This document shows positions 1 to 64,000 of a stretch of DNA of 64,000 bases, piece after piece. The position numbers were made by a program, and so were the translations under genes. The stretch is from Methanobacteriota archaeon. Lineage in GTDB: Archaea; Thermoplasmatota; Poseidoniia; Poseidoniales; Poseidoniaceae. The DNA lies in the NCBI GenBank assembly GCA_018659375.1, contig JABJMO010000063.1, positions 1,782-65,781 of the forward strand, in the 5' to 3' direction. Each line of letters starts with the position of its first letter. Positions within the stretch are counted from its first letter, which is position 1. The notes below the pieces were generated by a model that was given only the letters and a program-made list of their open reading frames with translations, was not told where the DNA came from and ran no database searches.

Positions 1-208
1 GGTCTAATGCATGAACCGGGTGCGGGATATGTTGTTTCATGACTGCCAAAACTTGGCGTTGTCTTTGCAGCGGCCTCATCCCTTCAAAATCCTCAGTGAT
101 TATTCGGACATGAAAATGGTCACCTGAGCCGTGAAGGTCAATTACTTCCACAACTGCATTAGGCACTGCTTTGAGAACTTCAGATTCAACCCAACTAGCA
201 TCAACCAT
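1..208 (-). CDS. BolA/IbaG family protein (partial; C-terminus lies beyond the window start)
   Basis: Reverse-strand ORF starting ATG at 208 and open to position 1. It is absent from the ORF track because no stop lies in the window. Translation: MVDASWVESEVLKAVPNAVVEVIDLHGSGDHFHVRIITEDFEGMRPLQRQRQVLAVMKQHIPHPVHALD. This fits the BolA pattern D.SG.G.HF.V.I....F.GM....RQR.V......I...HAL. Confidence 0.75.
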   Translation of the reverse strand, partial: MVDASWVESEVLKAVPNAVVEVIDLHGSGDHFHVRIITEDFEGMRPLQRQRQVLAVMKQHIPHPVHALD

Positions 209-295
209 ACTCGCACCTCATATAGCCCTTGCAAAACCATCATTTGAACATGTGGTTTAGAGGATGCTTGAAATGAGGCGTGTCTAGGCATAGAT

Positions 296-1762
296 ATGAC
301 CGAGTCAGTATCACAGCCTCAAGGCCGTGAACTGAATATGGGGAGGGATTCTAGTTGGTTAATCGGCGCAGATATCATTGCGGTTTTTTTAGCCTTAGTT
401 GGCCAAATAGTACTGACAAGAGCATTGATTACCGAAGATTATGGTATCTTCATTATTGCTTTGGATATCTTTGCTACGACGTTTTTGATTATTGATTTGG
501 GTCTGCCAACCATTCTAGCCCGTGATGGTGCGAAATCCGTGGACAAGATATGGCCGGCAATTTGGCGGATTTATCGAATACAATTTTTCTGTATGGTGCC
601 GTTCATTGCCATTGCCACCATTGGTATTTCCATAACGGCAAATGATTGGTCAGAATATTTACACGTAGTAATAATTTGCATGGCTATTGCTTTAGCGCAC
701 ATTTTTAGTTACGCACCGAGATCTGGACTAAGGGCTGCAGGGTTTGCTTCACTAGAGGCGTGGAGTAAGGTGTTGGAACGCTTGGTAACTATGAGCGGTT
801 ATTTGGTGCTATACTATTTGGGTGTTAATTCTGTGGGAAGTTATGCTTTAGCATTCCTAATAGGCGCTTTAGTGGGATTAGCCATTTCAATATTATTTGC
901 TAAATCATACTTGCAAAGTTCAGTTGAAGTTAGCGATTGGTCTAATCTGGGAGAATCATGGATTGATAACAAATCTTTGTTATTGCAATCTTTACCGTTT
1001 GCCATAACCCTTGGAGTACTGCCTTATGTGGTTAGGATTGAAAAGTTCATTGTTGCAGGGACAATGGGAGTTGAGAGTGCTGCATTATTTCATGTTGCAC
1101 AAATTGCCTGGCTTGCTGGTTTGGTTGTCCCCCAAGCCATGAGAGCCGCACTATTGCCAATACTTGGCTCCTTTAGACAAGAAAAATATCGCTTTGAAAG
1201 TGTCATAAACAAATCTCTAGACCTATGCTTTGGCTTATTACCAGTTGGGTTATTTGGTGGCGCATTGTTAATCACATTCATACTACCAAGCGCTTTTCCA
1301 CAACAATACACCGATGGCAGTATTGGGGCTTCGGCAGTACAGCTATTCATGATATTACTACTAGGGTGGTGTTTTACTTTGATTGCAACACCGAGTTATA
1401 CTGCATTACAAGCCGGTAAGAATCCGTGGAAATTTACCATTTTTATTGGCTGTGTTGTCATGTTTGCTGCGATTATTGGTTTCGTATTAATCGGCTATTA
1501 TGCTGATTCAAAAAATTACGGGCTTTATGCAGCAGCAATTGCCTCAACTACCTCTTCGGCATTTTTGTTGTTTTCCTCATTGCATCTAGCACGGCTATGG
1601 AAATTAGTATATCCAAGAAGAATAGAATTTATGGCGACAATTATACTTGCAGCAATCTCATGTTATGGTTTTGCGACAAATTCAATACTTGCATTGAGTG
1701 GAATTGCTTTGTTTATGTTTACTCCAAGAGCTTGGCAAGTAATGAAGACCAACGTTTACTGA
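296..1762 (+). CDS. Wzx/MOP-superfamily polysaccharide (oligosaccharide) flippase
   Basis: 488 aa and almost entirely hydrophobic helices. The N-terminal segment GADIIAVFLALVGQIVLTRAL..DYGIFIIALDIF is typical of polysaccharide biosynthesis/export flippases. It is adjacent to a glycosyltransferase. Confidence 0.7.
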   Translation: MTESVSQPQGRELNMGRDSSWLIGADIIAVFLALVGQIVLTRALITEDYGIFIIALDIFATTFLIIDLGLPTILARDGAKSVDKIWPAIWRIYRIQFFCMVPFIAIATIGISITANDWSEYLHVVIICMAIALAHIFSYAPRSGLRAAGFASLEAWSKVLERLVTMSGYLVLYYLGVNSVGSYALAFLIGALVGLAISILFAKSYLQSSVEVSDWSNLGESWIDNKSLLLQSLPFAITLGVLPYVVRIEKFIVAGTMGVESAALFHVAQIAWLAGLVVPQAMRAALLPILGSFRQEKYRFESVINKSLDLCFGLLPVGLFGGALLITFILPSAFPQQYTDGSIGASAVQLFMILLLGWCFTLIATPSYTALQAGKNPWKFTIFIGCVVMFAAIIGFVLIGYYADSKNYGLYAAAIASTTSSAFLLFSSLHLARLWKLVYPRRIEFMATIILAAISCYGFATNSILALSGIALFMFTPRAWQVMKTNVY

Positions 1763-2801
1763 TTTCCTCAGTGGAAAACTCGTTTGGTATCTTGAATCCT
1801 TCACTCCAATCTGTCTGCAAGGTATTCTCACATGCATCGGCTAATTTTACTGGATCATATTGCTCAACTAAACTTGTTTCTAACAAATATTGGCTGACTT
1901 CCCCAACATTAACTGAAACAACTGGGGTTCCGCAGGCTAGTGATTCTCTGGCCACCAATGGTCCGGATTCCCGTTTGGAGGTGATTAATGTCAAATCGGC
2001 AACTAGCATTCTATCCCACACAATTGTTCTTGGTTGTTGACGTAGCGTAGTAATGCCGACAACCCAGCCACGGTTTTCTAGCTCTTCACCGGTTTGTAAT
2101 GCCAAGAGGTGATTTTTTTCACGCCTCCTTGGGTCGGCTGGGAATAAAATATCAAGTTTGCTTTTGCGCCATCTACCTTGCCAATTTTTGGGTTTAGTTA
2201 ACCATTCATCTTCCACGGCAGTATGGCAACTAATCACCGATGATGCTGTTTTATCCAAACTTTTAGCAATGCTGTGAAGCCTAGAGGAAACAGTAACTAA
2301 GTGGTCACAATCATTGACTAAGCGAATAATTTGACTGGAGATGTTATTATCTTTCAATCCGATGTCAAAATCGTGGCCGTGAACAATTCCCACCCATGGA
2401 ATTCCTGACTTTTTTGCCAATCTAGAGGCTAAATCTCCTGCAGGCCACATAGTGTGGCAGATTATTATTTCTGGAGTCCAGTCGCCTAACCAGGACTCAA
2501 CTTTTTTGGCAATCCGCTTCATACTTCGCATTGTTATGGATGGATATGGATGTCCTGGAAGGCCCCAAAATCTTGGAGCAATGACTCTGGTATTACCGTG
2601 GGTAAATTGTTTTGGCGCCCTTGATACTCCGGTTAATGTTGATCTGCTAGATTCCTGATACTTCAGCATTCTAGGCAATGGATTTACCACTTTTATTTCG
2701 TGGCCCATCGATTCCAATAATTTGACGTTGTCGCTAACAAATGTACCACGAGCCACATTGGTTGGCAGGGGAAATAGTAGTGACACTACCAAGATACGCA
2801 C
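1719..2801 (-). CDS. Glycosyltransferase, GT4 (group 1) family
   Basis: N-terminus MRILVVSLLFPLP...GTFV. The C-terminal ESGPLVARESLACGTPVVSVNVGE matches the E-x7-E retaining GT-B signature (EGFG..LEAMA.G.PVV). Confidence 0.8.
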   Translation of the reverse strand: MRILVVSLLFPLPTNVARGTFVSDNVKLLESMGHEIKVVNPLPRMLKYQESSRSTLTGVSRAPKQFTHGNTRVIAPRFWGLPGHPYPSITMRSMKRIAKKVESWLGDWTPEIIICHTMWPAGDLASRLAKKSGIPWVGIVHGHDFDIGLKDNNISSQIIRLVNDCDHLVTVSSRLHSIAKSLDKTASSVISCHTAVEDEWLTKPKNWQGRWRKSKLDILFPADPRRREKNHLLALQTGEELENRGWVVGITTLRQQPRTIVWDRMLVADLTLITSKRESGPLVARESLACGTPVVSVNVGEVSQYLLETSLVEQYDPVKLADACENTLQTDWSEGFKIPNEFSTEEISKRWSSLLAKLLE

Positions 2802-2819
2802 ATTGCCACCTTCATCGGA

Positions 2820-3494
2820 TTATACTTCAAGGGCTGTTTTTAGCGCTTGAAAGTTTTCTTTGACTGAGGCTTGCTTGTTGAAAAGCCCAGAGCCAACCAC
2901 GCAATTAACAACGCCCCACTTGGCAACCATAGCAATGTTGTGGGCTTTTATGCCACCATCTATCTGTATCTGTACCGGCCTGCCACCATTAGCAACTTGT
3001 TGATCAATCATTGACTTAAGTCGTCTAATTTTACCCTCGACAGAAGCTATGAATGATTGACCGCCAAAGCCTGGATTGACGCTCATTATCAAAACCAGAT
3101 CGAGGTCTGGAAGAATTTCTCTTATTGTTTCGATTGAAGTAGCAGGATTTAGCACAACACCAGCAGTAGCGCCTGCGTCTCTAATTGCCATTATCAACCT
3201 GTGCAGATGAGTTGTCGCTTCGACGTGGACTGATATGTGGTTGCATCCGGCATTGATGTAGTCCATGTAGCATTCCTCTGCATTACTAATCATAAGGTGG
3301 GCATCAAAGTGAACATCGTTGCCAAGCGCATTGCGAAGAGATTTAATTACTGGTGGACCGAAAGTCAGGTTGGGGACAAAATTTCCGTCCATCACGTCTA
3401 AATGAAGTACATTTATGCCTGCATCGACTGCTTCTTGGCATGATACTGCTAGATTTGATAGGTCGGCGGTAAGGATACTTGGTGCAATTATCAT
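2820..3494 (-). CDS. rpe: Ribulose-phosphate 3-epimerase
   Basis: Motifs IIAPSILTADLSNL, HLDVMDGNFVPNLTFG and MSVNPGFGGQSF. I prefer the ATG at 3494 (MIIAPS...) over the track start at 3566, which adds 24 non-conserved residues. Confidence 0.9.
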   Translation of the reverse strand: MIIAPSILTADLSNLAVSCQEAVDAGINVLHLDVMDGNFVPNLTFGPPVIKSLRNALGNDVHFDAHLMISNAEECYMDYINAGCNHISVHVEATTHLHRLIMAIRDAGATAGVVLNPATSIETIREILPDLDLVLIMSVNPGFGGQSFIASVEGKIRRLKSMIDQQVANGGRPVQIQIDGGIKAHNIAMVAKWGVVNCVVGSGLFNKQASVKENFQALKTALEV

Positions 3495-3607
3495 AGCAGA
3501 ACATGTGGTGCCAAACAGCGGATTCTCATGAGCATTGTGCCTCGGATTGTAAAAAATATCGCACAAAGTCTCTTAATGCTCGATATTGACGGAGACTTAG
3601 TGAGACC

Positions 3608-3937
3608 ATGGGCGAAGTAAGGGCAGTCAGCGATTCCGAGTATGAAAATTCAGTGAATGATAGCGAGTGGGTGCTAGTAGACTTCTGGGCCCCTTGGTGC
3701 GGACCTTGTAAAGCAATAGCCCCCGTCTTAGAACAAGTGGCAAGTGAAAGAGAAATACTGATTGCTAAAGTCGATACCGATTCAAATCCTGCCAACGCTG
3801 GGAAACTTGGAGTTAGAGGAATTCCAGCACTATTTTTGTATCATAACGGCAAGGTCGTTTCTAAACAGAACGGTGCAATGCCAAAACCAGCACTATTGAG
3901 CTGGATTGACCAGCACATGTCTGCTGATGATTTCTAG
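3608..3937 (+). CDS. trxA: Thioredoxin
   Basis: 109 aa with the WCGPC active site (VDFWAPWCGPCKAIAP) and a GIRGIPALFLY..GK segment typical of the thioredoxin fold. Confidence 0.9.
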   Translation: MGEVRAVSDSEYENSVNDSEWVLVDFWAPWCGPCKAIAPVLEQVASEREILIAKVDTDSNPANAGKLGVRGIPALFLYHNGKVVSKQNGAMPKPALLSWIDQHMSADDF

Positions 3938-3939
3938 TC

Positions 3940-5451
3940 CTATTGGATATCTCTAAGCAAACGCTCTTTCAGCGCTTCATGAAGCCACATGCCATTAGGC
4001 ATCTCTATCAAAATCCCATGAGAAATCAAGTCTTTGGGTGGCGTCCCGGACCAACCCGATTTAGTAGCCAACAATTCCCAACTTACCGGCTTATCATGAC
4101 TGGCTAGGTTAGTTAGCAGTTGCCTTTCATTGTCGGGTAGTTTGAATAGAATCTCATCATCAAGGAATTGTAACCAGTCGACATGCAAAGATTGACCGTA
4201 TAATTCGAATAATTCCAATGCTAACGGATGCCCTCCGGTTTTTTCAAACACCGATTCTAAGTCTTCATCAATGTTTATCTTAGACAGCCAATTTTCCATT
4301 TCTCGCTTTGAGAGACCCTGCAATGAATGTTCTGTCACTATATCTCTGGTGTGTACATCTCTACGATCATAAACAGTTGGCCTAGTCCGTGAAATCATAA
4401 CTATCCGTAGTGGGGAAGATTTTGAGATTTGCAATAAGGCTCCCAGTAATTTTGCCGCTTCACTCTCAATATGATGTACATCATCGAGTACGATTAGCCA
4501 ATATGGAGGTGGGCCTCCAGATGCTGTTTTAAACCGTTCTCGAATAGTTCTAGCGTCTGTTAAGTAGGCTAGTAATCGTCTTCTCCAAGTATCAACATCG
4601 ACAATTCCTCCAGGATTTAGCGGGAGGGTTTCAATCAAGTTGTATGGGTCGTGTTTCTCATCTATGCCAAAGCGGTGTAGAAGACTGGTTGCTAGCCCAA
4701 GTGGTGTGTCCCAAGGTTGGCAAGGATACCAACAAACGGATAGATTTGGATTATCTTCTAATTTACTATTAAGCCAGTGAGCAACTAAGGTTGACTTGCC
4801 AATACCGGCAATTCCATGAATCACCATGCACGGTTTTCTTTCTCCAAACCAATCATTTAGTTCATCAATTTGACTTTCTCTTCCATGAACTACACGGGTT
4901 TTTGGCGGCTTGTTGTTATATGTTGCATGAGCCCCAGTAAGTGCTTTTAGGCGACCAGGTGGAGTGTTTTCTGATGACTCTGATTTTCTGATTACACCAA
5001 ATCTTATGTCACCGTAAGTTAACACTCCTTCGTGTTGTGCATGCATCAAAATTTGCAATAATGATATATTTGCATCTAGACGTTTGGGGACTTCAGATGC
5101 CTCTAATTCGAGCAATTCTCCTGAATTGTCCCTTATTACGATAGAAATAGCTGACAGGCGTTTAATTGTCGACTTTACCGATTTCCTCCCTTCATCGGTT
5201 AATTGCCAAGTTTTTTGACGCCGATCTTCACCTTTGACATTTCTAGTGTGCTCTGAGACTAATTCCTTGCGCAATAACTCCCGCATGGTGCGGCTAACAT
5301 TGGGTGGGTGGAGAGCACATGATTCAGCAATACCTGGCCTGGTTAATTCCGGTCCAACAAGGTATCTGTCGGCTTGTTCGTTGTTTTCAAACAAATGGAG
5401 CATTACGCGGTCTTGCACTGGGACATTGACCTTGGAAACTCCTGCGCTCAC
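3940..5451 (-). CDS. wHTH + NB-ARC/STAND P-loop NTPase (putative signal-transducing transcription regulator)
   Basis: N-terminal MarR-like wHTH (IAESCALHPPNVSRTMRELLRKELV...WQLTDEGRK). Walker A is VIHGIAGIGKSTLV and Walker B is YWLIVLDDVHH. GGHPLALELF matches the NB-ARC 'GLPLA' motif. I see no TPR or WD40 sensor repeats. Confidence 0.65.
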   Translation of the reverse strand: MSAGVSKVNVPVQDRVMLHLFENNEQADRYLVGPELTRPGIAESCALHPPNVSRTMRELLRKELVSEHTRNVKGEDRRQKTWQLTDEGRKSVKSTIKRLSAISIVIRDNSGELLELEASEVPKRLDANISLLQILMHAQHEGVLTYGDIRFGVIRKSESSENTPPGRLKALTGAHATYNNKPPKTRVVHGRESQIDELNDWFGERKPCMVIHGIAGIGKSTLVAHWLNSKLEDNPNLSVCWYPCQPWDTPLGLATSLLHRFGIDEKHDPYNLIETLPLNPGGIVDVDTWRRRLLAYLTDARTIRERFKTASGGPPPYWLIVLDDVHHIESEAAKLLGALLQISKSSPLRIVMISRTRPTVYDRRDVHTRDIVTEHSLQGLSKREMENWLSKINIDEDLESVFEKTGGHPLALELFELYGQSLHVDWLQFLDDEILFKLPDNERQLLTNLASHDKPVSWELLATKSGWSGTPPKDLISHGILIEMPNGMWLHEALKERLLRDIQ

Positions 5452-5556
5452 AGTTAATCCACTGGTTACTACAACTAAGCGGTTTTGGCATTTTGATAAT
5501 TTGATGTAAGAGCAAAATAACCATAATTCCTTTATTCGAGTAATGATGGGAAGGGT

Positions 5557-8500
5557 ATGGGTTCAGTTAGAATAACACTGTTGGTGCTGTCCATGCTCGT
5601 TTTGGCAACAATGCCAATTATTGTTTCAGCGGACTCAGATGGTGATGGTATAAGTGACGCCTCAGATGACTGCAAATGGTCCTCTGGAACTTCAACCATA
5701 GACAAAACGGGTTGCCCTGATTTTGACGGTGATGGGACCTCGGACATAAATGATCCATGGACTACATCTAATCCAAACTTTCAAACGGAACAAATTCTAA
5801 ATTCAAATCAAGATTATAATGACATTGAATATTCTGGCGACGGTTACAGTTTAGTCACCGGTGCTGATGACGGTTTTGTCAGGACTTGGAATTCATCAAC
5901 CTTCGTCAACATCAGATCTGCTGACCTTGGCTCGCAGATAAATTCTGTAGCATTTTCGCCCAACAGTAATTTAGTCGCTGCTGGTGTTGATGATGACACA
6001 GTGCATATTTTTGATGCTACTACTATGACCAGTCTGTATGGTTCAATTAGTGTTGATGTTGGCAGTGGTGAGAGAGTAAACGATGTTGAATTCTCTTTGG
6101 ATAGTTCGCTACTTGCTGTCTCTATTGGAAGGTCTGGAAATCAAGGAACTAATGGAATTGTTTCATTCATCAATACCTCTACTGGTAACTTTTTCAGTTC
6201 AGGGATAAACCCTGGGCAAGAAGATAGATTTTATGATACTGCATTCTCACCCGATAGTAATTTTATTGCAGTAGGTAGTGAAGGAGATTGGTATATTTCT
6301 GAAATTTCGACAGGGACTACTGTAGCATCGATTTCAAGCCCTCCTGATTCGGTAAATGCTATTGCGTGGTCGCCTGATGGCAATTATATCGTAATGTGTG
6401 GTGCTTACGAGACTAATGGAGCGCGTGTTCAAGTTCACGAATATGATGGTAGTGGCTGGCCAATTATCTGGGAAGTAGGAACAACTACATCTTGCTCTTC
6501 TGTAGACTTTTCACCGGATGGTTCTAAATTTGTTGTAGGAATGTACTGGTATGAAGCTGATGGAGCAACGGCCAAAATATATGACACCGCATCAAGTTTA
6601 CTAATTGATGAATTCTCTGGCCCAAGACCGAATAACTGTGCTGGAACCAACAATAATCAATGTGGCCAAATAGATGGGGTTTCTTGGCATCCAGATGGTA
6701 GTAAAATCGTTACATCTCACACTAGAAATGATGAAGGTGTTTACTTTTGGTATGCTGACCTGGACGAGGATCAAGACGGTTACAATACCTATGACCAAGG
6801 AGACGGCGTAGTTGACGCTTTTCCGACTGATGGTAGTCAATGGAATGATACTGATGGCGACGGTTACGGAGATAACCCTGCACCTGCGACCAATCCAGAT
6901 GCCTGCATAAGTCAATTTGGCACATCGACAGAAGACCGCTATGGCTGTCCTGATACCGATGGTGATGGATGGTCTGATGCAGGTGATTGGGCACCAAATG
7001 ATCCCGAACAATGGGTAGATAGTGACGGGGATGGCTATGGCGACCAGTACTATTACGACGTTACCGCAGTAGTATTCCATACTAATCAGCGTGGTGATGC
7101 TTTTCCAAATAATCCAACACAGTGGAATGACAGTGATAGCGATGGCTGGGGCGATAATTATAATGATCAATCTTGGGATCAAAACCGAGAATCTTCTTGG
7201 CCTGGATTGTTCAAAAGCAACGCCACGCAGGTAGATAAATTTCCACTTGATAACAATCAATGGGAAGATACCGACGGAGATTGGTATGGCGATAACCAAA
7301 TTGGTGATGATGCTGATGGTTGCCCCGATGTATTTGGTAATTCAACCGCTGATAGATACGGTTGCCCTGATACTGACGGTGATACTTATTCTGATCCAAC
7401 TGCTAACTGGGGCAGTATATCTCAAGGCGGATATTGTCAGGCCGACGGTATTCCACTAGATCCAACGCAATGGTGTGACCGAGACGGCGATGGCTATGGC
7501 GATAATGCAGATGGTAATTCACCAGATGAATGCCCAGATGACAAGGGGTATTCATTCATTGACAGAATCGGTTGTATCGATACCGATGAAGATGGTTACT
7601 CAGACCAAGGAGACCCATTTCCAAACGATGCTTCACAGTGGGAAAATAGAGATGGAGACTCACTAGATTGTGGTGGAGATAACCAAACTGGGTTAAATCC
7701 AGATGTATTTCCCGATGACCCTACTCAATGCAAAGATACCGATAGTGATGGTTATGGAGATAACGCAGCCGGAAATAATGGAGATGTATTCAAGAATGAC
7801 CCTACTCAATGGTCGGATTTTGATGGTGATGGTTATGGAGATAATAACGAAACTGGGGCTGTAAACGGAGACATCTGTCCTACCAGAGCCGGTAATTCCC
7901 CAAATCCACTAACTCGAGGATGTCCTGATACTGATGGTGATGGTTTTGTTGACCCCGAAGATGCGTTTCCTGAAAATCCGCTACAATGGTCTGACCAAGA
8001 TGGCGATGGCTATGGTGATGAGGTAAATCGCCCAGGAGGAGATGATTGTGTTGATGTATTTGGATTATCAAATCAAAATAATCGCTATGGATGTTTAGAT
8101 TCAGATGGTGACGGCTGGGCTGATGTAGACGATATATTCCCGCAAGATGGACTGCAATGGGTCGACACCGATGGTGATGGCTATGGAGACAATTACCTTT
8201 GGACTTTGACATTTATTGAAGACCAAGATAACCCTAACAGAATTATCGAATTAAGGCAACAAAGCGGCGATGCTTTTCCTGACTTTTCAAGCGAATGGAG
8301 TGACCAAGATGGCGATGGCTACGGGGATAATTTCAGCGATTTATTCCCACTTGAAGTCACTCAGTGGAGCGACCAAGATGGCGACGGATATGGTGATAAT
8401 TTCACTGGGGGAGCATTCCAACCTGACGACTGCGAAACGGTGTTTGGTCAATCTTATCTCGATGTCTTTGGCTGCCCAGATAGCGACCTAGATGGGATGA

Positions 8501-8964
8501 GCGACACTTCAGATCCTTGCCCATGGGACCCTGAAATCTTTGAAGGTCGAATTGGTAATGTTAAATGTTCAATTACCGAGGATCCGAACTCGGAAAGTAA
8601 CCTTCAATCCGATTCCAATAATGATGACTCGAGTTCAGTGTTAATTTACCTAGGAATCGCGATTGTTGCACTCCTATCGGCAATTATCATTGCCCAATTC
8701 TCCAAAACCTTGGCTAAAAGCAAATCGAAGAAAGGAAAACTCGAAGAAATAATGGTCAATAATGCCTTTTCAGAGGATGAAGAGCGTCGGGATGCTTGGA
8801 TTGAATACTATGTTGCTAATGGACAATTAGATGAAGCTAAGGCTTTAGGTTGGGTAGAGCAAAGTACAGCGGAGTTGCCACAATGGAAACAATTTGAAAT
8901 TCAACAGCAACAAGAACAAGATGATGCGATTCCTACCATGGTTAATCTTGATGACATTCTATGA
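5557..8964 (+). CDS. Giant cell-surface protein: signal peptide, WD40-like beta-propeller, about 20 thrombospondin type-3 Ca-binding repeats, C-terminal TM anchor
   Basis: Signal peptide MGSVRITLLVLSMLVLATMPIIVSADS. WD40-like blades include SGDGYSLVTGADDGFVRTWN and AFSPNSNLVAAGVDDDTVHIFD. D.DGDGYGDN / CPDTDGDGWSD motifs recur, and the TM helix is VLIYLGIAIVALLSAIIIAQF (nt 8638-8700). Confidence 0.8.
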   Translation: MGSVRITLLVLSMLVLATMPIIVSADSDGDGISDASDDCKWSSGTSTIDKTGCPDFDGDGTSDINDPWTTSNPNFQTEQILNSNQDYNDIEYSGDGYSLVTGADDGFVRTWNSSTFVNIRSADLGSQINSVAFSPNSNLVAAGVDDDTVHIFDATTMTSLYGSISVDVGSGERVNDVEFSLDSSLLAVSIGRSGNQGTNGIVSFINTSTGNFFSSGINPGQEDRFYDTAFSPDSNFIAVGSEGDWYISEISTGTTVASISSPPDSVNAIAWSPDGNYIVMCGAYETNGARVQVHEYDGSGWPIIWEVGTTTSCSSVDFSPDGSKFVVGMYWYEADGATAKIYDTASSLLIDEFSGPRPNNCAGTNNNQCGQIDGVSWHPDGSKIVTSHTRNDEGVYFWYADLDEDQDGYNTYDQGDGVVDAFPTDGSQWNDTDGDGYGDNPAPATNPDACISQFGTSTEDRYGCPDTDGDGWSDAGDWAPNDPEQWVDSDGDGYGDQYYYDVTAVVFHTNQRGDAFPNNPTQWNDSDSDGWGDNYNDQSWDQNRESSWPGLFKSNATQVDKFPLDNNQWEDTDGDWYGDNQIGDDADGCPDVFGNSTADRYGCPDTDGDTYSDPTANWGSISQGGYCQADGIPLDPTQWCDRDGDGYGDNADGNSPDECPDDKGYSFIDRIGCIDTDEDGYSDQGDPFPNDASQWENRDGDSLDCGGDNQTGLNPDVFPDDPTQCKDTDSDGYGDNAAGNNGDVFKNDPTQWSDFDGDGYGDNNETGAVNGDICPTRAGNSPNPLTRGCPDTDGDGFVDPEDAFPENPLQWSDQDGDGYGDEVNRPGGDDCVDVFGLSNQNNRYGCLDSDGDGWADVDDIFPQDGLQWVDTDGDGYGDNYLWTLTFIEDQDNPNRIIELRQQSGDAFPDFSSEWSDQDGDGYGDNFSDLFPLEVTQWSDQDGDGYGDNFTGGAFQPDDCETVFGQSYLDVFGCPDSDLDGMSDTSDPCPWDPEIFEGRIGNVKCSITEDPNSESNLQSDSNNDDSSSVLIYLGIAIVALLSAIIIAQFSKTLAKSKSKKGKLEEIMVNNAFSEDEERRDAWIEYYVANGQLDEAKALGWVEQSTAELPQWKQFEIQQQQEQDDAIPTMVNLDDIL
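6757..8512 (+). repeat. Coding repeat region: thrombospondin type-3-like DxDxDGxxDxxD units arranged in a roughly 55-60-aa super-repeat
   Basis: About 20 D-x-D-G-D-G-(Y/W)-(G/S)-D units counted by eye. About six larger units have the form C..vFG.s...RyGCpDtDGDGwsD..D.fP.dp.QW.D.DGDGYGDN. At DNA level the motif gatggcgatggctatgg(c/a)gataa recurs. Confidence 0.75.
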
Positions 8965-9717
8965 TTGCTGTACTTTTTGCCGGCGAGCGCGTTCCGCAAG
9001 ATCGTCATCAAACGCAAGAAATGGCAAACTTTCCCATCTACCATCGTCCTCAACAGCCATTAAAGCCTCATTTGAAGTAAGAACTTTTGATAATTTCATT
9101 ACAGTCGGAGTGGTTCCATCTTGCAGTTGATATTGATGACCAGGCACCACTAGGATAGTTCCTGAGACTTCAGTAAAAACCGTTTGTAAGTATTTTAGCG
9201 ATGCACGCTGTTTACTTGTATCTCCACCCAGTAAGTCAGTTCTACCACAACTCCCGAGAAACAGACAATCTCCGCTGATAACAATGCCGTTGCCGATGAA
9301 CACTACATGCCCTGGAGTATGCCCCGGTGTGCAATGAACAGAAAATTCTAATTCGCCTATTACACATGTTTCAAAAGAATGTTCGTTATGACTCCACCAT
9401 TGGATATACTCGGCATTATAGCCACGTTGTTGTTCTAATTCATGGCACCTAACTACTGGCGAAAATACCGTGCTGTTAACCAATGCTTCGACCCCCTTAC
9501 AATGATCCCAATGGCTATGAGTTAGCCAAACTTGTTCGATTTGAAAGTTATTCTCTTGACAGAAATCTTCCCAGAACGGGCCGTCAAAAGGGTCTATGAT
9601 ACAGGCTTTTTTTGTCTTACGGCAAACTATCAAATGATTCAAATTATCCCACTGCCCAAGTTGCTTCTGATAAACTTGGATTATATCGTTATTCAAAATT
9701 AGATTGGGGGATTTCAC
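8959..9717 (-). CDS. MBL-fold metallo-hydrolase (glyoxalase II-like)
   Basis: Motifs THSHWDHCKG (HxHxDH), TPGHTPGH and CLFLGSCGRTDLLGGD. It has a GTG start. Confidence 0.85.
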   Translation of the reverse strand: MKSPNLILNNDIIQVYQKQLGQWDNLNHLIVCRKTKKACIIDPFDGPFWEDFCQENNFQIEQVWLTHSHWDHCKGVEALVNSTVFSPVVRCHELEQQRGYNAEYIQWWSHNEHSFETCVIGELEFSVHCTPGHTPGHVVFIGNGIVISGDCLFLGSCGRTDLLGGDTSKQRASLKYLQTVFTEVSGTILVVPGHQYQLQDGTTPTVMKLSKVLTSNEALMAVEDDGRWESLPFLAFDDDLAERARRQKVQQS

Positions 9718-9778
9718 GCCGTTACCTCATGTTGCCGATGACCGCTGGTCTTTCAAATGATGAGTACTACTGAGCATC

Positions 9779-12262
9779 ATGGCGGGCGGAACCAGATTGG
9801 TAGTTGCTTTGCTCGCCGGGGTATTTTTATTATCAATTATACCGCATTCCTACGGACAAGAATCTACTAATTCCAACTTGATTTTATTATTGGAAAGTGA
9901 CATTGAACAAACCTACATTGAAGGAGATAGGTTGACCTTAGATGTTCAATTATTCAACCCAACAGAAAAAGTTACCATTAGCAACAACCCTTCATGCGAA
10001 TTTATTTTTGCTATTATCAATTCATATGGCGATGAAGTTTATTCATCCGAAACAACTTGTAGAAACCAAATCCAAACTATTGTGATTGATGAAAATGAAA
10101 AATATGATTTAACTACTCAGTATTGGGATTTTACCGATGCACAAGACCAGATAATACCATCTGGAACCTACACAATAGATATCGCTCACAGCAAGGAACC
10201 AATTTACAATTCTCTGGTTTTTGAATTTTACAGTTCCGCAAATAATAATAATAATTTAGATTTAAAGGCTAAATTAGTCGACATAGATGATGATTCTTAC
10301 TTAGCTCAATTTACTATTTACAATCCAAGTACTGAGCCGATTATCACCGACAATATTGACTGTACTATTATCTTAGAAAACCAAATGCATCGGTTTATTT
10401 TCGATGACTGCTTCAATGGTGCTGCAATTTTACATCCATTCGAAAATATCTATTCTTCTAGCCAACTGATACCTAAAGGATGGATTAATGACAATAGTTC
10501 GCTAAAATATTCTATTCTTGGTGCTGATGAAAATTACCTTTTCCCATCAAATGAAACTTCTGATGGTAATCGAGAAGAAGTATTGCCAGCAACTGTTCAA
10601 AATACCCCATCCGTTACAAAAAACGAACTAGTACTAAGTCAAGTTGGTTCGACTATATCGCTCCAAGTTAATTTGGCTGAGCACACTAATGTTGGCTCAG
10701 AGTGTCATGCTGATGTAACCATCGTCAATGATTTGGGGGACTTGGTAAAAAGTTTGAACGTTGACTATTGTGAGATGATTAACAAAAGTACTGAAGGAAA
10801 TTCAAACATAATGAAGGAGTTATACCAATGGGAGTTAACTGACAGTTATGGCTGTTACATCGAACAAGGCAGATATACCATCATTGTAGGTATAGAGGAT
10901 TCGTATTATTCTGCAGATTATCAAAATTATGATGCCAACACTGCTATTTCTTGCTTATCAAATCACATCAATGTCGATTCAGAGAATTTTATTCTAGACG
11001 AGTCCATTTACAGCAGAATAACATTAAGTTCTGAAGATGGAATAATAAGACTATATTCAGACTGTATCATCAAGATTCAATATAACTCAAATGATGAGGC
11101 CTACGAAATTCCCTCATTCGAGATTTGTGGATATACCGCTGGGAATTACTTAACACCAAACGAGAATAGTTACTTGATTAGCCATAAAACACAAATTTCT
11201 GATTTGGCATATATGGAAAAAATTGATTTATCTTATAAAATTAGTTTAGAATTTACACAATACTATGAAGATTCTATATACACTTACTTTGGACAAACAT
11301 TGAAAGATGAAAAAGATTTAATTCGAATCAATGGTCAGTGGGATTTGGTTCAATTTAATGGCGATAGTTGTTGGATGATTAGTTCGCCAAATTCTGCCTT
11401 CATGCTAGGCGATCTTAATCAGGCTAGGGTTTGGACTCCGCACAAGGGCTGGAGCGGCGAATATTCTGCTTCACTAGCAGAAGATCAAAATAATGTTTGT
11501 GGATTATTTGGCTTACCAATAATAACCATAAACTCCGTTTACTCTGAAAGTGAGCTCATTGAGCAAGTGTTCTTATCTGAACAAGGACCTGATGAAGAAG
11601 AAACTGTAACAGTTACCGAAATAGCAGTTATTAGTGTTACAAGTTCGTCGATAGTCTTCGGTTTACTGGTAATTATATCTAATACTGAAAGTCTTAGAAT
11701 ACCAACAACTACTGCAGGCCTGTGGTTGTTAGGTTTGGTCGGCAAGACTCATGAAACCACTGATGGGCGTTTTCAACGTGGCCGTTTAATAGGTTACCTT
11801 ACAGCCAATCCTGGGTGTCATTTTAGAGCATTAATGGCAGCATTAAGTATGAGTAATGGACAAATTACCCATCATTTACGATTACTAGAAAATCAGGAGT
11901 TAATTTGGCGAGTCAATGATGGAAGGTTTGTCAGATATTATCCTTTGAATAACTCACTATATCCTGGTATGAATCCTGAAAATTTGCCCGTACCATTACT
12001 ATCACCGGACCCTAAAAGCTTACAGGGGAAGATTCTCACACTTCTTGATGATGAGCACCAGTACGGAGAGTTCCCTACCCAATCTGAACTGGCAAAAAAA
12101 TTAGCAAAGAGCCAGCAGTTAATCTCCCACCATCTAAGAACATTACAGAAATATGGCTTGGTTGAAAAACGAAAAATGGGCATCAAGAATAGATATAAGT
12201 TGACTAGAGAAGCAATCTTTTTGTTAGAAACTGACTTAGAATTTATCAAACTCAAAGAATAG
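9779..12262 (+). CDS. Membrane-tethered protein: signal peptide, roughly 600-aa Cys-paired beta-rich ectodomain, TM, two cytoplasmic ArsR-like wHTH domains
   Basis: Signal peptide MAGGTRLVVALLAGVFLLSIIPHSYG. TM helix is IAVISVTSSSIVFGLLVIISN. wHTH 1 is GYLTANPGCHFRALMAALSMSNGQITHHLRLLENQELIWRV. wHTH 2 is ILTLLDDEHQYGEFPTQSELAKKLAKSQQLISHHLRTLQKYGLVEKR. Confidence 0.7.
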   Translation: MAGGTRLVVALLAGVFLLSIIPHSYGQESTNSNLILLLESDIEQTYIEGDRLTLDVQLFNPTEKVTISNNPSCEFIFAIINSYGDEVYSSETTCRNQIQTIVIDENEKYDLTTQYWDFTDAQDQIIPSGTYTIDIAHSKEPIYNSLVFEFYSSANNNNNLDLKAKLVDIDDDSYLAQFTIYNPSTEPIITDNIDCTIILENQMHRFIFDDCFNGAAILHPFENIYSSSQLIPKGWINDNSSLKYSILGADENYLFPSNETSDGNREEVLPATVQNTPSVTKNELVLSQVGSTISLQVNLAEHTNVGSECHADVTIVNDLGDLVKSLNVDYCEMINKSTEGNSNIMKELYQWELTDSYGCYIEQGRYTIIVGIEDSYYSADYQNYDANTAISCLSNHINVDSENFILDESIYSRITLSSEDGIIRLYSDCIIKIQYNSNDEAYEIPSFEICGYTAGNYLTPNENSYLISHKTQISDLAYMEKIDLSYKISLEFTQYYEDSIYTYFGQTLKDEKDLIRINGQWDLVQFNGDSCWMISSPNSAFMLGDLNQARVWTPHKGWSGEYSASLAEDQNNVCGLFGLPIITINSVYSESELIEQVFLSEQGPDEEETVTVTEIAVISVTSSSIVFGLLVIISNTESLRIPTTTAGLWLLGLVGKTHETTDGRFQRGRLIGYLTANPGCHFRALMAALSMSNGQITHHLRLLENQELIWRVNDGRFVRYYPLNNSLYPGMNPENLPVPLLSPDPKSLQGKILTLLDDEHQYGEFPTQSELAKKLAKSQQLISHHLRTLQKYGLVEKRKMGIKNRYKLTREAIFLLETDLEFIKLKE

Positions 12263-13136
12263 TTTCAGTCTTAAAAACGCCGGTGAAGTCAATTGACCAG
12301 TCAATATGACTCCACCCCTTTTCCTCGAGTGAAGAGATTATTTGTTCCCTTTCTGATAAATTATTAATCACAATGCCAACAACTCCACCACCACCTGCCC
12401 CCATGGCTTTCCATGTCGCAACCAAATTTTGTTTGGTAAACTCAGCAAGAACTTGTCGGAATGGTTGATGGAGTTCTTCTCCAAGCATATCAACTGCAAT
12501 CATTACTTGATTTATCGATGATATCACTGCTGCTTTTGATTCCTTGGAAATTGCTGATGCCATATCTAGGCCAGCTTGCCTAATCATGTCTAAAGCGCTA
12601 GATATCTCTTCATCCCCATTCTTATATCGTGCCCAAACCCTATCGTGCAACTCACCAGATACGTGAGTAATATGACTGTTAAACAACAAAATATGATTTT
12701 CAAGCCAACTACAAAATTCCGTTGATGGTGAAAGAGGGTTTACTTTGACTTCTTCATTTGCGAAGGTAAGATGGTTTATCCCCCCTAGTGCGCTAGCCCA
12801 TTGGTCTTGCCTACCACCTTTATTACCCATTAAAGCCTCAAACTGATAAGCAATTTCAGCAGCATCAAGAGAATCTTTTGAATTAGACATGATGGTTGAA
12901 ATTAATCCTACATTCATCGCACCACTTGTGCCCAGTCCCGAACCAGTTGGCATATCTGTTGAATATGACAATGATATTTTTCGCTCGTCATCAATAATCA
13001 TCTCACTTCTAACATACTGATTGATGGCGATGTTAACCACTTCTCCAGTTTTATTCTGGCAGTATACTGGGACATCTGTCCAACCTCCCGCCAAATCGAT
13101 TCTTGACGGCACCCGAACCTCAATTCTGCGACCCAT
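12252..13136 (-). CDS. GHMP-family sugar kinase (HddA/fucokinase-like)
   Basis: N-terminus RVPSRIDLAGGWTDVPVYC resembles the heptose-7-P kinase / fucokinase family (R(I/L)(S/D)(F/L).GGGTD). The GHMP motif is MPTGSGLGTSGAMNVG. Confidence 0.7.
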   Translation of the reverse strand: MGRRIEVRVPSRIDLAGGWTDVPVYCQNKTGEVVNIAINQYVRSEMIIDDERKISLSYSTDMPTGSGLGTSGAMNVGLISTIMSNSKDSLDAAEIAYQFEALMGNKGGRQDQWASALGGINHLTFANEEVKVNPLSPSTEFCSWLENHILLFNSHITHVSGELHDRVWARYKNGDEEISSALDMIRQAGLDMASAISKESKAAVISSINQVMIAVDMLGEELHQPFRQVLAEFTKQNLVATWKAMGAGGGGVVGIVINNLSEREQIISSLEEKGWSHIDWSIDFTGVFKTETIL

Positions 13137-13188
13137 GACTAACCTAGGTCAAATTGGTTCTTCAATAGTGGGTTTGAAATGGCAACTT

Positions 13189-16047
13189 ATGGTGGGAGTA
13201 ATATTCCGGAATGGAGGTGCCCCCTTGAATTACAGTATCCAAAGCGTCAATGAAGATTATTGGCAAATGCGCTGGGATGAAGAAAAGATTTTTCATTCAA
13301 AGATAAATCACGGAAAACCCTCCTTTTATTGTCTTGAAATGTACCCATATCCTTCTGGGAAAATGCATATGGGCCACGTTAGAAACTACTCGATTGGCGA
13401 TGCTGTTGCCCGATTCAAGAGGATGACAGGTCATGATGTATTGTATCCAATGGGGTTTGATTCATTTGGCATGCCAGCGGAAAACGCTGCAATCAAAGAA
13501 GGTGGGCATCCACATGACATTACCGAACGTAACATGGCTTCAATAACCAAGCAAATTAAAAGAATGGGATTTTCTTATGATTGGCGAAGAATGGTCAAGA
13601 GTCACGATCCAAATTATTACAAGTGGAATCAATGGTTTTTTACTAAATTCTTTGAAACTGGCTTAGCATTTCAAGAATTTGCTCCAGTTAACTGGTGTAA
13701 CACTTGTAACACGGTTCTAGCAAACGAACAAGTCAAGGCTGGAAGATGCTGGAGATGTAATGGACCGGTAAAGCAAAAGGAAATGAGTCAATGGTTTTTG
13801 GATATTCCAAAGTATGCACAGGAACTTGTTGACGGCTTAGATACCATCAATTTCCCAGAAAATGTTGCGGCAATGCAACGGGATTGGCTTGGCCGTTCTG
13901 AAGGTGCCGAGATAACCTTTGAAATCGAAGATTCCGACCAGACAATCACTGTTTTTACTACTAGGCCTGATACCTTGTTTGGAGTTACTTTTATCACTCT
14001 AGCACCTGAACATCCTCTAGCAGAACAATTAGTCCTCGGAACTGAATTTGAATCTGGTTGGAAAGCATTACATGATGAAGTATCAGTAATGACAGAGTTT
14101 GACAGAATCAAAAACATGAACAAAAAGAACGGTGTACCGCTTGGAAAGTATGCAATCCATCCGTTAACTGGCGAAAAAATTCCAATTTGGAGTGGAAACT
14201 TTGTCATCGCATCTTATGGAACAGGCGCAGTAATGGCTGTTCCGGCACACGATGAGAGAGATTTCGATTTCGCACAAAAATTTGCCATACCCATCAAACG
14301 TGCACTTGTGATGAGCGAGGGTGGCGACGAATCAGCCGAGCTAACAAAAGCGGAAACTGAATATGGTTGGATGGTAAATAGCGGCTCAACGAAATTTGAT
14401 GGTTTACACGGTCATGCTGCTGTAACCGCAGTAATTGACGAGTTGGTGAAGCATGGTAAGGGGGAGAGAAAACTAAATTGGAAAATCCGCCCTTGGTTAA
14501 TCTCAAGACAGAGGTATTGGGGCACTCCAATCCCAATAATTCACTGTGATGAGTGTGGTGCAGTTCCCGTACCTGAGGAAGATTTGCCGGTTGAGCTACC
14601 ACGAGACATTGTGTTTGGTAAAGGCAACCCTCTTGAGACATCAGCGGAATTTATGGAGGTAAAATGTCCAAAATGTGGCAAAGATGCGCGCAGGGAAACC
14701 GATACCATGGATACCTTTGTTGATTCCTCATGGTATTTCTTGAGGTATACGGACGCAACCAATAACGATGAATGTTTTTCTAAAGAAGCCGCAAACGATT
14801 GGATGAATGTTGACTTCTACTGTGGTGGTATTGAACACGCACAGATGCACCTAATCTACGCACGGTTTTGGACAAAGGCACTCAGAGATTTGGGACTTCA
14901 CTCTATCGATGAACCATTCAATGAATTACTCTGCCAAGGCATGGTAAACAAAGCAGCACCGTGGTGTGAATCCTGCGCAATCACCCTCAGCGTCGACCAT
15001 ATTAGCATGCCTTGCCCACAATGTGGCGATGCCTTATCGATGAGATCCGCTAAAATGAGTAAATCACTGGGGAATACCGTATCTCCCGAAGCTATGATTG
15101 AACAGTTTGGGGCAGATACTGTTAGACTGTTTATTCTATTTGCAGCCAATCCTACCGCAGGAATGGATTGGTCAGACACTGCATTGGAAGCCAATCATAG
15201 AGTAATGTTGCAATTACAATCCATTCCTGAAACAATATTAAATTGGGGTAATGAGAACTCTGCAATAGATGATTGGTTGACTGCTAGATTAAAGCAACGA
15301 GTTAGTGAATTTAATCAAGCAATGAAAACTTACGATTTACGTAGAGCTGTTGAAATTTCTCATTATGAGTTGATCAAAGATGTCAATTGGTATATTCGTC
15401 GTGGTGGCAATAATGTTGAGGTAGGAAAAAGCCTAATGGAAAGTTGGACTTATCTAATTTCAGTTTCGACCCCCCATTTAGCGGAAGAATGGGGCAAATG
15501 CCTAGAATTTAGTCAATTGGTTTCTGCGTCTGAAATGCCAAGTGTCAAAAATCTAGAATCTGATGAGCAACTCAACCTTGACAAGGAGTTTATCATGAGA
15601 GGGGTCCTTGAGAATGTGCGTAAAGTAAAATCAATTGCTGAACGGCATCTTGATGGAGCAGCCAAGGTTTTGACTTTGGTGACCGCCCCTGATTGGAAAC
15701 AGAAGTTGTCGGTAAATGCAATAAATTTCATTGCAGATGGTGGCAATGTCAGAAACTTCATTCAAGAAATTAAACAGATGAGTTTTGTTAATGAGCATAA
15801 CATGGGTGAAATCCTGCAATATTGGAACAAGAGGATGTTGTCTCAAGTATTCAAGTGGGATGATAAAGCGAAAGAATTAATCCTCCAAAATATCGATGAA
15901 ATAGAGGTGCTGAGTACAAGAGCAGAATTCTTTGCTAAAGAGTTAGGACTAGAAGAAATCAAAGTCATCAAGACAGAAGATTATGACCTTGCTGATGGGC
16001 GGGAAAAATCTGCTTTACCGCTAAGCCCAGGCATTATTTTTGCTTGA
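13189..16047 (+). CDS. leuS: Leucyl-tRNA synthetase
   Basis: Class I signatures PYPSGKMHMGHVRNY (HIGH-type) and KMSKSLGN (KMSKS), with archaeal-type length. The track ORF starts at 13021 but overlaps the divergent GHMP kinase. I chose the ATG at 13189, just upstream of the conserved ...YWQMRWDEEKIF; the start itself is uncertain. Confidence 0.93.
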   Translation: MVGVIFRNGGAPLNYSIQSVNEDYWQMRWDEEKIFHSKINHGKPSFYCLEMYPYPSGKMHMGHVRNYSIGDAVARFKRMTGHDVLYPMGFDSFGMPAENAAIKEGGHPHDITERNMASITKQIKRMGFSYDWRRMVKSHDPNYYKWNQWFFTKFFETGLAFQEFAPVNWCNTCNTVLANEQVKAGRCWRCNGPVKQKEMSQWFLDIPKYAQELVDGLDTINFPENVAAMQRDWLGRSEGAEITFEIEDSDQTITVFTTRPDTLFGVTFITLAPEHPLAEQLVLGTEFESGWKALHDEVSVMTEFDRIKNMNKKNGVPLGKYAIHPLTGEKIPIWSGNFVIASYGTGAVMAVPAHDERDFDFAQKFAIPIKRALVMSEGGDESAELTKAETEYGWMVNSGSTKFDGLHGHAAVTAVIDELVKHGKGERKLNWKIRPWLISRQRYWGTPIPIIHCDECGAVPVPEEDLPVELPRDIVFGKGNPLETSAEFMEVKCPKCGKDARRETDTMDTFVDSSWYFLRYTDATNNDECFSKEAANDWMNVDFYCGGIEHAQMHLIYARFWTKALRDLGLHSIDEPFNELLCQGMVNKAAPWCESCAITLSVDHISMPCPQCGDALSMRSAKMSKSLGNTVSPEAMIEQFGADTVRLFILFAANPTAGMDWSDTALEANHRVMLQLQSIPETILNWGNENSAIDDWLTARLKQRVSEFNQAMKTYDLRRAVEISHYELIKDVNWYIRRGGNNVEVGKSLMESWTYLISVSTPHLAEEWGKCLEFSQLVSASEMPSVKNLESDEQLNLDKEFIMRGVLENVRKVKSIAERHLDGAAKVLTLVTAPDWKQKLSVNAINFIADGGNVRNFIQEIKQMSFVNEHNMGEILQYWNKRMLSQVFKWDDKAKELILQNIDEIEVLSTRAEFFAKELGLEEIKVIKTEDYDLADGREKSALPLSPGIIFA

Positions 16048-16057
16048 GGTAAATGTC

Positions 16058-16564
16058 ATGTCCCATCCTGACTTGATTCTAAGGAAGCAATTAATGATTG
16101 ACCAATCGCGTAATGTTAGTTTCAATTTGTTAAATTTGAATTGTTGGCCTTTGTGGAACAAAGTTGCCAACAGAATTTTATCTGAGCAGCAGGGCCTGTT
16201 ACAAGAAAATCAGCGTTTCGACCTCCACCGTATTATAGCGCAACAATTGGTTGAGGATTTGTGGCAAGTTTCACAAATTAAATCTTCAGAAGATCCATGC
16301 TTTGCTGAACTTCGCTTAACCTGGATTGGTCAAAAAATCAATGGCCGGACCTCTGCCCTAGCAATACAACGTTTGGTTGTCGAAATTACTGTATTAGAAA
16401 CTGACAATGGCGGGCTTGAAATCTCTGCCTGGTGGGACATTTCAAAGTTGGGCCGGTTACTACGATTTGGTAAACGTTCAGTCAAGGCAATTGTTTCCCA
16501 GTTGTTTGATGATTTAACAAGCCACGGGACTATTGAGTACCAACAAGTTTCTGAAAATGAATAG
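16058..16564 (+). CDS. Hypothetical protein (168 aa), immediately downstream of leuS
   Basis: ATG at 16058 lies 11 nt after the leuS stop and is preceded by GAGG. I recognise no motifs. Its composition looks like a normal globular protein. Confidence 0.5.
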   Translation: MSHPDLILRKQLMIDQSRNVSFNLLNLNCWPLWNKVANRILSEQQGLLQENQRFDLHRIIAQQLVEDLWQVSQIKSSEDPCFAELRLTWIGQKINGRTSALAIQRLVVEITVLETDNGGLEISAWWDISKLGRLLRFGKRSVKAIVSQLFDDLTSHGTIEYQQVSENE

Positions 16565-16619
16565 ATATAACCGGATGACAATGCGATAGTTCAAAGAATG
16601 TCGGCATTGACAGTGGTAT

Positions 16620-17654
16620 GTGACCTCGAGAAAACAACCTGAAAATTCTCGGTCACGCAATCGGCAAAATAACAAGCGATACGGAACTACCAGAAAATCT
16701 GTTTTGATGGAACGAAGTGCGGAATTTGTTGAGGATGCACAAAAAAAAGCCAATCAGCGGTTTGATTTGGCTGAAAAACCGCTGGGCATTCCCGAAGAAA
16801 TGGCGGAAGTAAAGAAATTTTCATTTGACTGGAAAAATAGCCCGGTTCCGTTAACAGATGAAGAATCGCTGTCAAAATTTGTGCTACGTAAGGGTGAATT
16901 TGGTTGGCTTGAAGATGACCGAGTTCAGGAGATCGCTGATTTTGTCGACAAAAAGAAAATGACTCTGGATCAAGCATTATCACTTAGATCTGCCCTGTTA
17001 CAACAGAAGACTGTTTATGGTCACGGCAGGTTAAAGTCTCGCGCAAAAGCGCTAAACAGGCTATATTCTGAAGGAGTTTCTGTTGTCGATTTATCTAAGC
17101 GTTTTGATTTCCCTCCAATGAATATATTCAGAATCGTATTAGCTGAAAAGCGTTGGTCTAAATCACGAATCAAGGAATGTCTAAGAGACCCTAGTAAAAT
17201 GAAAGAAAGAGAGAGGAACGAATTTGAGATGGCAGAAGCTGCTGATCGGGTATCAAATGTTGATCAATCTGAAACTCATACTAGGGCGGATCTGTTCGAA
17301 GAAATCCTATCAGATTGGTTTGAATCAAAAGGAGTAACAATCAGACGACAGCCTGAAATGGTATCTGAACAAAAACTTGAACATGGCAGGCCGATAAATA
17401 CTCCTGATATACTATTTCTAGACCATGTTGAGATTAATGGAAACCCAATTGCTTGGATTGATGCTAAACACTTCTATGGGGCAGATGTGGCATTTCAACG
17501 CAAGAAAATGTCGAAGCAAATGAACCGCTATATCGATGAATGGGGAAGTGGTGCTGTGGTATATCGTCACGGTTTTAGTGAGAATTTGTTTATTCCTGGC
17601 TGCACTATGCTTGATGCTGGAGTGCTGGATCTATCCAAACTAGGATCTGGCTAG
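16620..17654 (+). CDS. PD-(D/E)xK nuclease with TPD motif, CDIN1/C15orf41-like
   Basis: C-terminal core is INTPDILFLDHVEINGNPIAWIDAKHFYG...GSGAVVYRHGF (D ... D-x-K). An upstream helical region contains ECLRDPSKM. The N-terminal tail is basic (SRKQPENSRSRNRQNNKRYGTTRK). Motif order matches my recollection of human CDIN1. Confidence 0.6.
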   Translation: MTSRKQPENSRSRNRQNNKRYGTTRKSVLMERSAEFVEDAQKKANQRFDLAEKPLGIPEEMAEVKKFSFDWKNSPVPLTDEESLSKFVLRKGEFGWLEDDRVQEIADFVDKKKMTLDQALSLRSALLQQKTVYGHGRLKSRAKALNRLYSEGVSVVDLSKRFDFPPMNIFRIVLAEKRWSKSRIKECLRDPSKMKERERNEFEMAEAADRVSNVDQSETHTRADLFEEILSDWFESKGVTIRRQPEMVSEQKLEHGRPINTPDILFLDHVEINGNPIAWIDAKHFYGADVAFQRKKMSKQMNRYIDEWGSGAVVYRHGFSENLFIPGCTMLDAGVLDLSKLGSG

Positions 17655-18625
17655 GATGAAATACTGGTTATTATTGATCCTAAGTTTAACTGAAGTAAAT
17701 TGTTGTTTAGATCATCAAGCTCTTGTTTAGTTATCTGTCTGCTTAGTTTTCTAGGCAATATGACCACAGAAACTCCTAGCATACATAGCCTAATACTGAG
17801 ATGAGCTTGTAATTCTAAATCTTTGACGATCTTGCGTACTAAATTTAGCAACTGCTTTCTTTCAATCTCATCAAGTAATTCTGATTCCCTAGAAAAAATA
17901 TTTGATTGTATTAAAATATCAGACCAACGAGAATGATTCCAAGGTCCTGTTTTGAGTTTGTTAAGGGCTCTATGGCCTGCTTGAGTAATTTTTAATTGCC
18001 AATCAGGATTATCGATATAACTCGAAGTATGCCTTGTTTCTTCAGGTTGCCAAACCACAATTACCGGTTGACGACACGGGAAACCTAAACTCCGACCTGA
18101 AGCACCTGGTGCACCTGGTTGCAAGCGCATTTCTACGCCACCTGCATAAATGCCCAAAACATCACCAAGGCCAGAGCCACGCAATCTCTCTATTCGATGA
18201 CAAATCCGATAATATTGATCAAGGTTACCTTCACCGGTTAATTCTCTAAATGCAGTAGCAAGAGCAATTAATCCTGCAGCAGACATTCCCATTCCCTGAC
18301 TTGTTGGCAATTGCAGAATAATTTCAATATCGAAAGTATAATTTTCATGCAGCAGTCTTGCATAAACCAATTCATCAATTAATTGACGATACTGTTGTTC
18401 AGAGTCGACTAACAGATCACCTTGATGGTCGGTGATGGTAACTGTTGAATCTGAGATTTGGCCGTCATTGGCTAGTTGTGTGACCTTTGCGATAACTCCG
18501 TGGTCGATATTCAATCCAACTCCCCTGCTACCTTGATTACGTAGTAGACGGCCCTCTTTTTCAATAGTGAAAAGCAGAGTAATGTGCCCCCCAATATGGG
18601 ATTGCGCCTCTGTGTCCATGCTCAT
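17651..18625 (-). CDS. Pantoate kinase (archaeal CoA pathway, GHMP family)
   Basis: N-terminus HIGGHITLLFTI...GSRGVGLNIDHG resembles archaeal PoK (PAHITAFF...GS.GAG.N). The GHMP motif is LPTSQGMGMSAAGLIALATAF. The phosphopantothenate synthetase gene lies about 1 kb away. Confidence 0.7.
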   Translation of the reverse strand: MSMDTEAQSHIGGHITLLFTIEKEGRLLRNQGSRGVGLNIDHGVIAKVTQLANDGQISDSTVTITDHQGDLLVDSEQQYRQLIDELVYARLLHENYTFDIEIILQLPTSQGMGMSAAGLIALATAFRELTGEGNLDQYYRICHRIERLRGSGLGDVLGIYAGGVEMRLQPGAPGASGRSLGFPCRQPVIVVWQPEETRHTSSYIDNPDWQLKITQAGHRALNKLKTGPWNHSRWSDILIQSNIFSRESELLDEIERKQLLNLVRKIVKDLELQAHLSIRLCMLGVSVVILPRKLSRQITKQELDDLNNNLLQLNLGSIITSISS

Positions 18626-18726
18626 GCCAAGTAAACTATGGATTTGAATTGTCTTATGTTTCTATGATTATATTGCTAATTTAGTTTAGGGGTGAAATTC
18701 TATATTATGAGCCCATTGGATTAATC

Positions 18727-19665
18727 ATGGCGGAGGCTGGCATATTACCCCACGACCGCGGTCATTTACTATGGACTGCGGATGAAGGAGTTAGCAGATT
18801 GTTGCTCTCTAGCATGGACCGTTGGATTACTACGGTTTTAGCTGATGATTGTATTGATAGCCCGCTATTTGGCATGGGAGAAAAGACCACTGCGACAATT
18901 ATCGCCAAAGATGATGGTTTGGTGGCAGGAACTGCAATGGTTGACCATCTAATTCAGATTTGGGCTCCTTCAATTAACATTAATTGGCATGCATCTGATG
19001 GCAAAAAAGTGTCAATAGGCGATGATATTGCAACGGTTACTGGAGATCAAGAAAGTATACTAAAAATTGAGCGAAGTATCCTAAATATCCTAGGTCAGTT
19101 ATCCGGAATTGCCACAGAGACTAAAAAATGGTCTACTATTGCTGTCAAGCAGATTGCGTGCACTCGCAAGACGACTTGGGGGCTACTGGATAAATGGGCT
19201 GTTCACCTTGGTGGCGGCTTAACTCATCGACTAAATCGAGAAGATGCTTTAATGATTAAAGAAAATGATTTGGCTTCAATGGATGAAGTTTCGAACGATA
19301 ATAATGAGAGAATTGCTAAATTTATTCAAGAATTAGATTTAGAACAATTAAATTCTTTTTTGACAATTGAAGTTCGGACAGAAAAAGAAGCAATTACTGC
19401 CGCCGCTATATGGCAAAACACTCACGGAGAATCAGGCCATAAAGCGGTAATTATGTTAGATAATTTCGGACCTGAAAAATCTAAACAAGTAGTTAGACAA
19501 TTAGAAGAAATGGGGCTTAGAGACGCCGTTTATTTGGAAGCTAGTGGCAACATTACCCATGAAAAGTTGGAACTGTGGTTTGAATGTGGCATCGATGTTT
19601 TATCGACTAGTGCGATTAACCGTGGAGTAAAACCGTTGGATATGTCGATGATATTTGGTGATTAA
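18727..19665 (+). CDS. nadC: Nicotinate-nucleotide (quinolinate) pyrophosphorylase family
   Basis: Motifs ERSILNILGQLSGIATETKKW, CTRKTTWGLLDKWAVHLGGGLTHRLNREDALMIKEND, VIMLDNF and LEASGNIT...GIDVLSTSA. Confidence 0.75.
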   Translation: MAEAGILPHDRGHLLWTADEGVSRLLLSSMDRWITTVLADDCIDSPLFGMGEKTTATIIAKDDGLVAGTAMVDHLIQIWAPSININWHASDGKKVSIGDDIATVTGDQESILKIERSILNILGQLSGIATETKKWSTIAVKQIACTRKTTWGLLDKWAVHLGGGLTHRLNREDALMIKENDLASMDEVSNDNNERIAKFIQELDLEQLNSFLTIEVRTEKEAITAAAIWQNTHGESGHKAVIMLDNFGPEKSKQVVRQLEEMGLRDAVYLEASGNITHEKLELWFECGIDVLSTSAINRGVKPLDMSMIFGD

Positions 19666-20415
19666 ATGTCTAGTTTCTCTGCTGACCCAAGTCATCCTAG
19701 ATATCAATCCTTATTGAGCAGACATAGGCTTGAACAGGCAGCAAAGCAAGGTATGCTTGCTGATAGTGCATTAATCGCCCATGGGCGCGGGGAGGCTTAT
19801 GATTACTTAATCGGCGAAAAGACCTCGCCAAATGCCTTAGAAGCCACAAAAAATGCCTTGGCACACTTAATAGCCGGAAAAAAATCAGTAATTTCGCTCA
19901 ATGGCAATACTACAGCGTTAGCAGGGTATGAGTTGATGAAAATTGCTGAATACTTGCAATGTCCTATTGAGGTCAATATTTTTTATCGTACAGAACAGCG
20001 TATTAGTGCCTTATTTGGATATTTAGATGCGATAAAACAGGAACATGGTATTAACGTTAATATCCTTGGTAAAAATCCTGATACGAAGATTCCAGGGCTC
20101 AAAGGGCCTAGAGCAAAATGTTGTACTGAAGGGATTTACTCTAGCGATGTCATCTTAGTACCGCTTGAAGACGGAGACCGTTGTGAGGCATTGGTTGCTA
20201 TGGGTAAAACCGTTATTGTTGTAGACCTTAATCCCTTATCTAGATCAGCAAAAATGGCATCGATTACCATTGTTGATGAAATTTCTAGAGTTTCTAAAAG
20301 GATGCTAAACTTAATCCAAGCCAATGATTTACCAAGTATACAAATAGAATTCAATAATGATAAAAATCTTCAGGCAAGTGTTAACATTATTGCTGGAAAC
20401 TACCGTAATGTTTAG
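19666..20415 (+). CDS. 4-phosphopantoate--beta-alanine ligase (phosphopantothenate synthetase, archaeal)
   Basis: N-terminus SHPRYQSLLSRHRLEQAAKQGMLADSALIAHGRGEAYDYLIGEKT closely follows the conserved archaeal PPS N-terminus (SHPRY.SL..RE.......G.....GLIAHGRGEAFDYL.GE.T). The ATG directly follows the nadC TAA. Confidence 0.8.
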   Translation: MSSFSADPSHPRYQSLLSRHRLEQAAKQGMLADSALIAHGRGEAYDYLIGEKTSPNALEATKNALAHLIAGKKSVISLNGNTTALAGYELMKIAEYLQCPIEVNIFYRTEQRISALFGYLDAIKQEHGINVNILGKNPDTKIPGLKGPRAKCCTEGIYSSDVILVPLEDGDRCEALVAMGKTVIVVDLNPLSRSAKMASITIVDEISRVSKRMLNLIQANDLPSIQIEFNNDKNLQASVNIIAGNYRNV

Positions 20416-20497
20416 TTTCAATCGGTATAAACTGGGCTTTGAGGTTTTTGTCGGCATAATTGTTTTATCTTAACAAATTAAACTAGCCTTGAAAGAA

Positions 20498-21115
20498 ATG
20501 GTTAGTGAAACTGGAGTCAACCCGAAAAAAGGCACTTTTGGTACCAGTATTTCCTTTGATATTGATGAGACCCCAAAACCGATGAGACGCAAGGGAAGAG
20601 AAAAAATAGATTTGATGGAAAATAATACTGCGGAATCTGATGAAATTAGTAACTGTCCGGGATGTGGTGCTGATATTAGCCATGACGAATGGCTGGATTG
20701 TTTGATTGGGTTTATCTCTGGCGCCCATGATTTTGAAGTTGGCAATCCGGTAAGAGCAAGAATTGTGCAAAATCTAAGGAACCTTGCAGCAAGAATGAAC
20801 GTCCCAAGCCCAACAGATAGTTGGGAATTAGCCGTTATTGATAAGCTGATTATTGAGATAAAAAGACTCGTTGCTGCTGAGGTCGATAGAACAAATCGCA
20901 AGCAAACTGCTCCGAATAAATTGGGTGATGAAGAGCGGGAAGCAATCATAATTGAGACTGAAAATCGGGTTATTAATACCATGGCATTAGAAATCCAGGA
21001 AGCATTAATTGAGCAATTAACTCCTCAATTAGAAGTTCAAATTCGGCAACAGGTGGAACAAGAGTTATGGGTTCAATTTGAGGAAGAATGGCGGAATAGA
21101 ACAACTAATTCTTAA
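20498..21115 (+). CDS. Hypothetical protein with CxxC...C metal-binding-like motif and Q/E-rich coiled-coil C-terminus
   Basis: Motif NCPGCGADISHDEWLDC, with C-terminus LEVQIRQQVEQELWVQFEEEWRNR. The opposite-strand ORF 20470..20982 is S/L-rich, typical of the antisense frame of a charged protein. I prefer the ATG at 20498 over the TTG at 20489. Confidence 0.5.
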   Translation: MVSETGVNPKKGTFGTSISFDIDETPKPMRRKGREKIDLMENNTAESDEISNCPGCGADISHDEWLDCLIGFISGAHDFEVGNPVRARIVQNLRNLAARMNVPSPTDSWELAVIDKLIIEIKRLVAAEVDRTNRKQTAPNKLGDEEREAIIIETENRVINTMALEIQEALIEQLTPQLEVQIRQQVEQELWVQFEEEWRNRTTNS

Positions 21116-21196
21116 GTGCGATTTTATCTAAATTACCGAGGTTTACCTTTTTGTTTAATGATATTCTTCATAGGCTGTCAAATCTAACAAAGAGAT

Positions 21197-21802
21197 ATGC
21201 GAGACGACCCGCTGCATCTTGGCTCAATGCCAGCAGAGATTCAGAGACTCTGCGAGGTCATGCTGGGGATTGACCCTCACTGGCAACTCGAAGCTTGGCT
21301 AAAGCAACAAGCAAGCGCAAGTTTAGAAATCATTTCAAGCGAACTGGAAGTTGAATTAAAAACGGCTGAACAGAGATTAAAGCGCATAACGGATATTAAA
21401 GATCGGTTGAAAAATGATAACTTAAGATTCGCTGATAAAAACCAGACAAATCTGTTTGATTGCTTTAGTATAGATATTGATAAGTCCATTGTGGGTCTTG
21501 GCTCAAGAGCGATAGATAATGATGAACAGTATTCTGAAACACATCCTGTTAATGCGTTCTTGAATCTGTTACCAGATGACCAAGGTGACGACCCATTACT
21601 GGCTGTGGCTTGCCAAAACTTATTGATGATTATCGAGGGTGAATTAGCAAGAGGAAAAGAAGCCGCCTCGCTTGAGTTAATCGTTACAGAACTTGACAAA
21701 ACTGGTATTTCTTATGAAGAAATTGATGAAGCAATAGAACATTCTCTTATGACTGGCTCCATTATTGAAATCGACAATGATTGTTTTATCACAATAAGAT
21801 GA
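21197..21802 (+). CDS. Hypothetical acidic protein, possible C-terminal winged-helix
   Basis: 201 aa. The C-terminal LELIVTELDKTGISYEEIDEAIEHSLMTGSIIEIDNDCFITI looks wH-like. Its stop overlaps the next ATG (ATGA at 21799-21802). Confidence 0.5.
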   Translation: MRDDPLHLGSMPAEIQRLCEVMLGIDPHWQLEAWLKQQASASLEIISSELEVELKTAEQRLKRITDIKDRLKNDNLRFADKNQTNLFDCFSIDIDKSIVGLGSRAIDNDEQYSETHPVNAFLNLLPDDQGDDPLLAVACQNLLMIIEGELARGKEAASLELIVTELDKTGISYEEIDEAIEHSLMTGSIIEIDNDCFITIR

Positions 21803-22125
21803 GAGGCCTTGTCATGGCCCTAGCAAAAAAAGAGGCTGCTCAATTATTAATTGATGCATTAAGGTCTGAAAAAAAGCTGAAGGGCAGAGTAATTGCCGTT
21901 ATAATTCAATCAGTCCTAATTGCAATTGTAGTCACTTACCTCACGTCATGGTATTTCGGTTTAGCTTGCATACTAGTGTTCAGTTTACTTGGCCAGTTTG
22001 CTCATGAGAGAATGACTAATTCAATTACTGTGCGAAAGATTACCGCAATAAAATCGCTAAGATGGAATGAAACCGAACTAGAAAATCCTGAGTTGTTGAA
22101 TAAATTAAATAAAATTCTAGAATAA
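21799..22125 (+). CDS. Small membrane protein (two TM helices)
   Basis: The ATG at 21799 overlaps the upstream TGA. The hydrophobic segment is VIAVIIQSVLIAIVVTYLTSWYFGLACILVFSLLGQF. Confidence 0.45.
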   Translation: MRGLVMALAKKEAAQLLIDALRSEKKLKGRVIAVIIQSVLIAIVVTYLTSWYFGLACILVFSLLGQFAHERMTNSITVRKITAIKSLRWNETELENPELLNKLNKILE

Positions 22126-22161
22126 GGAAGTCAAATATATGACTCCTAGTTAGTTGACAAT

Positions 22162-22911
22162 ATGAAGGTCAAGGCAATATTGGTGGCAGGGGGCCACGGA
22201 AGTCGCCTATATCCGTTCACTAAAATCTCTCAAAAAACCCTCCTTCCATTGTATGAACGCCCGGTAATTGATTATGCTCTTGGTACGATTAGACGGGCTG
22301 GAATCAAGAATATCACGATAATATCAAACCAATTCATTGGCCAAATTGCCAAACATGTTGGCTCCGGATTAGAGGGTGAACAAATTCATTATGTCTTGGA
22401 AGAAACTCCTGAAGGTGTCGCAAACGCGCTCAATTTAGCAAGGCCGCATAATGAAAACTGTCGCTTGTTAATTTATTTTTCAGACAATATTACTACTATT
22501 GAACTATCAGGGTATGTCGAATCATTCAGACAGGCAGAGACAAATCCTGGGTGCATATTATTATCAAGGGAAGAAGAAAACCCGAACGCCTTTGGAGTTG
22601 CTGAGTTTGATGAACACGGCAACATTGTTGACATTGTTGAAAAACCAGAATCTCCACCCTCAAATATTGCTATTGGTGGAATATACCTTTATGACGAACA
22701 ATTTTGGAGTTTAATGGACCAGTGTGAGAAAGAAATGGGTGAAAAATTATCAATTACTGATGTCAATCGTAAGTATGTGCAAAATAATTCCGCTCAGTTG
22801 CTTAACATTGGTAAAGAAACATGGGTTGACTGTGGGACTCCTGACTCATTACTAGATGCTTCTATAATGGCCAGAGATGGGAAGTTAAATCCAAACCCTT
22901 ACAGAAAATAA
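22162..22911 (+). CDS. Sugar-1-phosphate nucleotidyltransferase (RmlA/GlmU-like short form)
   Basis: The N-terminus KAILVAGGHGSRLYPFTKISQKTLLPLYERPVIDY is a G-x-G-x-R nucleotidyltransferase signature. VEKPESPPSNIAIGGIYLY is also present. Confidence 0.8.
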   Translation: MKVKAILVAGGHGSRLYPFTKISQKTLLPLYERPVIDYALGTIRRAGIKNITIISNQFIGQIAKHVGSGLEGEQIHYVLEETPEGVANALNLARPHNENCRLLIYFSDNITTIELSGYVESFRQAETNPGCILLSREEENPNAFGVAEFDEHGNIVDIVEKPESPPSNIAIGGIYLYDEQFWSLMDQCEKEMGEKLSITDVNRKYVQNNSAQLLNIGKETWVDCGTPDSLLDASIMARDGKLNPNPYRK

Positions 22912-22939
22912 TAGAAAAAATATTACAAACTATAGGTGA

Positions 22940-23773
22940 GTGGGACTAGTGAAAATTGGAATTATTGGTGCTGGAATGGTTGGTGGCGCAATCGAACATT
23001 GCTTCAAAGAAGCGCATGAGTTATTTGTTCATGACCCGGCTAGAGGCACAACACTCCAACATGTTATCGATAATGTTGATTTTGCCTATATCGCAGTTCC
23101 AACACCACCTCACCCAGTACACGGAGGGTGCGATACTAGGATTGTTGAAGAAATACTAGACTCCTTACCCGATGGCTTTACAGCAGTCATCAAAAGTACG
23201 GTAATTCCTGGTACAACCCAGCAATTCCATGATAAATATGGCCATCTAAAAATCGCCTATTCTCCAGAATTTTTGGTCGAAAGACGTAGGTTAGAAGATT
23301 TCGCTAATCAAGACATATTAGTCTGTGGCACTCACCACGAAGATGTTGCGCAAACTGTTTTCAAACAACATAAGGATGCGGGAGTGTTGCGTTCGGAAAA
23401 TTTGTTCCAGGTAACTCCGACCCAAGCTGAATTGGTAAAATATACCAAAAATACATTCTATGCAACCAAGGTTATTTTTGCTAATCAAATGTATGACATT
23501 TGTCAAGCACTTGGCGAGGATTGGTACAAGATAAAGGAGATAATTACGACCAAGCAAGACCAACCTATTGGTGAGTCACATTTAGATCCAATCTTTGGAT
23601 TAAGTCGTGGTTTTGGCGGGAAGTGTCTGCCGAAGGATTCCCAAGCCTTAGCGGTACTAGCAGAATCTTTGTCTTGCAACTATGAATTACTTACCGCTAT
23701 TCAAAATGACAACGAAAAGCTTCGTGCAATATTAACGGGTAAACCAAGTGATGTAATTACTAATGATGATTGA
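22940..23773 (+). CDS. UDP-glucose/GDP-mannose dehydrogenase family protein, short form lacking the C-terminal nucleotide-sugar-binding domain
   Basis: Rossmann segment [13 protein letters not shown] and catalytic-Cys motif [10 protein letters not shown]. At 277 aa it is much shorter than the family's usual full length. It has a GTG start. Confidence 0.65.
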
Positions 23774-23778
23774 AAACA

Positions 23779-24210
23779 ATGGGTGAAATGATGGAAAAAC
23801 CTCAACTTTCATCTATTGCCCCCAGAGGGACAATACGGAGATTTGCTGCTGCGGGTGGAGTTAATACTCTACTGTTTTGGATTTTCTGGGAGATGCTTCG
23901 AATAAGCCCTGCACTAAACCTTTTTTCAGAGACTGGAGTTTGGACTATTGCTTGGATAATGTCTTGTACGATCGCCCATTTTACTCACCGATACTTCACT
24001 TTTGATAAACGGAAGAATGTCAAAAACACGATGCTTGGAGCATATACTGTATATGCAATAGGAGGGGTTCTATCAACCATCTCATACAATGCGATATATT
24101 CTATGTTTGATTGGGAAATTAGAACAATATTCGCATTGAACATGGCGATTTGGGGGCTGTTTACCTGGGCGTCTATGCGATGGTTTGTCTTTGGCTATAA
24201 TGATGATTAA
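23779..24210 (+). CDS. GtrA-like membrane protein (glycan/lipid-linked sugar translocation family)
   Basis: RFAAAGGVNTLLFWIFWEML followed by four hydrophobic helices fits GtrA-family topology. I prefer the ATG at 23779 over the TTG at 23770. Confidence 0.7.
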   Translation: MGEMMEKPQLSSIAPRGTIRRFAAAGGVNTLLFWIFWEMLRISPALNLFSETGVWTIAWIMSCTIAHFTHRYFTFDKRKNVKNTMLGAYTVYAIGGVLSTISYNAIYSMFDWEIRTIFALNMAIWGLFTWASMRWFVFGYNDD

Positions 24211-24296
24211 CGGAAACTACTAAGCTTGTTGAAAAATCATACATTTCCGTTTAAATTGTCCGTGAAGTTCATGGCTGATGAACGATACGACAGTCT

Positions 24297-24728
24297 ATGC
24301 TGCCAGACACGATACACAAGTTGTCAAGAGAAGAGCGATTTTCTTACGCAAGATTACTAGCTTTCATGACCAGAGTGGATAATGAATTAACTGTGGATGA
24401 AATGGCGATGTTTGAGCAACGACTCGGCACTGCACTATTGTCCCCAAAACAGAGAGAATTAATTCGTCACGCCTTGAAAGCGCCTCCTTCATTAGAAGAA
24501 TGTTTAGCTGGGTTAAGTGATGAGGCTGGCCGTTTAGCACTTAGAGATTCTATCTTAATGGCTGCTGCTGATGGTAATGTTGATGATGACGAAAAAGCAG
24601 TTCTTCTAAAAATAATTGCTCATCTGGGCCTACCAGAAGAATCACTTGATAAATTATTGAAATGGACTGTTAAAGGATACAATTGGATGCAATCCGGATA
24701 CGATATTTTGAATGAGTTATCGGAGTGA
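24297..24728 (+). CDS. TerB-like domain protein (paralogue 1)
   Basis: Segments ERFSYARLLAFMTRVDNELTVDEMAMFE and LALRDSILMAAADGNVDDDEKAVLLKIIAHLGLPEE give the bipartite ADG-x-hydrophobic-x3-E pattern of TerB / DjlA-N-terminal domains. Confidence 0.6.
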   Translation: MLPDTIHKLSREERFSYARLLAFMTRVDNELTVDEMAMFEQRLGTALLSPKQRELIRHALKAPPSLEECLAGLSDEAGRLALRDSILMAAADGNVDDDEKAVLLKIIAHLGLPEESLDKLLKWTVKGYNWMQSGYDILNELSE

Positions 24729-24734
24729 AGCCCA

Positions 24735-25154
24735 GTGTTTTCTGATCTGGTTAATGAGTTGACCATGGATGAGCGTTTATCTCATGCTCAACTAATGGTT
24801 GCTGTCGCTTCTGTTGATGGGGAACTGGTATTGGAAGAACTGATCATGATAGAGTCGATTATGGGGAAATCAATGCTCCATCCAGAGATGCGTGTTGATG
24901 TTCGAAATACTTTGTCACACCCTGTAGAATTAGAAAAATCTATGGAAATGTTATCAAGAAGAGGCAAGCAATTAGCCCTGAGAGATGCGATAATGATTTC
25001 AGCTTGTGATGGTGAATACGATAAAAAAGAAATTAGAGTAATCGCAAAAATTGCTAAATTAGCAGGCGTTGAAAAAACTAAACTGTCACAACTGTACGAA
25101 TGGGTTAGTGAATATTGGGAATGTTTTAACAAATCATCTACTATTTTTGAATAA
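24735..25154 (+). CDS. TerB-like domain protein (paralogue 2)
   Basis: Segments ERLSHAQLMVAVASVDGELVLEELIMIE and LALRDAIMISACDGEYDKKEIRVIAKIAKLAGVEK are collinear with the preceding ORF. It has a GTG start. Confidence 0.6.
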   Translation: MFSDLVNELTMDERLSHAQLMVAVASVDGELVLEELIMIESIMGKSMLHPEMRVDVRNTLSHPVELEKSMEMLSRRGKQLALRDAIMISACDGEYDKKEIRVIAKIAKLAGVEKTKLSQLYEWVSEYWECFNKSSTIFE

Positions 25155-25315
25155 TTTATTTTCAATTATTTCCGCTTTCTAGACTTTTAATACTCGCTTA
25201 CGGCATAAACCGGAATTTTTTTACTTCATAGTAAAAATAAGATGCGCTTCTTGGGAAACACGACTGTTTATTACTGATAAGTCAGTGGTAAGGGCGCTAG
25301 CGCTGAGGGAATACA

Positions 25316-25897
25316 ATGGGACTACATCCAAAGATAGGAATTACAGGTCTTCCACGAAGTGGAAAGTCTGCCGTAATGGAAAAAGTTCTAGGTATGCTTA
25401 GCGAAGAAAGGAACCGGGAAATCAGCCTACGTGGAAACCACTCTGGAAAACCAATTATTGCTGGATTAAGGACTGAGCCGATTATTGAAAACGGTGAACG
25501 CTTAGGTTACAAGGTCATTGATATCATTACTGGAGAAGAAGGCGTGATTGCCCACAAAGAATTCGACTCTAGGTTAAGGGTTCTTGGCTATGGATTAGAC
25601 CTAGAAGCCTTGGAAAGAGTGGCGATTCCAGCAATTGAATATGCTAAAGAAGAAAGTGAGGTCTTAGTCATCGATGAAATTGGTAAATTTACTGTCGAAA
25701 GTGAAGCATTTGTCAATTGTGTCAGAGGCGCACTAGAAATGGACAAACCAACCTTGTTAACCCTACACAAGAAAAGTCGACATCCCCTACTACAAGACAT
25801 ACGACGCAGGGATGATGGTCGAATTCTTGAAGTCACCCCGGTAAATAGAGCCCTATTACCATATAAAATTCACAAGTTGATGAGAGAGACATACTAG
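25316..25897 (+). CDS. Nucleoside-triphosphatase, THEP1 family
   Basis: Walker A is IGITGLPRSGKSAV and Walker B is VLVIDEIGKFTVES (family consensus DEIGKME). The size, 193 aa, fits the family. Confidence 0.75.
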   Translation: MGLHPKIGITGLPRSGKSAVMEKVLGMLSEERNREISLRGNHSGKPIIAGLRTEPIIENGERLGYKVIDIITGEEGVIAHKEFDSRLRVLGYGLDLEALERVAIPAIEYAKEESEVLVIDEIGKFTVESEAFVNCVRGALEMDKPTLLTLHKKSRHPLLQDIRRRDDGRILEVTPVNRALLPYKIHKLMRETY

Positions 25898-25936
25898 TCC
25901 CGTTTAATTCATCACTCATGCCATACTGGCTAGTTC

Positions 25937-26281
25937 ATGGACGAGCCAAGCAAAGCGGCAAACCGCGTACTACTTGGCACCGGATTAGGGCTAATTCTAG
26001 TCTGTGGTTTTGCCATAAGTGAACAACGCATGGCCCTCGATGAACTAGGAATTGGTCACCTTTTCCTGATTGGCGGAATTGCGTTTTTGGTACTATCCCG
26101 ATTGGTAAATTATGAAACTTCAGTACTAGTGAAATACTTCCCAAATGAGACTGAGCAAAATATGAAAGCTAGAATTCATGATGAATTATCACGAGCTGAA
26201 CGCGAAAATGAGGTCGGCAATGCATGGGCAGAATTAGAAAGTAAAGTCCTAACTTCTGAAATTGCTCAAGAATCAGAGTAG
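25937..26281 (+). CDS. Small membrane protein with acidic C-terminal tail
   Basis: Two hydrophobic helices (VLLGTGLGLILVCGFAI and LFLIGGIAFLVLSRLV) precede a charged tail. I recognise no family. Confidence 0.45.
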   Translation: MDEPSKAANRVLLGTGLGLILVCGFAISEQRMALDELGIGHLFLIGGIAFLVLSRLVNYETSVLVKYFPNETEQNMKARIHDELSRAERENEVGNAWAELESKVLTSEIAQESE

Positions 26282-26335
26282 ATTCTTTGCGAATATTCAA
26301 GAATCCTCTACTCTACCGCTGGATGAGGCGATACA

Positions 26336-26719
26336 ATGAGTGAGATTCCCGAAGGTCTGTATTATACCAAAGAACATGAATGGTTGAAGGTAGATGGTGA
26401 CACTGTGACTATAGGGATAACAGACCATGCTCAACATGCGCTTACCGACATTGTTTACATCGAACTTCCCGATAGCGGCATGGTAGTTGACGACATGGGA
26501 GAATTTGCTGTGGTTGAATCAGTAAAGTCTGCATCACCTATTTTTGCCCCACTAAGCGGAGAAATTACCGAAGTGAATGAAGAATTAGAGGACACTCCGG
26601 AATTGATGAACACTAGCCCATATGGGGATGGTTGGATAATTAAAATGACAATCAATAATCCTGACCAACTTGCTAATCTAATGGATGCTGCTGCATACCG
26701 TGCTGAGATTGGCGAGTGA
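26336..26719 (+). CDS. gcvH: Glycine cleavage system H protein (lipoyl carrier)
   Basis: Motifs YYTKEHEWLKVDGDTVTIGITDHAQ, the lipoyl-lysine motif VESVKSAS, and SPYGDGWIIKM. Confidence 0.9.
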   Translation: MSEIPEGLYYTKEHEWLKVDGDTVTIGITDHAQHALTDIVYIELPDSGMVVDDMGEFAVVESVKSASPIFAPLSGEITEVNEELEDTPELMNTSPYGDGWIIKMTINNPDQLANLMDAAAYRAEIGE

Positions 26720-27267
26720 ATAAGTTGACAACATTAAATGACCATTATGCACTTTATGTAGATGGTTCATGTTTAGAAAACAGAGATGTTTCTGCTACCA
26801 CTCCAGCCGCTTGGAGTTTGGTAATTGTTACTGGGGATAACGGACTGGGCAAAGGTAGTGGAGAAATTCTCGAGGAAACCTGGGGCTCGGTAATTACTGA
26901 TTATTCTGACTCCGCTTTCATTGGTGCAGAAGTGGGATCAAACAATACTGCAGAATTAACCGCGATTGCTGAAGCATTGCGGTGGCTACTGATTGACGGT
27001 GGCAATCGGCCGGCGATTGTCCATACAGATTCTCAATATGCTGGTAATTTAGCAACGGGTAATTGGAAAGCTAAAGCAAACAAACAGTTAGTGGCTATGG
27101 TTCAGAAATTGTGGCGAGAAGTGGGCGCTCTGCGCGAACTTAATTGGAGTCATGTAAGGGCACATAGAGGACATCGGTGGAATGAAAGAGCAGACCACCT
27201 AGCCAATCGGTGCGTCAATAATCAAGCTCCAATGCCATTGTCATTTTGGAAGCCTGGCCAAAGATAA
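26716..27267 (+). CDS. rnhA: Ribonuclease HI (type 1 RNase H)
   Basis: The DEDD set is LYVDGSC, SNNTAELTAIAEAL, HTDSQY and NERADHLA. The GTG start overlaps the gcvH stop (GTGA). Confidence 0.8.
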   Translation: MNKLTTLNDHYALYVDGSCLENRDVSATTPAAWSLVIVTGDNGLGKGSGEILEETWGSVITDYSDSAFIGAEVGSNNTAELTAIAEALRWLLIDGGNRPAIVHTDSQYAGNLATGNWKAKANKQLVAMVQKLWREVGALRELNWSHVRAHRGHRWNERADHLANRCVNNQAPMPLSFWKPGQR

Positions 27268-27268
27268 A

Positions 27269-28132
27269 TCATTTCAGCCGATCAATAAGCCAAGTTTTTA
27301 ATTCCGGTGCGTAGTCCAAATTACGCAGACCATAATCGATCTGGGCTTTAAGCCAACTTAGCGGGTTGCCTGAATCATACCATTGATATTCACTCAAGTC
27401 AACTGCAACGTATCCAATCGATTCCATCCAATACTTTTGCAACTCTATGGTTTGCATCTCACCATAATCACCTACACTAAACACATTGGTAAGCAGATCT
27501 AGTGAGTTCTCAGCAAAGATGTAACGTCCGCACAAGACTTTGTTTGAGGGAGCATCTTGCTGATTTGGTTTTTCAACGACTTTGATAATCCGATCATTGT
27601 CTAATCTAACTACCCCATAATTTACCACTTCTAATTCAGGTAGTGAATATATTCCAGCACAAGGTAAACTAAATTCTTCATAAGCCTTCACTAATTTTTT
27701 TGAAGCATCTGATGGCTTGAAATTGGTAATACTAGAAAAATCTCGCGTGATAATATTATCTCCTAAAAGAACCATAAATGGTCCGCTAATCACCGATAGA
27801 GATTGCATTAAAGCATGACCTAACCCCAGTGGTTCATTTTGAACGTGAATGTGAAATTCGAGGCCATTAAATGGCGAAAATAGTGCCTCGCTTATTTCTG
27901 GACGTAATTGTGAATAAAGGCCATTATTTTGAAAGAAGTTGTCAAAACTTTTCTTTGGGGAAGTGATTATATGAATTCTTGATGCTCCGGCATTCGCTGC
28001 TTCAAGTACTAAATGAATCAATGCTGGTACATCTACTAACGGCAATGCTTCTTTTGGTACATAAGCACTTGTTGGCAACATTCGACTCCCCAATCCACCC
28101 GCAACAATAACTGCATCTTTAACCACGCTCAT
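27269..28132 (-). CDS. UTP--glucose-1-phosphate uridylyltransferase-like nucleotidyltransferase
   Basis: Motifs VKDAVIVAGGLGSRMLPTSAYVPKEALPLVD, LLGDNII and VVEKPNQQDAPSNKVLCGRYIF are GalU-type. I prefer the ATG at 28132 (MSVVKDAVIVAGG); the track start at 28243 would overlap the divergent gene at 28184. Confidence 0.8.
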   Translation of the reverse strand: MSVVKDAVIVAGGLGSRMLPTSAYVPKEALPLVDVPALIHLVLEAANAGASRIHIITSPKKSFDNFFQNNGLYSQLRPEISEALFSPFNGLEFHIHVQNEPLGLGHALMQSLSVISGPFMVLLGDNIITRDFSSITNFKPSDASKKLVKAYEEFSLPCAGIYSLPELEVVNYGVVRLDNDRIIKVVEKPNQQDAPSNKVLCGRYIFAENSLDLLTNVFSVGDYGEMQTIELQKYWMESIGYVAVDLSEYQWYDSGNPLSWLKAQIDYGLRNLDYAPELKTWLIDRLK

Positions 28133-28183
28133 ATAGAAACCCAAAGGGTACAACCTTTCAAGCATAACCCAACATGCGTTGTC

Positions 28184-28603
28184 ATGGCGAATGACCCTGA
28201 GTGGCGGTGGTATACACTTGCTGGTTTGCTGATGGTGGTCCAAACACTGTTTGATTTCGCACCTGCTGGCCCGTGGAATGCTCCATCGTTCACTAGAGGT
28301 TTAGTCGGCCTTGTAGGATTATGCTGTATGTATCTGGGCTGGTTTCGATTTACCTTCAAGTCAAAAGGCATTATCCCTTCTATTAATCGATGGCAAAATC
28401 CGAAGGAGAGTTGGAAAAAAGTGCTCGTTTTTTCACTCTCCTGTTTTGTTATGGTTGGAATTCTACAACTAAATCAGTTTAGAGATTCTCTACCAGATAC
28501 TGCAGGGATGATTGTTATGTTAATTGGGAGTCTGAGTATGCTAAATTCGATCTACGTTGGTTTGGTAGTATCTGGACCACTAAATGAAGCAGAAGAAGAA
28601 TGA
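28184..28603 (+). CDS. Membrane protein (four predicted TM helices)
   Basis: A hydrophobic 139-aa ORF with a clean ATG. I recognise no family motif. Confidence 0.5.
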   Translation: MANDPEWRWYTLAGLLMVVQTLFDFAPAGPWNAPSFTRGLVGLVGLCCMYLGWFRFTFKSKGIIPSINRWQNPKESWKKVLVFSLSCFVMVGILQLNQFRDSLPDTAGMIVMLIGSLSMLNSIYVGLVVSGPLNEAEEE

Positions 28604-30091
28604 TTAATCTAGGAAACCTAATTCTTGATCAAGGGTTTCCAATGCATCATCAAGAGATGGTAAATTATCGGGGGCTTGTTTAGTACTGACATGTTGGGTC
28701 TTGGGCTCAAAAAGAGGAATCTCACCATCACCAGATAACCAATCAAGCCATATTTCTGATGAGTGCTCTTTTCTTGCATTCATCAGTTGCCATAGCGGGT
28801 TTAAATCACAATTTTCAGCAGACAAATCAGTGATCCTAGCGGCAAATTTATCGGGAGATATATCAACCATTTTGACAAGTAACTCTCGCATCCTTGACCG
28901 TACAACTTCGTCGCCATCCTGCCATAACAGCGGGAGTAGTTTTCTGCTGTCATCAGGAAATGTCTCAAAATAATCTCTTAGTGAAGGCACTATATTTCTC
29001 CTAACAACTGGCAGTTCATGCTTACTTAATTCCAATAGATTTTCGGCCCACAAATCAACATCGAGAAATCTTAAATCTGCAGATGTGTTACTAACTGCAG
29101 CCAAAACATCGGGGTCTTTGTCCGCTTTTAGTTGATTGTAAAAAGGTAAAGCGTCAACTGTTAATCTCCTAAATAATCTAGTTAAAACATCGGCCATTGA
29201 TCTTCTGACCATTAAATCGTCTCTTGCCATTAATAATTTAGCCAATTCGAGGCCTTTATCGTTATCATAATCAGTTATCCTTGCTAAACATCGAGAAACC
29301 TGTACTGCTACTTGTTCATCTTCATCATTAGCTCTTCTACCCAAAATTTCGAGTAATTGTAAGGGTTCGATTAATTCGGGCCTTTCAAGCAATAATCTTA
29401 TCCATTCAATCAATAATCTTCTACGGTCGACATTGGAGGTTTCTAGTTCATTTAGCATCCATCTCGCTGCTTCGATACCTGTTTTGTGGGCCATAACTCC
29501 AGTAATACGTGGAACTACTGCTTGTGGGTTCCAGTCAATATTTTGAGGTCCTGCTTCAGGTTGGGTGTGCCAAGATCCTGGACGCTCCCCAATTGCTATC
29601 GACTCCAACATATGATATCCTTGATGTATCGGTTGGCCCAATGGTCCGATTGATAAGCCATTTAGTAAGGCAATACTGAGCCACCATCGTGTTGTGTCTG
29701 GAGCAGAGGGGTCCAGTGCTTGAGCTAACCAGTCATTATTAATTAGAAAAATTAGTCTCTCTGCAACCATATTACTGCGTTTAGCCAACCATTTTTGATG
29801 AGTTTTATACGGGTCGTCAGTTAAGTTCATTCTATGTGGTACTACCAACTCTACAACAGTGTTTAATTTGTGTTGAAACATTCCATGGTCCATGTTCAAC
29901 AACGCTAGTCCTTGTTCGATTAACTCTTGAGGGGAGTGCGGATGAACTGGAGGAAAGTCGGAGTCAATTAATGGGGGCTTGGGAAGTGGCCATGACTTTG
30001 TTCCTAGCTCCATGGCCTCAACAAGTAACGTTGCTACTTTTTCAAACACAACCTGAGATAACTCAGATCGACTTTTAGTCATTAATATCAA
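28604..30091 (-). CDS. HEAT/armadillo-like repeat protein
   Basis: The C-terminal half has repeated helical units with D.D..VR. signatures (DEDEQVAVQVSRCLARI, RDDLMVRRSMADVL, DKDPDVLAAV, HELPVVRRNIVPSL, DGDEVVRSRMRELL). Confidence 0.55.
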   Translation of the reverse strand: MILMTKSRSELSQVVFEKVATLLVEAMELGTKSWPLPKPPLIDSDFPPVHPHSPQELIEQGLALLNMDHGMFQHKLNTVVELVVPHRMNLTDDPYKTHQKWLAKRSNMVAERLIFLINNDWLAQALDPSAPDTTRWWLSIALLNGLSIGPLGQPIHQGYHMLESIAIGERPGSWHTQPEAGPQNIDWNPQAVVPRITGVMAHKTGIEAARWMLNELETSNVDRRRLLIEWIRLLLERPELIEPLQLLEILGRRANDEDEQVAVQVSRCLARITDYDNDKGLELAKLLMARDDLMVRRSMADVLTRLFRRLTVDALPFYNQLKADKDPDVLAAVSNTSADLRFLDVDLWAENLLELSKHELPVVRRNIVPSLRDYFETFPDDSRKLLPLLWQDGDEVVRSRMRELLVKMVDISPDKFAARITDLSAENCDLNPLWQLMNARKEHSSEIWLDWLSGDGEIPLFEPKTQHVSTKQAPDNLPSLDDALETLDQELGFLD

Positions 30092-30105
30092 CCTATTTTG
30101 GCGAA

Positions 30106-31032
30106 TCAGATGTCAAGTTCGATATTCAGATTTTGGATTAATTCCTTGTATCTGTTACGAATTGTTACTTCGGTTACTCCAGCAACTTCAGCAACTTCAC
30201 GTTGAGTTCTTCTCTTGCCACACAAAACTGAAGCGATGTAGATAATCGATGCAGCAATACCAGTTGGTCCTCGCCCGCTGGTAAGTTCCTTTTCTTGGGC
30301 AGCTTTGATCAATTCGTAGGCTTTTGCTTCAACTTCAGCATCCAGTCCAAGACCTGAACAAAATCTCGAAATATAATCTTCCGGGCCTGTAGGCATAATC
30401 TTCATTTTTAGTTCTCTTACCATGAATCTGTAGGTTCGGCCGATTTCTTTTCGACCAGTTCTAGACGCTTGTCCAATCTCGTCGAGGGTTCTTGGAACTC
30501 CGCATTGCCTGCATGCTGCATACAATGATGCTGCTGCTACACCTTCAATAGAGCGACCTCTAATCAATCGCTTATCGACTGCTTTCTTGTAATTTACAGC
30601 GGCTGCTTCTCTGACAGACTTTGGTAATTCTAGTCGGCTAGCCATTCTGTCAAGTTCTGCTAGAGCCATTGCCAGATTTCTTTCAGTCGCATTGGATACT
30701 CGGCTTCTTTTCTGCCACTTTCGCATTCGATAAAACTGAGAGCGATATCTTGAGTTAATCGTTTTTCCAGAATAATCCTTGTTTTGCCAATCAATGTCTG
30801 TAGAGAGACCTTTGTCGTGTAGCATAACTGTCATTGGTGCACCAGTTCTTGCTCTTTGGTCGCCTTGTTCAGGAGAGAAGACTCTCCATTCAGCACCTTG
30901 GTCAATCACATTATCTTCTAGAACTAATCCACAATCCTCGCAGACTACTTCTCCTCTAGTCTCGTCACGGGTCAAACTTCTACTTCCACAATCGCTGCAT
31001 TTTACAATATCTTCAACTTGTTGTTCATCCAT
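30106..31032 (-). CDS. tfb: Transcription initiation factor IIB (TFB)
   Basis: N-terminal Zn ribbon CSDCGSRSL...VCEDCG, a B-finger/linker, and two cyclin repeats ([29 protein letters not shown] and [46 protein letters not shown]). Confidence 0.95.
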
Positions 31033-31235
31033 TTTGCATACCTCCCCTATAATAAAATTAGGGCAATACTCATAACCCCTATCGCAAGGTTATATGAAAC
31101 TTATGTTGTAATATTCGTAACCGGTTTTGCCACGGCTCGCTTGAAATTTGTAAAATATACCCCTTCCGTCATATACTTTTTCACAAATTTAGACGAACGA
31201 TTATACCAACAAGTCCCTTGCCCGAAACGATTGCA

Positions 31236-33224
31236 ATGGTTGTCGCGGAGTTACACAGACCAATTGCACTCACGCCGGGGAAACGGATTTTGTTTCTCAC
31301 CAAGGATATGGAACTGATAAAGCAACAACTTTACCATGGCTTAAATTTGCAGATGAAGGACATCAACCCCAAGGATTTACTTGACGACATTAACACTGAC
31401 GTAATGACTCCTGCTTGGGTTTGTTTTGATCACGATCCTGCCGAAATAGCCAAAAACGCCTATGCTGGATTAAAACACAATGGTCTACGTGTATTCAATG
31501 AGAATGCACTGATTAACGGAAACTTTGAGGTAATAGTATCTGGTCAAAGAAAGGGCACTGGCTCTAGTAGGGAAACTGCAGCACAGTGTGAGCGTTGGGC
31601 GGGCATAAGAATAGTAATAGCTGCATCATTTGCTCCAATACACGAAAGAAATAATATCAATCTTGGCCAATTAATGGGCGATTACAACATGCTAGAACGC
31701 CTTCAAGACGGAGATGCACTACCCCTTGCCAAATTCACTGAAAAATATGACGTGGTCACAAGAATAATTATCGAAAAAGGCGGGCTATTTCCGTTCGCAA
31801 AATCTCTAAAAAATAATGAAATCCAGCTTCCTGAAATGGATACAGAAGATAGGCCTATGACTATGGCTGAGAAAATAATTGCTCGTAACCTAGTTGGCCA
31901 AAAGCCCAACCAATGCGTCAAACCAGATGATCCGGTGATTACTCAAGTACAAAGTGGATATTCACACGAGTTCACCACTGCTCAAGTTCATACATTCCTT
32001 GCCCAAGAATATGGTGACGAGTATTCCTTGCCAAACCCTACCAAATTTGCGGTCTTTGAAGACCATTTGCTGTATGCACATCACAATCCCAAATTTGTAC
32101 CCTTTATGCATAAGGTACAAACCTTGCGAGACTTACAGAAAGCCTTCCAAAGCCATACTGGAGTTAGAGATTATTCGGCAGTCGATGGAGTTTCACCGGG
32201 TATTTGTCATCAAGTGGCGCGTGAAGAATTTATTGAAGTAGGGGATTTTGTTCAAGCAACTGATTCTCACACGTGTATGGGGGGAGCGTCTAATGCGCTA
32301 ACATGGGGTGTTGGGGCTACAGAGTACTCTAATTTGATTAGTTCCGGATTTACTTTCGTAAAAGTTCCAGAGTCAATAAGGTTTGAATTATCTGGAATAC
32401 TTAATCCCGGTTGTACAGCAAAGGATGTGATTCTTTACATCCTTGCTGACCATGCAAGAGAGGAGTTGACCTTGAACCGATCAATGGAATTTGGCGGCCC
32501 TGGACTGTCAAGCCTTTCCATTGATGAACGGGCAACGTTATGCAACATGGCAACTGAATGTTCGGCAAGAACTGGAATCTGCGAACCTGATGAAAAATTG
32601 TATGATTGGATGAAGCGCTCAATGCCACATCTTGAACTTCAGCAAATGAGGAAAAACGCAGTTAATCCTGACCAAGGAGCAGAATATACCGGCGGTGTCC
32701 ACCATATTGACTTGTCCAAAATAGAGCCAATGGTAGCACATCCAGGCAATCCTGACAAAGGTGTGCCTAGTGATCCAACCAACGGTGCATTAATTTCTGA
32801 AATTGGTGAAGTCAAGGTTGACATCGCTTACGGCGGTTCATGTACTGCGGGTAAAGAGGATGATATTGCGTACTATGCGCTAGTCTGTCAGGCCGCTGAT
32901 GATTTGGGACTTAGTGTCGCTGACGGAGTTGAATTTTTCATTCAATATGGTTCTGGTTTGGTCAAGGATTTAGCGGTTAGAAAAGGATGGCATGAGTTAT
33001 TTGAAAAAGTTGGAGTCCAGTTAATAGATCCAGGTTGCGGCGCATGTATTGGTGCTGGACCTGGTGTGTCAATAAATTCTGAACAAGTTACTGTATCGGC
33101 TATCAACCGTAACTTTCAAGGTCGCTCTGGCCCAGGTAAATTGTATTTAGCAAGCCCGTTGACAGTTGCTACATCTGCTTTTACGGGCAGAATTACCTCT
33201 TGGACAAGTAACTTGTTTGACTGA
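31236..33224 (+). CDS. Aconitase-family hydro-lyase with the swivel (LeuD-like) domain at the N-terminus
   Basis: The N-terminal part has DDINTDVMTPAW and GTGSSRETAAQCERWAGIRIVIAASFAPIHERNNINLGQL, the LeuD/domain-4 signature. Downstream are ATDSHTCMGG, GGSCTAGK and DPGCGACIGAGPG, the three Fe-S cysteines of domains 1-3. I prefer the ATG at 31236 over the TTG at 31218. Confidence 0.8.
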   Translation: MVVAELHRPIALTPGKRILFLTKDMELIKQQLYHGLNLQMKDINPKDLLDDINTDVMTPAWVCFDHDPAEIAKNAYAGLKHNGLRVFNENALINGNFEVIVSGQRKGTGSSRETAAQCERWAGIRIVIAASFAPIHERNNINLGQLMGDYNMLERLQDGDALPLAKFTEKYDVVTRIIIEKGGLFPFAKSLKNNEIQLPEMDTEDRPMTMAEKIIARNLVGQKPNQCVKPDDPVITQVQSGYSHEFTTAQVHTFLAQEYGDEYSLPNPTKFAVFEDHLLYAHHNPKFVPFMHKVQTLRDLQKAFQSHTGVRDYSAVDGVSPGICHQVAREEFIEVGDFVQATDSHTCMGGASNALTWGVGATEYSNLISSGFTFVKVPESIRFELSGILNPGCTAKDVILYILADHAREELTLNRSMEFGGPGLSSLSIDERATLCNMATECSARTGICEPDEKLYDWMKRSMPHLELQQMRKNAVNPDQGAEYTGGVHHIDLSKIEPMVAHPGNPDKGVPSDPTNGALISEIGEVKVDIAYGGSCTAGKEDDIAYYALVCQAADDLGLSVADGVEFFIQYGSGLVKDLAVRKGWHELFEKVGVQLIDPGCGACIGAGPGVSINSEQVTVSAINRNFQGRSGPGKLYLASPLTVATSAFTGRITSWTSNLFD

Positions 33225-33229
33225 TAAGT

Positions 33230-33928
33230 ATGAAAAAAAGTACTAGCCTTATTGCTGCGTTAATCGTAATTACCGGCATCGCTATTACGATTTCTTTAAC
33301 TCAGGTTTTAATTTCCTTATTTATTGATTACCTTACATGGTTTTCCAGTAATGCATTGTATGGTATGATAATTTTTATTCTGCTTTACGTAGTTTTTGGC
33401 ATAATTGCCTTGCCGGCGAGTTTTCATAAATATCTTGCAGGAGTAATCTATGGCTTTGGACCAGGTATATTGATCGCCTATATCGGCTCGATGTTAGGGG
33501 CAATTGCCCCGTTTTTACTTGGCAAGAAATGGATGAACCCCTATGCTAGAAAAGCACTTAGTAAATATCCCACTTTGGATGGATTAGAACAAGAAATCGT
33601 TGACAAAGGCACCAATGTGGTTGCTCTTACTCGAATTAATTTGGTTATCCCATATGGAGTATTAAACTACGCATATGGCGCTACAGAAGTAAAATTTAGA
33701 GATTATCTAATAGGTAATTTGGCAATGATTGTTCCATCCATAATGTATGCTTGGTGGGGTTCTCAAACAGTTATCACCAGTAATGGTATTGAAACAACTG
33801 CAAAAACCCCATTTGATATGCTGCTCGTTGTACTATCCATTATTATAACTATTATTATGATTATCAAAGGTAAACAAATCATGGATAACTTGGAACGTCA
33901 ACAAACTAAAGGCCCAGTAATTGAGTGA
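33230..33928 (+). CDS. TVP38/TMEM64 (DedA-superfamily) membrane protein
   Basis: It is multi-pass hydrophobic. The segment YLAGVIYGFGPGILIAYIGSMLGAIAPFLLGK is characteristic of TVP38/DedA proteins. Confidence 0.75.
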   Translation: MKKSTSLIAALIVITGIAITISLTQVLISLFIDYLTWFSSNALYGMIIFILLYVVFGIIALPASFHKYLAGVIYGFGPGILIAYIGSMLGAIAPFLLGKKWMNPYARKALSKYPTLDGLEQEIVDKGTNVVALTRINLVIPYGVLNYAYGATEVKFRDYLIGNLAMIVPSIMYAWWGSQTVITSNGIETTAKTPFDMLLVVLSIIITIIMIIKGKQIMDNLERQQTKGPVIE

Positions 33929-34036
33929 TTTACGGCGATTTTAGTGTTAGTTATTATGTACCGTCGGTAATCGAATTATCGTGTTGCTGGCCCGAGGTCA
34001 TTCGGACTGAGGAGGACCAGAAACGGAGTGACAAAG

Positions 34037-36124
34037 ATGTCAGGCATAGCACAAAAACTCGCGGCGAATCAAAAACAAGTAGCAATTTCAGAATTTTTTG
34101 AGAAGAATAAACACTTCCTTGGATTTGACTCATTATCAAGATCCCTAATTACTGCCGTAAAAGAAGCAGTAGACAATGCTCTTGACGCCTGTGAAGAAGC
34201 TCGTATTTTACCAACTATCAACGTACAAGTTACCAAGATTGACGCGAAAAAAGACATAATTGAATTAACAGTCGAAGATAATGGACCTGGGATTCCACAG
34301 AAAAGCATTGAAAAAGTGTTTGGGCAACTGTTGTTTGGTTCTAGATTCCATGCGATTAGACAATCGCGTGGGCAACAAGGAATTGGAATTACTGGGGTTG
34401 TAATGTACAGCCAACTAACAACCGGAAAACCTACCCATGTCAAATCAAAAATTGCTACAGAGGCTACTGCAGCAGTTGTGGATATCGGACTTGATACAAG
34501 AAAAAATAAAGCTACTAAGAGTAATTCAGGCCGTGAAATCTGGGAAGAAGAAAATGGAGAAATAAAAAAGCATGGCTTAGAAGTAACCTGTCGAATGAAA
34601 GCTAAGTATCAGAAAGGTAGGCAGAGTGTATGGCAATACCTGCGCATGACTAGTATTGTCAACCCACACGCTGAAATCACATTTACTGACCCAGAAGGCG
34701 AAATCCATTTTTGGCCACGAGTAACTGAGAGACTACCAAGAAAAGTTGAATCTATTAAGCCCCATCCGCATGGAATTTTACTCGGACAATTACAAAGAAT
34801 GCTAAGTGAGTCGAAAGACTCCAGAATGTCGGTATTTTTGCGTATGAATTTCTCTGGGGTGTCGGGAAGGGCTGCCAAGGAATTGTGTGCAGCGGCAGAA
34901 ATTGAATTTAATCTCAAACCTAAATCGATGAAACCAGAGCAGATGCGAGCACTTTTAGAAGCTTTTCAAGGTGAAAAAATGTTCAATGGGAAGCCGGTGA
35001 AATTACTTAATCCGCCAACTAACTGCCTCTCACCAATTGAGGAAATGCTCATCAAAAAAGGTCTCTCAAAAACTATTGATTCAAGATATGCTACAACTAT
35101 GACTAGAGTGCCAAACGTCTCTCTAGGCAACCCATACCAAGTGGAAGTTGGGCTTATTTTTGGTGGCAATATGGCAGCAGATAAACCGGTTGAAGTGTTA
35201 CGTTTTGCTAATAGAGTTCCATTAATGTATCAACAAGGTGGATGTTTACTCACTAAAGCGATTGAAAGTGTTGATTGGCGGCAATATGGGCTGGATCAAC
35301 CTGGAGCAAAAGGAGTTCCAAAGGGTCCAGCAGCAATATTGGTTCACTTAGCGAGTACGAATGTTCAATTTACTTCAGAAGCAAAAGAAGCACTTGCTGA
35401 GAATGGTGAAGTGATCGAAGAGGTTAGAAAAGCCATGCTAGAAATGGGCCGGGGTCTAAGAAAGCATCTAGAGAAAAAGAAAAAGATGGCAAAGACCAAA
35501 GAGAAATTCGAACTAATAAATGATATATTGCCCGCCATCGCTAAAAAATCTGCAGAGATTTTAGCGAGACCTATACCAAATTTATCTGGTTCAATCACCA
35601 AAATTATGTCTGCTGTAATATCTGAAAGTGAAACTGAATGGAATAAAGCAACCAAAATGACGGATGTATCTATCAAAATTTACAATTATACTGCTCGAGC
35701 AAGGGCTTACACAATATTAGCAACTTGGCCAGAGAAATCTGGTGGGATAATTAAAAATAATGCCTTTGGCGGAAGAAAAGAAGCCACTGGTGTTTGGGCA
35801 TGGAAACTAGAAACTCTCCAGCCGGGAGAAAACCTAACTATTACTTTCAGCCTAGATGGGCTTGAAAAAGGTGATTGGACAGAAACTGATGTGTTTTATC
35901 GCGGTAGTCAAGAAATCATTGGCGCTTTGAAGATGGATGAAAAATACCTGGATGAAATCCGTAACCAAGAAAAAATTATGCAAGAGCTTGTGGCTAAATC
36001 AGAATCTCATTACACCGAGTCATCCCCAAACGAAGAAACTACGCAAAATGAGGAAGAACCACAGCCAGAGCCTGCCGTTAAACCGCCGACTGGGCAAGCT
36101 ACGTTATTTGGAGGTGAACTCTGA
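34037..36124 (+). CDS. top6B: DNA topoisomerase VI subunit B
   Basis: Bergerat-fold motifs are EAVDNALDACEE, VEDNGPGIP and SRGQQGIGITG. The long C-terminal extension ends in an acidic tail. I prefer the ATG at 34037 over the GTG at 34028. Confidence 0.9.
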   Translation: MSGIAQKLAANQKQVAISEFFEKNKHFLGFDSLSRSLITAVKEAVDNALDACEEARILPTINVQVTKIDAKKDIIELTVEDNGPGIPQKSIEKVFGQLLFGSRFHAIRQSRGQQGIGITGVVMYSQLTTGKPTHVKSKIATEATAAVVDIGLDTRKNKATKSNSGREIWEEENGEIKKHGLEVTCRMKAKYQKGRQSVWQYLRMTSIVNPHAEITFTDPEGEIHFWPRVTERLPRKVESIKPHPHGILLGQLQRMLSESKDSRMSVFLRMNFSGVSGRAAKELCAAAEIEFNLKPKSMKPEQMRALLEAFQGEKMFNGKPVKLLNPPTNCLSPIEEMLIKKGLSKTIDSRYATTMTRVPNVSLGNPYQVEVGLIFGGNMAADKPVEVLRFANRVPLMYQQGGCLLTKAIESVDWRQYGLDQPGAKGVPKGPAAILVHLASTNVQFTSEAKEALAENGEVIEEVRKAMLEMGRGLRKHLEKKKKMAKTKEKFELINDILPAIAKKSAEILARPIPNLSGSITKIMSAVISESETEWNKATKMTDVSIKIYNYTARARAYTILATWPEKSGGIIKNNAFGGRKEATGVWAWKLETLQPGENLTITFSLDGLEKGDWTETDVFYRGSQEIIGALKMDEKYLDEIRNQEKIMQELVAKSESHYTESSPNEETTQNEEEPQPEPAVKPPTGQATLFGGEL

Positions 36125-37224
36125 TGGCACAAAAACGCATGTCGGCAGAAGACACAAAGGTAGCCATGCATTCAGTAGTTGGTGAAATGTATGATAAAAT
36201 AGTCAACGGTGAACCTCCAACGATGACTTTACCTGTTAGAACAAAGACCAACATAGGGTTTGACAAGAAATTAGGCGTCTATAAATATGGCAAGAAGCGC
36301 TCAACTCGCGACGCAACAAGTTTGGGTTCGGCAAAGCAACTACTCCGGGCGTTACACGTGATTGAATTTATTGAAGAAATGATAAATTCTGGTAAATCTT
36401 CGACGTTAAGAGAAATGTACTACATCTCCGAAAGTTGGGGATTGGGTAAGTTCGGTAGCCAAAATGAATCAAATAATCTTGCTGAAGATTTAGAAATTGT
36501 CACTAAGTGTCTGCGAGAAGATTTCAAATTACGTCCTGAAGAAGATGGGGCTAGAATGATTGGTAATCTCACATTGCAAGAGAGAAACAGGCGTGGAGAA
36601 TGGATGAGAATCAATGCGCGAGATGATGTTGGTGATTCTGGCTATGGTGTGCCATATAATGTTGAAAAAGAGAAAATCGAATTATTAGAACATGATATCA
36701 ATTTCATCATGGCAATTGAAACAGGTGGTATGTTTGATAGATTAGTCGAAAATGGATTTGATGAAGATTACAAATGTGGTCTACTGCATCTAAAGGGGCA
36801 ACCAGCAAGATCTACAAGACGAATAATCAAGCGGATGAGCGAAGAATGGGACTTGCCAGTTGTTGTATTCCTTGACGGGGACCCGTGGTCGTTCAGAATA
36901 TTTGCCTCAATAGCGTACGGTGCAATTAAAACTGCGCATATTTCGGAATATCTAGCAACTCCATCTGCGACGTACTTAGGGATCACTGCAGATGATATCA
37001 TGGCTTACGAGTTACCGAGTGACGACCTTTCAAAGAAAGACATCGAGGCGTTAAATGCGGAACTCACGGACCCTCGGTTTGCTGATTCATGGTGGCAAGA
37101 ACAAATTAACATGATGCTAGAATTGGGTAAAAAAGCTGAGCAGCAATCGTTGGCCAAATATGGTCTTGATTTCGTAACAGATACCTATTTACCTGAAAAA
37201 TTAGCGGAATTAGGTCTTGCTTGA
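36124..37224 (+). CDS. top6A: DNA topoisomerase VI subunit A (Spo11 family)
   Basis: The catalytic Tyr context is [10 protein letters not shown]. Toprim motifs are [12 protein letters not shown] and [11 protein letters not shown]. The start overlaps the top6B stop by 1 nt. Confidence 0.92.
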
Positions 37225-37239
37225 TTTGTACAAGCATTG

Positions 37240-38292
37240 ATGGAGGACTTCCGCCGAGGGACATACATGGCGCAGAAATCTGGTAACCCTTGGGCTTTGC
37301 GTATTGCCATAATCGGGTTAGTGTTTATTTTACTTGGTTCTATTGCGATTTTTTCTAATGTTGACAAAATAGATGAGGCTGCTAGTCCCAAAAAAATCAA
37401 TGAAGCATCACTCACCGGTGATGGCAGTGTCACGGTTGAATTATCCAAAAGCTGCTATTCTGCAATCACTATAGATGATGAGGTTAGTAATGTTAGTTTG
37501 TTTAAAATGGCCGGCTCTAATGTCCAAGATGACCCAATAGAGACCAGTAATTGTAAAACAGATTGGACCCCGATGGATTCTGATGGCAGTAAATTTGTGA
37601 TTTTAGAGGATTGGGACATCGATAACAGTGGAGAATATGTTCTCCAAGTAGTATGCGAAAATGGATGTGAAAATTCAACCGTTTGGTTAGTTGACGCAAC
37701 CAGCGCTCAGTGGAAATTACTCGAGCAGCCAGCACTCGTATTTGGTGGAGCAACATGTTGTCTTGGAATTATAATTCTACCAATCGCGTTTATCCTTTAC
37801 CAAACTAACAAGAATGGGAAGGGACCGAAAATGATGATGGTTGGAGCGAACGGTCAAATGATGCCAATTACTGATTTGACTCCTGAAAACATCGCAAAAC
37901 TGCAGCATCAGGCGGTTGTAGAAAAGGTGGACAACCCCTTTGCAGATACTGGCTTAACAGAATCTAGCGACTTTGTCGACGGCAGTGAAGATGTTCAAAA
38001 TGGTACACTATTGACTACAGAACAGGTATTTGCTCTAATGAAGGGTGATGTTGATGAAGCACAAAGCAGAGTCAGTGATCCTTTCGCCGATTATAATCGC
38101 GTGCGCACAGAACAGCCGGTCAAGAAAGTCACCAACACAAAGGAAATCGCTTCATGGGATGAAGGTGATAATCTATTCACTAAACAGGAAGTTGAAAGTA
38201 AGACAAAAACCGTTCCAGATAAGGTCGCTAAGACTACTGAGAATAAGCCTTTAGCAAAACCTAACGCATGGAAAGATTGGGACGAAAATTAG
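37240..38292 (+). CDS. Dual-TM membrane protein with Cys-containing ectodomain and acidic cytoplasmic tail
   Basis: TM1 is ALRIAIIGLVFILLGSIAIF. The ectodomain has paired Cys residues, including VVCENGCENS. TM2 is FGGATCCLGIIILPIAFILYQT, followed by a tail of about 160 aa. It lies 15 nt after top6A. Confidence 0.5.
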   Translation: MEDFRRGTYMAQKSGNPWALRIAIIGLVFILLGSIAIFSNVDKIDEAASPKKINEASLTGDGSVTVELSKSCYSAITIDDEVSNVSLFKMAGSNVQDDPIETSNCKTDWTPMDSDGSKFVILEDWDIDNSGEYVLQVVCENGCENSTVWLVDATSAQWKLLEQPALVFGGATCCLGIIILPIAFILYQTNKNGKGPKMMMVGANGQMMPITDLTPENIAKLQHQAVVEKVDNPFADTGLTESSDFVDGSEDVQNGTLLTTEQVFALMKGDVDEAQSRVSDPFADYNRVRTEQPVKKVTNTKEIASWDEGDNLFTKQEVESKTKTVPDKVAKTTENKPLAKPNAWKDWDEN

Positions 38293-38876
38293 GTGATTAC
38301 GTGAATAAGTACATCTCGATTAGCATCACTATTATTGGTTTATTGATGCTGATAATATCATCATTAGCGGTAACCAATAATTTGAACGACTCCGAATCTG
38401 TAGATGCCATGCTACCACCTTGCACTGTAGAGCAAGGTTTGCCGGTTGTTGGGCAGGATGAAGTGACTTGTTATTGGGGGATGTCTGGGGAAATGTTAGA
38501 AATTCCAAGTGAGGCTATAGCAGCTGATGTTGACGTACAAATCTCTTGGCAGAAATCAGGGGTATGGATTGGTATTGCTGAGGCTTCAGAAGCAGAAAAA
38601 TGTGAATTAAAAACAGACTACTATGAGTGTGAAAAAGATTCTGTCGCTCTAATAGCAGGTGGGCCTACGTCTAACGGTGAAATCGTATGGAGTCCTAGCC
38701 CAGGCGAATATCGATTTGTTGCTGGAGGCGATGATACCCAAACATTACAACAATTTTCTGTAGATTGGGAATATGAGGCTTCATTAAAGTCTGGATTGGC
38801 AATAACAATGATGGTTATTGGTGGAGTTCTATTGATTACCGGTGCTTTTTTGCTTTACCAAAACCGGAATAACTGA
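38268..38876 (+). CDS. Dual-TM membrane protein, same architecture as the preceding ORF
   Basis: TM1 is ISISITIIGLLMLIISSLAV. The ectodomain is Cys-containing (PPCTVEQG, VTCYWG, EKCELKTDYYECEKD). TM2 is LAITMMVIGGVLLITGAFLLYQN. The start is ambiguous (ATG 38268 or GTG 38301). Confidence 0.5.
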   Translation: MERLGRKLGDYVNKYISISITIIGLLMLIISSLAVTNNLNDSESVDAMLPPCTVEQGLPVVGQDEVTCYWGMSGEMLEIPSEAIAADVDVQISWQKSGVWIGIAEASEAEKCELKTDYYECEKDSVALIAGGPTSNGEIVWSPSPGEYRFVAGGDDTQTLQQFSVDWEYEASLKSGLAITMMVIGGVLLITGAFLLYQNRNN

Positions 38877-38918
38877 TTTGAAAAGGTTCTTCAATTAGGT
38901 AACCTTAGGTTTAGCAAT

Positions 38919-39671
38919 ATGGCAGACCTTGACCTCGCACTATCCCTTTTGCAGAACAAAGTTCGCAGACAAATATTAGAGAGATTGGTCAGAGAACCTC
39001 ACTACCCAATGCAGTTGGCTGAATTGATTGGAGTGAGTCAACAAGCAGTAAAGAAACATTTGAAGGAATTAGAAAAAGGTAATTTTGTGACTAAAATGAA
39101 AGTTCCAAGCGAAAAGGGTGGACCACCAAGAACAATTTATACCGTTCAAGAAGCTATTTCAATTAGAATTGATTTGGGCCCTGATTTATTTAATTGTGAA
39201 CAACGAAAACTACCGGCCGGTGGACCTATGCGTTTATCAAGGAAATTACCTGAATCTACCCATGCTGTTGCCGAGGTAGTCAGTGGAAGGAAACGTATCT
39301 CAGTAAGTGAAGGTGTGGCACATTTAGCCGAACTCAATCAGGTAATTGAGCAATTAGATGGTCAAAGAGATGCACTGATTTCATTGCATCAACATATTAG
39401 AAACCGCATCTCTCAAGGAGTCGACAGTGATTTTGAGCAGTACGAAGAGCGCGCAATGATTCATTCGATTATCGAAGCGCCTGAAAAACGGCTCGATCTA
39501 AACTTGTTAAGCAAAGAATTACAATTGGGGCAACGGCAAGTTTCGGAATTACTAGAAGAAGTCAGAGCAAAGCTTCAGCGCCAAATTTCGGAAAAGGCTG
39601 GCCACGTGATAGTTACGCCTGAAAACTCCGACCTGTATTGGTGGTTGGGCGATTACAAAAAGTCTAACTGA
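38919..39671 (+). CDS. ArsR-family wHTH transcription regulator with helical C-terminal domain
   Basis: The N-terminal wHTH is LQNKVRRQILERLVREPHYPMQLAELIGVSQQAVKKHLKELEKGNFV. The C-terminal half is helical and coiled-coil-like. Confidence 0.7.
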   Translation: MADLDLALSLLQNKVRRQILERLVREPHYPMQLAELIGVSQQAVKKHLKELEKGNFVTKMKVPSEKGGPPRTIYTVQEAISIRIDLGPDLFNCEQRKLPAGGPMRLSRKLPESTHAVAEVVSGRKRISVSEGVAHLAELNQVIEQLDGQRDALISLHQHIRNRISQGVDSDFEQYEERAMIHSIIEAPEKRLDLNLLSKELQLGQRQVSELLEEVRAKLQRQISEKAGHVIVTPENSDLYWWLGDYKKSN

Positions 39672-39672
39672 G

Positions 39673-42600
39673 TTAATCTTCGGATTCAAGTACTGAAACT
39701 AATGAAGATTGTTCAGCAATCCTCAATTTTGCTTCTTCTCTACGAGCCTTACCAACAAAGTAAACTACTCCCAGTAAAGATAGAGTTAGCATAATTACGA
39801 CAAATGGTAATGCTGTTTTGCCAATGACTTGGGATGCAACATCTAAGAATGGGCTAGGTGATTCCAATGGCTCAGAAACCGCTTTAACGTTATTCTTTTC
39901 ACTACCTTCAACAATCTGATTCATTGGGTCGACTACTACATAGATACCCTTACTTCCAGCAACTACTGGATATAGTAGATAGATTTCAATTTCTTTAACT
40001 TCCTCCGAGGCATCGGGGGCAAGTAGAGCACCAACAACTTGTCGCATAACAATACTGTCTTCTGCACAGCCATTATCTTGTATCTCATTGATGATCGATT
40101 GGCTATCAACATCATCATATTGACACAATACTATCTCGATATCGACTGCATGGGTATTACCCTTATTTTGTAGCACAATACCAATAGGAATAGTCGAATC
40201 TATTTCTGCACTATAATCGGATATGATTAATTCACTGATTACCAGATCTGGAGCTTTTAGACTCAACGTAACTACGAATTCATTACTGTCTAGGTTTTCT
40301 CCCTGCCAAGATGGGGAGGAATCGAAATCTCCTCCTTCAGTCATGTCTCCTGCCTTTGATACAACTTTCAATCCAACAACTCTAGTGTCTAATTTAGCCG
40401 TGGTTGATATTTTAACCACTGCAACCATTTCGATTGTTTGATATGGGGCCATTTTAGGCATCATGTAAACGAAACTATCGCCAGATGAGATTACTACACA
40501 GCGAGTTGAATCCTGTTCTTCCTCAAGAGCTCTGTAGAAGTTATCAATTTCTAACTGGCTAGCATCTGCTGCAGGCATTGGCGCATAAAACTCGATACAG
40601 GGTTCGTCTACTTCCAAATCATTGCTTATCTTCTTGATAGTTCGCCATTCGACAGACCAACCACTCAAAGCACCCATTCCGGGAAGTTCTGACCAAATTA
40701 AGGCGTTTCCTTCCTGTTGTGCAGTGTGATTATTCAAGGTCGGCCAATCTTCTACGTTACCGTTGTTGGTAATATTTACCGAGAAACTGACTATCTTGCC
40801 TGGTGCTGAAACTTTTACCGGGTTGTCAACTGATGGATCCATGTAAATTTCCATGTCATAAAATTCATTGACATAGACATAAAGGAAGTCTGAGTCCCTT
40901 TCTCTAGTCAATCTATTATCCTCGTTTGGATATGCTTCTTCGGATAGCGTTTGGAATTCTACAACGTACAGTCCTGCTGCAATATCAAATTCTGGAACAT
41001 TCATCAACACATCGAAGGTTTGGTCTGAATCTCTATCCAATTCCTCAAGACTTTCACGAGGAATAACGATATCCCAATGTCCAGTTCTAACAGGCACTCC
41101 TGTCGGGTCTGTCACTGTAGTTAGTCTGAAATCAAATCTATCAGGCCCGTTACCATTATTGATGGTAGTGGTTGGTAGAACTATATTCTCCCCAGGGTTG
41201 ACTGCTATTGCAGAAACAGGATTGCCGAATGAATCGGTAACTGTTACCAACCTATCTGGTTCTCGCTCGATATCGGTTTCAAGGCTATATTCATGAATTA
41301 CATTGATACTATACCTTGCTGAATCTGAGACTTTTTGGTATCCTTCTAAATTGGCCTGTAAGGTGACACTCTTAGAGCCGATGCTGGCATCTTCTGGAAC
41401 ACAAAGAGTAATTCTAACCATGTAGGTCTTGAATGTAGTACCTGGATCTAATTTCCACTCGATTGGAGTGCCAAGAGTTGCATCGCTTCCGCCAAGAGTT
41501 TGAGAGAAATCAACATCCACGACCCAGTTTGATTGTGCCCAAGTTGCCGCATCGATGTCATCTGGCTTTTCATCTGGAGCGCCCGGGGTGCTAAAGATTA
41601 GATTTCCAGACTCAAAGTTCTTGGTAACATCTTGTTCAAAGGTGTGACACTGTCCCGCCATTACCTCTTTTTCACTGTCCTCTGGAAGTAATTCTTCGAA
41701 GACAATGTTTCCTTCGGATTGTATGGATACGAAGATGCCTAGTTCAAGAATATCATAAGTTCCCTTGTCTACTGATTTAATGGGTTCGCCTTCTGACCAA
41801 CCCTTCAAGTAGATTACAAATGCACCCGGATCTTCTGTTGATGGGACCTTTACAGTGAGTATTTTGGTAGTTGATTTACCAGGATCAAGTTCAACACGTA
41901 GTGGGAAGGTGATCTCCCAGCCAAATGGTAGTAGCCATTCTTGTTGACCTTCCAGGGTATTTGGGTCCCAGAAAAGGAAACTGTCCTGAACGTTCCCCGT
42001 ATTAGTTATCGTAATCGAGAAGGTTGCTTGGCTTCCTTGTTCGATATCTTGTACACTTAGTGATGTATCTAGGCTTATTCCATGAACAACATCCACCAAG
42101 GTCAAAGTAGTCAAATCTGATCTTATAGCTGGATCTTTGTAGGACTTTGCAGTAACTACTATTTGCGCCAACTCATCTTCATTCGCTTGATAAATGGTTG
42201 GTGCTTGCACTCTTAGATAGAAATTAATGAATTCTCCACCTTTCAGATAAATTGGCGTAGTTGGAGTAATTTGGGTTTGATTGTTAGCAAAGAATAGTTG
42301 CACGGTCCAATTTGTTGGCACTCCTGAAACATTTATTCCATAAGTATCTGCAACTAAATCAATATCTCCAGGAGTTGAATTGTTCATTGTCATGTTGTAA
42401 AGTGTTTGTTCTCCTGGTTCAATAACATGGTAAAACGTTTCACCAAGAGCCAATTCTACATCCACTTGCCCGGTTAGAACATGTGAGTAGCAGATGGTAA
42501 ATGCACCATTTTGCTCATCATTACATTTGTTTCTATCCGACCAGCCAACGTGAGCCCCGCTGCCTAAATCATTGGCAAATGCAGGAGGTATTCCGATCTC

Positions 42601-44817
42601 TGGTCTACCTCCTGTATCCGTGCCTAACTTATTGCTAGCCCATGAGGTAATTGAGACAATATCCCATGGGTCAAGAGCAAACTCTCCCAGTCCAGTAAGG
42701 TCTGTCTGATTCAATCTAGTATACTGTACCTCTTCCCCGGCAGTAACATTCCCAGAATCTACCCATGCAAGATGAACATTGTTCTGATCGTCTGTTAGCA
42801 AGGACGGATATATCGAATGTCCAGACCACGGACGATTAGCCGCCAAACCGGATAAACCTTCAACATTCGAGATAGGAGTGTCTTCTATTTTCTTTATTGC
42901 ATAAGTAGAGAGACCTTCTTCAGCACCGTCAAATGCTCCAGCACCCTGTAATCGAAGTTTTGTGTAATATACCTCATAATTGGCAGACTTTTCAAAACCA
43001 TAATCTCTTCCATCCATCCAAGCAATGTGTGTGTTACCTTGCATATCAACACCAATTGAGGGATGGAAAGAGTATGCATCATCAATAGTGACTCGTGTGT
43101 CATTAACTACTACAAGATGGCCTTCTTCCGCTGAACCAGTATCTTCGATATAATTACCATTGACAACGCTGTGACCAGTTGCTCCTGGAGTCCAAGTTAT
43201 GTCGTTTTCCATCTTAGCGTAAGGGTCTAATACGGTCATGTAGATTTCTCTAGAATTATTTGTTGCAACGAAAACCATTGCTTCTACTAGTTGGGCCATA
43301 TTGTTAGAGCCTCCTGAAGGGAACTCATACGCCTGTCCTCCAGCATTTACCGTACTAGGATTGTTTGACGGGTCTGAGCCAGGGCAATTTCTCGCTTGAG
43401 TTGATACGACACCGTTTGGACATTTTGCTAAATCTAGGAAGTGAGACTGTACCGCGGCATTGCCACTACCGTAGCCTTGACCATAAAGACCAATTGGGAT
43501 CACTCCAGCCTTGACGCAATTATCGTGAGCTTCATCTATTGAATTAATATCATCTGCTTGTTGAGCAGGGTCGCCATCTTTAGGTCCTTCATCTGAAACA
43601 GGTAATACGAGCTTTGTTGCATTTGGATTCCATTTATGATCTGCCGATGTTGGGGGATCTCCCGGTACGTTCCCGCCGGCATCTTTCCAAGATAGGCAAG
43701 CCCAGTTTGTTCCCGGACCCCAGTCTTCTCCTGAGCTGCCAGAATATGGATTGCCGTTGTAGATGGTATTGCCTAGGGACCTTATTCCGCCAGAATCATC
43801 GCCATCGCCAAGAGCCGTTGACCTTGGCCCGGCATTTTGATTGAATCCCGCGCAGTCTCCGCTGTCAGCAGCACTTGGAAGACCAAAACCGCCATCTAGG
43901 CCGTAAATTGTTTCATAGACGGTCATATTGGCAACTTCGAGTAATGGTTTTATGCCCTCAAATGAAGAGCCATCGGAAAAAGTCCCGCCGTAAATTACCG
44001 TGCATACATCTGCCCATTCCGAATACATAGAACCGGAGGTGTCAATCACGAAAACCAATTCTACTTTACCGCCTCGTGTGTCGTCCCAAACGATTTGCAC
44101 TTGGTCGTTAGCATCAACAACAATGTCTGGATGTCCTTTGTGCCCAATGATTGGCGTAATCAATGTATCATCAAACAATACGATGATGTTGTTAGTGACA
44201 AAATCAGGCTGAATCATGCTGTAGTAGATTTGTGGTTGATTAAAATATTTTTCATCTACCGCGTATTCATCTTGCCATGCGATGTGAATATTGCCCTGGG
44301 AGTCAACGTCAATAGATGCCCAATCTCGATCTTGCGCTCTTTGAGAAATTACGGTATCATCAATACCTGTTATTGAATTATCAGTGGAAGATTGTCCGTT
44401 GAACGGCTGAATTTTGTATGGGCTAAGAGCAGTATACATGATTTTGTGAGTGCCTGATTTGTCGGTCCATACAATGTGTATATTGTCATCTTCATCGGCT
44501 ACCACATCGGGGTGCCAAACTTTGTGGATTCCTGCATTGGTAATCTGAGTTGCGTCAATCAGTGTTTCTCCGTTACTAGCAACCATCGAATAGTAGAGGT
44601 GCAGGTTATTCCTTGCCCATATAATGTGAACATTGCCTTGACTATCTCCGACTATGGCTGTTTGCGTATCAGATGCGGAACCACCATCAACAATTTGCTG
44701 AGGTTCAGTAATTACCACCGTGTTGGCTTCAGCAAAATCGCTCGCTACTACCATTCCTGAAAGGGCCGAAAGTAGCATAATTGTTACTAGACTGATTGAT
44801 TTGAATGTTTGACTCAT
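39673..44817 (-). CDS. Giant (1714 aa) surface protein: signal peptide, propeller-like repeats interrupted by a vWA domain, Ig/CARDB-like domains, C-terminal TM anchor
   Basis: Signal peptide MSQTFKSISLVTIMLLSALSGMVVASD. The vWA MIDAS motif is VELVFVIDTSGSMYSEW (nt 44041-44064 encode VELVFVID), with LVLPVSDEGP further on. Blade-like repeats follow the NIHI(A/V)W...YY(S/T) pattern. A CARDB-like segment is DLVISELIISDYSAEIDSTIPIGIVLQNKGNT. The TM helix is LPFVVIMLTLSLLGVVYFVG. Confidence 0.8.
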   Translation of the reverse strand: MSQTFKSISLVTIMLLSALSGMVVASDFAEANTVVITEPQQIVDGGSASDTQTAIVGDSQGNVHIIWARNNLHLYYSMVASNGETLIDATQITNAGIHKVWHPDVVADEDDNIHIVWTDKSGTHKIMYTALSPYKIQPFNGQSSTDNSITGIDDTVISQRAQDRDWASIDVDSQGNIHIAWQDEYAVDEKYFNQPQIYYSMIQPDFVTNNIIVLFDDTLITPIIGHKGHPDIVVDANDQVQIVWDDTRGGKVELVFVIDTSGSMYSEWADVCTVIYGGTFSDGSSFEGIKPLLEVANMTVYETIYGLDGGFGLPSAADSGDCAGFNQNAGPRSTALGDGDDSGGIRSLGNTIYNGNPYSGSSGEDWGPGTNWACLSWKDAGGNVPGDPPTSADHKWNPNATKLVLPVSDEGPKDGDPAQQADDINSIDEAHDNCVKAGVIPIGLYGQGYGSGNAAVQSHFLDLAKCPNGVVSTQARNCPGSDPSNNPSTVNAGGQAYEFPSGGSNNMAQLVEAMVFVATNNSREIYMTVLDPYAKMENDITWTPGATGHSVVNGNYIEDTGSAEEGHLVVVNDTRVTIDDAYSFHPSIGVDMQGNTHIAWMDGRDYGFEKSANYEVYYTKLRLQGAGAFDGAEEGLSTYAIKKIEDTPISNVEGLSGLAANRPWSGHSIYPSLLTDDQNNVHLAWVDSGNVTAGEEVQYTRLNQTDLTGLGEFALDPWDIVSITSWASNKLGTDTGGRPEIGIPPAFANDLGSGAHVGWSDRNKCNDEQNGAFTICYSHVLTGQVDVELALGETFYHVIEPGEQTLYNMTMNNSTPGDIDLVADTYGINVSGVPTNWTVQLFFANNQTQITPTTPIYLKGGEFINFYLRVQAPTIYQANEDELAQIVVTAKSYKDPAIRSDLTTLTLVDVVHGISLDTSLSVQDIEQGSQATFSITITNTGNVQDSFLFWDPNTLEGQQEWLLPFGWEITFPLRVELDPGKSTTKILTVKVPSTEDPGAFVIYLKGWSEGEPIKSVDKGTYDILELGIFVSIQSEGNIVFEELLPEDSEKEVMAGQCHTFEQDVTKNFESGNLIFSTPGAPDEKPDDIDAATWAQSNWVVDVDFSQTLGGSDATLGTPIEWKLDPGTTFKTYMVRITLCVPEDASIGSKSVTLQANLEGYQKVSDSARYSINVIHEYSLETDIEREPDRLVTVTDSFGNPVSAIAVNPGENIVLPTTTINNGNGPDRFDFRLTTVTDPTGVPVRTGHWDIVIPRESLEELDRDSDQTFDVLMNVPEFDIAAGLYVVEFQTLSEEAYPNEDNRLTRERDSDFLYVYVNEFYDMEIYMDPSVDNPVKVSAPGKIVSFSVNITNNGNVEDWPTLNNHTAQQEGNALIWSELPGMGALSGWSVEWRTIKKISNDLEVDEPCIEFYAPMPAADASQLEIDNFYRALEEEQDSTRCVVISSGDSFVYMMPKMAPYQTIEMVAVVKISTTAKLDTRVVGLKVVSKAGDMTEGGDFDSSPSWQGENLDSNEFVVTLSLKAPDLVISELIISDYSAEIDSTIPIGIVLQNKGNTHAVDIEIVLCQYDDVDSQSIINEIQDNGCAEDSIVMRQVVGALLAPDASEEVKEIEIYLLYPVVAGSKGIYVVVDPMNQIVEGSEKNNVKAVSEPLESPSPFLDVASQVIGKTALPFVVIMLTLSLLGVVYFVGKARREEAKLRIAEQSSLVSVLESED

Positions 44818-44903
44818 GGATAACCCTCGCTTATAGCGTATTTATCCATGTCCTCTTCATACTTAACTGCGACCCATTCAGGTCAGTTTTGAGGGACTCT
44901 AAA

Positions 44904-45551
44904 TTAAGCCCATTCTGATGGGTCAAAACTAGTGCCAAAGGACATTTTTTCATCAAATTCAATTTCAGGACTTTCTGCTTCGGTTTGAGTAATGTCGATG
45001 TTGTTTAATCGTTCTTTTTGTGCTGCCTCGCGATTTTCCCAATCATCAACAGGGCCGGGTTTGCCAACCCCTGGGCCGTATGAATATTTTATTTCATGAA
45101 TTATTCCTAGTTTGGCTAGCCAAAGACGCCTTAATGAGTGCATAAATTCATGCTTTGTTATTCCATCAAACCATATTGGCAAACTAACATTGAATGCTTG
45201 AAGAGGTCCTGGTTTCTTATTGGCGTCATGCCCCATGTGAATTCCCCAGTCTACCGAGGAGCTGATTAACTGAAGGCGGGCTTCGTGAATCCATTCAGAC
45301 CAGCCATCGTTATCATCTTTCATGTGGTTTTTCATCTCCTCTTGCTGGCCTTTATCTACTCTAGTCATACTAGAAATAGCAATCAAGTCGCGGTTTTTTG
45401 GAATAACTACTGCAAACATATGTCCTTGCTTTCCTTGTGGATATTTTATCAAAATATGAGCGTGCGCTCGCCCATCAGGTTGTTCTTTGACAAAGAGCCT
45501 CTCCTCACCTAACCACTTCCTTACCATGGACACTATCTCGGTTGGAGTCAC
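44904..45551 (-). CDS. Hypothetical protein (possibly DUF2299/YbjN-like)
   Basis: 215 aa. The N-terminus IVSMVRKWLGEERLFVKEQPDGRAHAHILIKYPQGK..MFAVVIPKNRDLIAISSMTRVD resembles archaeal DUF2299-type proteins from memory only. The start is ambiguous (GTG 45551 or ATG 45527). Confidence 0.4.
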   Translation of the reverse strand: MTPTEIVSMVRKWLGEERLFVKEQPDGRAHAHILIKYPQGKQGHMFAVVIPKNRDLIAISSMTRVDKGQQEEMKNHMKDDNDGWSEWIHEARLQLISSSVDWGIHMGHDANKKPGPLQAFNVSLPIWFDGITKHEFMHSLRRLWLAKLGIIHEIKYSYGPGVGKPGPVDDWENREAAQKERLNNIDITQTEAESPEIEFDEKMSFGTSFDPSEWA

Positions 45552-45594
45552 ATCTCAAGCGAGAAACTCATCTCGTTTCAATTATGCCCATGAT

Positions 45595-47229
45595 TCAATC
45601 GAAATCTGCTAGTTCAACTTTTATTTTACCTAACAGAGAAACAAGTTCTTGTTTATCGGAGTTGGAGAATCTAACCCTACGATAAGAGCCCCTGAGATCA
45701 ACATAATCGTCCCAAACCAAAGAAAATAATCTTCCAGTTAGTAAAGAGACAGGGAACATCAACAACCACAGAATTCCAATTGCAGACCATACTGCAATAT
45801 TTCCTTGGCCAAGAGCCGTGGTCCAGTCAAATCCAACCATGGTGTCAATCTCACCCGATTGCCAAAACAGTAAGGCGACCATAATGGTCGATGAAATTGG
45901 CCAAATCGTAATTGAGCCAAACATAGCCGCTAAGAATTGATATGATGTTCTAGCATCGATTCCCTCATCAGTCGAATCTCCCAGAATTCTACCGAGGGCA
46001 ATTTGCGGCAGCAAAGACAGTAGAAACACCGGAGAAAGAAGGACAAATAATGCAATTCTAGAAATGGCTAACGGAGTTTTGATTAATTTCGCCCTTCGCA
46101 AACCGGATGATTGGTCGTTCAAGTCCCTCCCATCTAGGCCATTATTATGTAAAATATCAGCTGCTTGTTCGGCTTTTTCTACTAATGGATGGGTAATCTT
46201 AGGCGGTTGTAAGTTGTCAGCCTCTAATGACCGGTTTTCGTCGGAAAAATGCTTCCTAAAGTGGCGTGCTAACTTTACTTCATGGCTCCAAGAGTTAGGA
46301 GCGTTGCCATCAAGCCTTCCCTTTATATGACCGAGAAGTTGTAACCCGCGATACTCTTCCCATGAATTAACATCCGGGCTAAGCGGTACTAATTTATCCC
46401 TTAGATTATCACGAAGACGAAATACTGATTCTGCTGGTGGTTCTGACCAAGTGCCACCTCTAACTGCTTCTATCAAATTGTCCGGAATATCTTCGCTGTC
46501 AACCTGAATTGGCTTGCCGTACTCGACCCATACGTCTGTTCTGAAGTGTTCTTTTTGCCTAAAATGAAGGCCTAATGGAATCAATACTGGCAATGGTTTG
46601 TCCGAAGTTGCAGCCAGAGCCCCAGCGGCCAAAACTGTCCTCATCGGCCCAGTGCGAAATCTAAGCATGTAGGAATTGTTGTGGCTCGTTCCCTCAGGGA
46701 ATAATACGCACCCATAGCCATTAGCAATTCCCGAGGCTAGAGTCATCAATGAACGTCCGTTGAGGAAATTTGCCTCTTCCTCTGTACAACCACCTCGAAG
46801 TAATTCCGCTTTCCTAACTACTGGTTGTACCGCCATTCTCCTAGTCCACCAGCCAAGCATTGGCCGAGTTACTAAGTCATGACGAGCCCCTAACACAAAA
46901 TATCTAGGGTGATTAAGTGTTATTTGTAAGGCGTCAAGCACTCCGTTGGTGTGCCAAGCACAACACAGCGAACCTCTGTCTGTTGGAATATTTTCAATGC
47001 CTGACGCTTCAAGTGAACGAAATTGTACATTACTTATTCTATTACAAATCCAATAAATTAGTTTAGTCCAAAAATAAGAACCCGGCGTTTCCCCTTCAAA
47101 AGATGGCATTGGAGTAGTCAATAATTTATCCATCTTCATATTTTTAGCTGATTTTGATAGATAAGGTAAGGCATCACCACGTTGGTCTAATACTCCATCG
47201 TTCATATCTTCTGGATCTGGATGCTTCAT
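45595..47229 (-). CDS. Membrane-bound glycerolipid acyltransferase (PlsC/LPLAT superfamily)
   Basis: Motif I is CCAWHTNGVLDAL, the H-x5-D variant seen in some LPLAT subfamilies. Motif III is VLFPEGTSHN. The C-terminal third has three or more TM helices. The ATG overlaps the stop of the upstream HIT gene. Confidence 0.75.
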   Translation of the reverse strand: MKHPDPEDMNDGVLDQRGDALPYLSKSAKNMKMDKLLTTPMPSFEGETPGSYFWTKLIYWICNRISNVQFRSLEASGIENIPTDRGSLCCAWHTNGVLDALQITLNHPRYFVLGARHDLVTRPMLGWWTRRMAVQPVVRKAELLRGGCTEEEANFLNGRSLMTLASGIANGYGCVLFPEGTSHNNSYMLRFRTGPMRTVLAAGALAATSDKPLPVLIPLGLHFRQKEHFRTDVWVEYGKPIQVDSEDIPDNLIEAVRGGTWSEPPAESVFRLRDNLRDKLVPLSPDVNSWEEYRGLQLLGHIKGRLDGNAPNSWSHEVKLARHFRKHFSDENRSLEADNLQPPKITHPLVEKAEQAADILHNNGLDGRDLNDQSSGLRRAKLIKTPLAISRIALFVLLSPVFLLSLLPQIALGRILGDSTDEGIDARTSYQFLAAMFGSITIWPISSTIMVALLFWQSGEIDTMVGFDWTTALGQGNIAVWSAIGILWLLMFPVSLLTGRLFSLVWDDYVDLRGSYRRVRFSNSDKQELVSLLGKIKVELADFD

Positions 47230-47663
47230 GAAGTCAACTCCGCAACATGTTCAGAAATTTTCGCAAGGTTGGCGTAATCTGGTTCGCCAACAGGCTTTGT
47301 TTTTGGCCACATGGACATCAATGTCAAACCTCCGTCCCCCTTTGTTCTAGGTATTACATGTACATGTACATGAGGTACTTCTTGGCCGGCAAGTGGCCCA
47401 TCATGTATACAGATAGTGAAATCTCGAGTCGAGAATATTTTACCTAACTTTTGTTGCGCGTCTTTTACTCCTGAAAATAATCCTGCTATTTCTTGGTCAC
47501 TAAGTTGTGACAGACGGTTTACTGCCTTGTGAGGTACCACTAGTGTATGCCCTTCCCGTCGTGGGAAAATATCTAGAAAAGCATACCAGTTATTACCGCG
47601 ACCAATCTCATGAGATGGAAGTTCTCCCGACAGGATTTTTTCGAATAATGTTTGGTCGCTCAT
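47226..47663 (-). CDS. HIT-family nucleotide hydrolase/transferase
   Basis: The histidine triad is VPHVHVHVIPR. The N-terminus LFEKILSGELPSHEI is typical of Hint-type proteins. Confidence 0.9.
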   Translation of the reverse strand: MSDQTLFEKILSGELPSHEIGRGNNWYAFLDIFPRREGHTLVVPHKAVNRLSQLSDQEIAGLFSGVKDAQQKLGKIFSTRDFTICIHDGPLAGQEVPHVHVHVIPRTKGDGGLTLMSMWPKTKPVGEPDYANLAKISEHVAELTS

Positions 47664-47694
47664 ACCTATGCTAGTACAACTCAGTTTTTGTTTT

Positions 47695-49314
47695 TCACTG
47701 AGGTGCGAGCACCCAATTGTCTTTCTGGCCCTTCCTTACTGCAAGAGTCCCAATATTGCCTTCATTATCAACGGTAATATGGTGGATTAACTCAGGATTT
47801 TCGTCTTTGAAGTCGGCTCTATTGTGTACTCCACGCGACTCATTTCTAGCCATTGAAGCACGAATTGAACAAGTGAGTAATCTAATACCTGCTTGTATTC
47901 GAGTCTTGGCGACAAAGTTGGTATTTGCAATTAGTGAGGTTTGGTCTAAGTAGATAGACTGCGCTAATTCTGCGGCTTTGGTTAATTCTTCTAAGTAGTT
48001 AGATAATTCTTCGGCGCTGTTGGGGCTTGAAGTGAATTTAGTTGCAACGTCAAGAAGCGTTGAATCAATTGAGCCTATTCTTCTTACAGTCTCAGCAGAT
48101 TCCTCATCTCCTGTTATGTGATGATTGTCAATACAGCGTTGTAATGCTAGGACCAGGTTTTCGGTGTTAGCAAAGGGTTGTGACTTAACCCATTCAGATG
48201 CATGAGCCCCAGCATTGTTCCCGCCAGACAAACTGTCTAGTAGTCTATTTCCTGGAAGTGTTCCAGCTCCATTTAATCCAGAACATGAGGATTCTCCTGC
48301 TGCATAGAGTCCAGTAAACCATCTTGACCAACTTCCAACAACAGCTCTGCCGTGTTCATCTGTTGGAATTCCTCCGATAGTTTGCTCTACTCTATTTTCA
48401 AGCCCTACTGTGAATTTGTCCATGTCAACGCCTGTAGCGCTTTTTACCGTTCTAAAAACTGAGTTCCACCATACTTTGTTGTCTCCCATGTCACGTCCAT
48501 CTAAAACAGCCGGGCCTGCTTCTAATACGGTTTCACAGAGTTCGGCCATTGAATCCGCCGAAAAAGTGTCGCCGGAGGCGTTGCAAAGACTTGCTCCATA
48601 CCCAAGTATTGAAGATGATATGGTTAGTTTTGAGTTTGCCACACCTAACGGAGTTTTAGCAATAAATTCCATGCCCCTCAATGGCATGCCAGCCTGTAAA
48701 GCTAGATCCATTCCAAAACCAATAGCAGTTCCTTGGAAGAGTCCTTCAAAGCCGCCATCGGCAATAATCACTGCCTTTGTTTGTATCGCAACGAATTGTC
48801 CATTTATCATGTCTAGGGTTACCAAACCATCGACTTTTTGATTGGTTTCTACCAGCATTACAGGCAATTGGTCGCTGCGCCTTACCACGCCATATTTCAT
48901 GCATTGTTCTTCCAAAACTTGCTGTATGTCACGAATCGATGCGTCGCCTGCATCTACCAGCCTAGGGCTATTATGCCCTATTCCTTTGTGAGTTGAGGGG
49001 AGCCCCTTAGAGTCTCTACTGAATACAACCCCGGCTTTCTCTAAATGGTTCATTTCGTCTATTGCGCTACTTGTCTTACTGGCAACAATATCTTGGTCAC
49101 ACAGAAAGTATCCAGATTTGATGGTGTCTTCGCGATGCCCTCGGTTGTTCATTTCCTGAATTGATGCCGCGAGTCCATCTAGGGCTGATTTATCGCCACT
49201 GCCCAGAGCAGATGAAGAAATTAGTAGAGTTTTAGCCCCATGTTTGGCGGATTGTGCCGCAGAACGCAGTGCTGCGGGACCATCGCCGATTACAAGAATA
49301 TCCCATGCTTCCAT
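47695..49314 (-). CDS. FAD-dependent flavoprotein of the SdhA/FrdA/NadB family, divergent
   Basis: Motifs are WDILVIGDGPAALRSA (the dinucleotide fold), HREDTIKSGYFLCDQD, AVIIADGGF and ESRGVHNRADF. The canonical SHT, QFHPT and RGEGG motifs are substituted by GDK, IAKTP and ILGYGA. Confidence 0.65.
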   Translation of the reverse strand: MEAWDILVIGDGPAALRSAAQSAKHGAKTLLISSSALGSGDKSALDGLAASIQEMNNRGHREDTIKSGYFLCDQDIVASKTSSAIDEMNHLEKAGVVFSRDSKGLPSTHKGIGHNSPRLVDAGDASIRDIQQVLEEQCMKYGVVRRSDQLPVMLVETNQKVDGLVTLDMINGQFVAIQTKAVIIADGGFEGLFQGTAIGFGMDLALQAGMPLRGMEFIAKTPLGVANSKLTISSSILGYGASLCNASGDTFSADSMAELCETVLEAGPAVLDGRDMGDNKVWWNSVFRTVKSATGVDMDKFTVGLENRVEQTIGGIPTDEHGRAVVGSWSRWFTGLYAAGESSCSGLNGAGTLPGNRLLDSLSGGNNAGAHASEWVKSQPFANTENLVLALQRCIDNHHITGDEESAETVRRIGSIDSTLLDVATKFTSSPNSAEELSNYLEELTKAAELAQSIYLDQTSLIANTNFVAKTRIQAGIRLLTCSIRASMARNESRGVHNRADFKDENPELIHHITVDNEGNIGTLAVRKGQKDNWVLAPQ

Positions 49315-49374
49315 AGTTCATCACCCGGTAATCAATCCGAGGAGTGACTGGGAAATAAGCAAACCGCATGAACC

Positions 49375-49383
49375 AAAAAAAAA
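49375..49383 (-). terminator. Oligo-T tract (T9 on the minus strand) downstream of CDS 49394..50914
   Basis: A9 on the plus strand at 49375-49383 gives T9 on the coding strand, starting 11 nt after the stop codon. Archaeal termination typically uses oligo-T runs. Confidence 0.35.
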
Positions 49384-49393
49384 GTCTCCTTGG

Positions 49394-50914
49394 TTAGGTG
49401 AAAATAGGTACTTCCATTTCGCCGATTTTTCTGGCTTTTTCTAACCTCAGCATACGTTTCCTAAGCACACTTGTTGATGATCTACTCACCTTAGTTGTCA
49501 ATATTTTGGATTCGAGAACTACGCCTTCGTCATCTCTTAGAACAACTTGAATATTGGTCTTGCCGAAAAATTCTCTATTCCAAGCCACATTCATCCATAA
49601 GACAACGCCTTTGTGAAGATATCTTGGCAACCAATCAAGACTGTCTTCCTCTTTTGGTGCTGATAATTTTAGCGCGTTTCTAGGCGGCGGGCAAGCCTTC
49701 AATTCAAATCGGTGAGTTCGAGATAATGGCTCACCATTTGGCACTAAAACCTCAACTCTAACGTTCCGCTTTTCAAACGTTTGATTATTCAAAACAATAA
49801 ACAGGTTTGTTGCACCTCCTACGCAGATATTGTCCAGTGCGACATCCATTCGCCACTTTGCCCTAGAGATTTCGGGCCTGCCGCTAAGTAAGTCAATTTG
49901 CAACCTATCTAGCAGATTAAACGCGCTAGGCTGCCACGCTTTTGCATGAGAAATTAATCTTTGAATCGTGCGCCAATTGAAATCTGTTTCTGAATCATAC
50001 AAGATTGGTTTTAGTTTACCTTTGGTGATAAATGAGGAAAACTCTTTGCCAACTTCCTCTGTGGATAATTCTTTTTGATCGTGTAAATATAGTAAATACA
50101 GCAATCTTTCGAGTGCTTGGCGCTTATCATAACCTGGCATTAAGGCGGCATGAAATTTCTTTTTCCATTCAGCCCAATCGAGTTGTAAATCCGGATCTAG
50201 GTGTGAAGATACTAAATCACTTAGAATACTTCCCAGTTGGGTTTGGTGATGAGTTGGCGCGTGTAACACTAGATTAGGAAATTTATCACCGAGTTGCCTA
50301 ACGTTTAAGTTCGTATACTGGGCATGTAAGGTATAGATAAAACCGGTGATAACTGAAACCATTAATGCCAAATTCCAAGCTACAGAGCCAGATTTAGTTG
50401 CAGTGGCGAGTACAATCATGGAAAATGAAACACCGACTAATACAGTGCTAATCAAATTGTATCTTCTGTGGTCTCTTAGGCCATCTATGATTCGATCAAT
50501 TCCTGGCTGAACTCGTAAAGTATGGCGCTTTCCATCTGAAAAACCACCTTGCTCACGCAAGGAAAGTCTAGCTTGCATTGCATGCCAAGCAGATTCAACA
50601 GCAATAACGTTAGGGAGTATGGCAAATAATGCCGGTATTGGCAAAAATATTACCACCCAATTCAAATCTGAAATCTGTGACGGGAAAAATACCCCCAACA
50701 TGGCGATGAAAGACAGTAATAAACCAATAATTGAACGCCAGTATATCAAAAACCGATTGCGGGCAAAGTTACCTACTAATTTACGACGGTTTTCTAATTG
50801 CTTCCATTGAAACCTAGTCTTTTCTAGTGGATCCTCTATTCTTTCGAAACCATGGCCATATGGATCGGGCAACTCGAGAGCCGACTCGGAATCCTTAGAC
50901 TGTTTCTTGGCCAT
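49394..50914 (-). CDS. Membrane protein (four TM helices) with a large soluble C-terminal region
   Basis: 506 aa, with two hydrophobic hairpins in the first 200 aa. I recognise no family motif. Confidence 0.5.
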   Translation of the reverse strand: MAKKQSKDSESALELPDPYGHGFERIEDPLEKTRFQWKQLENRRKLVGNFARNRFLIYWRSIIGLLLSFIAMLGVFFPSQISDLNWVVIFLPIPALFAILPNVIAVESAWHAMQARLSLREQGGFSDGKRHTLRVQPGIDRIIDGLRDHRRYNLISTVLVGVSFSMIVLATATKSGSVAWNLALMVSVITGFIYTLHAQYTNLNVRQLGDKFPNLVLHAPTHHQTQLGSILSDLVSSHLDPDLQLDWAEWKKKFHAALMPGYDKRQALERLLYLLYLHDQKELSTEEVGKEFSSFITKGKLKPILYDSETDFNWRTIQRLISHAKAWQPSAFNLLDRLQIDLLSGRPEISRAKWRMDVALDNICVGGATNLFIVLNNQTFEKRNVRVEVLVPNGEPLSRTHRFELKACPPPRNALKLSAPKEEDSLDWLPRYLHKGVVLWMNVAWNREFFGKTNIQVVLRDDEGVVLESKILTTKVSRSSTSVLRKRMLRLEKARKIGEMEVPIFT

Positions 50915-50986
50915 GCTACCTAGTCCTGCACACGCTTACATTTTTACTGATTGCCTCATATTATAGGAATGTTGAGCAATTTTGAG

Positions 50987-51060
50987 CGGGCGCGGCAGGA
51001 TTCGAACCCGCGATCTTCGGCTTAGGAGGCCGACGCATTATCCAGCTGTGCTACGCGCCC
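50987..51060 (-). tRNA. tRNA-Arg (anticodon CCU)
   Basis: Folded by hand. Acceptor stem is GGGCGCG/CGCGCCC (7 bp). Anticodon stem is TCGGC/GCCGA with loop CTCCTAA. T arm is GCGGG-TTCGAAT-CCTGC. Discriminator is G and no CCA is encoded. Confidence 0.9.
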
Positions 51061-51097
51061 AACCTTTCCAGTTGAATACTCATGATGAGTATTGCTA

Positions 51098-52255
51098 TTA
51101 ATTTGCTAATTCAGAAATTTGAGCTACGTCTAATAAAAATCGCTCCAATACAATTCTTGGTTGCGAGGTTTTGAAGACTGAAACTTCACATTTAGCCAAA
51201 CTTATCATAATCTCAGAAAGCAACTTATCGCCAACATTCATTCGACCCTCGGTTAACAAGATATGTAGGTGCTTGACTATATCTTCAGCCTCCAGATTTT
51301 GTTTATCCATGATTTGATCTAGTAGGCCCATAGCACCCTTCAGAGACCTCACATTTCTGCCATTAGTCTTTTCCCAACGCCAATCATGTACTTTACCCCG
51401 CATGGCTTCTTCAAGCATAAGTTGAATCTCTCGAATCTTGGTTGAGGCAACTAATTCTTGTAGATTATGGCGATTGTCTAACAAATCTCGTTTTCCCATC
51501 AATTCGAGTATGAATATTGCTTTGCGCAAATTGCCGTTGCTAACGTGCGAGATATCGCCAACAACTCCCCTCGCACAATGCAGTTTTTCCTGTTCAACAA
51601 ATTCTTGTAATTTGGCTTCAATCTGTTTAGATGAATATCTAGAGAAGCGAATGTGTTGAGTTCGGCTTCGTAGTGCCTCAATTAATCGCGAAGGGGTTGT
51701 CGTAGTAAAAATAAATCTCGAGGTTAAACTACTATGTTCCATCATTCTTCTCAAGTATGCTTGGCGTAAATTGCCTAGATAATCTGCGTCCTCAATCACT
51801 ATGATTCTAGATAATTGGATTTTACCATCCCTCTTGGTGTTAAAGGTTTCACCACCCGATGGTGGCCCTGGATCGTTTGGCACATCGGCTAATGATTCGG
51901 TAAAGATGTCTAAACTAGTTAATCCCGCCAAAGAGCTACTTGACCCGCTTGGCCTTAGAAACTCCTCAAATTTTTTCATTGCGCCAGGCATTCTCGAGAG
52001 GTCTTTAGCATTGAGGATATGCGTTGTTGCTTTCCACCCTGGACCCAATAATTGTCTCGCCACTAAGCGCATTGCTGCAGTTTTACCAACGCCACTGGGG
52101 CCTGAAAGAAGTAGGTGCGGAGGGTTAGTTCCTGTTGATGCGGTTTCCAGTGTATCTATGATACTGTCAGTTAATAATAACTCAGAAAATTTAGTCGGGG
52201 CTTTTGACTCTAGCCACGACGTCATAAGACAATTTACCAGACGGCGGTTATTCAA
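51098..52255 (-). CDS. Replication factor C (clamp loader) AAA+ subunit, divergent
   Basis: Motifs are WLESKAPTKFSEL (compare WVEKYRP), Walker A LLLSGPSGVGKTAA, Walker B IIVIEDADYL, and sensor/SRC-like RSRTQHIRF. An insertion of roughly 50 aa sits between Walker A and B. Confidence 0.75.
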   Translation of the reverse strand: MNNRRLVNCLMTSWLESKAPTKFSELLLTDSIIDTLETASTGTNPPHLLLSGPSGVGKTAAMRLVARQLLGPGWKATTHILNAKDLSRMPGAMKKFEEFLRPSGSSSSLAGLTSLDIFTESLADVPNDPGPPSGGETFNTKRDGKIQLSRIIVIEDADYLGNLRQAYLRRMMEHSSLTSRFIFTTTTPSRLIEALRSRTQHIRFSRYSSKQIEAKLQEFVEQEKLHCARGVVGDISHVSNGNLRKAIFILELMGKRDLLDNRHNLQELVASTKIREIQLMLEEAMRGKVHDWRWEKTNGRNVRSLKGAMGLLDQIMDKQNLEAEDIVKHLHILLTEGRMNVGDKLLSEIMISLAKCEVSVFKTSQPRIVLERFLLDVAQISELAN

Positions 52256-52270
52256 TTATCCGCGTTGTCT

Positions 52271-52420
52271 TTACTCGGCTATAAGTTTCTTAGTGCCGGT
52301 TCTACGAAGTTTCATGAAAATTCTTGAACCACACGCTTTGCAACTAATTCCATTACGCTCTCTGTGAAACGATTCTATGCTGCCACATACTGCGCATTTG
52401 TAATCTACTAGTTCAACCAT
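52271..52420 (-). CDS. rpoP: DNA-directed RNA polymerase subunit P (Rpo12/RpoP)
   Basis: A hand-translated 49-aa ORF below the track cutoff: MVELVDYKCAVCGSIESFHRERNGISCKACGSRIFMKLRRTGTKKLIAE. It shows the Y.C..CG...(13-14 aa)...C..CG.RI..K.R zinc-ribbon pattern of archaeal RpoP / eukaryotic Rpb12. Confidence 0.8.
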   Translation of the reverse strand: MVELVDYKCAVCGSIESFHRERNGISCKACGSRIFMKLRRTGTKKLIAE

Positions 52421-52517
52421 AGTACTCAACTCAAGCCACCCGACTAGTCTTCCTTTCTTAACCTGTTTGTCGCGAGTTGGATTTATGCGATGCTAAAAAG
52501 CAGCATTTTGGGAGGTT

Positions 52518-52592
52518 TGGCGCCCACTCCGGGAATTGAACCCGGGTCGCAGGAATGACAATCCTGCATGATAACCTCTACACCAAGCGGGC
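52518..52592 (-). tRNA. tRNA-Asp (anticodon GUC), CCA encoded
   Basis: Folded by hand. Acceptor stem is GCCCGCT/AGTGGGC with one G-U. Anticodon stem is CAGGA/TCCTG with loop TTGTCAT. T arm is CCGGG-TTCAATT-CCCGG. Discriminator G is followed by a genomic CCA. Confidence 0.9.
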
Positions 52593-52620
52593 GTGTTCAT
52601 AGCATCCGGAGCGCAACCGC

Positions 52621-52627
52621 TATTTAA
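52621..52627. promoter_or_regulatory. TATA-like element (TATTTAA / TTAAATA) between divergent tRNA-Asp and CDS 52662
   Basis: It lies 29-35 nt upstream of the tRNA-Asp 5' end at 52592, the expected archaeal TATA position. The same near-palindromic element lies 35-41 nt upstream of the ATG at 52662. Confidence 0.4.
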
Positions 52628-52661
52628 GCCGCGCCATGTGGGTCGAACGGGGAGTAACTAG

Positions 52662-54179
52662 ATGGCGAAGAAAAAAACCTCGGCTGAAATGGCTCGAGAA
52701 CAATCTGAACTTGCTAAAGTAGAAGGTATGCTGGGGGATGCTTTTGGCAGCTTAGGCGGCCTTGAACAATCAACTGACGAAGAGGTTTCAACAGAAACTT
52801 CAAATCCAGCAATGGATAAAACTGAAGGTGATGGTCTTGAAGTTACTGAAACATCAGAAGCAAATGATTCAGAAGCCGAAATGGCAACTCATCCTAATGA
52901 AAATGAGGATTCAGATGAACACCAAGCCTTTGAAGCGCCGCCAAGGCCTCACACCGGGCCGCCATCAGGGCCTCCAAGTGAAGCACCTAGCGGACCGCCA
53001 TCAGGTCCACCATCAGCACCGCCAAGCAAAGGACCGCCATCAGGGCCTCCAAGTGAAGCACCTAGCGGACCGCCATCAGGTCCACCATCAGCACCACCAA
53101 GCAAAGGGCCACCATCAGCACCACCAAGCAAGGTTCCACCATCAAGACCTCCTACTGAGGCGCCCGACGAACCTACTTCTAGTGGGCAAGAAAGCGACTC
53201 TCCGGTTGAGACAGACGAACCAAAAGTGCCTGAACAGGTAGACGAGGATAACAACGGCTCTGAAGAGGACGATTCAAATGAAGTGGCTAATGATGCCAAG
53301 TCCGAACTAGAAGAAGACGTCAACCATAACGAGGAATCTAATGAACGAGATGATGCTGAACCTATGGAGGTTGAAGCAGAAGAAGTACTCGATGAGGAAC
53401 CGACAAGCGGTGAGGAAAATGATAACGCTGAAAGTAAGGGAGATATTCAACAAAAAGAAGCTGAGATTGCAAGACTTGCAGCGGAAGTTGAACGGCTAAG
53501 AAGTTCCATGATTGGAGCTGCTGAAGTAATTGAAGAGTTAGAAAATCCACCCATGCCGCCTATTGTTGAGGAAGATGTGGTAATCGGTGCGCATACTGTT
53601 GCTGACATAGCTCGAATGGCTAGACAATTAGATCGTGATGAACTAGTTAGAGCCTCAATGGGCGCAATTGCAATGCTCCACCCTGAAAGCCCTGAAGTTT
53701 TAATCTCGACAAAGCACAGCGCAATGTTACCGAGGATGAACGAGAAAGACATCTGTGCGGGTAAATTAGGTGGAAAGGCCCCAAGAGGGGCTCCAGAAGA
53801 TTGGCGAGTCCTAGAAGTGCTGCTTGCATCTGCTAGTTTGGTAACTGGCGGCCCTGCAGCAGTAATTCATGCTCATGGACCTTACACAACAGCGGTAAGT
53901 TGTGAGCAAGATTTAGTCCTAATGCAGCCAATCGACGAGATTGGCAAGGAGCAAATTGGCAAAATTATCATTGTTGACCCAGACTCCGAAAACCCTGAAG
54001 AATTCCTTCGTCAAGTCGCTGAGGCTTTGCAGCAAGGCGGAATGAGATGCGTTGTGGTTAGAGGTAAAGGATCTTATGCAGTGGGAGCAGATTTGGATCA
54101 AGCATGGGCAAATGCCGCAATGCTGGAACATAGTATGAAGATTGTAATGCTAGCCAGGCAAGCTAATCTCAAAGTATGA
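52662..54179 (+). CDS. Disordered acidic/proline-rich N-terminal region + coiled coil + class II aldolase/adducin-head-like C-terminal domain
   Basis: The N-terminal 290 aa or so are low-complexity (E/D-rich runs plus PPSGPPSEAPSGPPSGPPSAPPSKG repeats). A helical segment QQKEAEIARLAAEVERLRS follows. The C-terminal domain has VLISTKHS...AAVIHAHGPYTTAVS...CVVVRGKGSYAVGADLDQAW, collinear with the FucA/AraD-type fold. Confidence 0.6.
   Translation: MAKKKTSAEMAREQSELAKVEGMLGDAFGSLGGLEQSTDEEVSTETSNPAMDKTEGDGLEVTETSEANDSEAEMATHPNENEDSDEHQAFEAPPRPHTGPPSGPPSEAPSGPPSGPPSAPPSKGPPSGPPSEAPSGPPSGPPSAPPSKGPPSAPPSKVPPSRPPTEAPDEPTSSGQESDSPVETDEPKVPEQVDEDNNGSEEDDSNEVANDAKSELEEDVNHNEESNERDDAEPMEVEAEEVLDEEPTSGEENDNAESKGDIQQKEAEIARLAAEVERLRSSMIGAAEVIEELENPPMPPIVEEDVVIGAHTVADIARMARQLDRDELVRASMGAIAMLHPESPEVLISTKHSAMLPRMNEKDICAGKLGGKAPRGAPEDWRVLEVLLASASLVTGGPAAVIHAHGPYTTAVSCEQDLVLMQPIDEIGKEQIGKIIIVDPDSENPEEFLRQVAEALQQGGMRCVVVRGKGSYAVGADLDQAWANAAMLEHSMKIVMLARQANLKV
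52959..53108 (+). repeat. Direct tandem duplication, 2 x 75 bp (73/75 identical), in frame
   Basis: Copy 1 is 52959-53033 and copy 2 is 53034-53108; my letter-by-letter comparison found two mismatches. A partial third unit of 25 nt follows at 53109-53133. Each unit encodes PPSGPPSEAPSGPPSGPPSAPPSKG. Confidence 0.9.
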
Positions 54180-54220
54180 CTGAAACAGGAATTGATAAAC
54201 GCTGTTAAGAATCATAATTC

Positions 54221-55180
54221 ATGAGCGAGCGGCCCAAGATTGCTGTGTCTGCATGTCTAGTAGGGCAGAAAGTTAGACACAATGGTGATACCGCAGAATC
54301 TAGAGTATTGACTACAGAGTGGGCTAATTATCTAGAAATATTACCATTATGTCCTGAAATAGGCATCGGAATGGAAGTACCAAGGTCAAAAATTAGACTA
54401 ACAAAAATTGATGGGAAATTAGGTCTGGTAAATCCAAATGATGGCGAAGAACTGACCAATAAAATGCTTTCATATGCTGAAATACAGTCAGACCTGTTAG
54501 TTTCTGAGGGTATTTGCGGATTTGTTTTTAATAATGATTCGGCAACCTGCGGATTAGAGTCTGTCAACGTTTATCATGACGATAACCCCACACCAACACA
54601 GAACGGGCGGGGCTTATTTGCGATGGTCTTCACTTCGCTTAACCCACACATCCCAGTAATCAATGAATCACGCCTATCTGACCCGCGCCAAGCCGAACAT
54701 TTCCTTGCCCGAGTGCATTTCTTTAATGAATGGAAAAAGAGTGGCAAAAACGGTTGGGATGCTGGTAAAATTATGCGTTTCCACAACGAAAACAAATTGT
54801 TCTTACTCAGCCGAGCACCCCTAATGAAAAGGCTTCTAGGAAGGCTGATTGCCACCAGGTTTGACGAAGGAACCCATCCTGAGAATGTTGCTTTAGAGTA
54901 TATCACTGAGGCCCAAAAAGGACTTCAAACATTGACTAAGAACGGCAGGATTGCCCACACTATGGAGAGAGTTTTTGGCAGGTTCTCTAACCAACTATCT
55001 AAGGCAGAAAAGCAAGAAGTAGTCAAATTGATTCATGGATTTAGAGAAGGTGTTTTACCAAGATCTGCTCCACTAGATATGCTTAATCAATACCTAACAA
55101 GGTACAACATGGATGATAAGAATTTAAACAGATTCATCACCTCAGTTCCTTTAGAAATGGAATTAATGGCTAATGTTTAG
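54221..55180 (+). CDS. DUF523 (TudS-like Fe-S) + DUF1722 (YbgA-like) fusion protein
   Basis: The N-terminus KIAVSACLVGQKVRHNGD is the DUF523 signature (aCLlG..vRydG). The C-terminal half, FHNENKLFLLSRAPLMKRLLGRLIA, follows the YbgA/DUF1722 pattern. Confidence 0.7.
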   Translation: MSERPKIAVSACLVGQKVRHNGDTAESRVLTTEWANYLEILPLCPEIGIGMEVPRSKIRLTKIDGKLGLVNPNDGEELTNKMLSYAEIQSDLLVSEGICGFVFNNDSATCGLESVNVYHDDNPTPTQNGRGLFAMVFTSLNPHIPVINESRLSDPRQAEHFLARVHFFNEWKKSGKNGWDAGKIMRFHNENKLFLLSRAPLMKRLLGRLIATRFDEGTHPENVALEYITEAQKGLQTLTKNGRIAHTMERVFGRFSNQLSKAEKQEVVKLIHGFREGVLPRSAPLDMLNQYLTRYNMDDKNLNRFITSVPLEMELMANV

Positions 55181-55570
55181 TCAAATTTGTATTTGTATTT
55201 TTGATTCCAGTACTCTAGTTGGATAAACTTGGAGATCTTTTTGTTTGGACAACTTCCCAACAACTTTCCCGAATGGAGGAAATAACGGGAATGGTGCCCA
55301 TTCAACTAATTCACCATCGGCAATTTGGTGTGTTGTTTGATGTAATGGACAACGTATGCAATCATCCTTGACCTTACCGCCCCAAGCCAGCGGCCATCTC
55401 ATGTGCCTACACAGTGCTTCTGTAGCGAAGTATGCTCCTTCATGCATTCCTAGTAGAACCATTTTACCATTGACTCTGAGCATTTTCTTTTTCCCGTTTT
55501 TTAACTTTGACACCTTTATTGCGTCGTGCCAATTTAATTCCTCAGTTCCTGACATTTGCCATACCCCCAT
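55181..55570 (-). CDS. Rieske [2Fe-2S] domain ferredoxin-like protein
   Basis: CRHMRWPLAWGG...CIRCPLHQ gives the C-x-H ... C-x2-H Rieske ligands. It is a small, single-domain protein. Confidence 0.75.
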   Translation of the reverse strand: MGVWQMSGTEELNWHDAIKVSKLKNGKKKMLRVNGKMVLLGMHEGAYFATEALCRHMRWPLAWGGKVKDDCIRCPLHQTTHQIADGELVEWAPFPLFPPFGKVVGKLSKQKDLQVYPTRVLESKIQIQI

Positions 55571-56294
55571 CTAGATTAAGCACTTGGCCGGTGAAATTGT
55601 CTGGTGCCTCTGTTAACAGCCATCTAATAGAAGTAGCAACTTCTTCTGGTTGATTAATCCGTTTCATTGGAATCATTGATACTGCTGCTTCACGAATAGC
55701 GTCTGATCTTAAGAATGCGCTGCCAAGTCTAGTTTCGGTTAATCCCGGAGCAACTGCGTTAACTCTAATGTTGCGTTGGGCATAAGTGGCTGCTGATGAT
55801 CTAACCATTGCCTCAACCCCTCCTTTTGCTGCTGCAATAGCTTCATGATTTACTAAACCCAAACTTCCTGCTACACTAGAAGTAAAAACCAATCGGCCAC
55901 CACCAGAACGCAACATTGACTTGCATATCAAAGACAATGACAGAAAGGCACTAGTTAAATTTGTCCGAATAACTTCCTCAAAAGCCTCTACTTTGAGAGC
56001 ATGAGGTGGCTTGACTAGAATTGAGCCTACTAAGTGAGCAGCACCAGCAATACTTCCATTGCCGTTTTCTTTAGCAGTATCTATTGCTGATTGGAGATCT
56101 GCAGGATTCAAAGCATCACCAATAATGACGCTCACACCACTGTTTGACAAGTGTTCAACTCTGGAACTGTCGCGGGCTAGAATGGTGACTTGTTTGCCTT
56201 GTTCGACTAGTTCTGAGACTAATATTTGTGCAATGTCACTACTGCCGCCAACCACTAAATAAGATTCTGTCATGTTGCGAAATGGTTTGGTCAA
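55542..56294 (-). CDS. Short-chain dehydrogenase/reductase (SDR) family protein
   Basis: The SDR scaffold is present in VVGGSSDIAQ (cofactor loop), LVFTSSVAGS and NIRVNAVAPGLTET. The expected YxxxK reads IAAAK. Confidence 0.75.
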   Translation of the reverse strand: MTKPFRNMTESYLVVGGSSDIAQILVSELVEQGKQVTILARDSSRVEHLSNSGVSVIIGDALNPADLQSAIDTAKENGNGSIAGAAHLVGSILVKPPHALKVEAFEEVIRTNLTSAFLSLSLICKSMLRSGGGRLVFTSSVAGSLGLVNHEAIAAAKGGVEAMVRSSAATYAQRNIRVNAVAPGLTETRLGSAFLRSDAIREAAVSMIPMKRINQPEEVATSIRWLLTEAPDNFTGQVLNLDGGMANVRN

Positions 56295-56315
56295 CTTTTA
56301 TACCCGTGTTTTGAT

Positions 56316-56912
56316 TTAATTCTTTGAATCTCGAGATATTCGGCATATTTCAACAAAATTTTCAAACATCTCTTTACCGAATTCTGAATCATTAACTTCG
56401 GGATGAAATTGTAATCCAAACCGATCCCCGGCTTCATTTTCCATGCCTTGTACCTTGCATGAAGGACTACTAGCAGTAATGAAGAAGCCATCTGGTACTT
56501 CATGCACCTCATCATTGTGTGATTCCCAAACCGTTTGAGCCAGTGAGGTGTTTTGGAAAATTTTACCTCCTTGGTTTTGTAATTCAATTTCCATTGCGCC
56601 AAATTCTGGTATGGGAGACTCCCTTGCATCTCCGCCGTAATGTCTTGCCATGAATTGATGTCCTGCACAAATCCCAAGCACTGGTATGTCAAGCTCTAGA
56701 TATGCTGCACAATTACCCAACTCCCCCGTTAGGCCTACTCTTGCTGCCCCACCAGAGAGAATTATTCCATCTAGTTCTCGAAGTTGTTCAACAGGAGTTG
56801 TATTGTCGATGATTTTGGTGTCTACCTTGAGATATCGTAACATTCTCCATTCTCTGTGTGTCCATTGACCGCCATTATCAACGACATCAATGACTAATGG
56901 TTTATCACTCAT
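56316..56912 (-). CDS. guaA: GMP synthase, glutamine amidotransferase subunit (archaeal subunit A)
   Basis: Class I GATase triad context is PVLGICAGHQFMA with LQFHPEV. The N-terminus VVDNGGQWTHREWRMLRYLKVDTKIIDNTTP is typical of archaeal GuaA-A. No subunit B lies in this window. Confidence 0.75.
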   Translation of the reverse strand: MSDKPLVIDVVDNGGQWTHREWRMLRYLKVDTKIIDNTTPVEQLRELDGIILSGGAARVGLTGELGNCAAYLELDIPVLGICAGHQFMARHYGGDARESPIPEFGAMEIELQNQGGKIFQNTSLAQTVWESHNDEVHEVPDGFFITASSPSCKVQGMENEAGDRFGLQFHPEVNDSEFGKEMFENFVEICRISRDSKN

Positions 56913-56921
56913 GTCATCACC

Positions 56922-57308
56922 TCACTCTGTGGCGTTTTTTCTGGCGTGAATAAACGATTGGACGCATAAATAAGTATAGATTGAACCTGTGACTAGGAGC
57001 ATCAACATCGAGCCTGAGGCGTAATTAATCCCATCGGATATCACCATCAGGAATCTAGTGCCACCAAGGGCACAGAGTAATCCGAAACTTACTGCGATAT
57101 GCATCCACAATTTCTTTTTGTGCGGTTGTAAGTTTGTCATTAGCCCCGAGATTAACAAAGGTACTCCCATTATTGCCGGAATAAACGAGGTGATGGATTT
57201 CGAGCCGGACAGTAATGATACAGCAATACCCCATGCAATGAGTAATCCTCCATACCCAATTGTAAGGTTAGTCATCGATATGCCCATCGGTTTGTACTCG
57301 TCTGCCAT
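56922..57308 (-). CDS. Small membrane protein (four TM helices)
   Basis: A hydrophobic 128-aa ORF. I recognise no family motif. Confidence 0.45.
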   Translation of the reverse strand: MADEYKPMGISMTNLTIGYGGLLIAWGIAVSLLSGSKSITSFIPAIMGVPLLISGLMTNLQPHKKKLWMHIAVSFGLLCALGGTRFLMVISDGINYASGSMLMLLVTGSIYTYLCVQSFIHARKNATE

Positions 57309-57388
57309 GACTATGCGTCATACTGAATATCTAAAATGGCTTTGAAACAATTGATGAATGATTGTCTACTGGATTAGGTTGGTCGCCT

Positions 57389-58732
57389 ATGGATTTATCG
57401 GATGTTCCAGATGGTTGGCCCGGCAATATTTGGCTGGAAGGCAAGACTGTTGTCCACCTACAACCAAACCAAGAGCGACCTACGCACATGCCGCGTGGGC
57501 CGGCAAAAAAAACCGGAGGTGGTTTTCTTAATCCGGCCATGGCGCCTTCTAGAACAAGATCTGTTCTGCTGTTACAGGATGCCTTGGAGAATAATTGGCT
57601 GACACCTGAAGACAAACCAATTCGTGCCTTTGATGCAATGTGCTCAACAGGAGTAAGGATAAGACGCTGGCGTAATGAGATTGCGCACCACTTACAAAGC
57701 AGATTGAGAATAACCGGTAACGATTTGAATGATTTTGCATTATCATGGGCGGTAAATTCTCACAACACAAATTTACCACAATACACTGAAAACATTGAAA
57801 TGAATCTAGACCGATATGGCTCTATGGCTCAAAGGATTCCTGTTGAAGGAATTTACTTTCAAAAAATGGATGCGAAGTTAGCAATGGCTGATGCTTCATA
57901 CCAGTGGATAGATATTGACCCATTTGGCTCACCAGTGGCCTTTATCGATTCTGCGATTCAAAGCTTAGCACGCATCGGTGTACTAGAAGTAACTGCCACA
58001 GATACCGCAGCATTAACTGGCTCCTCACCAAGTTCTCAAAAGCGCAGATACGCTGCTAGAGGGATTGTCGATGATTATGCCCATGATGATGCAATAAGGG
58101 TTTTGTTGGGACTTATTGCCAAAACAGCAGCTATGCATGACCGGGTTATCAAACCAATAATGGCGCTATTTGACGGCCACCATGTCAGAGTTAGTATATT
58201 AGTTAAATCGAGTAAAGAAGAAGCATCGAATTTCCAAAAAAATATTGGTTGGCGGTTACGTTGTGAAGATATACCTTACAAATTTATTAGATTCCCTAAC
58301 CAAGAAGAAGTTAATTCTGCAAGTGGTCCGTTGTGGATAGGACCTTTGATGGATAAGGAAATTGCCGGTAGGATGACCATTGAGAAAGCTATTGAGACCT
58401 GCCTGCCCAATGACACAGAACTTCTACTTGCCAAACAGAAAGGTTTGGATTGGAGCGGTCGTGACTCAGAATATGCTACTAGGGAAATGGCTCGGAGTGT
58501 CAAGCACATTGCTCAGGCTGCTGATTTACTGAGTCGAGAACATCTTTTACTAAGCCTGGATGCTATGCCAAGACTTGCTGGAACAAAGGGCACTCCAAAG
58601 ATGGAGTATATTCTAAACGACCTCGTGGAGTTAGGTTATTGCGCTGCTAGATATCCAGATATGGATCCTATGTTTGCCACTGATGCCCCGTTTGACAAAG
58701 TTTTACAGGTAGTTCGAAAGTATCACAATTAA
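57389..58732 (+). CDS. trm1: tRNA (guanine26-N2)-dimethyltransferase Trm1
   Basis: Motifs FLNPAMAPSRTRSVLLL, DAMCSTGVRIRRW and IDIDPFGSPVAFIDSAIQS are Trm1 signatures. I prefer the ATG at 57389 over the TTG at 57362. Confidence 0.85.
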   Translation: MDLSDVPDGWPGNIWLEGKTVVHLQPNQERPTHMPRGPAKKTGGGFLNPAMAPSRTRSVLLLQDALENNWLTPEDKPIRAFDAMCSTGVRIRRWRNEIAHHLQSRLRITGNDLNDFALSWAVNSHNTNLPQYTENIEMNLDRYGSMAQRIPVEGIYFQKMDAKLAMADASYQWIDIDPFGSPVAFIDSAIQSLARIGVLEVTATDTAALTGSSPSSQKRRYAARGIVDDYAHDDAIRVLLGLIAKTAAMHDRVIKPIMALFDGHHVRVSILVKSSKEEASNFQKNIGWRLRCEDIPYKFIRFPNQEEVNSASGPLWIGPLMDKEIAGRMTIEKAIETCLPNDTELLLAKQKGLDWSGRDSEYATREMARSVKHIAQAADLLSREHLLLSLDAMPRLAGTKGTPKMEYILNDLVELGYCAARYPDMDPMFATDAPFDKVLQVVRKYHN

Positions 58733-59508
58733 CCAAACGAAGGATCGATAAAGTCATCTTTTTCTTCGGGTGCGGGCAACATCGTAGCTGAGTTTTCAAA
58801 TACGTCCCTTACGCTATTTTCTATCTCTCTAGCGTTCTCTAGTAAGTCTCCCAGTGGTATCTCTAGGCCTGTCAAATCACATACTGCTTCAATAGCAATT
58901 GCAGCAGCCCTTGCGTCTGGATACATTGGGCTTGCTTCTGCTAGTAGTGCTGTCACATCAATGCCAAGCCTATCGCCTTCGCCAAGTAAGAACCCGGTTA
59001 TTCCGGCAACTATGCCTTGTTGGATTGGTTCTATACCGGCTCTCTTCAAGTCATCTCTAGCTGATTTTGATGAACCAACTCCGTACAACTCCCCCTGCTC
59101 GAGTTGCTTGTCGTTGGAAGTTACTCCATCGATTATGATTAATTTATCAAACCCTCCTTTAGTATACCATTCGAGAACAGTTGATGCAAACATAATATCT
59201 TGCTTGTCTTGAAATTTTATTTCTGAGGTGAAGACTCCAATGCCGTTACCTTGGTAAACTCTAACTGGATGTTTTGGGATTTCGTCTTGAATTAATGCGA
59301 CTGCTGGAAAATCTGCGTTTAATACAGTTCCCAACTGATTTAATTTCAGGGTTCTAATTATGTGAGAAGCCGCGATGACTCCAACCATCCCAGCAGTGGT
59401 AAAACCGGCTATTGCAACGCCACCAGTAGTTGGGTCTGCTCCACTCTTTAACACAAGAGCGTATCCCTTAAACTCGTGGTCTGTCATGCCTGCCGTTTCA
59501 ACCGTCAA
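58729..59508 (-). CDS. PAC2-family proteasome assembly chaperone
   Basis: GGVAIAGFTTAGMVGVIAASHIIRTLKLNQLGTVLNADFPAVALI...HPVRVY resembles archaeal PAC2 (PbaA/PbaB-like) N-termini. The size, 259 aa, fits. Confidence 0.7.
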   Translation of the reverse strand: MTVETAGMTDHEFKGYALVLKSGADPTTGGVAIAGFTTAGMVGVIAASHIIRTLKLNQLGTVLNADFPAVALIQDEIPKHPVRVYQGNGIGVFTSEIKFQDKQDIMFASTVLEWYTKGGFDKLIIIDGVTSNDKQLEQGELYGVGSSKSARDDLKRAGIEPIQQGIVAGITGFLLGEGDRLGIDVTALLAEASPMYPDARAAAIAIEAVCDLTGLEIPLGDLLENAREIENSVRDVFENSATMLPAPEEKDDFIDPSFG

Positions 59509-59614
59509 GGAAAGAGTTTGAAAAGACTACTATTAGTTTCTCATACAATTATAAGTTCGGTAATTAATTGTAAACAGTTATCAATGTCCGGCTCTTGGGT
59601 TTTGATGAGATACT

Positions 59615-60115
59615 ATGTCTGATATGAGCAAGATATCGATTCAAGTGGGTGAATTTGAATTTGAATATGAAGGTTCTCAAATTGAAGTCGATGAAAAACT
59701 CGCCCAGTTTAAGGAAGAGGGTTTTTGGAATATCATGGCCGAGAGGTTGCAAGAGGCTAAGGATGTTAACCTCGATGCAAATGCAGTCGTTTCAAAGGAA
59801 CAAGCTGTTTCAGAACGGGGTCTTAAGTTTAGAAATTTAGTTGAAAATTGTAGCCTAGAAGGGAAACCAGACCGTGTACTTGGTGCACTTCATTTTCTAA
59901 GAGACGTTGAAGGACTCAAAGATTGCCCCCCTAGAGTAATCAATGACTTATTTGACGAAGCAAATATTGTGCCTCCCGGTAATCTGTCACTTTATATCAA
60001 TCGATTAAAAGAAAAACAATTTCTCAATATTGCCAATAAACATGGTGATAAGAATCGCTTCGCTGACTTAACTGAGCTTGGAAGAAAACATCTAGAAGAC
60101 AAAGCCGGAAATTGA
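59615..60115 (+). CDS. Hypothetical protein, possible C-terminal wHTH
   Basis: 166 aa. The C-terminal PPGNLSLYINRLKEKQFLNIANKHGDKNRFADLTELGRKHLE has a winged-helix-like pattern. I recognise no family. Confidence 0.45.
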   Translation: MSDMSKISIQVGEFEFEYEGSQIEVDEKLAQFKEEGFWNIMAERLQEAKDVNLDANAVVSKEQAVSERGLKFRNLVENCSLEGKPDRVLGALHFLRDVEGLKDCPPRVINDLFDEANIVPPGNLSLYINRLKEKQFLNIANKHGDKNRFADLTELGRKHLEDKAGN

Positions 60116-60124
60116 GGATTATAA

Positions 60125-60565
60125 ATGGTAATGTCTGGCAACCCCGATGATCCTCGAGATAATACCGGAGAGGAAGGCATAGTCTTAGATTGGTCGTATC
60201 AAAACAAAACTGAATCGCTGTTACGTAAAGGGCGTCATCCAGGCTCAAATTTCAAGCGAGCAATACTTGACAGAGCCGATTTAACGGAAGGTGACTTTTC
60301 TAATTGTAATTTTAACAAAGCATCGATGGTAGAGGCTGATCTAATGAAATCAGCATTCGATAATGCTGACTTCCGCGGTGCTGATTTACGTAAAGCAAGA
60401 TTAAACCTGTCCAATTTTAATAATTGTAAATTCAAAGGCGCAGACCTTAGAGGTATCAGAGGAAAATACGCAATTTGGCGTGGTAGTGACTGGTGGAATG
60501 CTACTGTAGACGACAGTTTGGCAAAGGCCCTAAAAAAGAAATGGCCAAAGCCAAGTGATGAGTGA
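60125..60565 (+). CDS. Pentapeptide-repeat protein
   Basis: The run ADLTEGDFSNCNFNKASMVEADLMKSAFDNADFRGADLRKARLNLSNFNNCKFKGADLRG is a continuous A(D/N)LXX pentapeptide periodicity. Confidence 0.85.
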   Translation: MVMSGNPDDPRDNTGEEGIVLDWSYQNKTESLLRKGRHPGSNFKRAILDRADLTEGDFSNCNFNKASMVEADLMKSAFDNADFRGADLRKARLNLSNFNNCKFKGADLRGIRGKYAIWRGSDWWNATVDDSLAKALKKKWPKPSDE

Positions 60566-60566
60566 T

Positions 60567-61241
60567 TCATTCTTCACTTTCGTTGACTTCATCTGGATTA
60601 ATTAGTTCAACATTTTCCCAGAAATTACCTTTCATGGCTTTGCGTGCTCGAGCATTAATCATTGGTAAAGCGGCAAATGCACCACATACAAACATACATA
60701 CTCCGCAAAGATAGACAAATATCTCATAGGTCAATAACAAAGCGCCGCTAAGATTTGCGTCTGATGCAAGCCTGATTAGTTGGCTACCATATACTCCCGA
60801 AATTAATCCTATAGCAGCTCCTGTGGTGGAAATCACGGGACCTGTTTGTTTTAATCTAAACGTATTTATTGACCCAACCAGAACCAGAAACCCGGCAATA
60901 CCAAGACCGATTGCTCTGATGATAAACCCGTTTGAATCTCTTGCATCATCATGAAATTGTTGATATTGCTCTTCGGTTATTTGCACATCAGATTGGCTAT
61001 TTGGTGTCTCCAATAATGTCTCTACTTCTTCGTCAGAGATATCCTCGGCTGAGTGAAGCAGAAAGTCTTGATAGGATTGGAACAAAATCAAAATAGCCCC
61101 TAAGAATAATAGCATTGCAATTGTCTTTGGACCTTTTTTATCTTCCTTTATTGGGATCCCGCCCCATACATCTTTTGGAACTGAAGATGATGGACTTTCA
61201 TCTTCCATAATTATTGAGAAATCAAATTGTTTTTCAGTCAT
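60567..61241 (-). CDS. Membrane protein (four TM helices) with acidic termini
   Basis: It has hydrophobic helices and no recognisable family motif. Confidence 0.45.
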   Translation of the reverse strand: MTEKQFDFSIIMEDESPSSSVPKDVWGGIPIKEDKKGPKTIAMLLFLGAILILFQSYQDFLLHSAEDISDEEVETLLETPNSQSDVQITEEQYQQFHDDARDSNGFIIRAIGLGIAGFLVLVGSINTFRLKQTGPVISTTGAAIGLISGVYGSQLIRLASDANLSGALLLTYEIFVYLCGVCMFVCGAFAALPMINARARKAMKGNFWENVELINPDEVNESEE

Positions 61242-61250
61242 ATCGGCACC

Positions 61251-61661
61251 TCAAATTAAATGATTAGACAAGCCTTTTGCTAACCAATCTGGAATTTCAA
61301 TAGATTCTAAACTGTCCATATCTACACAAACAGTTACTTGCTTGGAGGACCAGAGATGAGTTTCTTCTTGATTGTAGAAATCGTATTGCCAAGTACATGA
61401 CTTAACGCCCACTTTCAAAATAGAGATCTCGGCAGTAACTACATCACCATATCTTAGAGGATGGAGGAAATTCGTTTCAATATTCACCACTGGAAAACCA
61501 AGCCTATGTTGTTCGATGATTTGAGGATATGATGTGCCACTCATTTCCTCCCAACACTCTTCAAAAAAGCGGTGTGCTAAATCGTATATTCGAGGATAAT
61601 ATGCTATGTTTGCATTATCTATCATTGGATAGTCAACCCTTCTTTGCAAAGTGACGGCCAT
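61251..61661 (-). CDS. Hotdog-fold acyl-CoA thioesterase (4HBT/YbgC-like)
   Basis: The N-terminus RVDYPMIDNANIAYYPRIYDLAHRFFEECWEEMSG resembles the YbgC/4HBT N-terminal strand-helix with a catalytic Asp. The size is 136 aa. Confidence 0.65.
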   Translation of the reverse strand: MAVTLQRRVDYPMIDNANIAYYPRIYDLAHRFFEECWEEMSGTSYPQIIEQHRLGFPVVNIETNFLHPLRYGDVVTAEISILKVGVKSCTWQYDFYNQEETHLWSSKQVTVCVDMDSLESIEIPDWLAKGLSNHLI

Positions 61662-61723
61662 ATCTAGTCCATCCAGTGCGTAATGATGAATCCTTGTATG
61701 ACGGTTTTTTTAACCCGTTGCGC

Positions 61724-61730
61724 TTATATT
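61724..61730 (+). promoter_or_regulatory. TATA box (TTATATT) for tRNA-Arg(GCG)
   Basis: It is centred about 28 nt upstream of the tRNA 5' end at 61755, the canonical archaeal spacing. Confidence 0.45.
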
Positions 61731-61754
61731 GGCCTCTCCAGTCGCATGGTTTAC

Positions 61755-61831
61755 GGCCCCATAGTGTAGCTTGGATATCACACTGGTTTGCGGAACCAGT
61801 AACCCGTGTTCGAATCGCGGCGGGGCCGCCA
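61755..61831 (+). tRNA. tRNA-Arg (anticodon GCG), CCA encoded
   Basis: Folded by hand. Acceptor stem is GGCCCCA/CGGGGCC, with a 7-66 A-C mismatch. Anticodon stem is CTGGT/ACCAG with loop TTGCGGA. T arm is CCGTG-TTCGAAT-CGCGG. Discriminator G is followed by a genomic CCA. Confidence 0.88.
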
Positions 61832-61842
61832 TTTACTCTCAA

Positions 61843-62535
61843 TCATATCTTCCAAGATTTTATTTGCCAACCCTGCTCTGTGGCCATTTTTGTCATCTTT
61901 GCCCCAGGATTTACGGCAATTGGATTCCCTGTGATTCGCATAAACCACGTATCAGCCATAGTGTTCCCATAACCAAAACACTGAGAAAGGTCGTGGCCAT
62001 TTTTATCGGCATCTTGTTGAACAATTGGAACTTTACCTTTCCTTCTTGGCACACTCCAACCTATTTCTGAGCCTGACATCATACCATTTCGGCTCTCTGG
62101 GCCACAGCCATACACCGCATCCATTCCAAGTACAGCAGCCATTGCTTCTGCCATTGGGGCAATCGTCGCAGTGACTAAGACTAACCGATGGCCTTGGTTT
62201 CGATGCCATGTTAAACAATCCCACGCTTCTTGAGGTATTTTTTGTTTAAGTTGGTTTTCTGCGATGGGTGTCGAATAATCTTCTAACACTTTCCAAGAGG
62301 CGAGCGAAAAGTGACCTCTGTTTCTTGCTGCATCGTATAATGATCGGCCGCGCAATAAATTGCCAACCAGTCCGAGTGTCCACATCACTGTCCCCACAGG
62401 TATTCTCCAAGGTCGCTTTTTGGCTAGATGAACGGTCAGAGTTTTTTCACTAGATGAATCTAGTAATGTCCCATCAAGGTCAAAATATGCTGCAACTTGA
62501 CCACTCATTGACTCTGCGTTATAACTATCATACAT
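61843..62535 (-). CDS. HAD-superfamily hydrolase, subfamily IB (SerB-like phosphatase fold)
   Basis: Motif I is AAYFDLDGTLLDS. The motif IV-like segment is FGYGNTMADTWFM. A cap-domain-sized insert follows motif I. Confidence 0.7.
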   Translation of the reverse strand: MYDSYNAESMSGQVAAYFDLDGTLLDSSSEKTLTVHLAKKRPWRIPVGTVMWTLGLVGNLLRGRSLYDAARNRGHFSLASWKVLEDYSTPIAENQLKQKIPQEAWDCLTWHRNQGHRLVLVTATIAPMAEAMAAVLGMDAVYGCGPESRNGMMSGSEIGWSVPRRKGKVPIVQQDADKNGHDLSQCFGYGNTMADTWFMRITGNPIAVNPGAKMTKMATEQGWQIKSWKI

Positions 62536-62558
62536 GAGTGAAACGGCTAATTTTGATT

Positions 62559-62846
62559 TTAATTGGCCTTTTCATCACTAAACCTTGAGCGGTCACCGTA
62601 AACCCTTCTACCGGCTCGGTGGTCTTGCCACCACGCTAATTTCTCTCCTAGGTTTCGTGAAATAAAGAAACCTACTTTTCTTGGAGTGAGTCCGTGATTC
62701 CGCATTGACTTCTCGTGTGATAGATTGGCTACAATAGATTGCGCAGAACATCCATGGTTAGCGGTAACAAAGCTAATTATCTCCTGTTTCAGTCTTTCAA
62801 ATCTAGCCTTCTTTTGGGTACCTGTGCCGCCCCTATTATGTTTCAT
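62559..62846 (-). CDS. Small basic hypothetical protein (possible wHTH)
   Basis: 95 aa and Arg/Lys-rich. The segment IISFVTANHGCSAQSIVANLSHEKSMRNHGLTPRKVGFFISRNL is helix-turn-helix-like. Support is weak. Confidence 0.4.
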   Translation of the reverse strand: MKHNRGGTGTQKKARFERLKQEIISFVTANHGCSAQSIVANLSHEKSMRNHGLTPRKVGFFISRNLGEKLAWWQDHRAGRRVYGDRSRFSDEKAN

Positions 62847-62906
62847 AATAGGAAATAATCAAGTGAACCCATATCAAAGATACGGTGGTAATCCCATTAA
62901 GATAAG

Positions 62907-63269
62907 TCACTGGAAGTTTACTGGTTGTATAGTTTTCCAACTTGCTGTAGCAAGTTTCTTGGCTTTTCCATCAGCAATGATGGGATTAATTGTTTGAAGT
63001 TTACCATGCATTCCATGGACTTGGAATTTAACCTTTAATTCTGCAACTCTATCGCGCTGTAGAGTCTCTATTTGTTCATCTGTTAGGTCCACAGAAGCAA
63101 GTTCTTTTCCGGTATTGATATCTGAAATCGTGAATTGATTTTCGGATACCGAGAGAGAAGGTCTGAACTCCCAGTCGTCAGGATGAATCATCCATACCGA
63201 AACATCAACAGACAGTGTGTCTTTGATTTTTACTTTACTAATCTCTACGGTGTCTACCATGCTGTTCAA
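62907..63269 (-). CDS. Hypothetical protein (120 aa)
   Basis: A clean ORF with beta-rich composition and no recognisable motif. Confidence 0.4.
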   Translation of the reverse strand: MNSMVDTVEISKVKIKDTLSVDVSVWMIHPDDWEFRPSLSVSENQFTISDINTGKELASVDLTDEQIETLQRDRVAELKVKFQVHGMHGKLQTINPIIADGKAKKLATASWKTIQPVNFQ

Positions 63270-63316
63270 ACCTCCCCAATAGATAGTTGTTGATTATTGT
63301 TTCATCCTCAGTTGAA

Positions 63317-64000
63317 TCAGACTGCAACCTCAGTTAGAACCGGTATTTGGATTTCGATAACTACTTGCAATGTCCAGTCGTTTCCAGGGTCCGGATCTGG
63401 AAAGCCCTCTATTAGCGGGTCTGGATCGGCTTGTTGAGCAAAGATGGTCCATTCCCATTCACCTTGTGCTGTTCTAAAACCTGGTTTTTCCAGAAGTAAT
63501 GCCAATACTTCTTCTGCGGAGTCAGCGGTATATGTGCCGTCTTCACCTGTTGGATTTATTGCATAACGATCCATTTCCGCTTTGGAGGTCTCGTTAGCTG
63601 TGATGTTGCCACCTTGGGTTTTTGCTGATTTTGAATAACCGTCATTTGGAATTGATAATTCTAAGGTGAAATTATCTTGCGGGCCTAGTTCTTGGTCCAG
63701 TTCTAACACTGCATAGAAGGCGAGGATGCGTCCTTCAACTCCGGGGTTAATACTTTCTTCCCAAGAGGTCCCTTGGTCAAGGTAGCCATCTCTATCCATG
63801 GTTATTTCCTTGGTCTTCCACTCAACTTCAAAGGTTCGAGTGGAAATTTCAATCTCAAAGGATAGGTAATCAGTTGCTCCATCGCCATCAGATACCGTCA
63901 CACTGCCTCGCTTGGTACCGGAGTTGTTGGTCGGTAGTAAGACGGTTGGAGTAATGGCATCGGCATCGTTTCGGTTATCGCCATCTTTATCGCTATCAAC
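63317..64000 (-). CDS. C-terminal part of a larger secreted/surface protein (partial; continues beyond the window end)
   Basis: The reading frame stays open from 63901 to 64000, 33 codons with no stop. That stretch reads VDSDKDGDNRNDADAITP..., a thrombospondin-type-3-like Ca-binding motif. The track's GTG start at 63901 is therefore probably internal. Confidence 0.5.
   Translation of the reverse strand, partial: VDSDKDGDNRNDADAITPTVLLPTNNSGTKRGSVTVSDGDGATDYLSFEIEISTRTFEVEWKTKEITMDRDGYLDQGTSWEESINPGVEGRILAFYAVLELDQELGPQDNFTLELSIPNDGYSKSAKTQGGNITANETSKAEMDRYAINPTGEDGTYTADSAEEVLALLLEKPGFRTAQGEWEWTIFAQQADPDPLIEGFPDPDPGNDWTLQVVIEIQIPVLTEVAV

Follow-up and report, generated by a model that had tools for sequence, protein, structure and literature searches.

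An open reading frame at positions 16620-17654 of the window (the whole 64,000-nt stretch of DNA analysed, from a planktonic Marine Group II archaeon of the Poseidoniaceae) codes for a CDIN1-family protein (C15orf41; Pfam TPD) of full length, most likely a Mg2+-dependent PD-(D/E)xK nuclease, which may act on RNA 3′ ends by analogy with the human enzyme. Archaeal relatives of CDIN1 are already published and annotated: euryarchaeotal C15orf41 orthologues have been stated before (PMC7092493, PMC6519365), and among the 816 homologues of this nuclease is one which NCBI names [quoted passage not shown]. Papers mentioning PF14811 or “TPD domain-containing” did not turn up in the literature searched. 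What is new is confined to orf168, a small and fast-evolving gene that usually lies just upstream of the nuclease gene. The locus is organized as follows, with coordinates given along the window:

13021..16047, + strand: leuS (leucyl-tRNA synthetase), upstream neighbour only (ORF list)
16046..16049, + strand: GAGG, Shine-Dalgarno-like, upstream of orf168 and overlapping the leuS stop (read from sequence)
16058..16564, + strand: orf168, 168 aa, ATG at 16058, conserved fast-evolving gene (homologues, alignment, dN/dS)
16565..16619, + strand: orf168-nuclease spacer, 55 nt, of equal length in the closest relatives (L001-L005)
16620..17654, + strand: CDIN1/TPD-family nuclease gene, 344 aa, GTG start (ORF list, Pfam PF14811)
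17651..18625, - strand: GHMP kinase gene, pantoate-kinase-like, convergent, downstream neighbour only (Pfam GHMP_kinases_N)

Assignment to the CDIN1 family

An earlier note, made from the letters alone, had read this frame as a CDIN1/C15orf41 homologue in an archaeon, ending in a PD-(D/E)xK core, and had suggested a comparison with PF14811 and an AlphaFold model as checks. The PF14811 (TPD) profile matched the translated reading frame at E = 2e-19 and 70.3 bits, above its curated cut-off of 27, with nuclease residues 197-323 aligned to positions 4-124 of the 138 in the profile. The representative P0312 of the mammalian CDIN1 cluster (CDAN1-interacting nuclease 1) aligned with the archaeal protein at 26% identity over 193 aa (BLASTP, E = 1e-10), and this alignment brings together the LRDPS, TPD, (D/E)xK, and G-x-G-(V/I)-Y motifs. 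The motifs on which the proposal had been built (INTPDILF, IAWIDAKHFYG, and GSGAVVYRHGF, preceded by ECLRDPSKM) are all present in the translation in the order given, and the human counterparts given alongside them (SMLRDPSQI, KTPDFIL, HWIESKASFG, and GPGLVIYWYGF) were all found in P0312. Pfam and BLASTP, together with the invariant catalytic tetrad and the structural match to viral models described below, uphold the proposed homology.

Across the family alignment, conservation spans nuclease residues ~65-340, i.e., nearly all of eukaryotic CDIN1, with E227, P262, D263, W279, K283, Q300, and Y304 invariant family-wide. The gene is under purifying selection, with dN/dS values of 0.02-0.07 relative to close relatives. 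The GTG start of the 344-aa reading frame is supported: relatives share this codon as well as the basic tail that follows it, and those further removed begin with ATG.

Domain architecture and predicted active site

The AlphaFold (AF2) model of the nuclease (pLDDT 90.8, pTM 0.86), read together with the alignments, divides the protein into three parts and places the predicted catalytic residues:

16620..16766, + strand: archaeon-specific N-terminal extension, residues 1-49 (AF2 model, BLASTP coverage)
16812..17243, + strand: all-helical N-domain, residues ~65-208, eight helices, includes ECLRDPSKM (AF2, family alignment)
17268..17624, + strand: PD-(D/E)xK nuclease domain, residues ~217-335, connecting helix followed by an alpha/beta/alpha core (AF2, Pfam TPD)
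17298..17300, + strand: E227 codon (human E166), predicted metal ligand, invariant (human role from PMC13463051)
17406..17408, + strand: D263 codon (D of TPD; human D196), predicted metal ligand, invariant (read from sequence)
17460..17468, + strand: D281-A282-K283 codons, (D/E)xK (human E214, K216) (family alignment)

The extension consists of an Arg/Lys/Asn/Ser-rich disordered tail (residues 1-25, with a pLDDT of ~50 over residues 1-20) and of two predicted helices over residues 26-49 (H26-32 and H34-49). A basic tail ending in K/R-R/K-Y/H-G occurs in all 80 related loci compared, although its length and sequence vary; these loci are the best 80 of 398 matching stretches in species-representative genomes, and all come from Poseidoniales, at 65-97% identity. 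The additional N-terminal part had been put at ~130 aa in the earlier note, which is too long. The closest non-archaeal relatives align only from residue 50-65 (BLASTP), the mammalian CDIN1 N-terminus aligns near archaeal residue 74, and family conservation begins around residue 65, leaving an extension of ~50-74 aa.

The helices modelled in the N-domain (H78-88, H99-110, H116-140, H142-150, H155-162, H166-176, H181-189, and H196-208) make up a domain equivalent to the human CDIN1 N-domain, and the archaeal and human LRDPS motifs align with each other. The C-terminal domain follows in the order H217-236, E241-243, H244-255, E264-266, E269-272, E279-283, H291-308, E311-315, and E328-332. In this model, helix 217-236 carries E227 and strand 279-283 carries D281 and K283, while D263 comes at the end of loop 256-263, directly ahead of strand 264-266. 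Helix 291-308 and strand 311-315 then follow, as in an alpha-beta-beta-beta-alpha-beta core. The PD-(D/E)xK core proposed from the letters is also what AlphaFold predicts, with the acidic residues and the lysine placed as expected. The eight N-domain helices, the connecting helix, and the beta-sheet core correspond to the published description of human CDIN1 (PMC13463051), and the predicted fold of the archaeal protein is, on this model, that of the CDIN1 family.

The human catalytic residues E166, D196, E214, and K216 correspond to archaeal E227, D263, D281, and K283. Across 41 diverse family members this tetrad varies only at position 281, which is D or E, and it is fully invariant in 81 Marine Group II (MGII, Poseidoniales) sequences. 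The residues contacting the substrate in the human enzyme (R101, T194, Q232, and Y236) correspond to R171, T261, Q300, and Y304, which are likewise invariant in the 81 MGII sequences.

Among viral models, the best Foldseek match to the nuclease model reached E = 7e-26 (TM 0.75/0.85), and further matches included a megavirus TPD protein (2e-12) and a mimivirus “CDAN1-interacting nuclease 1” (2e-8). Foldseek comparison of the same model to the PDB returned nothing significant, the best match being the restriction enzyme BsaWI (E = 0.31, probability 0.23), and PDB sequence searches with the nuclease and with a 36-sequence family profile yielded no CDIN1 structure and nothing significant, so that the fold is assigned from predicted models.

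Proposed function

Human CDIN1 is a Mg2+-dependent RNA nuclease which works on dsRNA and RNA:DNA hybrids from their 3′ ends and is inactive on the DNA substrates tested (PMC13463051; 2026). Alone it is weakly active, and Codanin-1 is required for processive cutting (PMC13463051). From this homology, we infer a mechanism in which E227, D263, and D281 would hold Mg2+ and K283 would complete the active site, the substrate most likely being an RNA 3′ end within a duplex (dsRNA or RNA:DNA hybrid). Codanin-1 has been reported in animals and a few protists only (PMC7092493); since archaea are without it, the archaeal enzyme would work without this scaffold. The basic N-terminal tail may provide extra grip on nucleic acid. 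At 20-26% identity, substrate preference could also differ from that of human CDIN1.

A different substrate is the basis of one alternative, in which the protein would be a DNA structure-specific endonuclease, e.g., acting on Holliday junctions or flaps in repair or recombination, and not an RNA nuclease. T7 endonuclease I was the sole solved-structure match of the family profile, at a non-significant E-value of 0.1 and over ~50 residues around the E...TPDFLL segment, and a viral endodeoxyribonuclease I model appeared in the Foldseek list (probability 0.92, E = 0.07). Weak similarity of this kind, in both profile and fold, would be just as compatible with a DNA-junction nuclease, and a likeness to archaeal Hjc resolvases had been proposed in the early literature (PMC7261414). 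Yet the T7 endonuclease I similarity is both non-significant and short, and neither human CDIN1 nor CDIN1-Codanin-1 showed activity on DNA substrates, junctions included, whereas both cut RNA (PMC7261414, PMC13463051), making a DNA endonuclease unlikely in our view. We further considered whether the protein could serve in restriction or defence, or belong to a mobile element, to which the PD-(D/E)xK fold and the restriction enzyme found as best (non-significant) PDB fold match could both point. This has next to no chance of being correct: no PADLOC match was found, no close relative was detected in IMG/VR viral contigs, and in all 80 genomes the gene, whose dN/dS is very low, occupies a fixed chromosomal place flanked by housekeeping genes. 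A restriction or defence role was rejected on the basis of this conserved core gene order and of the PADLOC result. A CDIN1-type nuclease, most likely with an RNA substrate, remains the reading we prefer and one we hold very probable.

Gene order and the upstream gene orf168

The convergent GHMP kinase gene, matched by NCBIfam pantoate kinase models at E ~1e-18 but below their cut-offs, lies downstream of the nuclease gene in all 80 loci. The nuclease is conserved to the same degree as leuS in these loci, and within this archaeal lineage it is a core gene passed on vertically. The suggestion that the nuclease and orf168 form a module tied to leuS reduces to conserved gene order, and this among the closest relatives only: leuS directly adjoins orf168 or the nuclease gene in only ~20 of the 80 loci, and in many genomes a ~2.8 kb opposite-strand gene lies between leuS and the TPD gene or, in loci that have orf168, between leuS and the orf168-TPD pair. 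The coding sequence of leuS itself probably starts further downstream than the TTG given in the ORF list. Rfam and tRNA scans of the region and its surroundings detected no RNA gene.

The reading frame of orf168 begins 11 nt past the leuS stop (TGA at 16045-16047, ATG at 16058) behind a GAGG, as had been observed. A homologue is found directly upstream of the nuclease gene on the same strand in 68 of the 80 Poseidoniales loci, the intervening gap being mostly -4 to +56 nt, with overlaps of 1-4 nt in more distant genomes. With dN/dS values of 0.09-0.15, and with W30, W33, W69, G91, Q92, T111, G119, E121, and D152 invariant in a 35-member alignment, orf168 is a real gene, and it is probably co-transcribed with the nuclease gene.

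Searches for the family of orf168 returned no match above threshold in Pfam, NCBIfam, or PADLOC, and the protein encoded in the window had no Pfam match at all. Profiles of SRPBCC families such as Polyketide_cyc2 (PF10604) reached an E-value of 1 or better in 2 of 35 family members, and the one of these examined in detail scored 17.3 bits (E = 0.006), short of the cut-off of 27.4. A 35-sequence orf168 profile had no match in the PDB, and the only PDB sequence match for the family, a weak one, was 7wa9 MSMEG_5634 (E = 0.26 and 0.44), a helix-grip protein (PMC9014085). Together, these provide weak hints of a helix-grip (SRPBCC) fold. The AF2 model of orf168, derived from a shallow alignment, had a pLDDT of 46, and Foldseek output on this model was noise.

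A two-gene module, with orf168 as a possible partner subunit, had been put forward in the earlier note, and gene neighbourhoods back it in part. The two genes adjoin in most loci, but orf168 is missing in 12 of 80, and no homologue was found beside or fused to five non-archaeal nuclease homologues; adjacency does not hold wherever the nuclease occurs. The strongest version of the idea would make orf168 and the nuclease an obligate two-subunit enzyme, orf168 being the archaeal counterpart of the Codanin-1 partner. Its conserved upstream position on the same strand, the many stop/start overlaps of 1-4 nt, purifying selection on both genes, and the dependence of human CDIN1 on a partner for full activity would all be in keeping with such an enzyme. 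However, orf168 is absent from a close relative (L006/L007) whose nuclease is 81% identical, where leuS abuts the nuclease gene and no orf168 family member lies within 6 kb, and the nuclease of genomes lacking orf168 retains all catalytic residues. In addition, orf168 evolves much faster than the nuclease (26-53% vs. 65-78% identity across loci), and the convergent GHMP kinase gene accompanies the nuclease even more consistently (80 of 80 loci), so that adjacency at this locus may merely reflect inherited gene order. On balance, an obligate pairing seems a minor possibility.

Evolutionary origin and significance

In a published survey, the family was found in archaea only within Euryarchaeota, and widely in eukaryotes (PMC7092493). 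The archaeal sequences in our comparison group into a single compact clade, which sits inside a set of long-branch environmental, protist- and virus-like sequences. Their closest non-archaeal relatives share 48-52% identity over 280-290 residues (BLASTP), as opposed to 20-26% for vertebrate CDIN1. Several of these relatives (P0148, P0149, P0163, and others) carry CxxC...FSxxQW...CxxC repeats on a CDIN1 module, with a Pfam Stc1 domain in P0163, and we take this Stc1 zinc-finger domain to be a eukaryotic feature. From their repeats, Stc1 domain, amino-acid composition, and contig content, they are probably protist proteins. Scans of IMG/VR viral contigs with the window nuclease and with P0150 identified no relatives.

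Horizontal transfer accounts for these sequence relationships better than descent of the eukaryotic factor from an archaeal ancestor, and we infer a probable exchange of the gene with marine protists or giant viruses. Vertical descent of eukaryotic CDIN1 from the archaeal gene would agree with the presence of the family in archaea and widely in eukaryotes, and with its status as a stable core gene in Poseidoniales. It is nonetheless very unlikely given the restriction to Euryarchaeota in published surveys, the single order, Poseidoniales, accounting for the best 80 of 398 genome matches, the compact archaeal clade inside long-branch environmental sequences, the zinc-finger repeats or Stc1 domain of the nearest relatives, and the low identity to vertebrate CDIN1. 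The bearing on the origin of a eukaryotic chromatin factor that the earlier note had seen in this gene is weakened accordingly, because the clade is nested among protist- and virus-like sequences and far from vertebrate CDIN1. The phylogenetic pattern instead suggests exchange between archaea and planktonic eukaryotes or their viruses, and says little on the origin of eukaryotic chromatin factors. A more elaborate scenario, which we regard as quite unlikely, would have a marine protist or giant virus pass the nuclease to the ancestor of Marine Group II, where it became a core gene, with orf168 as a lineage-specific, possibly SRPBCC-like, nuclease-binding partner regulating or feeding the enzyme in Codanin-1's place.

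The gene is fixed and conserved like LeuRS across this abundant group of marine archaea, therefore suggesting a housekeeping role in these organisms. Human CDIN1 is hard to handle and Codanin-1-dependent, and the PDB search found no experimental structure for any CDIN1; the compact, strongly conserved, confidently modelled, and Codanin-1-free archaeal version could suit structural and enzymological work.

Comparison with known systems

The archaeal protein has its catalytic motifs arranged as in type II restriction enzymes of the PD-(D/E)xK superfamily and in T7 endonuclease I (PDB 3cae), where the first helix supplies an E and PD and (D/E)xK come after it. The weak resemblance of these enzymes in profile and fold is non-significant, however; they are without the helical N-domain, and they cut DNA and not RNA. 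Giant-virus TPD/CDIN1 proteins (Powai lake megavirus A0A167RJG3, Acanthamoeba polyphaga mimivirus A0A2L2DJP4, and BFVD A0A8F8SNR0) match over the whole protein (E = 7e-26 to 2e-8), with TM up to 0.85 over 288 columns. Like the archaeal protein, they are presumably free-standing, and we know of no partner subunit for them; they differ in being shorter (~210-300 aa), in their identity of only 18-28%, and, judging by length, in lacking the basic N-terminal extension. The Stc1-finger CDIN1-module proteins (P0148, P0149, P0163, and others) carry the same motifs and stand nearer than any other relatives from outside the archaeal clade, but have 100-450 additional N-terminal residues bearing zinc-finger repeats. 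Human CDIN1 (C15orf41), which interacts with Codanin-1 and is mutated in CDA-I, differs from the archaeal protein in overall sequence (20-26% identity), in the first (D/E)xK position (archaeal D vs. human E), and in having no counterpart of the basic 50-74-residue N-terminal extension; archaea in turn have no Codanin-1 (PMC7092493), and the archaeal gene stands in an operon-like pair with orf168. The two proteins nonetheless share the helical N-domain, the long connecting helix, and the PD-(D/E)xK C-domain, along with the catalytic tetrad, the R171/T261/Q300/Y304 contacts, and the LRDPS and G-x-G-(V/I)-Y motifs.

A CDIN1/TPD-family nuclease in Marine Group II archaea

The 344-aa protein encoded at 16620-17654 (+) is supported as an archaeal homologue of CDIN1 (C15orf41, the partner of Codanin-1), as the earlier note had proposed: it matches Pfam PF14811 (TPD) well above the cut-off (E=2e-19, 70.3 bits against 27), aligns by BLASTP with P0312, the mammalian CDIN1 cluster representative (281 aa; 26% identity over 193 residues, E=1e-10), and carries ECLRDPSKM, INTPDILF, IAWIDAKHFYG and GSGAVVYRHGF in the order reported there. 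The BLASTP alignment pairs LRDPS, TPD, the (D/E)xK motif and G-x-G-(V/I)-Y. A presumed human CDIN1 sequence, serving as a search probe only, brought up entries annotated 'CDAN1-interacting nuclease 1'; P0312 shares 98% identity with this probe and contains all four human motifs quoted in the note. Among the 1.84 billion cluster representatives searched, 1132 relatives were found, many of them 260-300 aa long and aligned to residues ~65-340, which indicates that homology spans essentially the whole CDIN1-sized protein, beyond the C-terminal motif region. The lineage-specific N-terminal part is shorter than the ~130 aa first suggested, amounting to ~50-74 residues, since the start of mammalian CDIN1 falls near residue 74, conservation in the family alignment sets in at residue ~65, and BLASTP alignments to the nearest non-archaeal relatives begin at residue 50-65.

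Active site and predicted fold

Human CDIN1, active by itself and more strongly together with Codanin-1, was described in a 2026 paper as a Mg2+-dependent RNA nuclease that cuts dsRNA and, in RNA:DNA hybrids, the RNA strand, from 3' ends, and that was inactive on the DNA substrates assayed (PMC13463051). Its catalytic residues E166, D196, E214 and K216 (PMC13463051) correspond in a 41-sequence alignment to E227, D263, D281 and K283 of the archaeal protein, with E227, D263 and K283 invariant and position 281 either D or E. The human substrate contacts R101, T194, Q232 and Y236 correspond in the same alignment to R171, T261, Q300 and Y304, all conserved, and catalytic and substrate-contact residues alike are invariant in 81/81 Marine Group II sequences. 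An AlphaFold2 model built from a 36-sequence alignment reached a mean pLDDT of 90.8 and a pTM of 0.86.

Elements of the AlphaFold2 model of the nuclease
Residues 1-25: disordered tail
Residues 26-49: two helices
Residues 78-208: eight helices
Residues 217-236: long helix with E227
Strand-helix core: D263 just before strand 264-266; D281 and K283 on strand 279-283

The order of the modelled elements is that of PD-(D/E)xK nucleases, and a Foldseek search of predicted viral structures gave three significant matches, to A0A8F8SNR0 (E=7e-26, TM 0.75/0.85, 288 columns), a TPD protein of Powai lake megavirus (E=2e-12) and a mimivirus 'CDAN1-interacting nuclease 1' (E=2e-8). The modelled fold agrees with the one anticipated in the note. 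Foldseek against the PDB gave no significant match, the best being the restriction enzyme BsaWI (E=0.31). No experimental CDIN1/TPD-family structure was found in the PDB copy searched with the protein, the family profile and Foldseek; the best match of the profile, T7 endonuclease I over the E...TPDFLL segment, was not significant (E=0.1). Cryo-EM studies of Codanin-1 left CDIN1 unresolved (PMC13463051).

Conservation and genomic neighbourhood

Features around the nuclease gene
9779-12262, +, 827-aa ORF (NCBIfam HTH_metalloreg, E=1e-16, two stretches)
12252-13136, -, second GHMP kinase, divergent from leuS (NCBIfam)
13021-16047, +, leuS, stop TGA 16045-16047 (ORF list)
16046-16049, +, GAGG (direct sequence reading)
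16058-16564, +, orf168, 168 aa, ATG start 16058 (ORF list)
16620-17654, +, TPD/CDIN1-family nuclease gene, 344 aa, GTG start (ORF list)
17651-18625, -, pantoate-kinase-like GHMP kinase, convergent with the nuclease gene, 3' ends overlapping by 4 nt (Pfam/NCBIfam)
18727-19665, +, QRPTase-family gene, coenzyme A cluster (Pfam/NCBIfam)
19666-20415, +, phosphopantothenate synthetase PF02006, coenzyme A cluster (Pfam/NCBIfam)

Among bacterial and archaeal contigs (one genome per species), 398 stretches encode a relative; the best 80 of these (65-97% identity) all belong to Marine Group II, the titles of their records being Poseidoniales, Poseidoniaceae or unclassified euryarchaeal (Euryarchaeota/Methanobacteriota) MAG. 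In the same loci, conservation of the nuclease equals that of LeuRS (65-67% vs 63-67% at the distant end) and far exceeds that of the neighbouring GHMP kinase (38-65%). The dN/dS of the nuclease against close relatives is 0.02-0.07. The nuclease gene belongs to the vertically inherited core of the Marine Group II lineage. A mobile or defence gene is ruled out by a PADLOC search without any defence-gene match and by IMG/VR viral contigs, in which no relatives were found. The GTG start of the nuclease gene is credible, being kept at the same position in the closest relatives (ATG in more distant ones) and preceding a basic Arg/Lys/Asn/Ser-rich tail, ending K/R-R/K-Y/H-G, that is encoded in 80/80 loci.

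The proposed tie to leuS did not hold: leuS lies directly upstream in only ~20 of the 80 loci, the closest ones, and elsewhere is 2.5-5 kb away with another gene between, so that the link is inherited gene order rather than a functional tie. The listed leuS ORF (TTG 13021) overlaps the GHMP kinase at 12252-13136, and the true start is therefore probably further downstream. That kinase is most like sugar-phosphate and fucose kinases in NCBIfam, well under the cut-offs. Beside it, the 827-aa ORF starts with a hydrophobic signal-like segment, continues through a long, apparently extracellular region rich in Asn, Ser and Asp and a further hydrophobic stretch, and ends in two ArsR/SmtB-type winged-helix domains; if membrane-anchored with cytoplasmic HTH domains, it would be an unusual one-component sensor. 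On the other side, an archaeal coenzyme A gene cluster (17651-20415) adjoins the nuclease gene.

A two-gene module with orf168 had also been proposed, and direct reading agreed that its ATG lies 11 nt past the leuS stop, behind GAGG. Conserved length and invariant residues across 35 aligned members (W30, W33, W69, G91, Q92, T111, G119, E121, D152), together with a dN/dS of 0.09-0.15, show orf168 to be a real protein-coding gene. A homologue lies directly upstream of the nuclease on the same strand in 68/80 loci, mostly at a gap of -4 to +56 nt and often with stop/start overlaps of 1 or 4 nt; the two genes are probably co-transcribed. The proposed module is nonetheless supported in part only. 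The 12/80 loci lacking orf168 have no family member within 6 kb by family profile, nor is one beside or fused to the TPD genes of five non-archaeal contigs; the profile also had no match in 286 TPD-family proteins (distant relatives and named vertebrate CDIN1). In two orf168-less loci (L006, L007) leuS abuts the nuclease gene, and in the others an opposite-strand gene of ~900-980 codons fills the space. This gene has a signal-like N-terminus and lies at ~2900-5900 in L022, L025, L034, L041, L042, L053, L071 and L079 (Poseidoniaceae). Because the nuclease gene is accompanied even more consistently by the convergent GHMP kinase (80/80), adjacency inside one archaeal family is weak evidence for a functional link. 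orf168 evolves much faster than the nuclease (26-53% vs 65-78% identity); the protein encoded at 16058-16564 has no Pfam match, and AlphaFold modelled orf168 at a pLDDT of 46. One family member matched Polyketide_cyc2 under the Pfam cut-off (E=0.006), and the sole, weak PDB match (E=0.26 and 0.44) was 7wa9, MSMEG_5634, a helix-grip protein (PMC9014085); these two independent weak matches offer a lead towards one superfamily.

Evolutionary relatives and origin

The closest relatives outside the archaeal clade are the environmental homologues P0148 (52% identity) and P0149 (48% identity), over 279-290 residues by BLASTP; both, like their neighbours, have lengths of 415-765 aa and bear CxxC...FSxxQW...CxxC repeats at the N-terminus. 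In one such homologue, P0163, the Pfam Stc1 domain, which we take to be a eukaryotic feature, scored above threshold. P0148-P0169 (L083, L084, L085) form a group of TPD/CDIN1 proteins fused to 1-4 of these repeats, an architecture for which no description was found in the CDIN1 papers examined. P0148 and P0152 are each the sole gene on ~2-kb contigs (L084, L083) that resemble transcripts. The 562-aa P0150 (49% identical to the archaeal protein) is encoded at 2140-3828 on L081, a 42-kb Logan contig (SRR24302422) that also carries a RING-finger gene, a DUF7796 gene and numerous small genes to which Pfam assigned no family. The contig may derive from a giant virus or a protist; its gene content recalls a giant virus, although this is unproven.

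A rough tree of 135 sequences over 264 columns, built by neighbour joining without support values, gathers the archaeal sequences into a single compact clade inside the environmental zinc-finger-type sequences and places vertebrate CDIN1 far off on a long branch. Both features weaken the suggested bearing on the origin of a eukaryotic chromatin factor. Given this nesting, the P0148/P0149-type relatives, and published surveys that report the family among archaea from Euryarchaeota only (PMC7092493), we consider it reasonably probable that the gene was exchanged horizontally between Marine Group II archaea and eukaryotes of the plankton or their viruses, and favour this history over one in which the eukaryotic gene originated in archaea.

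Comparison with known CDIN1 proteins

Archaeal CDIN1 relatives are already known, since C15orf41 orthologues have been reported from Euryarchaeota (PMC7092493) and, more broadly, in eukaryotes, archaea and viruses (PMC6519365), NCBI names one homologue 'TPD domain-containing protein [Candidatus Poseidoniaceae archaeon]', and database entries 99% identical to the protein are labelled PF14811. Added here are the catalytic and substrate-contact residues of human CDIN1 mapped onto an archaeal protein, the corrected extent of its N-terminal extension, its status as a core gene conserved equally to LeuRS, a companion gene that is often though not always present upstream, and an affinity to zinc-finger-fused, protist-like homologues. 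In human CDIN1 a single connecting helix joins an N-domain of eight helices to an alpha/beta/alpha C-domain (PMC13463051), and the archaeal model shares this described layout.
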